This document shows, piece after piece, positions 1 through 64,000 of a stretch of 64,000 nucleotides of DNA. The notes under the pieces were generated by a model that worked only from the letters and a program-made list of their open reading frames with translations, was not told the origin of the DNA and did no database searches. Made by a program: the position numbers and the translations under genes. Within the stretch, counting starts at the first letter, position 1, and every line of letters begins with the position of its first letter. The stretch is from NCBI GenBank assembly GCA_033442325.1, contig JAWQFM010000007.1:1840567-1904566 (forward strand), given 5' to 3'. The stretch is from Salpingoeca rosetta. Lineage: Eukaryota > Protista > Choanoflagellata.

Positions 1-1458
<1,458 letters not shown>

Positions 1459-2111
1459 GTCTTGTCGTGCCCGCTTTGGTGAGTTGGTGGCAGCTCGCCT
1501 TCATCGTCGTCGCTCACCACCTCGGAATCAGGCACAAACTCATCATCGTCCGTGTCCATCGTCGGTGATGGTGGTTGAAAATTTTTATTTTGCCGACGAT
1601 TTGCACGAAAGATGCAACTTGACAGCGGTCGCTTGGGGCGTGTGCGTCACCCTTGCACCCCAAACCAGCGCAGATGCATGTGCAAGGCCGACGTGGTGCT
1701 GCCGGTCAGCTTTCAAACGACTCAAATCCAACCACAAACGAGAAAAATAAAACCCTACCATTTCGTGTGTCGGGCACTATCACAATTGTCACAATCGTCC
1801 GCCCAAGACGGCTGGCTGCGACACGACAAATCACAAAAAATCAACATTTCGTCAACAAACGCCCTTTTGTGTAAAACATTCATCAATATTCGTCCAACTC
1901 TGCAATCTGCCCGAACGCTTACGACGCGCACACAGCGCTTTCCCACCACGGCTTGCTTCTGTATCTTTGCATTGCATCCGTTGCTGTTTGACTCATCAAC
2001 GACAAGCACACCCCACGAAACCCTCAGCACAACAGCGCTCTCTCATTTCTGCTCCTCCTCCTTTCTCTCTCTCTTCTCATCATCATCGAGCGAGTTCGCC
2101 CTCAATTTTTC

Positions 2112-2211
2112 NNNNNNNNNNNNNNNNNNNNNNNNNNNNNNNNNNNNNNNNNNNNNNNNNNNNNNNNNNNNNNNNNNNNNNNNNNNNNNNNNNNNNNNNN
2201 NNNNNNNNNNN
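2112..2211. other. Assembly gap (100 N)
   Basis: Run of N. Confidence 0.99.
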
Positions 2212-2262
2212 GTTGTTGTTGTTGTTGTTGTTGTTTGTTGTTGTTGTTGTTGTTGTTGTTGT

Positions 2263-2345
<83 letters not shown>

Positions 2346-2458
2346 GGAGAAGGGAGCGTATGATGCCTCTCCCCCTCGCCTCTGTCTGTCCACCGCACTC
2401 CATCTTATCTGCCTCACACATTGTCTGACTCCCTTCTGCCTTTTTCCCCACTTCATAG

Positions 2459-3585
2459 GCACCCAAACAGATGCCACGACAACAACAACAACGACGACAA
2501 CGACAACGACAACAACAACAACCACAGCCGCGACGACAACGACCACAACCACAACCACTGCTGGTGGCAGCAAGGTTGGCGGTTTCCACGACATTGTTGA
2601 CTTTGACCTGAGCGATGAGGCCATTCAGGGCAGCCTGCAATGCATCGTGGACAAGATGACATACGACGCGAAGAGCCTGTCCATGGTCCCAATCATCCAA
2701 AACGTGTCGCGTGTTGAGTCGCAGGTTGTGGCGGGCGTGAAGTACCGCATCCACGCCTCCGTGACCTGGATGGGCTACTGCCGCGACATTGCCGAGCAGG
2801 CCCCTCTGATGATGCCCCTGCACGCTTCATCAGGCAACCGCCGCCGCCGTCGCGATGATGATCACGACGACGAACACGACCACGATGATCACGACCACGA
2901 TGATCACGACCACGACCACGACGAAGGCGAGCACCGCGATCATGACGACGAGGACCACGATCATGATGACGAGGACCACCACAAGCACCGCCCCCGCCTT
3001 CCCGACCACCCGCTGCCACCTGCACCCAGCCAGGACCAAGTGCCCATCCCGCCCGAGGGCTTCAGGACCAAGGAGCAGGCCATCAACTACGTGTGCCGGG
3101 CTCTCCTCATGCAGTCGGAGGCGCCGCCGGCACAGATTGTTGCCACGGTGTGGTACCAGCCCTGGCAGACCCCCGCCTGCCAGACCATTGAGTATGAAGT
3201 TGTCGAGGGCGCGACAGCGGAAGATGCGCAGACCATCCTCATGTTTCAGCTCAGCTCCCAGCTCAGCAGCGTCATGGACATGGGCAACCCCTGGGACGAT
3301 TCCTCCTCGGACGACCAGTCGTGGTGGTCGCAGAACATGGCGTACATTGGCTGTGCCGTTGGCGCGGCCACGTTCCTCGCCGCCATTGTCATGCTCGCGT
3401 GCCACGTGGTTCGCCGCCGCCGCCGCAACATGTACCAGGTTGGCCCGCTGGAGTGGTCCAAGGATGTCACGCCCGGCGCCTACGTGACCAACGCCACCTT
3501 TGTCAACCTGGATGACTCGTACTCCTCCTCGGCGTCCTCCCCTGTTGACATCCCGGACACGACGCCCCTCGCCAAGAAGCACTGA
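2459..3585 (+). CDS. Type I membrane cystatin-domain protein (Thr stalk, QVVAG...PW cystatin with His/Asp-rich insert, TM, short tail); 5' exon probably lost in the gap
   Basis: Acceptor 'cttcatag' at 2458. Motifs: 'VGG', 'ESQVVAGVKYRI' (QxVxG) and 'VWYQPWQ' (PW loop). Hydrophobic 'IGCAVGAATFLAAIVMLAC' is followed by RRRRR. TGA at 3583-3585. Confidence 0.8.
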
Positions 3586-3650
3586 GCCTGCTTGCTTGAC
3601 TTTCTTTCTCTTTTTTTTTTTGTTGTTGCTTTTGGTGTCTGCGTGTATGT

Positions 3651-3750
3651 GTGTGTGAAGCGTAAGTGTGGTGTCGTGTAGTGTCAATGCACGTACAACT
3701 GTGTGTGAAGCATAAGTGTGGTGTCGTGAAGCGTCAATGCACGTACAACT
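3651..3750. repeat. Near-perfect 2 x 50-bp tandem repeat downstream of the cystatin gene
   Basis: 'gtgtgtgaagc(g/a)taagtgtggtgtcgtg..g.gtcaatgcacgtacaact' occurs twice. Confidence 0.9.
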
Positions 3751-4283
3751 GTGCGTGTTTCATGTGAGGCGCGAAACCTCGTTGTTCCTTGTCATGTCCA
3801 TTGTGTTTCGTACAATGTGGCACAAAGACGTTGTTTCCTCTTTGCTTGCCCCCCGGTTCCCCTCTCCCATTTCTTGTTCTTGTTCTTCCTTCTGATGGCT
3901 GCCGCCCTTTCCTTGTGCGAGCGCGACACACGCTTTGTATCAATCACCTTCCTGATTTGACCGACCCTTTCTTCCTAATGAATGACAGAACGACTGAATG
4001 ATGTGCCACGCTCCCCGCTTTCGTACTCGGAGCACCACAATAGACCGTACCTCTGATGTCACGAACAGGATGTGCTGATGTGATGTGATGTGAGAGGGCG
4101 TGTGATGAGGGGAGGCAACCAAGCATCCCGTAGACAACCGCCAACCAAGCACACCCAACAGCACCCAACAGCACCCACAGCTCAACTCGCAGACAGAGCA
4201 ACGATGCCCTTAATTCATGGTGTCGCTTTCCCCTTGTCGTTGGCTGGCGCCATTTTTTCGAAACAGCCGCGACGACCGCCACG

Positions 4284-4961
4284 ATGCGCACAAGCGCCAC
4301 AACAACAACAGCACGACTTGCATCCACTGCATCACCAGCTGCTGCAGGCACAACGGCAGCGGAGCAGCGAAGGCAGGCGGAGCTGGACCGGCTCAAGAAG
4401 TACTTTGCAAGCTTGGAGGAGGTCGACTTGCTTGAGGAGATCGTCCCTGCTTCCCCTTCCCCCGCACCAAACCAGAGCAAGGTTGTCGCGGAAGAGGATG
4501 AGGGCAGAAGTCGTGACGGAAGGAAGAAGCGTGGCAGCACGAAGCACCAGCCGCCGCGCAGTCGCCGCCGCACTGGTGGCAGCACGAAGCACCACCGTAC
4601 CGTCACTGGAACAGCTGCAGACACCCAGCGAACAAGCAATGAAGATGATGATGATAACGATGATCCCGATCCCGCTATTGATGATCCCGCTGGTGACGGC
4701 GCAGGGAGACGGAATGGTGCGAGCAAACACGACCCAGAAGCAGCCTCCACTCATACACCACAAGCAGCCACCGGTACTCCGCAACGTACAGCGGCAATCA
4801 CCACACGAACAACCGCAGCAAGGAGAAAGGCTGCACTGGCAGCCCAGCGTGCGACATTCAGTGTCGCTGATCACGTTCACGCAGTGGATATCGAGCACCT
4901 CTTCACTGGGGACGAGCCGCCGCCTCCACCTTCGCGGTTGAGGTCAACCCATGCATCAACC

Positions 4962-4993
<32 letters not shown>

Positions 4994-6887
4994 ACCTTAC
5001 GCATCCTCCAAGGCAGCCACGCCATCGCCATCGCGCCCGTCGTCCGCTGTGGCCTCGCAACGGACTCGCCGCCACCGACTGCCCCTGAGCCGGTCAGCGT
5101 CCCGCTTCTCGCGGCGATCGTCCATCACCCGCCTCAACCCAATCATGCTGTGCGACGACGAAGATGGGGACGATGATGCCTGTGAGGACGAGAATGAGAA
5201 CGGCGCCAACCCGAACACGGATGATGAAGGTGGTGAAACCGGTGGGATGGCTGGTGTTGATCGCACACTGAGTGAAACAGGACACAACACAGCCCCCGAT
5301 CTGCAACAATCCCGGAAGAGCTTGCCTCGCAGTCGCTCCCAGCCCTTACACTCAATGCACGCGCATGCCGCTGATCCAATGGAGCCTGTGCTTCCATCAC
5401 TACTTGGCTCGCGGCTGTGGGGTGGTCACAACACCGCAGCTTCAACCGTGTCCAGCATGGCGTGCAAGACGCTCAAGGCAAGCACCACCGCCATCGCTGG
5501 TGCTGCTGCTACTGCTGCCACAAATGTTCCTGCGTGGGTGCTTGCACCTCGCACACACCCGTACGGCGGCCGACGGCAGCGGCACAGGACCACGGTGCCC
5601 GCAGCACGGTCGCGATCACGCCGCTTGCACACCCAAAGCACAAGGCACACGCCCGCCAACAGCAGTCACAGTGCTGAGGAGGCTGATGTGCAGGGCGCCA
5701 GACAACCTGATGACGATGACATGAGTGATGCGTCTGAAGACATGGCCGTTTTCTCATCATCATCATCATCACCATCCCTCGCAACAACAGCCGCAGAAGC
5801 AACGGCGGCAGCGAGAGACTGTTCCGGTTCCGTGTCGCACCCGTCCTCCTCATCTTCGTCTTCCTCGCCATCACACTCAGCTGAGAACGAGCGTGGTGTT
5901 GGCGGCCATGCATCTGTACCGTGCGCGTTGCTGTCGCCACACGATGGTACAGATGATGATGGCGATGGTGATGGTGATGGTGGTGGTGCCCGTGAGAGTA
6001 GCGTCCAAACAAAACAGCGGAAGAGACAGGGCAAGAGACGCGGCACCACAGGAACACGCAAGCGAAACACCCGCGCAAAACAAGCGGCAGGCTCATCATC
6101 ATCATCGTCATCGTGGTTTCGGATGCGAAAAGGCGGCGACTTTCTGAAGCAATTACAAGAGTCCTTTGACAGCATTGAACAGGAGGCTCTTGAGGTGTGT
6201 ATCTGTGCGTGTGCCTGTGTGTATGTGTGCGTGTGCCTGTGTTTCTGTGTGCGTGTATGTATGTATGTGTGTGTGTTTGAGCTTGTTTCGTTGCTTGCAC
6301 ATGCAGGGAAGAGGATGAGAATTGTCGCATTGTTTGTCATGTTTGGTTTGTGTCGCAATGCACGGGCTGACATCACATCACAATGAATCCACACCTGAAT
6401 CATCACCACCGCTGTCATTGTGATCCCATGCGCACCATGGCAGGAAGGAGACGTGAAGCTGATCACCGTTGACCGAGCGCCCCCATCAAGCACGCGTGAC
6501 GATGTGAACACGCTCACACGCACACACCCGCGCATCGCCGCCAAGTATCAGGCATATGCCAAAGGTACACTGCTACTGCTGTTGGTATCTGCCCATGTGT
6601 GTGTGTGCATATGTGTGGGTGTGTGTGGGTGTGTGTGTGGGTGTGGGTGTGGGTGTGGGTGTGGGTGTGGGTGTGGGTGTGGGTGTGTGTGTTTGTTGCC
6701 TGCACTCGACTTGCCATCGTGACAACACATGGATGCTCTGTTCACTCATTCCCCACCTTTCAATCAACCACTTTAACATCAACAACGACAATGGTTTTGC
6801 GCAGCCATGACAGCCGCTGGCATTGACCCAATGCCCCTGTCCTCCTTCCTCACACACCCAGACCACATTCGCGCTGCCTTGCACTGA
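4284..6887 (+). CDS. Largely disordered basic/acidic protein with two Sororin-C-like motifs (3 exons: 4284-6194, 6444-6564, 6805-6887)
   Basis: Long exon 1 ORF. GT-AG junctions keep frame to 'AMTAAGIDPMPLSSFLTHPDHIRAALH*'. Motifs 'LKKYFASLEEVDLLEE' and 'LQESFDSIEQEALEE'. Function is inferred only. Confidence 0.55.
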
Positions 6888-7528
6888 TACCTGTGTCTCC
6901 ACATGTGTGTGTGTGTCTGTGTGTAGGTTCATGTTTCCATGTGTACATGTGTGCGTTGGGTCACTGCCGCTGTTGTCCTTGTCGTCCTCTCCTCTTCACC
7001 TCCCCGCCCCCCCCCCCACACACACACACACGCACCATTGCTAGTTCCTTCACTTGTGACATTCACGTTTGATTTTGAGGGAGGGCTTTTTGTTAACGTG
7101 ACACGCAATGCAACAGAAACCAAAAGCAAGGTTCCCCTCCCAAACGAACCCCGCTGTCAACACACACACTCCCATCATCAACCAAATGATAAAAGAGGCA
7201 AGTTAAGAAAGCAAGACAGAAGGCGAAGCAAACAAGAGCAAAAGGAAAGACAAAAGGAAAGACAGAAAACATACACAATCATCGACCTTCTGCGTCACAA
7301 TGCATGTAACATGACGCGACATTAGGAATTGTAACACAACGAGCAGATCGGTAGGAAGTCAAGCAGTTGACAATCACAATCACAACCACAATCACACACA
7401 ATCTCACACACGCACAACCACAATCACACAACCGCAATCACACGCAATCACACAATCACAACCACAATCACAACCACAACCACAATCACAACCACAATCA
7501 CACAATCACAACCGTCCAAACAAAGCCC

Positions 7529-9377
7529 CTAAAGCGCGGGCTTCCTGAGCTGGAGGCCGCGGCAGATGTGGTTGCACTTGTGCGTCCTGAAGAAATCGCG
7601 AATGCCGCGGGCACCGCGATCGCCCGCACTGAACAGGCGTCCAAACTCCTTGTTCCTCGAGTCGTGCACCACAGGGTCTGTAAGGAAGATGCCCATCTCC
7701 GTGCATGTGCCCTGCAGGTCCACCACCATGAACCGGCCCCTGGTCCGCGCGTGCGTCCAGTGGCTGAACGCGTGCACCACCATGCCCTCCGGTGTGTCTG
7801 CATGGTTCACCTTGCCGGCGTTGTTCGAGTACTTGGTGTAGTTGCCGTTGATCATCTGCTTCTCCATCACCCAGCACCCGTTCAGGTCGCCCACCTCCAT
7901 GTGCGGCGCAAGCGCTCGCAGCGCCTCGTGGTAGCGGTGTGCGCCCTTCACCTCCACCAGGTTTGGCTTGGCAAACACCAGCTTCAACCTCTGCATCCCC
8001 GTGGCAATGCCCGCACGCTTCAACTCCTTCATAAACTCGAGGGCAAGCTTTTGCGCCACCGTCTGCTCGCGCATCTCCCCGAGACACAGCTCCCGCTCGC
8101 GCTGCGCAGGCACGATGAAGATGGGCCGCTTCACCACCACGAGCTTGGTGCTGCCGGACGCAAACAGCGCACGCGCGCGGTGCACAACACGGAACGTGCC
8201 CTTGTTGAAGGCAAGCGGGTACAACTGCATCCGACGCTTCGCACGCGTCTCCTCGGCAAACATGTCTGCCTTGAGGTTGGGCATGTTCGCGAAATCACAC
8301 TGCAGCTTCAGCGACGTCGTGGTGCACTCGGACATGGCCGGCACCGTGCCCCACATGATGGCACCGGGCTGCATGTCCACACGCCGCTGCCGCTGCGGCT
8401 GGTGCTGATGCTGGCGCGGGCGATGTGCAGCAGGGCCGCTGCCGAGGGACAGCTGCTTGTCAAAGTCCTCGGCGAGCTTTGTTGATGTGGAGATGCTTGA
8501 CGCCATGATCTGATGCAGGACCTGCAGCAGTGCCGCGGGCTCGCTCGTGTCCACCCACGTCATGCGCCGGCCCGTCGCGCTCGCACCCGCGTACGCAGCG
8601 TCAAACTCATCAAACATCTTGCGCGTGGAGAACGGGTGCTTGTCGCGTTCCTGCGGGTCCCTGATGCCGCCGAACACATACTCAATCTGCTCCTTGGCCA
8701 GCCACCGCACGAGCCCAAGCACACGCTCAGGGTCCTCGTCAGGGAAGCTGTCGACCAGGTCGTGGTAGAAGAGGCGGCCGTGGCACGGCGCATCGGCAAT
8801 GTGCAGCACAACGCGCGTGGCCTCGCGGCGAAACTCAAGGCGATCGTGCACGCACTGCAGGCCCGCGCGCACGTCCTCCACATAGTCGGCGCCGCCCTGG
8901 GGGTGCACCATCTTCAGGCGCAACAGAAACGCGTCCAGGTTGGGCGTAAAGTGCACAACTTCGGGCCGGTCGTCCGCCAGGTGTGTCTTGTCGCGGTAGG
9001 CAACGAGTGCAAACCGCACCGCGCCCGTGTCTTCGCCAGCGCCGTGCGTGGCGTGCAGCTCCTGTGCTGTGCGCTGCATGGCTGCCAGCACGCCCGCAAA
9101 GTACGGCTCCATGCCTCCGGTGGCATCGAGAAGGAAGCACACGTCCAGCTGCGTCCCGTGGAACAGCCCGCTCATGTGCGGCGCGGCGCCCTCATCTTCA
9201 ACGCCACCGCCACAGCCATCGCTGTTGTCGTCATCATCATCATCGTAGGGGTAGCTGCCCTTGCGTCCATCCACCAACGTGGCGGAGTCGCCGCTGTCAG
9301 CGCTGGTGCTCTTCCCGCCATGCACCATGGTGTGCATGTCCTCGTCACCTCCGCCCACGTGCACGGCCGTTGCCATG

Positions 9378-9409
<32 letters not shown>

Positions 9410-11194
9410 GGCAGCACCGTGGTTGCTGTAGGTGCTCTTCTTCGCCTGGGGTGCGCGGGTGAGGAAGCGCGGCACAGTCGCGGCGTTGCCCGCGTTGAGT
9501 GTGATGGCAAAGATGTTGACAAAGTCCTCGTACGTGAGGGACCGGTTCCCGTAGTGCTGCGTCATGCGTTGCTTGTACAGGCCCATGTTGTCGCCGTAGC
9601 GCATGCGCAGCTGGTCGGCCTCCCTCACAATGTCCATGAGCATGGTGCTAAGGGTGCGCCCCTTCTGCTGCATGGCTGTGCGTACGGCGCTGTGGTGCAT
9701 GTGCAGCTGCGTCGCGTCTCGCCCATACAGCGCCTGCACAAGCCGCCTCCACTGATCGTGCGAGAGGCCGTTCTTCTCCTTGTGGCCAAATGAGCACAGC
9801 AGAGCGCTGTGGTCGGAGGCTTTGGTGCAGTTGACGTACGGGTGGAAGAAGTTGCACGGCGTCTTGTGGTAGTGGCTGCGGTTTGGGCAGTAGCGCAGCA
9901 CCTGCCACACAGGACACGACGGTCGCTCATCTCGCTGGCCGTGACCACCGCCACCTCGACCACCACCTCGACCACCATTACCACGACCACCACCTCGACC
10001 ACCACCTCGACCACCATTACCACGACAACCACCTCGACCACCATTACCACGACCACCACCGCGACCACCACCGCGACCATGACCAACACCGCGATCGTCG
10101 ACGTCGTCATCTTCACCGTCACCATCGTCGTCGTCGTCGTGGACCACAACGTGAGGGCCGGGTGCACTCTTGAGCTTGATTGCAGGAAACCCGGCATCCA
10201 GGCATGCGCGGAACGCCAGTGCCTGGTACTCGTCAAAAGCCTCACGCTCGTCAAGGGCCTTCATGGTCTGCGCGGCCGTATTGCGTAGCATGTCCATGGC
10301 TTCACGGACAACGGTGATGAGGGTCGTGGTGACCTCCTCCTGCTCGTTCTGGGCAAGTTCCATAATCTCCGCAAACACGCGGTGGAAAGGCACGGCACGC
10401 ACAACGCGCTTGAGGTCGCTGCGCACATCTGGGTCGCTCTCGTATGCCACCAGGATAGACCGCTGGTACACCTCGTCGCCGTGCTCAAAGCGGCACCGGA
10501 TATCGTCGTGTTCTGGAAGCCGAGCACCCCAGCACGCGCCAAACACATACCAGATGCAGCACCACGCAGCGTCGGGCGCAGCCACACCACCTCCGGGCTG
10601 CACATGCTCCGCCGGCAGTGGCGGCGCACCATGCGGCAGCGGCGCAACACCAGAGTTGACACGGCTCACGGCCGCGGAGGCTACAGTCGACGCAATGGTC
10701 GCGTCGATGCCCGGGAGTACACCATAGGGCATGTGGACGATGGAACAGTATGTGCAGTAGCGCAGCGCGTTGTAGAAGTTTGCCCGTTTCTGGTTGTTCG
10801 TCTCCAGCTTGCGTCGGTGTTGGATGGCAAAATTGACAACGTCCTCAGCCTCTCGCTTCACGTAGAAGTCTTGCAGCACGAGGATGTCGATCAAGAAGTG
10901 GGCTGGCGTCTGGTTCTTCTCGTTGAGGAGCCGCCGGACGTGGGTGTTGGGCTGTGATTTGGAAATGGACGGCTGCTGGGCAGCAGCCTGCTTCAAGTCC
11001 TCGAAGGAAGGACGATACTTGCCATAGCGGTACGCGTGCGGCAGATACGCGCGAGCCTGCTCAAGCCACACGCCCTTGACTGCCGGATCGTGCAGATGGT
11101 GGCAGCGGTGGGTCCCCGTTTCTGCCTGTCCTGCGCAGAGCCCAAATGTCTTCCAAACAAAACACTGCTGCTTCTGAGGCATCTTCTGAGCCAT
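7529..11194 (-). CDS. Intronless alpha-kinase (eEF2K/MHCK family) with vWA domain, 3-4 CCCH-type zinc fingers and an RGG box
   Basis: Kinase motifs 'FNKGTFRVV', 'VVVKRP', 'KYSNNAG', 'HAFSHWT', 'MVVDLQG', 'LTDPVVH', 'HKCNHIC'. vWA motifs 'LDVCFLLDATGGM', 'FALVAYRD', 'GGADYVEDV', 'IADAPCHG'. CCCH motifs in the N-terminal half. First ATG at 11194. Confidence 0.92.
9940..10095 (-). repeat. Coding minisatellite encoding RGG/GRGNGG repeats
   Basis: 'ccacctcgaccaccattaccacgacca' units on the plus strand encode GRGGGRGGGRGNGG. Confidence 0.9.
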
Positions 11195-11871
11195 CTTTGC
11201 GTGCTTGCCTGTTCTCTGGTTCTCTTGGTTCCCTTCTGTGCGGGCTTTGGCGTCCTTTTTCTGTTTGCTTGTTGGCTTGTGCCTATTTTTCTGTCTCCTT
11301 TGGATCAAAGGGGCTGTTGTTGTTGTTGTCTCTGTGGACAGCTGCTGCGGACAGTCGCTTGTTTGTGTTGCTGTATCTGTCTGCTGATTTTGGTGTTGCC
11401 TTTTTTGTTGGCCGACGCGCGTGTGCTCACGTTGTTGTTGCGGGAATCAAGAGATGAATGTAAATGACTCCGTTTGCGGCCACTGCGCGGTACGTCGCTG
11501 GTTGGTTGTGTTGTGTCCGGCTCAGTCACAGCTGTGCGTCACTGGTGTCAGCGTGAGTAGAATCCGTGGTTGTGGGGTTGTGTGCGTAACTGGGCTGTGC
11601 TTGCTTCTTGATGTGGCTGCTTGACACATCGGTTTTGCGAATTGCTCTCCGCTGTCAGCTGTGCGCAATTTGCAAAGGGGGTGGGGCACGAAAACAAAAA
11701 AAAAAAAGTTGTGTGCGAAAACCAAAACACACACACCACACAGCGGAAAAAAAGTGTTGCTTTGCTTCTGTGCTTGTCCTCCCACAAAGACAGACCTTCT
11801 TGTTCGTCTCGACAACGACAACAACGATAAGAGAGGGAGGAGTGGAACGTGCACGCACCCACCACTAAGAC

Positions 11872-11953
<82 letters not shown>

Positions 11954-12082
11954 GCAACAACACTCTCTAGGACGGCAGAGTTGGAGGAAGATACCAGTAC
12001 AGGCGGGTGGTGATTTTGCCCGTCGTTGCCTGCTCGTCAACGTCAGCAGCGCCATTACATCAGCAGAACACATGCGTTCGCC

Positions 12083-18606
<6,524 letters not shown>

Positions 18607-18708
18607 ACACCAAACACCATCTTTTCGTGCGTATGCGTTAGACTTCAACCACCAAGCCACAGCCCTACACCAGGCTGCAACACACACAACACACACACAC
18701 ACACACGC

Positions 18709-18784
<76 letters not shown>

Positions 18785-18910
18785 CACACACACACTGCTG
18801 TGTTGTCGTTGATTGCGATTTGTAATGTCATCCATAAACTTTCGCGCCATCGCCAACCACAACAACAACTGTGCACCACACATCGGCGTGTGGTTGACAA
18901 GCAGCGAGCC

Positions 18911-27022
<8,112 letters not shown>

Positions 27023-27331
27023 TGTCTCGAAGTAGTTGATGGGGCGAATGGGGTGCCGTTGGCTATGTGGGGGGGGGGGTGAGTAGTGTATGGTGCGTTG
27101 GCGTTGGCAGTTTGTGGTTGGCCAGTGGTTTGTAGCAAGCATCAGAGGCTAGGATTGGCCGTGTTTTCGGTGGATATGTATTGTGTGGTACCCATGTATG
27201 TGTTTGCGCAAGATCAATGTTTGCTGTGGGCTGTTTATTGGTAATTTCTGGCTTGGTGTTGTTACACATGATATAATTAACAGTTTCTCTCGCGAATACA
27301 CGACGATCAAGTAGGCGGCAAGATGACGTGC

Positions 27332-27388
<57 letters not shown>

Positions 27389-27481
27389 GAACGAAGCAAA
27401 GTAGGAGGGCGTGACATGTCTGGAAAGGATGATCCTGCAACAATCCTGACCACTTCACGGGCGGTACTGTTTTGTTTCTGC

Positions 27482-28332
27482 TCATGGGTGGAGCCAGTCG
27501 ACGCTGAATCTGCTTGCAAGCACGGCCATCAGGCCGTCCTCAAACACGTCAAACACGGGGGCGCACCAGTGCGTGCAGTCAAGCACGTTGCCTTTGTCAT
27601 TGTTGCGCGTTTCCCTGTCAACACGGCGCATGCATATGAATGGCGGAGCACATTGGCATTTGCATGTCAAACACGTGAGCATGTAATCGAAGCCGTGCAC
27701 CGCACATCACAAAACAAATCAAGAGAAAACAACCCAAGGCCAACAACAAGGCAATAGCAACAAATTAACAAAGACAAGCAAACCATGACCAACACAGCAA
27801 ACACGCATGAGTGCGTACAGGTGGGCGTCGAAACGTGGTGCGAGGAACTCGGTTGTGGGCTGCACGACGAGGCCATAGCGTGCAGCCGTCTCAATCAGAT
27901 ATTCGTTGTTCAGGTTGTTCCGATGGGACTGCAGCTGTGTTTCTTGCCTGCATGCACGTATGCATCAACAAAAGGAGTGAATTGGACGAAGAATGAAAGA
28001 ACGTGAGCGACGACGAGCGCGGGGGCAGCGAAGAGAGTCCAGAACCCACGTATCAACTTTCGAGTACAACCAAACACCACAATCACATGCATGCGTGAGT
28101 ATGATGGGTGCATATGAGACTGTTCTTCGCCCCCTCACCAGGGTGCGCAGTGGTTGATGCTTCGATCCCGCTTGAAGTAATCGCCTTGGTGCTGCAAACA
28201 AAACAGCAGCATGCGAGAATCAAGAAGTGTTCATGAGCTTATGGCGGCGGGCAAAGGCGCCCATCAAACGCGGCGAAGAAGTGTTCAAATCATGACAACG
28301 GATTCGTACAATTCACGTGGGTGTATACGCGT

Positions 28333-28382
<50 letters not shown>

Positions 28383-29378
28383 TGCTTGAATCAGCTCGGG
28401 ATTGAAAGTGCTGCGGGGTAATGTCTCTGAAGAACCCGAAATGTAGCGGGTGTTTGTTGAAGGTGGAGAGGGCACGTGCAAACTTGTCAACCTGCACGCG
28501 AAATTCTTCCGACTTGTCCTTGTGTGTGTCCGAGAAATGGAGCCCAATATTTGCAACCTGGGATCATAGAACAGAACAGCATAAACACAAAGTAACAAAC
28601 AACCGGCGGTGTCACAGCACCCCAAAGCCATTTCATGCTTGTGAGCGACAACAACCATAAAAGAGCAGGATGACACTTGACTACTTGAGATGGGGAGATG
28701 CAGAGAGAGAGAGACACACACAGAGAGAGCGAGAGAGCGAATGAGAGAGACTTAGACACGCACACACGCACGCACACACGCACACGCACGCACACAGACG
28801 ACGAACATCATGAACTCACGATAATGTGTTGGGGGCGGTTTGAGCTGTGCTGGGCGGTGGACGGAAGCTGAGGAATGCTGGCCTCAATGAACTCGTCAAT
28901 GTTCTCTGCCTGATGATGGGATGTGAGTGGGCGTGAGACAACCAACAGAACACAGGGAAGCACTCTCTTGGAGATGAACAAGGCGCACATTGTGTGCAAA
29001 GGAGCCTAACAGAGGGGCGGCGTACAATAGTAAGGAGACGGCAGCGGGAAAGAGGGGAGGAAGAGAGGAAATCGAACCGCAGAAGCAGAGAGCGCAGAAA
29101 GGCACACCTTGTCTGCTCTGTAGAGGAGGGTTGTGAATGCGAGGGCTGGGTGGCCAGTTTTGTTGTTGATATACTGGAGACCGGCCTGTGCCAATGGCGG
29201 CAGCTTCTCCAAAGGACGTGTGACGTACCTAACGTGCGCATGTGCATATGCGTGAGCAGTTGCTTTGTGTGATGAGCATGGCATGGATGCTTGGTGTCCC
29301 GCCACATTGAGTTGTTGTCGAAACTCACTTTTCGCGATGTGCTCTCGCCCGCAACGCTTCATATATCTGTGTGTGTGT

Positions 29379-29410
<32 letters not shown>

Positions 29411-29906
29411 TGTGTAAGTGTGGGGTTGCAGCAGATTTGTGCAAGAGAGAGAAAAACCCAACAGCGAGAAGCTTGCGCTGTGAAGTGGCGCCTGCCTGCA
29501 AGCAACGATTACGCAACAAGGCGTGGCGTGTGTGTCTGACCTGGGAGGTGATGGAGTCCCCGATGAAGGAGATGGTGCCGCCACGAATCAGGCGCTCGAG
29601 CTTGTAGGCGGCAAACGGATACGGGCTCACAAAGCGCATGTGCTTCATTGGCGTCGTGAAGTTGTGGAAGTACTTTGGGTTGCAGCACTGCAAAGGAAGC
29701 GAAGGCACGCATGGCCAGAACAGCGTCATGTCACGTCCACGTGGGACAAAATGAGCCATGATGTATGATGCCATGGCTCCAGCTAAATGTGACAGGAGGT
29801 GCATGTCACGAGAAGGGGTTGCTCACGTGCACTTTGTCGATGTAGTCAACCTCCTTGCAGCCACGCCGACGCAGCAAAGAGTCCCTGTTGTGCAAATGCG
29901 TGTGTG

Positions 29907-29963
<57 letters not shown>

Positions 29964-30753
29964 GTGTGTGTGCGTGTATGTGTGTGTGAACGAAAGGACG
30001 AGGCTTCATGACAAAGGACATCTCGACATCTGTTGTTGTGTCCGCTGCGGCTGTAGTGCTGTGCTGTAGGTAGCAGAGCATCGTGCGCATACCAGTCTTC
30101 TTCCGGCACTTCTTCCCAGTGTGCGTGAAAGGTCAGCTGTCCAACCGGCGGGGCAGCTGTGGGTGGCGGGGTGGTTGGCGTGTCACTTGCAGCCGCCTGT
30201 TTGTCGCTGGGATCAGTCACTTGCACGGCGTTCTGTCGTGCAAGCGGGACGATGGTGTGGGTGTTGCACGGATCCAACAAAAACAAACATGAGGGTGAGC
30301 AGGATTGTGATGCATCAAACGGTACGGGCGCAAACAAGATAGAGTGAATCAAGGCAGAGGAACAGCGCGCAGGCTGGCTTGCCCCATGTAGGCTTACCTT
30401 GACTGCCGTCAGGTGCTGCTTGACAGCGGCCAGCTCTTCCCGTAAATGCTGTACAAGCAATGCAATGCAGGATTGCATGGCAGCATATAAGCACAGGAAC
30501 CAGAAGAAAAGCGAACATGCTTTTTGTGACGGGACGCCAGGCTACCAGACCGGACTCAAACATGTGCAGCCAGCCAATGATGAGCAGAGGCCACCACACG
30601 ACGAACCGCGTTCTCTTGTTGGAGGGAATCAATCTGCTTTGAGCTTGCGGCCAGCTCCGTGCGATATGACCTAATGATGATGGTGATGGTGGCGATGACG
30701 AATGGTGAGATGAAGAGGAAAGAACAGAGATGCCAGGATGCACGTGCAACCAT
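27482..30753 (-). CDS. TBL/PC-esterase (SGNH-type) putative polysaccharide O-acetyltransferase, type II membrane protein
   Basis: N-terminal anchor 'LCSFLFISPFVIATITIII' plus coiled coil. Motifs 'ISFIGDSITSQ' (GDS), 'VANIGLHF', 'FFRDITPQHF' and C-terminal 'LDCTHWC' (DxxH). Start codon is tentative. Confidence 0.8.
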
Positions 30754-31654
30754 GTGCTGGAAAGCTGGGGCAGGTGGGGTGGCAGATGTCACTGATGAGG
30801 CGTGCTGGAAGGACTTCGAGACACTGACTTTGCTTGCGATTGGAGGTCAAGAAACAGCTGTGAGAGGACGGAGTCTTGCTTTGCGTCCGAGGATAGGAGC
30901 ACACCCTCCCCGGCGGCGCCCCGGCGCTGTTCTTGATTCAGTGTACCGCCAGCAGCAGCGGCGGCAGCGGCAACACTGTCTCCATCAACGGCAGCGCATT
31001 CACTGTGAGTGTGGGAGAGGGAGGGGAGTGTGTGGGAGAGTGGGAGAGTGTGTGCGTGCGTGCGTGTGAATGAGTGTGAATAAATGTATTTCTTGTGTGC
31101 GGGAAGGGGAGAGCTCAAGCGACAGGTATCGTGGTCTGCGTGATCTTGGTGGTTGGGCGGGGGTGCTGGGGTGTTATCATCGTGCAATGCATGGCTCAGA
31201 CAAGCAGCCACGCACGAAGTCGTTGCTTGCAAGCAAGCAAAGGAGCAAGCGAACAAAACCTCCTTGAAACACACTCTCCTACTCTCACTCACACACACAC
31301 ACACACACACACTCACTCACTCACTCACTCACTCACATACACTCACTCCTTCACTTACTCACACTCACACTCACTCACACTCACACTCACTCACACTCAC
31401 TCCTTCACTTACTCACATTCACTCACACACACTCACACACTCACTCCTTCACTTACTCACCCACCCACTCACTCACACACACTCACTCACTCACACCTGG
31501 AGAGGATGTATCCGACGCTGGCCAGCAAGCAGAGGCCCAGCACCCACGTCGTCAGCCGCACGCTGCCTTCCTTCACCATCGTCATCATCAGCACAAGAGC
31601 ACAACGGAAAGCGGGCCGCGCCTCTTCTTACAGCACAAATTGATGTGAGGTTAC

Positions 31655-32596
31655 ATGATTGCGCGGCAAGACCACCAAAACAAACGTGCTGCGACGTGTC
31701 CGACACCCACCACCAGCAGAGAGATGCTGGGCGAGGACATCATGAATGAGGACCAGTGCACGGTGTGCGGTGCATACGGGGAGCTGGTGTGCTGTGATGG
31801 GTGTCCAAGGGCGTACCATGTTGGGTGCTGTGATATCAGTGCGGAGGAGCTCAAGTCCGATGCGGAGTGGCTGTGCAGCCAGTGCAGAGGAGAGCAAGGA
31901 GAACAAGGGAACCAAGACACCAGTGGCGTTGCCACGACCAACGCTCCCAAGCGAGCCAAACTCGAGCCGAACCCTGGCGAGCATGAGGACCATGAAGGGG
32001 AGGACCAGCAGCACAACAGCAGCAGCAGCAGCGGGGCGGAGCAAGGAGCGCCTGCAGCGGCGAGTGACGCGGAACGCGCCACAGGCAGTGCTTCGCAACA
32101 GCCAGCGAGCGCAGCTGTGACACGCAGCTCGTCGTCCCAGTCTTCGCCTGCAGCAACGTCATCGCGTGCGTCTGCCACTGCAACGCCCTCCCGCTCCCTT
32201 TCTCGAGCGTTGTCAGTGACAGCGCCAGTCACACAAGAGCAGCAGCAGCCGCAGCAGCAGCAGTCGGGAGAGCAATCGGGAGAGCAATCGGGAGAGCACC
32301 AGCAGCAGCAACAAGAGCGACAACAGCAGCCGCTGCGGTTGGAGGAAGGACGGTGCAGCTTCTGCAACCAAACTGGCCAGGTGTTGAAGTGCACAGGCTG
32401 CTCAAAGCCGTTTCATGCCTACTGTGCCCTGCTGGAGATGGACGAGGTGCCAACCCGCACGAGCTGGTTCTGCGAGGCGTGCGTGCACAGCGGCACCAGC
32501 GTATCCGCCACCGTCAGCGCCACGCAGCAAAGCGCCACCAAGGTACACACTGCTGCTGTTGCCTGCCTACGTATGCTTGCCTGCGTGCATGTTCAT

Positions 32597-32662
<66 letters not shown>

Positions 32663-32763
32663 NNNNNNNNNNNNNNNNNNNNNNNNNNNNNNNNNNNNNN
32701 NNNNNNNNNNNNNNNNNNNNNNNNNNNNNNNNNNNNNNNNNNNNNNNNNNNNNNNNNNNNNNA

Positions 32764-32835
<72 letters not shown>

Positions 32836-34785
32836 GCGCGCACGCACGCACGCACGCACACACAGTCACTCGCCCGCTCGCGTTCATGTACACACACTCC
32901 CTAACGCTCACACACGAACACTCACTCGCTCACACATGTTCATCAGGCACAGCCGAACCTGGACTCGATCCTGCGCAAGGTGGATGTGGAGCGAATCCAG
33001 AGCGGGCGGTCGCTGACAAACAGCGCCATGCGCAAGCAAACGCGGCCGCGGTCTGGGCAGAAGGTGCACGGCCCAACGAGCGCCCTGTCGTCGTTCCTGC
33101 GCGAGAAGGGCATCACCGCACCAAACAGGGGCGCACGCTGGCGTCGCTCGCAGCGCCCACACTCCAGTGCACATGATGATGACGACGACGACGACGATGA
33201 TGACGAGGACGATGATGATGATGATGATGATGATGTTGCTGCTGTGCGTCGGGGCGGTTCCAGTGTGAAGGGAAAGAGGGCGAGTAAGAAGCAGCAGCAG
33301 AAAGAAAAAGAAAAGGAGAAACAGAAGCAGAGGAAGGAGCGACAGCGCCTGGCCGTGCTGCGTGCCACCAGGTACGTGTGTGTGTGGTTGTGTTGTGTGA
33401 TGTGTTTGTGTTGTGTGTTTGTGTTGTGTGATGTGTGCGCGTGTGATGTGTTTGTGTTGTGTGTATGTGCTTGGACATGCGTTCTTCTGCTGTGTGCTGT
33501 CCATGCATGTGCGCATCCAGTCATCAACCTTTTACAACTGTCGACTGACTCTGTTCATTGCCCCCCCCCACACACACACACGCACACACACACACACACA
33601 CACACACGGTACAGGCGAGTTGCTGCGCAAGCACAAGACAGCAAGCCTTCACCGGAGGTGCCACCAGCCTCAGCGGCATCTGCCACCGTTGGTCCGTCGT
33701 CCTCAGCGTCAACAGCATCGCCATCATCGTCATCGTCATCATCGCTGTTCGCTTCCCTGGCTCAAGGCAAAACGCCTGCCAACAAACGCCTCGCGTCTCG
33801 CAAGCACAGTGCAACAGCCCGTGCCATCATCATTGATGACGATGATGACGACGATGAGGATGGTGATTTTTTTGCTCCCGCCAGCGTGGCTGGTGCTGGT
33901 GATGGTGACAGACCTGCACTTCGGCGCTCACGGCGACAACGCCGACCACCACCACCACGCAGCATCGATGATGACGACGACGACGACGATGATGACGATG
34001 ATGATGATGATGATGATGATGAGTTTGTGGGGCTGCGTCGTCGTCGCCTTGGGCGGTGTGGCGGTTGCGGCTGTCGTGTTGCAAAGGGGCAGGTTCTGTG
34101 CGTGCCCTGTCTGCGCCACAGCAAACGCGACAAGACCAACGACAACGACGATGGTGACGTTGACAATGATGATTATGATGGTGATGACAACGGAGATGAT
34201 GCCACGTACACCCCACCGCGTCGGCGCGACCAACGTGCAGCAGCCACCAAGTGCAGCACCAGCACTCGCAGCAGTCGCAGCAGCAACAGCGGTGGTGGCC
34301 GACGTGGCAGCGCAGCGGCGAAGCAGGGAGGAGGAGGAGGAGGAGTGAGCAGCAAGGCACGTCAGACACCAACACGACGGTCGAGAACAGCGGGCGCAAA
34401 GGGCAGCAAGCGGGCAGCGACAGGCTCGCTTCTGCATGAGCTGCGGGGAGGATCACTCATCTCCCTGCAGGACATGTGCGTGCGGTTTCTCGTCAAACAC
34501 ATTGATTGCGTCACGGACTTTGGCGACATTGCGGACGATGCCCTGGATCGCATCTGTGCTGTCATCTGCAAGCAGAATAAGCTGACAGATGCAACGCTCA
34601 AGCTGTTTGTTCGTCCGTCGCGCCAGCACTTGCAGCTGTTTGACTGCGCCAATCTCTCGCCGCAGAGCTATCACGACCTGTTTGTGACGTGTGGTGCCCT
34701 CTCCACCCTCGCCCTCGACCTCTGCGGCCAAATCGACGACGATGTAAGCCGTCATGTGTGCGCGCGCGCGTGTGTGTGTCTATGT

Positions 34786-34817
<32 letters not shown>

Positions 34818-36805
34818 GCATGTGTGTGTGCTGTTGTGTGCGCTGTTGTGTGTGCTGCGTGTGCGTGCATGCAATTGTGCATATGTTCGTTTGTATCACC
34901 GTTTCGTGCGCATTTTATGACTGCGCTTGCTTCACTCCTCATCTTCTTCGCTGCTGCTTCCTCTCCCCCCCCCCCCACACTCCACCATCGACCACAACAC
35001 TCGGATCAACGTGCACCGACACCAGCGGCTGCTGATGCTGCCGAGGTGCTCGCCGCTCGTGTCAGATCTTCAGCTCACGGGCGCATTCAAGGCGACAGAC
35101 GCGGTGATGGCCGCTGTCATCTCGGAGCTGAAACTCAGGCGCTTTGCATTCAGCTCCTCAAACACCCTCGCCGACAAGACTCTCATCGCACTCTCAAAGC
35201 AGCAAGGTGTGTGTGTCTGTGTCTGTGCGCGCATGTGTGTGTGTCTGTGTGTCTGTGCGTGTGTGTCTGTGCGTGTGTGTCTGTGCGTGTGTGTCTGTGC
35301 GTGTGTGTGTGTGTGTGTGTCTGTGCGCGTATGTCTGTGCAAGCGTGCGTGATTCTCCTCTCGCATGTCAACCGCGCCTCCACCCCTTCTCATCGCCACC
35401 GCCGTCACTGCAGGCTTGGAGGAGCTTGAGTTGAAGCAGTGCCTGAAGATATCGGATGCAGAAGTCGCGCCACTGTCCAGTCTCCGCAACCTCACCCGCC
35501 TCTCCCTCGTCCAGTGCGAACTCATCACAGACCGCGGCGTACGTGTGTTGTTTGTGTTGTTTGTGTGCGTATTTTTTTGTGTTGTTTGTGTTGTTTGTGT
35601 TGTTTGTGTTGTTTGTGTGCGTATTTGTGTTGTTTTTTGTGTGCGTATTTGTGTTGTTTGTGTGCAAATTTGTGTTGTTTGTGTGCAAATTTGTGTTGTT
35701 TGTGTGTGTGTGTGTGTCGTGAAGTGTGTCCACTGCGTGTTTGCACACACACACCCTCTCTCTCTCTCTCTGCTTGCTTGCTTGTTTGGTTTGGTTCTTC
35801 GTGCTTCTGTTTTGCAACATTACCACGAAGCGCTTCCCTCACCAATCGCTGTGTGCTCATTTCATACGCAGCTGGTTGCTGTGCTGGAAACTGTGGGCCC
35901 GAAGCTGACGCATCTCAACGTGCACGGGTGAGGCTGGGTTTGTGTGCGGTGCTGTGTTGCATGTGGTCCGCCCACGCGTCTGCTCTCTGTTCACGCACAG
36001 CCACAAGTCACGCACGCACACGCACACACACACACACACACACGCACACACACACACACACACCACCACCACCACCACCACCACCACCACCACCACCACC
36101 ACCACCACCACCACCACCACACCAACACCCAGCCTGGCGCAGGTGACTGACCGGGCAGTGCTGACAATTGCGCGCAAGTGCTCGCGTCTGCACGAGTTGA
36201 ATGTGGCGCATCTTCCCGACATTACAGACGAGGGAGTAGTCGCACTTGCCGACGGCTGCAAACAGCTCAGGTGACCGTGCAGCCATCTATCGCAGTGCGT
36301 GTATGCTTCTGTTTGTGTTTGTGTTTGTGTGTGTGTGTGTGTCTGTGTGTGTGTGTGTGTGTGCGTGTATGCTTTTATTTGTGTGTGTGTGTGCGTGTGT
36401 GTGTGCTTCTGTTTGTGTGTGTGCTTCTGTTTGTGTGTGTGTTTGTACGTGATTGTAGATACGTGTCAATGTTTTAGTGCCTGCACTGTCGCGTGCGACG
36501 TGGTGCTCACACGCCAGCATCTTCAACATCTTCAACATTGCCATCCTCGTTGCACCGCGGCACCAGGTCGCTCAATTTTGCTCGCTGCGTGGAGTTGACG
36601 GATGGGAGCGTGGGAAAAGTGCTGACGGCCAACCCACGCCTCACCCACCTGTCGTTGCACAGCCTGGACAAGCTGTCCCTTGATCTCCTTGCACCACTGT
36701 GCTCCCTCGTGCACCTGCAACACCTGGATGTGTCGCTGTGTCGCAACTTGGACGTGTCGGACGAGTTTGTTGATCGCCTCCTCAAACACTGCCCAGACCT
36801 CCAGC

Positions 36806-36850
<45 letters not shown>

Positions 36851-37053
36851 GTTGCATTTGTGGGTGCATTCGTGCACATTCAACTCCTTCGTTGTGCCCA
36901 TCCTCCTCATCACCATCACGCACCCCCCCTCTCTTAATCTCTCTCTTCCATTAGGTGACTGCGTGGGCGTGCTTGCGGTTGACAGAGAGCTCGCTCCGCC
37001 CGCGTCCCTCGCACCCGTCCTTCACCCTCGTCGGCTGCGCCACAATCGTGTGA
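31655..37053 (+). CDS. rad7: Rad7/Rhp7-like LRR nucleotide-excision-repair protein with two N-terminal PHD fingers
   Basis: PHD1 '[28 protein letters not shown]...WLCSQC' and PHD2 '[24 protein letters not shown]...WFCEAC'. Rad7 N-motif '[15 protein letters not shown]', treble-clef-like 'CGGC..CVPC', BC-box '[23 protein letters not shown]' and cysteine-containing LRRs. Ends 'VGCATIV*'. One intron contains an N gap. Confidence 0.82.
32663..32762. other. Assembly gap (100 N) inside a (CA)n tract
   Basis: Run of N. Confidence 0.99.
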
Positions 37054-37059
37054 TGCGCT

Positions 37060-37115
<56 letters not shown>

Positions 37116-37449
37116 GTCGTGTTGCTGTTGCTGTTGCTTATTATCACCTTGCAGTGCAGTTCTTCTTGGCATTCCCTCCATGTGTAGGATGGCTCGTTTA
37201 TATGAAATGAAAACACAGTAGTAATGTGAAGTGCCACCATGAAACAGCAAACGCGTGTCATCAGCATCAGCACACGTCCCAAACCACTCGCACATACACA
37301 CATTAACATTCACAGCAAACACCAACTCACAGGAGAGGAAGAATAACACGTGATGTGACATGACGTGATGCGATGTGATGTAATCACCATCACCACCACA
37401 TCACCATCATCACCATCACACCAGGAGGACCATCATCACCACCACCACC

Positions 37450-39305
37450 TCATGCGCGGGAGGCGCCCCAGGCTGCATACACGTCTTCCTCGTCGTCGTC
37501 GTTCTCCGAGTAGTACAGCGGGTTGTCAAAGAGCGCCTCTGTTGTCTGCGCCGTGTGGTATCCGCGCCGCGACCGCCGCCGCCACAGCGCAACTAAACCG
37601 CGTGATAACGGGGCGACATGGCGTGATGTGGGGGTGAGGATGAAGTGAGCACAGGTGGAGGGCAGATGGACGTGGGAAAACACCTGCGACAACGAGCGCA
37701 AAGCATTCACACACACACACGCACACACACTCACACACACACACACACATGTAAGCGTTGGCGCACCAATAGCGATGAGGGTGATGACGCCGACGATGGC
37801 AAGGGCAATCTGCCACGCGTACACGCCCGACGTTGAGGCTGGATCCTGCGGCTGCACCCGCGAGGCAACAGCCACCGTCGCAGACTCAATGCCTTCATCA
37901 GAGCCTGTGTGCGTGCGTGTGCGTGCGTGCGTGTGTATGTGTGTGTGTGTGTGTGTGCGTGTGTGTGTGTGCAGATATGAGGGAAACGAAGCAAAGGCAA
38001 CGAGGCAAGGGTTGATAGACCAGCATGTGAGTTGGAATACGCGATATGACACGCCAGAGACAAAGCCAAGGGGCATCATCCACCATTGACGAGGTGAAGT
38101 GCACAACAGTGCGCTCAATATACTCACACACACACACACACACACACTGCAAGCAAGCGAGACACGGCTGGGTGCAGAGTGCATACGTTGGAGGTCGCGG
38201 GCAAAATCGCCGCTTGTAATGTAGTCGTTGAGGGTTTCGTTTGCCGCCTCCCACAGGTCTTGCTCCACCGTCACATGCAGGAACACAATGTACTCGTGGG
38301 CAGGCTTGGCTGGGGCAGGTGTGGTGGAGGCAGGCTCACGCCGGCGATGCGGGGACCCGCCAGACGCCATGACAACAGCGGCCTCCACATCATCCTCGCT
38401 GATCTTCAGGTACTGCGATGCAACTTGGCGGATTAGTGCGAGCACTTCCATCGTGCTCAGCGTGGACGAGGACACGGCAACCTTCAGCTTGACCAAGAAG
38501 GTGTACATGGCTTTCGTCGCCGTTGCCGTGGAGCTCGTGGATGCTGTTGACGTTTCTGTCGTTGCTGTGGTCGTGGTCGTGGTCGTTGTTGTGGTCGTGG
38601 TTGTTGTGGTTGTGGAGGCTGGCGGGATTGGTGTTGTTGCGTTTGTTGCGGGGGCTGCTGTGGTGGAGGTCTCATTTGACGTGGTAGTTGTTGTGGTCGT
38701 GGTCGTGGTTGTTGTGGTCGTTGTTGTTGTCGTGGTCGTTGTTGTTGAAGTCGTTGTGGTTGCAGCGCTTGTGGAGGCTGGCGAAACTGTCGTTGTTGCA
38801 TTCGTTGCGGGGGCTGTTGCGGTGGAGGTCTCATTTGACGTGGTAGTTGTTGTCGTCGTGGTTGTTGAAGTCGTGGTGGTGGTGGTGGTGGTGGTTGTGT
38901 TCGCTGCCGTCGCATTAGCGGGCATGGTGGTGGTGGTGGTCATGTTGACAGGCATCGATGTTGTTGTCACGTTAACTGGCATCGACGTTGTCGTCACGTT
39001 GACAGGCATCGACGTTGTTGTCACATTAGCGGGCATCGATGTTGTTGTCACATTCACAGGCATCGATGTTGTTGTCACGTTAACTGGCATCGATGTTGTT
39101 GTCACGTTAACTGGCATCGATGTTGTTGTCACGTTAACTGGCATCGACGTTGTCGTCACGTTGACAGGCATCGATGTTGTTGTCACATTCACAGGCATCG
39201 ACGTTTTGTCATGTTGGTTGCATTGGTTGCGGTTGTTCCATTCGGCGTTGAAAGGGCCACAGCCAAGCCGATCAGCAGCACCAGCAGTGGCGCGGGCGAT
39301 GCCAT
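37450..39305 (-). CDS. Mucin-like type I membrane glycoprotein with SEA-like domain and FDNPxY tail (apparent 1-bp frameshift at ~39205)
   Basis: Signal peptide 'MASPAPLLVLLIGLAVALS' (ATG 39305), SMPVNVTTT repeats and Thr tracts. An alpha/beta domain has an 'RRR' loop. TM 'WQIALAIVGVITLIAIG|LVALWRRR'. Tail 'LFDNPLYY...DVYAAW'. Confidence 0.75.
38940..39210 (-). repeat. Coding 27-bp minisatellite, ~10 copies (SMPVNVTTT, one N-glycosylation sequon per unit)
   Basis: 'ggcatcga(t/c)gttgttgtcacgtt(a/g)ac(t/a)' repeated on the plus strand. Confidence 0.95.
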
Positions 39306-40686
39306 TGTCGTCATTGCTTGTTGTTGTTGTTGCTTGTTGTTGTTGCTTGTTGTTGTTGGGTCGGGATGCCCCTCCCGAGTTGGTTGGAGTCCTTCCCGTT
39401 CTCCTTCCCGTTCTCCTTCCCCTTTGCCCTCTTTGCTTCTCCTCCTTCCTCACCTTATTCCGCCACTTCCTCTGTCTGCTTTCCTTCGCTTGGCCTCGTG
39501 CTGTGCCTTTTTGCTCTCTCCGTCGTCTTCTCCTCAACAGCAGTCTGCGAACAGGATGACAAAGAAGATGACAATGACCACAAAGATGAGCAGGAAGAAC
39601 AGGTCCATCCTCAAACCAAGAGCAATGAATGCGTCCTTGAGTCAGCCAGTCACGTCAGTCCGTTCCGAGCGAGCAATCGACTTCGTGGGCGCAAAGCAAG
39701 CGAGCGCGAGAGAACAATGCGTGTGTGTGTGCCTGACGTGTGCGTTCACATGAGTCATCATCAATGGCAGAAAACAAAACGGTTGTGCGATTATTGCTGA
39801 CATCAGCAGAAATCGATGGGTGCCCTTCACGAAGGACGACTTTGCTGATGACGCCATCCATCACCACGAATGAGCGAGAACTCAACGTAAGCCACCAACC
39901 AGCCACCCAGTCAGTGTTTGTGTGCAGCAAGAAGCAACATTGCACACACGAGCAAAGAGGCTGCGCAGAATAAGAGCTGCCTGCCTGGCTGTCTCCAACC
40001 TCCATTTTCCCTCAACAACAACAAGCGATACACGCACACGAACAAACGCACAAGCACACACGAACAAACGCACACGAGCACGTACACTTCCCCCTCCCCC
40101 TCTTCTACTCCCTCAACACAGCAATGACGACAAGTTCGCTTACGCTGGCGCTGGTGGCGGCTGTGGTGGTGCTTGGCACAAGCATGCACGCGACCGAGGC
40201 CATCGATGTGGTGCCCAACCTGAACGTGACTGCGTACCTTGGCCGCTGGTACCAGATTGCCGACGACTTCTCCTCCGCTGCCACCTTTGAGAAGGGCGCG
40301 TGGTGCGTTGCCGCAGACTACGGCCTGCGCTCCGACGGCAAGATCAGCGTCTTCAACCAGCAGCGCACCGGCAGCGCCACGGGCCCTCCGGGTAACATCA
40401 AGGGTTACGCGTACGCCCCCAACCCCAGCATCCCCGCCAAGCTCAAGGTCCACTTTGACGTCGCCCCGATTGACGGGCCCTACTGGATTGTGGCCGTCGG
40501 CCCGCGCGTCCCCACGGGCAACGCCATCTGCGACCCTTGCTACGACTACGCCATTGTCACCGACGAGGCCAAGATCTCCCTCTTCGTCCTCACCCGCGAC
40601 GTGAACCGCTACTATGCCAAGTACAACGAGACCGTGACCAACTTCCTCGACACCAACGGCTTCAACAAGCCATGGAACAGGCCCAT

Positions 40687-42405
<1,719 letters not shown>

Positions 42406-42506
42406 GCTTCTTCTCGTGTGCTTGGTGTTTGCTCGTTGTTTGCGTCGTCGTTGTCAGCAGTGAAAATCGTGCTGTTCATAACCGTCAACAGACACCGCTG
42501 TCAACG
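42406..42506. promoter_or_regulatory. Putative compact bidirectional promoter between DPCD and Aladin
   Basis: The divergent ATGs are ~100 bp apart (42405 and 42507), or ~175 bp if the start is 42582. Confidence 0.45.
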
Positions 42507-46888
<4,382 letters not shown>

Positions 46889-47037
46889 CACACACTTTGT
46901 TGCTTGTATGGTTCATGTGTGTGGATGCGTGGTGTATGTGCTGTTGTGTGTGATTTGATCAGCAAAGTCGAGGTCGAGAAGGACAAGAACAACAAGACCC
47001 AGAAGAAGAACAAGATCCAACAACAACCACAACAACC

Positions 47038-47082
<45 letters not shown>

Positions 47083-47153
47083 CAAAGCAAAACTTGCGCA
47101 AAACCAAGCAACCAAACAAGCAAGAAGCCAGCAGGAGGCAACCGAACGTCGAG

Positions 47154-48437
47154 ATGGCACAGCGACAGCTGCGGAAGCTGGTAGGGATGGAGGATGTGTT
47201 GTCTGTATGTGGGGGGGGGGGGCAGTGATTGCAGCGCACGTCACACTCGCATATGCACACACCTTGTCAATAGTACACACAGACACACGCATGCACTCAC
47301 ACACACACACAATGACAACGGTAACGGTCGTGTTATTCTTGTTGTTGCTGCTAGCCCACCTCACCACCACCAACCATGTCATCACTCACTGCTGCACACC
47401 GTGCCACCACCCCCAACATCGCAGACGAGTGACTTTGACGAGCACTCAAAGGGTGTGGAGGAACGGCTGCGACAGCGCCGGTTGGAGCGGGAGCGCAGGC
47501 TCAAGCAGCAGCGCGCCCAGATGCAACAGCTGGATGCCAAAGCATCTGCCGTCCTGAGCTCCACCAGTGCCACAACAAGCCGCACTGCCACGGGAACCAC
47601 TCCGTCCACCTCGTATCGGTCCTCCTACACGTCGACGACGTCATTGTACTCATCGCCCAGAGCCACCTACTCGTCTTCGCGAACATACACGCCAGCGAGC
47701 ACACGCCTCGGCCGCCCTCAACCAACAGGCACCTCCACGCCTAGTAGCACCAGCACCACCAGCAGCAGGCGTGGGTACCCTGGTGATGACGGCATTGGCA
47801 CACCGCCAGCCCGCTTGGTGGGGCGCACATCTGCGTCATCGTCGTCGTCATCACTCACGTCGGCGCCCCGCGCCCCCGTCCTGGCCGAGGTCCGCCCGTC
47901 CTCCCGCGAGGCGTCCAGCTCACGCCGCCGGAAGTCCTCGTCCTCGTCATCCGCCGAGCACACGCCGCACTACCTCACGCCAACGCAGGCCAGCCTGCGG
48001 CGTGCCAACCGCAGCCCAACGGCCTCCGCGTCCAGCTCCACCACATCCATCACCGTCCCGGCCAGTGCAACGACGCCTGTTCGCGCGTCCCGCACAAGCA
48101 GCGCCACGAACCTGCGCAAACCTGGCAGTGGCAGCGGCAGTGGCAGCAACAGGAGCAGCACACGCGACAGCCGGAGCGGCAGTGGCACTGCGAGCGGCAA
48201 CAACAGCGGTCGGACAACACCGCGTGCCACTGCCGCTGCTGCCACGCCGCCTGCAGGTTCGAACGAGCACAGCCGGCCCTCGTCGTCATCGTCATCTGTG
48301 GAGGGTGCCGAGGCGTGCTGCCGACGACTGGCATCCATCACCGCTGATCTTGAACGCCGACATGGCATGCGCACCAAGCAACTTGGCAACATCCTCAAGT
48401 GAGGCCGGTGGAGTGTGGTGGTGGTGGTGGTGGTGGT

Positions 48438-48528
<91 letters not shown>

Positions 48529-49417
48529 CATGCTTTACGCCATATCCCAGTAACCGCCCTTAACCATTTTGCGACCAACCGGGCACCTTTGGCATTCATC
48601 TCCATCACATCGCACTATGCTTCAGGGACGTGTTTGAGGAGACGGGTGTGCAGTCGCCGCGACGGGCAACACCTGGTACGCGCCTGCATCGCAGCAGCAA
48701 CACGGCCGTCAGCTCACCGCCACCACCGCCGGTGTTTGATGAGCACGTCGCTGCTGATACGGACAGCGATGGTGCTGGCAGCAGTGCAAACAGCAGCAAC
48801 CGCCCATCTGCCCTCTCCTCCAGACAAGGGTCGCTCACAGGTACGTTTTCGTGTGTGCGCGCTTGTGTGTGTGTGCTGTGTGTGTGCTGTGTGGTGCTTC
48901 TGTGTGTTGTAGTTGCGTACGTGTTTATGCTCATGCTCACACAAATACGCACGTACTTATTGTGTGACTTCCCCTGTCCACTTTGTGCGTGTGCGCGTGT
49001 GTGCGCAGACAAACAGCAGAAGAAGGTCACGTTTGCTGAGCGCCTTGTGGAGGAAAACGTCTTTGCCATCCCGTACGTGTCACGCAGTCATGTGTGCACC
49101 TATTGTCTGCCCGTGAACGTGAAAGTCATTGGTGCTTACTCGCTCACCTATGTTGTGTCTGCATGTGTGCGTGCGTGCGTGTATGTGTGTGTGTGTATGT
49201 TTGTGTGCTTGTGCTTGTGTGTTTGTGTGCAGTTCGCCAAACCAATCGCCAAACACGTCGCGCGTGGCACCTAAGGTGTGTAGAATAGTTTGGAGGGGTG
49301 GCATGCGGTGTTCGTGAGGTCATGGTTGGCATGGTTTTACATGCATGTGCCCTACACATTTGATTCGCACGCAAGAACACACAACCACATGTAACCTCGC
49401 ACACCACGCCTTTCCCA

Positions 49418-49448
<31 letters not shown>

Positions 49449-49579
49449 CTCATTCACAGCCGCCGAAAGCGTCTGATGCCGAGGACTTGGATGCGCTGCT
49501 CGCTGGAGAGAATCTCACCGATGCAGGTGATGTGTTGTGATGTGTTGTGATGTGCAGGCGGAGCAGTGTGACACGACCG

Positions 49580-49654
<75 letters not shown>

Positions 49655-49659
49655 CGTCG

Positions 49660-49717
<58 letters not shown>

Positions 49718-49779
49718 CGTCGTTGTTGTTGTTGTGGTTGTGGTTGGTACATGTTGCCTCTCCCATGGCTTCTCATCAG

Positions 49780-49823
<44 letters not shown>

Positions 49824-52800
49824 ACATGCCCATCCTCGCAGAAACGTCCGTGCTCCTTGCTGAGCTGGACATTGAAGAGGAAGTCATTTCCACATCTCCA
49901 CGCGCCAAGACCGGTGATGACGACGACGAGTGCAAGTTGACAGCAGCTGACACGAACGATGTGTCTGCGTCAACATCATCATCAGCATCAGCCGCGTCGC
50001 GTGGTGTTGTGAGCGGCGTGCGCACACCCGCGGCTGAACAGCGTGATCTTCGCAATGTTCTCTCCAGTGCACGCAAGCAGCAGCATCAGCAGCAGCCAGA
50101 GCGTGAATTGGACGCCAGAGAGGAAGGAGGCGATGACTGGCGGGCGGAGGTGGAGCAACGAGCGCGCAACAAGCAGCAGCAGCAGCAGCAGGCACAGAAG
50201 GAGGTGGGTATTGGTGTGTTGGGAAGGAGAAGATTGGTGTATGTGTGAGGGTGTGGATGGGTGGAACACATGTGCCGTCTGACACCTTTGATGATGTCTT
50301 GCCTTCGTCTTCGCGCCCTCACACCCGTTGATACCACACTCACTCCCTCACTCACTCACACCCTCACACACACACACTCTCTCTCTCTCTCTCTCTCACC
50401 AAACCACGGCTGCAGCTGTCCACGGCTGTGTCGCACATTGAGGACCGAGACGAGCGGCGTCGGGCGAAGCGAAACCTGCGGCGCCAGCAGCAGAAACAGG
50501 CACTCGATATGCAGACAGCAAAGGCCGAGCAGGTGGTGCCATGGGGAGGGGGTGTACATTTTGGGTGTGTGCCGTGCAATCGCTTTATGTACGTGTGTAC
50601 ATTTTATCTTTTATTGCCACAGGCAGTTATTCGATTTTTGCTTGTGGGCGCGTGTGTTATGTGTGGCTCATAGTGTGTTGCTGTCTTCGGAGGTTGCGCG
50701 TGGTGCCACCAGCTCACATCTGTTGCCTGCTCTGCACATTAGAGCCGCCAACGCCTTCGCGACAACGTGGATCAACCTTCCTCCCTTGCCAAGTGCGATT
50801 ATCCTGATGTGAAAAAGCGCATGGCGTGTTTGTTTTCGAGACAATTTCAAATGCTCACGCCATCTGTAACATGCCCTCTCTCGCGGAGCCCTACACTCAC
50901 ACTCACTCGCTCACTTAATCACTCACTCACTCACTCAATCACTCACTCACTCAATCACTCACTCACTCAATCACTCACTCACTCAATCACTCGTACGCAC
51001 ACTTGCAGGCCTGTTTCCGCAGCGACGCCAGCTGCCACCAAGAAGCCTGCCGCGGCGGCGGCAGCCGCATCACGCCAGCCGGCACGTGCTGGCCCAACCA
51101 AGCGCAGCCATAATGATGATGACGATGATGACATGTGGGCAGAGGCACAGGCAGAGCTCACTGCAGACCCAGACATGGACCTGTACGTATGTCCGTGCGT
51201 GCGTGTGTGTGTGTTTGTGTGTGTCTGCTTGTGTGTCTGTGTGTCTGCTTGTCTGTCTGTGTCTGTGTGTCTGCTTGTCTGTCTGTGTGTGTGTGTCTGC
51301 TTGTCTGTCTCTATATGTGCCTGCATTGCTGTGTTGTTGTGCTGTGCATGTCGGCGCTCCCACGATCACGTCGCCATCGCCTACCCGTGACACGCATCAC
51401 TTCACATGTTGTGCCCGACCAACCAGAAGCGACATTCTGGACCACACATCGGCCGCTGAGTCTGCCATCACCACCACCACCGCCACCAGGCCATCAGCCA
51501 CCAGCGGTGGTGCCAAGTCTCCGCAGATCAGCGGCTACGACGACGTGTGCCGTGACGCCAACATGCTCGACCACAGCGCCCAGCGCGCTCGCATCGAGCT
51601 GGCGCAGCAGCGCAACGTCCGCTCTCGCAGCAACACCGTCGGCTCTCCACGCACCGCCCGACAAAACGCAGGTCACCGCCACCACCACCAGCACCACCAG
51701 CACGAGCACCGGCAGCAGAAGACGGATGTGTCGGCACGAGCAGGCCCTGGTCGCCACATCACAGTGTCTGGTACAGACGCAAAGAAGGAGTTTGCAGGCC
51801 ACTCGCTCGCGTACATGATGAACCAGCAGGCGATGCACGGGCGCGATGAACTGCGCACAACAGGTGCCCGTCTCACGCCCACAGGTCAGCCCGAACTGAA
51901 CCGCACGCACTTCCAACGCCAGCCGTCGCTCTATCGCGTGTGCGGACGCGTGCGCGCGTGCATGCAGCGGTTGCCCCTGCACTTTTCCTCGCTCTCGCAG
52001 CGTGAGTGCTTTGTGCTGGACGCCGTGGGCACGCTCTACGTGTGGGAGGGGCAGACGAGCAAGCGCGTGACGCGGGCGTTTGCACACTCCATTGCCATTG
52101 ACATCAGCGACGAGGAGTATGGCACGCGCGCATCCATCCACAAGGTGCATGGCGACTCGCCAGCGGACCACCACCTGCAAGCACTGCAACGCGTGCTGGA
52201 GGGCGACGTGGAGCACATTGGCACCGGCACCAACACTGACACCCACACCCGCACTGGGACTGAAGCTGCGACGACCAGCAGCGATGCTGACGACGGCGGC
52301 GATGCAGCTGCGCTGGCGTACATGCGCGGGTGTCAGCTGTATGATGTTGTGGGCTCACCTGTCATGCTGTCGTCTGGACGGGAGATGAGCCGCCTGCAAC
52401 TGGTGTCGGCCAAGGCGTTTGCTGTCGTGTGCCCGGACGAAGTGTACCTCTGGCTTGGCTCCCGGTTCGACAAGAGCCTGCACGCACCGGCGCAGAGCAT
52501 GGTGGACACGCTCCGTGGCGACCGCCCGGTCTTTGTTGAGCGCGAGGGGCTCGAGTCCATCATCTTCAGGCACAAGTTTGCACACTGGGCAGACGTGCAC
52601 AAGGAGTACTTTTCCGCAGACGATGACGACGACCATACTGGGGCAGGCATCAGCAACAACAAGCCCGCCAACGCCAGCAGCAATAACACGAGCAACGTAC
52701 CGCGCTTCGCAAGTGTTCAGATGCCGCTGCGTGACACCGGTGGTCGTGGCCACGGTGATTCCCACATTGGCCACTTCGGCGAGGAAGCGCAGCACGCCCT

Positions 52801-53513
52801 TGAGTCAGAGCGCACGCATTCCGAGGCTGTCTTGGGTGGGAAGCACGCGCCAACATCTTCATCATCATCACACCGCCGCCACCACGATGACGATGACGAC
52901 GACGACAACAACAACAACACTCTTCGCGACAGGCATGCGCGCTCTGCTGTCTCCGCGTCGGCGAGTGCTGGCACAGTGTCCTCCAATACGCGACGTGCCT
53001 CGTCAACATCCTCCACGCCAGGGCGGTCGTTCCCAAGCCGAGCTGAGCGCACGCACTTCTACACGTATGACCAGCTCACGGCCATGCAGCGGCTGGGGCG
53101 GATGCCCGAAGACGTGGACCCTACGGCGCCGGAGCAAGCCCTCACCCGCCGAGACTTTCTCGAGTGCTTTGGAATGACACCAGAGGACTTTGCATGTGGG
53201 TTTCATAAAGAGGCGTGTGTAGGGTTGGTAGAGGTGGCAGTGTGTGTTTTTTTATTTTGTTTGGGGGTGTTGTTTGTGCTTGTTTGCTGTTTTGTGAGTC
53301 GTTACCCGTTGTCTGAACCTGCTTGTTTTGATTGCTTGTTTGATTGCTTGTTTGATTGCTTGTTGCTTGCTTGTTTGATTGCTTGTCGCGCCCCTGCTCG
53401 CCGACCACTCACCGTGTGTTTCCCCCTTGCACATTTTCCGCGATGCGACAGACCTGCCGCGTTGGAGCCGCATGCAGCAGAGCAAGCGCGTGTTCTTGCA
53501 GAGCGACGCTTGA
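47154..53513 (+). CDS. Villin/supervillin-like actin-binding protein: long disordered N-terminus, ~2 gelsolin repeats, villin headpiece
   Basis: Gelsolin repeats 'SLSQRECFVLDAVGTLYVWEG' and 'EVYLWLGS...EREGLESIIFRHKFAHW'. Headpiece 'YTYDQL...PEDVDPTAPEQALTRRDFLECFGMTPEDFA|YLPRWSRMQQSKRVFL'. It is not certain that the 5' exons belong to the same gene. Confidence 0.78.
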
Positions 53514-54335
53514 GACAGACAACGGGTGGGAAGAATGGGCGAGGGAAAAGGGGAAGGAAGAGGGGTTGATGGGGGTGGATGGGGTGGGTGAGGCTGGTGA
53601 GAAATGTACGCTTGAGCGGCAGCCACCACGCACGCCAACAACAGCAACAGCACTGATGGCGTGTCGGTTGGTTGCGTTGAGAATCGGAGAATTGGGGGAG
53701 ACTTGATGCTTTGCTTGTCTGCGCTTTCTTGTGCCTGTGCGTTTTCTGTGCCTGCGTTTTGCTTGCAGACAGTGGATTGCTGAATTTGACTCTTGTGGTG
53801 GAGTAGATGGTGCTTTGTCACACAACAGGGCAGCTTTCTTGTCATGTCGTTGTTGTACCATGCCATGCCATGTCGTTTCGTGGGGCATGAGTGAAAGCTG
53901 AAGGCTGACGAGTGTTGTGCGCGCTGGTGGGCTCAAAGGGAATGTGCGTGCGGAAGGCGAAAGCGCTGAGGGACAAACTTCATACAACGACAACAACAAC
54001 AATATGGCAAACAAAGAAAAAGAAAAAATGAGCACTGAGTGCTGCACTGAATGCTGCACTGTAGTTGCTGTGTGTGGACTTGCTGCTTCCACGCGTAGTT
54101 GAAGCTCAAACACAACAAAGCAAGCCGTCCCAAGCTTCGGTATGTGTCTGCTCGCATTTGTTTTGTGTTATTATTGTTGGCGACAAACCTATGGCGACTG
54201 GCTGGTCAAATTTCATATCATACATTCACAATGCAAATCATTTAATGTTCTCACACACATGACGTCATGGTCATTTCAACTCCGCTTTTGAAAGAACGAC
54301 ATACGACGCATGATCATCAAGGCGGGGGTTTTTTT

Positions 54336-57300
54336 TCACGCTTCGCTATCGGTAAGCGCCATCGCGTCTCCTGCGTCCTGGCCTGTCTGCTCTGTGCCCT
54401 GATGAACATGTGCACAGTCGAGCACATTGGATAGATCATGCACAAGAACAGCTTCGTCAGGCCACACGGAAACAGCGTACCTGCCGTCTGGCGACATGCG
54501 GAAGTGACAGGCGCCCGTCCGAACGCCGTCGTGGCCCAACACCCGCGAGGTCACCTCAAATGTAGCCGCGTCTAACAGCTCAACGCCGCCAAATACAGGC
54601 ACGACCAGATATCGCCCGCTCGGGTGGGCGAGGATCCAGCTCACGTGCCGAGTTGTGCTGTGTATCAGGTTGCCAGAGAGATCCCAACACTTGACAAAGT
54701 GGCGCGTGTCGTTGGAACAGGACGTGGCGAGGGTTTGCTGTTCTGGCAACAGCGCAATGCTGACGTTATGTCCTTGCTCGGAGCCCACGTCCTCGGCTGC
54801 CCACATGGCATGTGGCTCCTCCGCATCCAGCCGCCACACTCGAATGCGCACCAGATCATCAGCCGTGATCAGCACCATCTCATCGTCGCTCTGGCAGCTG
54901 CCGTCCGCGTGCTGACGACCAGTATCCCTGACAATGCACCACCTGACCGCCACCACACCGCGTCCCTCGTGTTGAAACACACGCACAAGCTCGCAGTGGC
55001 CAGCGTCCGTCATTCTCCAGCGCCGCGCCGTGCCATCCTGCGATGCAGTCACAAACTCGCGCACCTGCGGATATTGTGGATGCCACGCGACGTCTCGAAG
55101 CGCCGCTGTGTGGTAGCGGTCCGTTGTTTCAGCGCCATCGGCATGTCCAAACACAACTTGGCAGTCTGGCAAGCGCAAGACGCACATGGAGCCTAAGTCG
55201 TTTGCGCTAATGACGAGGTCGCTCGTGGGCGAGAAGAACGTTTCTGTCGCACCATGGCGCCAGTCCTCCGAGTGGTCAAACACGTCCTCATGCGCAGTGC
55301 ATGTTGCGACGTCGACGATGCTCACATCTGAGCAGTCCACGGGCGCGCACACGGCGAAGCGGCCATCTGGGCTCAACTCCACGTGCTGTACACCCTCTTC
55401 GAAGCTTGAGACATCCACAGCCTTGAGACACTTGAGCGTTGCTGCGTCTCGCACCTCAATTCGGGAACAATCGCCTGCAATCGTGTACACGGAGTTTGGC
55501 GTGCCGTCCATGCACGCAACGCAGGGTGGCAGTAGAGACTTTGGTACCGGGGCAGTGTCCTCGCTTGGTGGCGTGCTGTGCGTTGCGTTCACACCAGTCA
55601 GGCTCAGCACGGTGATGTGCGTGAAACCAGCCGTTGCGAGCAGTGTTCCATCCGGCGAGATGGCCTGCTCGCCCACCTCCACCGGCGACATGGTCCATAC
55701 GTGTGTGAGCGTTTCCACGTCGTAGAAGGACAGCACCTCCGTGACGAGGCTCACGGCCGCAAGTGTGCCCTGCTTCAACAGGGACAGACCAGCCGGTTTT
55801 GTGGCGAGTTCAACCTGGGCAAGGACGGTTCCATCTGCCCTGACTTTGAAAAGGCTCTGTCCAGAAACGGCAACCACGTCGAGGGAGTCTGGCAGAAGGC
55901 ACGTTCGCCGGATTTCCCACAGTCGTCCGCACTTTGAAGGGGTGAAGCGTGCTGTCTCCGTGAGCTTGCCTTCAACGGGTTCTTGAAAAGGTGGCTGGGA
56001 GGAAGGGGAAGTGGAGGGGGTGGTGGTGGTGGTGGTGGTGGTGACGTGTGTCACAGCAGGTGCGCCTTCCAGCGTGTACCAAACGATGCTGCCGCTTTCG
56101 GTTGTAGCGACCAATGTCGTGCCACGAAGCTCCGCCCGAATCAGCGTGTCCTTCACAGTTGCTCGCCACAAGCACCGAGTGATGTTGGTGTCGAACAGCA
56201 ACACCGAAGATGGATTATCTGTCTTGCAATCATCCCCGAACCACGTCATTGGTTGTGCATCGTCGTCAGCGCTCGCGGGCCCCTGGCTGCTGCAAATGGA
56301 TCTGTCATCATCACTCTCCTCACCTGAATGACTCGCTTGAGCTGCATTACTCTCCTCACCTGCATTACTCGTCTCACCTGAATCATTCTCCCCATCCTTC
56401 TCACCTGCATCATTCTCCTCCCTATCATCGCCTGCATCACTGCTGTTTGCCTCATCGCCAGCTTCGACATTGCCGCCTTCAACATCACTGCCTGATGAAT
56501 CGTTCGCACTCACAACGTCATCATCATCGTCATCATCATCATCATCGTCGTCGTCGTCGTCGTCGTCGCTGTCATCCTCAACAAGCTCCGCCACGCTGAT
56601 GGCGTCGTCTGCGTTTGCGTCTGCGTCGCACAGCGCCAGTACCACCGTGTCGCCATCAGCCATGGCAAGCTGTCGGAAGAACAGCTCCTCTCCATTCAAC
56701 ACGTCAAACGTGTGGACAAGCTCACGTGTCTTGAGATCCCACACCCAAAGTGGCGCTGGTTCGTCAGACAAGATGGCTCCAGTCACACAGGCTGTCACAA
56801 CATGGCCGTTTGGAAGGTGCAGCATGCGACAGATCTTGGCGTTTTCATCAGGCATGGTGAGCTTTGTTACGGGGGTGCCGGACGTTGCCTCCCACACGCG
56901 CAACTGCCCCGTGTCACCACCACTGCACAGCCACTCCCCATCACGCGTGAACAAAAGACGGCGCTCGTAGTCCGGTGGGCCCGGAAACACGGCAACACGT
57001 CGTTCAAGCTCCTGCGACTTGTTATGCTGTCGAACACGGGGCAGGCGACACGCTGGCGCCGACAGCACGGTGTCTGCCGCCTGGAACACGGCCGTCCAGT
57101 CTGGGAACAGCGACGCACGTGCAACAACTGCATCCGGGGTTCGCTCGAAAATGTGGGCATTGGCCGTCACAAACCGCACCCAAACATCAACACCTTCCTC
57201 CTGCTCCTGCTCCCCCTCCACTGCGCATGCGCGGGCACCAGCTTGAAGCCGCACCATGTCACTGCACAGCTCGTGCACCATCCCCGCTGTCGCCTTGGCC

Positions 57301-59974
57301 TCGATGAACTCGAGGTTGCACAGGATTGTCGCGCACTCCTCCCACCGCTGCGCGTGCATGAGGTGGAACGGCAGCACGGCCACCTTTCGCGCGTTGACCA
57401 CAACACCGGAGCGCGGGTCATCGAGCCGACCAGCCAGCACCGTCTTCATGGANNNNNNNNNNNNNNNNNNNNNNNNNNNNNNNNNNNNNNNNNNNNNNNN
57501 NNNNNNNNNNNNNNNNNNNNNNNNNNNNNNNNNNNNNNNNNNNNNNNNNNNNGGTGGTGGTGGAAGTGGAGGCTGCGGTGGTAGTGGTCGTGGACGAGGA
57601 CGTGGTGACATCACCAGCACCATCACCGTTACCGTCGCTATCATCACCCGTGTCAGCACCAGCACCACTGCGTGAGTTGAGGCCAAGGTAGCGTCGCTCT
57701 GCTGCCTCGCGGTGCTGCCGGTGGTACCATGCGCGGACAGTGACGCCGCCCTCAGCGCCACGCTCCACCAACGCGCCCTCCATGTCAGACACGATGCGTG
57801 CCCAGATGAGCGGGGGCACGCGGCGGACGGGCGGCACCCACCACTCGTAGATCTCGTCCAGAACGGTGTCGTTGCAGGACAGCAGATCCTCCATCTCGTT
57901 GTCGCTCAGCCCACCGCGCGAGGCAGAGAGGTACCCGAGCGCTGCTCGCACCGTTTCCTTGCCATGTCGCGTCTCCAGCTCATCAAAAACCTTCTCCATC
58001 AGGCCCTCCACCGTCTTGGGAAAGAAGTCGGGTGCAATTGCGTCCGTGTGGGTCCAGCGAAGCGCAAAGAACTGCGTGCAGATGCGGAGGTACAGCGGTG
58101 TGGGGCAGGACTCGTAGGCGCCCAGCACAACACTGCGCTGTGCAGGGGTGAGGGACCGCTTGGCATCGGCCAGCCACGTGCTCAGGATGCCGTCTGCGTC
58201 ATCTTTGCTGATCTTGGCCACGTGCTGCTGGTTGGTGTCTGGCAGCGTGGCCTTAAGCACCTCCCAGCATCCGCCCACATCCGGCAGACTGGAGATAACG
58301 ATGGCACAGTTCGGCGGCAGCGATGCGAGCGGCAGCCAGTCCAGGTTGCGGCCCTGGTCCTCGTCTGAGAGCTGGTCAAGCGAGTCCAGCACGAGCACCA
58401 ACGGTTTGCGAGCAGTGCCAAGCTTGAGGGCGGCCTGGAATTGCTTGGTCAGCTTCTCAAAGTCGGCTGCTGGCGCTGCTGCTGGCTCCTTTCCTTTGAT
58501 GCGCGGTGGATATGGCGGTACACGTTGGCCATCAGGGTGCGAGCAGCGCCGCTCTCCCGCGACGTGCCCAGGAACCGCGACACCACAACGGCAGCTGGGT
58601 GGGCTTCCTTGATGACACCTATGGCGTGTGTGTGTATGTATGTATGTGATTGAGTGTGTGTGTGTGTATGGTTGTGAGCGTGTGTGTGAGCACATGACGA
58701 AACAGAAGAAAGCGGAACGCATCCCACAATGAGGACATGCATGAAGGCAAGCACAACAAGAGACATTCGCATGCACGCACGCATGCACACACACACACGC
58801 ACACACAACGCACCTGCGATGTGAGCCATTAGTGAGGTCTTGCCACTGCCAGATGGGCCACAGATGGCAAACGGAGCTGCGTCCTCCTTGCCACTCGTGA
58901 TGCGCTGTTGCACGTATGCAAGGGCAGCATCAACCGTCTGCTGCGTGGCTGCTGTGGACACGAACCCACGACGCCGCAGGTTGCCGAACATGGCGTGCGC
59001 CGCCGCCTCCTCCACCACTGTATCGCTCTCAAACGCGTGCTCGCGCGCAACACGCTCAATGTCCGTCGCCAGCGTGTCGCAGAAGGCGTCGGCAAAGGTG
59101 CGCATGTACTCTGCGTGGTCGGTGCGAGCGAGGTCGATGCCTGGTCCCCATGGGATGGACATGGTCTTGATGCGAGATGGTGACAGAGCAGCCGGCACCG
59201 CCTCTGCACGCAATCGCTCCAGCAGCTGCTGCGCCTCCTCGTCCACCTCGCCATTGGTCATGTCGATGAACAGCTTGGCTGTGTCTGGGTCCGATGCAAC
59301 GTCAATGCCCTCCAGCCGCCGGTCAAAGACGAAGCACGCCTTGTCGCGCGCCTCTTTCGGCTGCACCTTGAACAGGCCGTTCTCAATCTCCTCCGCCGTC
59401 ACGCTCTGCACGTACAGGGCGCGTCGCTCATCAGACAGCCCAGGAGCTCCCGTTGCTGCCTGGCGCAGACACGTCTGCAGCGTGGGGAAGATGTCGGACC
59501 ACCACGCATCAGAGTGCTCCTTCGTCACGGGCTTGAGCTCGCGGGTCGGTGGCACGACGTTCTCATTCAGGACGAACCACTCGTCCATGTACTCCATGGC
59601 CTTGTTGAGCGCAGCTGAGGTCACAGTGGAGGCAGTTTGCTTGGCTTGCTTGACTTGTTTGGCCATTTCCTCCTTCAGCAATTTGAACTCCTCCTCGGGG
59701 ATCTTGGCTGGAAAGGGGCGGAAGCCGTACTTGTTGCCGAGGATGAGCACGTAGCTGATGCCGCTCGATTCTTGCTGGCACCTCTTGATCTCCCGCATGC
59801 AAATCTATGAAACGCGTGTGGTGTTGGGGGGTTAGGGGGTGGTCAGTGTGCGCGTTGAAGCTCAGTGAGAGTGGGAAGGGATTGTTGGATTGCAAGGTGC
59901 AACTTCATCCAGCACACACACACGCACTCGCAAACACGCACAAGCACACACACACAAGCACAAGCACAAGCACA

Positions 59975-60025
<51 letters not shown>

Positions 60026-60545
60026 CGCTGGTTTCGTGGGCGGCAGAGGCCTCGGAACGGATGCCCCAGCGCATCTCAGAGGACTGGTAGACTTGCACAC
60101 GCAGGCGCTGCCCGAGGGACTTGAGGTACGGATACACGTCCTCAATCAAGACGTTGCGCTCCATCTCCGTGTCAGTGAACGTGGAGGAGAGGAACAGGCG
60201 GATGGCCGGCTGTCGCGTGCCCAGCGTCTGGATCTCGCTGTCGGGGAGAGCGTCGCCTGTCAGCAGCTTGACAACGGTGTTTGCGGGGCGATCGCGTGGG
60301 TTCTGCCGGATGTGCAATGCTTGTGCCAGCAGTGCATGCCATGTCGCCCTCTGGTGTCGTGGTTCGCTCCAAAGCTTTTCTCTCTCCTGCTGTCCGTCAG
60401 TCGAGTCATCACGCGACTGAGTGTGCTCGCCTTCTTTCTGCTGAGCGCAGCACTCCGCTGTTGTCGAGGATCCGTACACTGACAGTGCTTGGGCATCGAC
60501 CTCACTGGCCCCATCGCTGTTCTCTTTGCTGTGTGTGCAGCCCAT
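54336..60545 (-). CDS. NWD1/NWD2-like STAND protein: DUF4062 - NACHT NTPase - WD40 repeats (apparent 1-bp frameshift ~58500; N gap inside)
   Basis: 'MGCTHS' start. DUF4062 'IRLFLSSTFTDTEMERNVL...MRWGI...CMREIKRCQ...ILGNKYG'. Walker A 'GPSGSGKTS', Walker B 'LVLVLDSLDQL', winged helix 'GLSDNEMEDLLS..DTVLD..PPVRRVPPLIW', followed by many WD repeats. Confidence 0.9.
57453..57552. other. Assembly gap (100 N)
   Basis: Run of N. Confidence 0.99.
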
Positions 60546-60929
60546 GTTGTCAAGAGCAAGAAGAGGGGGTGTGGTCTGGTCGATGGTGTCATCACTGCCA
60601 TTGCGGAAAGTCACTGCAAGACTTTACCAAGATGATGGATGACAATCACAAACAACGCATGGTGTGCTGTCGTGCTCATGCTTTGGCTTCCCCTTTGGCT
60701 TCTTTGTCTTCCATCCTCTACTACGACGACAACATTGTTGTTACATTGCATGACCTGATCCTTCAATGAACTCGAGACACTACCGAACAAACCGGTGTCA
60801 CATATCTCATCTGCTGTGGAACTCTCCACTGCACATCCCCAGTTGAAAGATCGTTTACTGTTATGTTACACCACGTTATGTTCGGATACGCGCCACACCT
60901 TTCGCTTGGACGCGCTTGAGAAAAACACA

Positions 60930-61395
60930 TCACGCGCTGATCCCACACGCACCAAGCTCCTCCTTGACACGAAGCAAGTACGTTGCATCCGGGTATCCAA
61001 AGGGGCCCCTTCCAATGTACGTCTGTACAGATCATCCAAGGATGCGCGTGTGTATGTGCGTGTGTGCATATGTGTGTGCATGTGTGGACGTGTGTGATTC
61101 GGTGCAAGGCGATGGAGTAAAGTTGAAGACCCCGAACACACAGACACACACACACACACACACACAACACACACACACACACTCCCCCTACCTTGTGGTG
61201 GATGCCGTTCCAGACGACGGTGTTTGAGACACCTGTTGTAATTGATGTGCCAACTCGGAAAATGACCCTTCGATCGAATGCCACTTGTAGCAGCGCCAGC
61301 ACCTCGCGGCCTTGTTTGTTGTTGGGCAGATACGCCACCCTGTATGTGCCCGAGTACATGCAGCCGGGATGCTCGTGCCGCTCGTCTTGCCGACC

Positions 61396-61479
<84 letters not shown>

Positions 61480-63360
61480 CGAGCAAGTACGCGCGTGAAT
61501 TGTTAAGTGTGCGTGTCAACAAGACGGTCCAACAGTGATCATCACGCCTCCACATACGTGCACATACGTGCACACACCAATCCCCCAATGCATCGCCTCA
61601 AACCCTGTGCCCTGGCTTTCGTTTACCTGGGAAAGCTGTAGTTGATGACGATGGTGCCTCTGCTGTCGCGCTCATGGCCAGCGCATGCGATGTGCGGCAT
61701 GACGGAGACAGACATGGTGCCGGCTGGCTGCGGGCCCTGCTGGGGCGCAAGCTCGACGAGGCACACGGGGCAGCGCGTGTGGTACTTGAAGGCGTGCGCA
61801 ATACAGTCGCGATGGAACGTGTGCTTGCAGCCGCGCAGGGAGACAACCTCCTCCCCATCTGCCGGCACCACTGCCGCGACCTTCTTCTGTACTTCCGTCT
61901 TTGTTGTCGTAGTTGTTATTGTTGTTGTCGTTGTTGTTGTCGTTGTCGCTGTTGTTGTAGTTGTTGTTGTTGCAGCCTCACTGTTGCAGCTGTACTTGCT
62001 GCTGCTGCTGCTGCGGATGAAGAGGCGTGGTGGTGGTGAGGCCGGGGAGGGGCGCGAATCCTCCTCAGCCGTGTCGCTGCCGCACCCGGAATCGTCCGTG
62101 TCACTGTGGGTGTGTGGCGCCTCTGTTGCCTCCTGTGTTGCCTCCTGTTGCTGCTCTACATCTGGTTCCGCACTTGCGGGTTCATAGAGCTCGCACGCGC
62201 AGACGGCGCACACGTCGTGCAGGTGATCGAGGGGCGCGGATGTGACTGCGGTGAGCTGCTGCATGGCCAAGCGCAGGCACTGATCCTTTGACGGCGGTGG
62301 GTCGAACCAATATGCGCTGGTTTGGAGAGTGGCGTGCTCATTGAGAACTGGTTGGCGCACAGGCCCCTGTCGGTGAGACGAGCGGCCACGACCACGTCCA
62401 CGGCCGCGTGTTGCTGAACTTGCACCACCACCGCTGCCAAAGGGTTGGCGCTGAGAAACGGGATGCGTGGAGGACGCTGTCTTGGAGAAAGCTGCAATGT
62501 GGCGCTGGATGCGCTCGTCCTTGTGCGCTTGCTGCTTCTCAATCACGTCCTCGAGCATCTCCTTCATGTCCTGTGCCTGACGACAGCAAGGCATCAAGAT
62601 GCACAGCGTGAGGTGATGGGAGTTGGGGCAAGGAAAAGAAGGAAGGAGTGTTGGCAAGGGGAAGCGGTGCTGGCAAGGCAAGTGAGCCAGAGCATTGCGC
62701 CTATGATCACGCTGTGGGCGACTGCAGCAACGAACACCAACACTAACCTTGCGGGCGTCTCGGCGCAGCTTTCGTTGTTGGCGTGGGCTGAGCTTGCTTT
62801 CCTTGCGAGACTGGCGAACGGCCTCTGCGCCCTCTGCTCCATCTCCACCAGTCTCGCGCGCCACCTGCCGCCAGTGCCTAGTTTGCGCACGAGTGAGTGA
62901 GTGAGTGAGTGAGTGAGTGAAGTGAGTGAGTGAGTGTGTGTGTGTGTGTGTGTGTGTGAGTGAAGTGAGTGAAGTGAGTGAGTGAAGTGAGTGAGTGAGG
63001 TGAAGTGAGTGAGTGAGTGAGTGTGAGTGAGTGAGTGAGTGTGTGAGTAAGCATGCGTTGAAGAGGGCGCGGAGATGGTGAGCTGCAGCAAACAAACAAA
63101 CAAACAAACAAACAAACAAACAAACAAACAAACAAACAAACAAACAAACAAACAAACAAACAAACAAACAAACGCTTCTTTCGAACGAATGCATGGCCGT
63201 CTTCCTCTTGTATCTTGCCTCACCGTTGCTTTGTTCCTTTGGAACGCTGTGCGTGCCTGTATCGCACAGACGTCTTCTCGAGCTTGGCCTCCCAGTACTC
63301 AACGAGGTCACAGCTCACATCGCTGAACGGCGACCCAAGCACAGGCATCTTGCGAGACAT
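60930..63360 (-). CDS. DTX: Deltex-family E3 ubiquitin ligase (RING + DTC, DTX3-like, no WWE domains seen)
   Basis: RING 'CAVC...[10 protein letters not shown]...CPVC', then 'GPQPAGTM'. DTC '[10 protein letters not shown]', '[50 protein letters not shown]|T', '[20 protein letters not shown]'. ATG at 63360. Confidence 0.93.
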
Positions 63361-63640
63361 TCAACAGGAAGGAGAGGAACAAAAGAGTCAGCAACAAGCA
63401 ACAAGAACGCGTCGACACACTCTGATGTGCTGATGTGAGCCTTGGTGGTGGTGTAACGTAAATGCGGCCTCTGCCACCATCATCGCTGTTGTTTGTATTT
63501 GCTGTGCGTGTCTGTGCGTGTCTGTGCGTGCGGATGTGGTGTGTGTGCGAGGTGTGTGTGCGTGTGTGTGTGTGTCCTGGCGGTTACAAATTCCACCAAA
63601 GTTACAGCTGATAATTTTTATGGTGTCGCTGACTGGCCCC

Positions 63641-63964
63641 TCAGCAGAAGTGGTGCTGCGTGGTTTGTTGTGGGAGAGCGAGCGTGCGAGCTGTGCTGCT
63701 GCTGCCATTGCTGCTGCTGCACTGCTGTGAGATGCGCATGGAGAGGTCCCTGACGCGGCGAGCGAGCGAGTCACGCGGGATGGCGTGGCCGTGCTTGTGG
63801 TGGAGGTACTGCTTGAGGATGTGCACTTCGGAGGCGCAGTCGAAGCAGTGGTCGAGGCCAGGCACACCCTTCACGTCGTGATCAAAGTGGCTGGTCCGTG
63901 TCACCGTGTTGAAGTGGAACATGTAATCCTCATACACCTTGTGGTTGTACTCACGCGACGATTC
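63641..63964 (-). CDS. Last exon of a VP39-like (poxvirus poly(A) polymerase small subunit family) cap 2'-O-methyltransferase; 5' part outside window
   Basis: 'YNHKVYEDYMFHFNTVTRTSHFDHDVKGVPGLDHCFDCASEVHILKQYL' resembles the C-terminal 'YE..M.YFN...R...DHCYDC..E..IL..Y' signature recalled for this family in NCLDVs and protists. Acceptor 'ctcag' at ~63965. Confidence 0.68.
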   Translation of the reverse strand, partial: ESSREYNHKVYEDYMFHFNTVTRTSHFDHDVKGVPGLDHCFDCASEVHILKQYLHHKHGHAIPRDSLARRVRDLSMRISQQCSSSNGSSSTARTLALPQQTTQHHFC

Positions 63965-64000
63965 CTGAGGTTGCGCGCGTGTGAGTGAAGTGAGTGAGTG

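Follow-up and report, generated by a model that had tools for sequence, protein, structure and literature searches.

Alpha-kinases are few, and each accessory domain known in the family goes with a distinct biology, be it an ion channel, calmodulin, a sugar sensor or WD repeats. The kinase domains of eEF2K, ALPK1 and TRPM6/7 have the same catalytic fold and residues as the one described here, while their regulatory parts (calmodulin-binding and SEL1 regions, an ADP-heptose sensor domain and an ion channel) are absent from our protein. Closer in architecture is the VwkA family, whose proteins end in an alpha-kinase preceded by a vWA domain (PMC2827801, PMC3019232). This vWA-alpha-kinase core is a known and widespread VwkA-type architecture, which occurs in Dictyostelium VwkA itself and in fungi, ciliates, oomycetes and diatoms. 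That a zinc finger can recruit a protein of kinase fold to RNA has a precedent in Pan3 of the Pan2-Pan3 deadenylase (PMC4158885). Pan3 pairs one canonical finger with a pseudokinase that is inactive and belongs to the conventional kinases. PKR, the dsRNA-activated eIF2-alpha kinase, shares with our protein only the idea of placing nucleic-acid-binding modules N-terminal to a protein kinase.

Here we analyse one gene in a 64,000-nucleotide stretch of the genome of the choanoflagellate Salpingoeca rosetta (the window). The C-terminal half of its product (aa ~681-1217) is a vWA domain followed by an alpha-kinase, a likeness to VwkA at the level of architecture. Unlike any of the vWA-alpha-kinase relatives that we examined, the S. 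rosetta protein has 600 extra N-terminal residues that hold three Cys3His knuckle modules and an RGG box. Unlike Pan3, to which it is not homologous, it combines three non-canonical knuckles with a predicted active alpha-kinase, and unlike PKR it has no dsRBD and its kinase belongs to a different branch of the superfamily.

Results

All the features that the initial annotation had named were found where it had placed them (Table 1), and the gene as a whole proved to be a single open frame transcribed as one unspliced mRNA. The frame opens with the first ATG in phase; a stop codon in the same frame precedes it just above 11308, and the 386 nt before the start codon contain no ATG at all. The untranslated regions measure ~330 nt (3') and ~380 nt (5'). 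Coverage in stranded RNA-seq (X21 and X22, with the first mate on the + strand) is unbroken, at a depth of 4-43 in almost all bins; molecules begin at 7197, an X12 contig ends at 11575, and no joint inside the gene reached the joints table. Two read joints, 9244/10119 and 10140/9227, were considered as splicing and rejected: they connect the two poly-Asp-coding tracts, contain extra letters and are also present in a probable DNA run, and we take them to be repeat cross-mapping. GC1/GC2/GC3 periodicity is even across every part of the ORF and missing from the UTRs.

Table 1. Features of the S. rosetta gene and its product, with positions in the window
Feature	Position	Strand	Residues	Evidence or description
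Transcribed region, single-exon unspliced mRNA	~7197..11575	(-)		stranded RNA-seq
Coding sequence	7529..11194	(-)	1221 aa + stop	single uninterrupted ORF, 1221 codons
Repeat module 1 (knuckle 1 and helical region)	10595..11182	(-)	5-200	local alignment, z 5.3-5.8 against shuffles
Knuckle 1	11090..11164	(-)	11-35	C-x2-W-x5-C-x10-C-x3-H
Repeat module 2	10145..10576	(-)	207-350	local alignment and repeat alignment
Knuckle 2	10481..10561	(-)	212-238	C-x2-W-x5-C-x12-C-x3-H
Acidic tract, Asp-rich	10094..10138	(-)	353-367
RGG box	9944..10093	(-)	368-417	7 RGG and 11 RG in 50 residues, 64% Gly
Repeat module 3	9410..9934	(-)	421-595	local and repeat alignment; helices predicted, low confidence
Knuckle 3 and extra half-finger	9782..9916	(-)	427-451, then 456-471	C-x8-C-x10-C-x3-H, then C456-x10-C467-x3-H471
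Acidic/Gly-rich linker	9155..9409	(-)	596-680	poly-Asp runs at aa 596-606 and 651-656; pLDDT ~30
vWA domain	8444..9154	(-)	~681-917	invariant columns, predicted fold, homologues
Alpha-kinase domain	7544..8335	(-)	~954-1217 (fold)	Pfam match aa 998-1211
Hexamer-based microsatellite (ACAACC/ACAATC)n	7370..7513	.		3' UTR, directly past the stop codon

The alpha-kinase, which had been described as apparently intact, matches Pfam PF02816 over profile positions 2-185 of 185 (E 6e-42; 144 bits against a cut-off of 21.3), and its complete catalytic and zinc-module residues and its fold match bear that description out. The alpha-kinase residues R1002, K1022, E1111, D1159, Q1161 and D1173 are all found, and R1002, K1022, D1159, Q1161 and D1173 occupy invariant or conserved columns among 13 aligned sequences, an alignment in which every family-invariant residue of the domain is kept. 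The same five residues are in register with the alignment of the TRPM7 kinase. Their roles are assigned after the TRPM7 kinase and after K85/R69/D223 of EhAK1 (PMC4192601). In the C-lobe, the zinc ligands are H1145, H1205, C1207 and C1211, whose counterparts in 1ia9 and 4kuj lie in the SHWT and H-x-C-x3-C motifs. Sequence matches in the PDB are to the Entamoeba alpha-kinase, TRPM7, eEF2K, ALPK1 and MHCK-A, and the predicted fold (pLDDT 70-95) finds 4kuj with a Foldseek E of 2e-16 and superposes on 4kuj, 1ia9 and MHCK-A with a TM by target of 0.68-0.73. From residues and model together, the kinase is apparently catalytically complete and predicted to be active.

The vWA domain scores below the Pfam cut-offs (VWA_4, 16.5 bits against 27; VWA, 14.1 bits against 23.8) and was assigned via its homologues and its fold instead. 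With relatives that have both PF25106 (VWA_4) and PF02816, the alignment spans 96% of aa 665-1221, and the predicted fold (pLDDT 70-90) matches the integrin beta I-like, TFIIH p44 and Rpn10 vWA domains. The domain proposed initially is thus upheld by full-length alignment to VWA_4-bearing relatives and by fold, in spite of its Pfam score, and the accompanying remark that vWA-alpha-kinases are already known agrees with the alignment of the core to the VwkA-type family. In the MIDAS-like motif D690-A-T692-G-G694, both D690 and T692 are conserved, as is the GGxD/ED motif; the fifth position is Ser in 12/12 relatives and is replaced by Gly694 only in the S. rosetta protein, and with this one exception the family-invariant residues are kept in both domains. 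ESM-Atlas clusters with a vWA domain and an alpha-kinase come from ciliates, Mucoromycota, diatoms and green algae.

The N-terminal 600 aa consist of one module in three copies, each a knuckle followed by a helical stretch, with the Asp tract and the RGG box placed between copies 2 and 3. Similarity from module to module reaches z 5.3-6.6 overall (local alignment against shuffles), and all three modules have in common the motifs C-x2-W-x5-C...C-x3-H and REAxDxLR, the latter in the helical stretch. Within the first 600 aa there are 5 matches to a loose CCCH-like pattern, where 20,000 shuffles give an expectation of 0.013. That the three repeats have diverged and yet remain recognisable, their Cys, Trp and His unchanged throughout, points to constraint. 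An AlphaFold prediction of aa 1-350 made without an alignment is unusable at pLDDT 35, and module 3 has a pLDDT below 50 in a larger model.

Are the knuckles CCCH fingers? Canonical CCCH (C3H1) fingers are spaced C-x7-8-C-x4-6-C-x3-H. The knuckles, spaced C-x8-C-x10/12-C-x3-H, depart from this, their second loop being 5-7 residues too long (in knuckle 2 the first spacing is x8 counted from C212 and x7 from C213). A C2-C3 spacing of 10-12 lies beyond every CCCH definition known to us, and a notation with this spacing was not found in the literature searched. Pfam CCCH profiles gave no match to knuckles 1-3 at E <= 10; the extra half-finger (aa 455-474) has a weak match to zf-CCCH_AtC3H23 (E 0.0067), at 16.6 bits below the cut-off of 27. 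The helical region after each knuckle is peculiar to the S. rosetta protein. On the other hand, the knuckles share with the fingers of TIS11d/TTP, MBNL and ZC3H12A the Cys-Cys-Cys-His order and the terminal C-x3-H, and they keep further hallmarks: an aromatic residue at Cys1+3 (3/3 knuckles), Gly at Cys2-2 (2/3) and, at Cys3+2, where CCCH fingers have an aromatic, an aromatic or His. The CCCH-like fingers named initially are present with their hallmark positions, with the caveat that Pfam recognises none of the three and that the C2-C3 spacing is non-canonical.

We compared the knuckles by hhalign with nine genuine CCCH fingers from the same genome. The score, 17.3, was reached by 1/300 column shuffles (shuffled mean 8.1 +/- 2.0), with an hhalign P of 6e-4 and a probability of only 28%, and the register aligns Cys2, Cys3 and His with a 5-residue insertion. 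In the ESM-Atlas the nearest named clusters belong mostly to zf-CCCH families, at scores of 0.75-0.79 that fall below 0.9 and so provide a lead only. There is moderate support in these comparisons for a resemblance to the genuine CCCH fingers of the same genome, and the knuckle-plus-helix unit may be an undescribed long-loop CCCH variant.

The RGG box was correctly recognised at the outset as a cluster of RGG and RG in a Gly-rich tract. Its DNA is a 39-nt tandem repeat (3.4 copies, 87% matches), and the box could be the neutral expansion of a young-looking tandem repeat.

We found no relatives of the N-terminal half by word search (a full-length word search was dominated by poly-Asp and RGG words), in an exhaustive phmmer search against 1.84 billion representatives or in two metagenome scans; a viral scan with the repeat alignment of the modules gave no match, searches of the S. 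rosetta genome itself gave no related copy, and sequence and profile searches of the PDB gave only insignificant matches to MBNL and ZC3H12A. The exact protein is absent from the 15-billion collection and library searches did not return the query itself. Since the libraries lack the proteome of this species, the blank for the N-terminal half is weak and says little about other choanoflagellates. The nearest vWA-alpha-kinases have very different N-terminal extensions (coiled-coil, SAM, Sel1). The combination, noted as unfamiliar when the gene was first read, has no counterpart that we could find: neither CCCH-like knuckles nor an RGG box turned up in another alpha-kinase, whether among the 16 nearest relatives, in the ESM-Atlas clusters or in the literature.

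Discussion

We propose, tentatively and with a confidence that falls a little short of even, that this protein is a lineage-specific VwkA-type vWA-alpha-kinase whose unique N-terminal half localises or scaffolds it on RNA or RNP. The knuckles and the RGG box would bind RNA or RNP components, possibly nucleolar ones, and in so doing would tether or concentrate the kinase on such particles, where the vWA domain would dock a protein partner or substrate. The adjoining Asp tracts may cover the RGG box as long as no nucleic acid or partner competes with them. Such a protein would be a device for localisation or scaffolding rather than a proven allosteric RNA switch, and the tethering of the kinase to RNA or RNP can reasonably be inferred from its modules.

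Might the N-terminal half have no RNA role at all? In that case we would have an ordinary VwkA-type kinase with a lineage-specific N-terminal half that serves as a protein-interaction or structural zinc module, and with an RGG box born of slippage, an explanation that we consider possible but on balance doubtful. CCCH fingers and RGG boxes can also make protein contacts. The diversity of N-terminal extensions among the family relatives, the failure of Pfam to class the knuckles as CCCH and the 39-nt repeat that encodes the RGG box all favour it, as does the biology of Dictyostelium VwkA, which acts at the contractile vacuole and affects myosin II levels rather than RNA (PMC2827801). Against it, the knuckles retain the positions that stack on RNA bases in CCCH fingers, and 299/300 shuffles fall short of their profile similarity to genuine CCCH fingers. 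Moreover, three knuckles together with an RGG box are typical of RNA-binding proteins.

It is unlikely, in our estimate, that the N-terminal 600 aa form a quickly evolving and mostly disordered appendage of little function, or that translation from an internal start yields a shorter vWA-kinase as the functional product. This would agree with the lack of a homologue in the libraries searched, with the low pLDDT of the N-terminal half and with an RNA depth that in the 3' half of the gene exceeds that in the 5' half by a factor of 3-8. However, such libraries commonly show a 3' bias, RNA coverage is unbroken to ~11575, no start sites cluster inside the gene, the GC pattern by codon position in the 1800-nt open frame equals that of the kinase half, and the three modules remain recognisable as repeats with their Cys, Trp and His invariant.

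A more far-reaching version of RNA involvement, which we regard as improbable, is that RNA controls the activity or the location of the alpha-kinase: the modules and RGG box would sense the state of RNA or RNP, the Asp tracts would be built-in nucleic-acid mimics, and the kinase would phosphorylate RNP or translation factors, in a stress or infection switch analogous to PKR, built on a different chassis and making use of a long-loop CCCH-plus-helix module that has not been described before. Quite unlikely, in our view, is a strictly PKR-like switch in which RNA on the N-terminal half allosterically activates the kinase and so leads to translation shutdown (for example through eEF2) or to an infection signal. 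The case for it consists only of the presence of RNA-binding-type modules beside an intact kinase and of the analogy with eEF2K, which controls elongation, and ALPK1, a sensor kinase (PMC2827801). Against it, a Pfam search of the protein gives neither a dsRNA-binding nor an eIF2-alpha-kinase domain, the usual ligand of CCCH fingers is single-stranded RNA from endogenous transcripts, and the core falls in the vWA branch of the family, not with eEF2K or ALPK1.

If localisation or scaffolding on RNA or RNP is true, RNA/RNP biology would be added to the alpha-kinase family, for which we found in the literature no published link to RNA-binding modules, and it would be added in a genetically tractable organism that adjoins the root of animals, choanoflagellates being their closest unicellular relatives. 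If on the other hand the N-terminal half is a mere lineage-specific appendage, the gene is one more VwkA-type kinase.

Two observations concern the surroundings of the coding sequence. The neighbouring gene is spliced according to RNA-seq, unlike the intron-less kinase gene; this splicing speaks against a trypanosomatid origin, which the intron-less ORF and the CA repeats had suggested. The bin of the microsatellite in the 3' UTR has a very high word depth, which implies that this repeat is present at many loci.

Gene and transcript

Our analysis indicates that a single expressed protein carries an alpha-kinase catalytic set, a vWA docking domain, three Cys3His modules and an RGG box. The initial annotation had placed CCCH-like fingers, an RGG box, a vWA domain and an alpha-kinase in one open reading frame, and this combination is borne out by the alignment of the Cys3His knuckles, by Pfam in the case of the kinase, by fold comparison and by A1, our alignment of the vWA-kinase half with 12 relatives. 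The frame codes for 1221 amino acids and runs uninterrupted on the minus strand from an ATG at 11194, the first in frame, to the stop codon at 7529-7531. It cannot begin farther upstream, since there is an in-frame stop just above 11308, and the 386 nt 5' of the start codon contain no ATG. Throughout the 1221 codons GC1 is ~0.6-0.7, GC2 0.42 and GC3 0.70-0.86, and no such periodicity was seen in the flanks. The ESM Atlas contains the identical sequence, letter for letter, which means that a public gene model already exists.

Two runs of stranded raw RNA-seq give unbroken cover from 7197 to ~11575. First mates lie on the plus strand, which in most stranded libraries denotes minus-strand RNA; the 3' end of the mRNA is probably at 7197, where reads accumulate. 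Because cover is continuous and no splice joint within the gene reached the joints table, the product is a single-exon mRNA for the 1221-residue protein. Read joints between 9227-9244 and 10119-10140 were rejected as splicing and read as repeat cross-mapping: they connect the two poly-Asp-coding tracts, bear extra letters and are present too in a probable DNA run.

Features of the vWA-alpha-kinase gene and its product (nt, window positions; aa, protein residues)
Feature	Position	Remarks
Modules (copies) 1-3	aa 5-200, 207-350, 421-595
Knuckles 1-3	aa 11-35, 212-238, 427-451
Extra half-finger	C456-x10-C467-x3-H471	in copy 3
Asp tract	aa 353-367	between copies 2 and 3
RGG box	aa 368-417	between copies 2 and 3; 7 RGG, 11 RG
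Second acidic, Gly-rich linker		between copy 3 and vWA domain; includes 11-residue Asp run
vWA invariant residues	D684, F687, D690, T692, M695, G767-G768, D770, E773-D774, D801-A-P, H805	A1
Kinase invariant residues	R1002, K1022, E1111, K1121, N1125, D1159-L-Q1161-G, T1172-D1173-P	A1
C-lobe zinc ligands	H1145, H1205, C1207, C1211	A1; lining up in the 1ia9 and 4kuj alignments too
(ACAACC/ACAATC)n microsatellite	nt 7370-7513	3' UTR, directly past stop codon

The kinase and vWA domains

The Alpha_kinase Pfam match (E 6e-42) covers the entire profile, and a PDB sequence search returns the Entamoeba alpha-kinase 4kuj (2e-18), the TRPM7 kinase 1ia9, eEF2K, ALPK1 and MHCK-A. Across the 13 sequences of A1 the protein retains every family-invariant column of both domains except at Gly694. 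Judged from these residues and the zinc ligands, compared in A1 and with 4kuj and 1ia9, the catalytic set is complete and the kinase apparently intact, as first proposed. With A1 as input, AlphaFold models both domains at pLDDT 70-95, and Foldseek matches the kinase domain to 4kuj, 1ia9, eEF2K and MHCK-A (TM by target ~0.7). The vWA domain on its own scores under the Pfam cut-off, and its assignment therefore rests on homologues and on fold, Foldseek returning the vWA folds of integrin beta, TFIIH p44 and Rpn10. Gly694 (nt 9113-9115) replaces the final Ser of the MIDAS-like D-x-T-x-S found in 12 of 12 relatives, and metal-dependent ligand binding may be altered.

Searching a large word-indexed protein library with residues 665-1221 gave 16 proteins from fungi (Sporothrix, Hyaloscypha, Polyplosphaeria) and metagenomes, nearly all combining VWA_4 (PF25106) with Alpha_kinase; the best aligns with 96% of the query at 29% identity (E 1e-34). 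ESM-Atlas clusters with both domains come from ciliates, Mucoromycota, diatoms and green algae. The pairing itself is, as the initial annotation recognized, an established one, the VwkA type of Dictyostelium, Tetrahymena, oomycetes and fungi (PMC2827801, PMC3019232). The addition of CCCH-like fingers does appear unfamiliar: the ten nearest vWA-alpha-kinases scanned contain no CCCH domain, their extensions being coiled-coil-like, SAM or Sel1, and our literature search found no paper tying alpha-kinases to CCCH fingers. The architecture is real and, among the relatives, clusters and literature searched, unreported.

A count of paralogues gave one other alpha-kinase locus in the genome (L002, G000:C12:1529986-1530642, minus strand; 79 bits). 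It is probably a pseudokinase, because the family's D-L-Q-G and L-T-D-P are replaced by K-V-Q-G and Y-T-N-P.

Five fungal relatives (P0004, P0006, P0007, P0008, P0011) share a conserved Cys-rich tail past the kinase (A1 columns 1100-1260; CCSNKLC ... WC-x2-CW ... ESQG), and three metagenomic ones (P0005, P0009, P0010) have another, C-x-rich tail at that end. Both kinds of tail are possibly zinc modules; we found neither named by Pfam.

The N-terminal half

The N-terminal half consists of three copies of one module, whose segments align pairwise at 5.3-6.6 standard deviations over shuffles. In all three knuckles C, W, C, C and H are invariant, spaced C-x2-W-x5-C-x10-C-x3-H except in copy 2, where x12 replaces x10; a loose CCCH-like pattern occurs 5 times in the first 600 residues against 0.013 expected. 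Each knuckle is followed by ~100-150 residues, helical in models, with the common motif L-[IM]-D-[IV]-V...REAxDxLR. A 39-nt tandem repeat, present in 3.4 copies, codes for the RGG box.

Do the knuckles belong to the CCCH fingers, as first annotated? The hallmark positions and profile comparison favour this, whereas Pfam and the Cys2-Cys3 spacing do not. Pfam CCCH models match none of the three even at E 10, the sole such signal being a sub-threshold zf-CCCH_AtC3H23 match to the extra half-finger. To our knowledge the Cys2-Cys3 loop exceeds any known CCCH definition by 5-7 residues, and a literature search found no paper with this spacing. Like nine genuine zf-CCCH matches found elsewhere in the S. 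rosetta genome, however, the knuckles have an aromatic residue at Cys1+3 (always Trp), Gly at Cys2-2 (two of three) and an aromatic or His at Cys3+2. Aligned with those nine by hhalign (both profiles small), they bring Cys2, Cys3 and His into register with one 5-residue insertion (P 6e-4, probability 28%); the score of 17.3, against 8.1 +/- 2.0 in column shuffles, was reached by 1 of 300 shuffled versions. Among named ESM-Atlas clusters the nearest are for the most part zf-CCCH families, with scores of 0.75-0.79 that serve as leads only, and MBNL and ZC3H12A fingers surface in a PDB profile search with insignificant E-values. A homologue-free structure prediction was unusable (pLDDT 35). In our reading the knuckles are likely, if unproven, to be a divergent, long-loop CCCH type.

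No relative of this half appeared in the S. rosetta genome, a word search, JGI metagenomes or viral contigs, nor in an exhaustive phmmer search of 1.84 billion representatives. The query protein was absent from these libraries and never returned; choanoflagellate proteomes are therefore probably missing from them, and the negative result carries little weight.

Possible function

How might such a protein work? By analogy with CCCH and RGG modules elsewhere, we tentatively favour, at somewhat short of even chances, a head that would bind RNA or components of (perhaps nucleolar) RNPs, positioning the kinase there, with the vWA domain recruiting a protein partner; the Asp tracts could mask the adjacent RGG box. 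Pan3 offers a precedent for a zinc finger bringing a kinase-fold protein to mRNA (PMC4158885). A head serving protein interaction and not RNA is a serious but less probable alternative, with the Pfam blank to be set against the CCCH hallmarks. That the N-terminal half is a functionless appendage, or the functional product shorter, seems improbable for a frame transcribed throughout. A true RNA-activated, PKR-like switch with a translational or antiviral role, as first suggested, is more doubtful still, and the original interpretation is supported only in part.

Genomic surroundings

The 3.7-kb coding sequence is intronless and the adjacent gene spliced, in a genome with many introns. The gene may have arisen in a retrogene-like or some other unusual way; the S. 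rosetta genome yielded no parent copy. The plus-strand neighbour (11725-12700) is divergently transcribed, with a clean GT..AG intron in RNA-seq (12137-12344) and a long CAG/CAA tract (~11860-11970) that reads as poly-Gln in the plus frame. Only ~150 bp (11575-11725) separate the two 5' ends, pointing to a promoter region common to both. The microsatellite belongs to a dispersed repeat family, since its word depth in the runs is hundreds of times that of its flanks and it carries T>C variants at 7468 and 7486.
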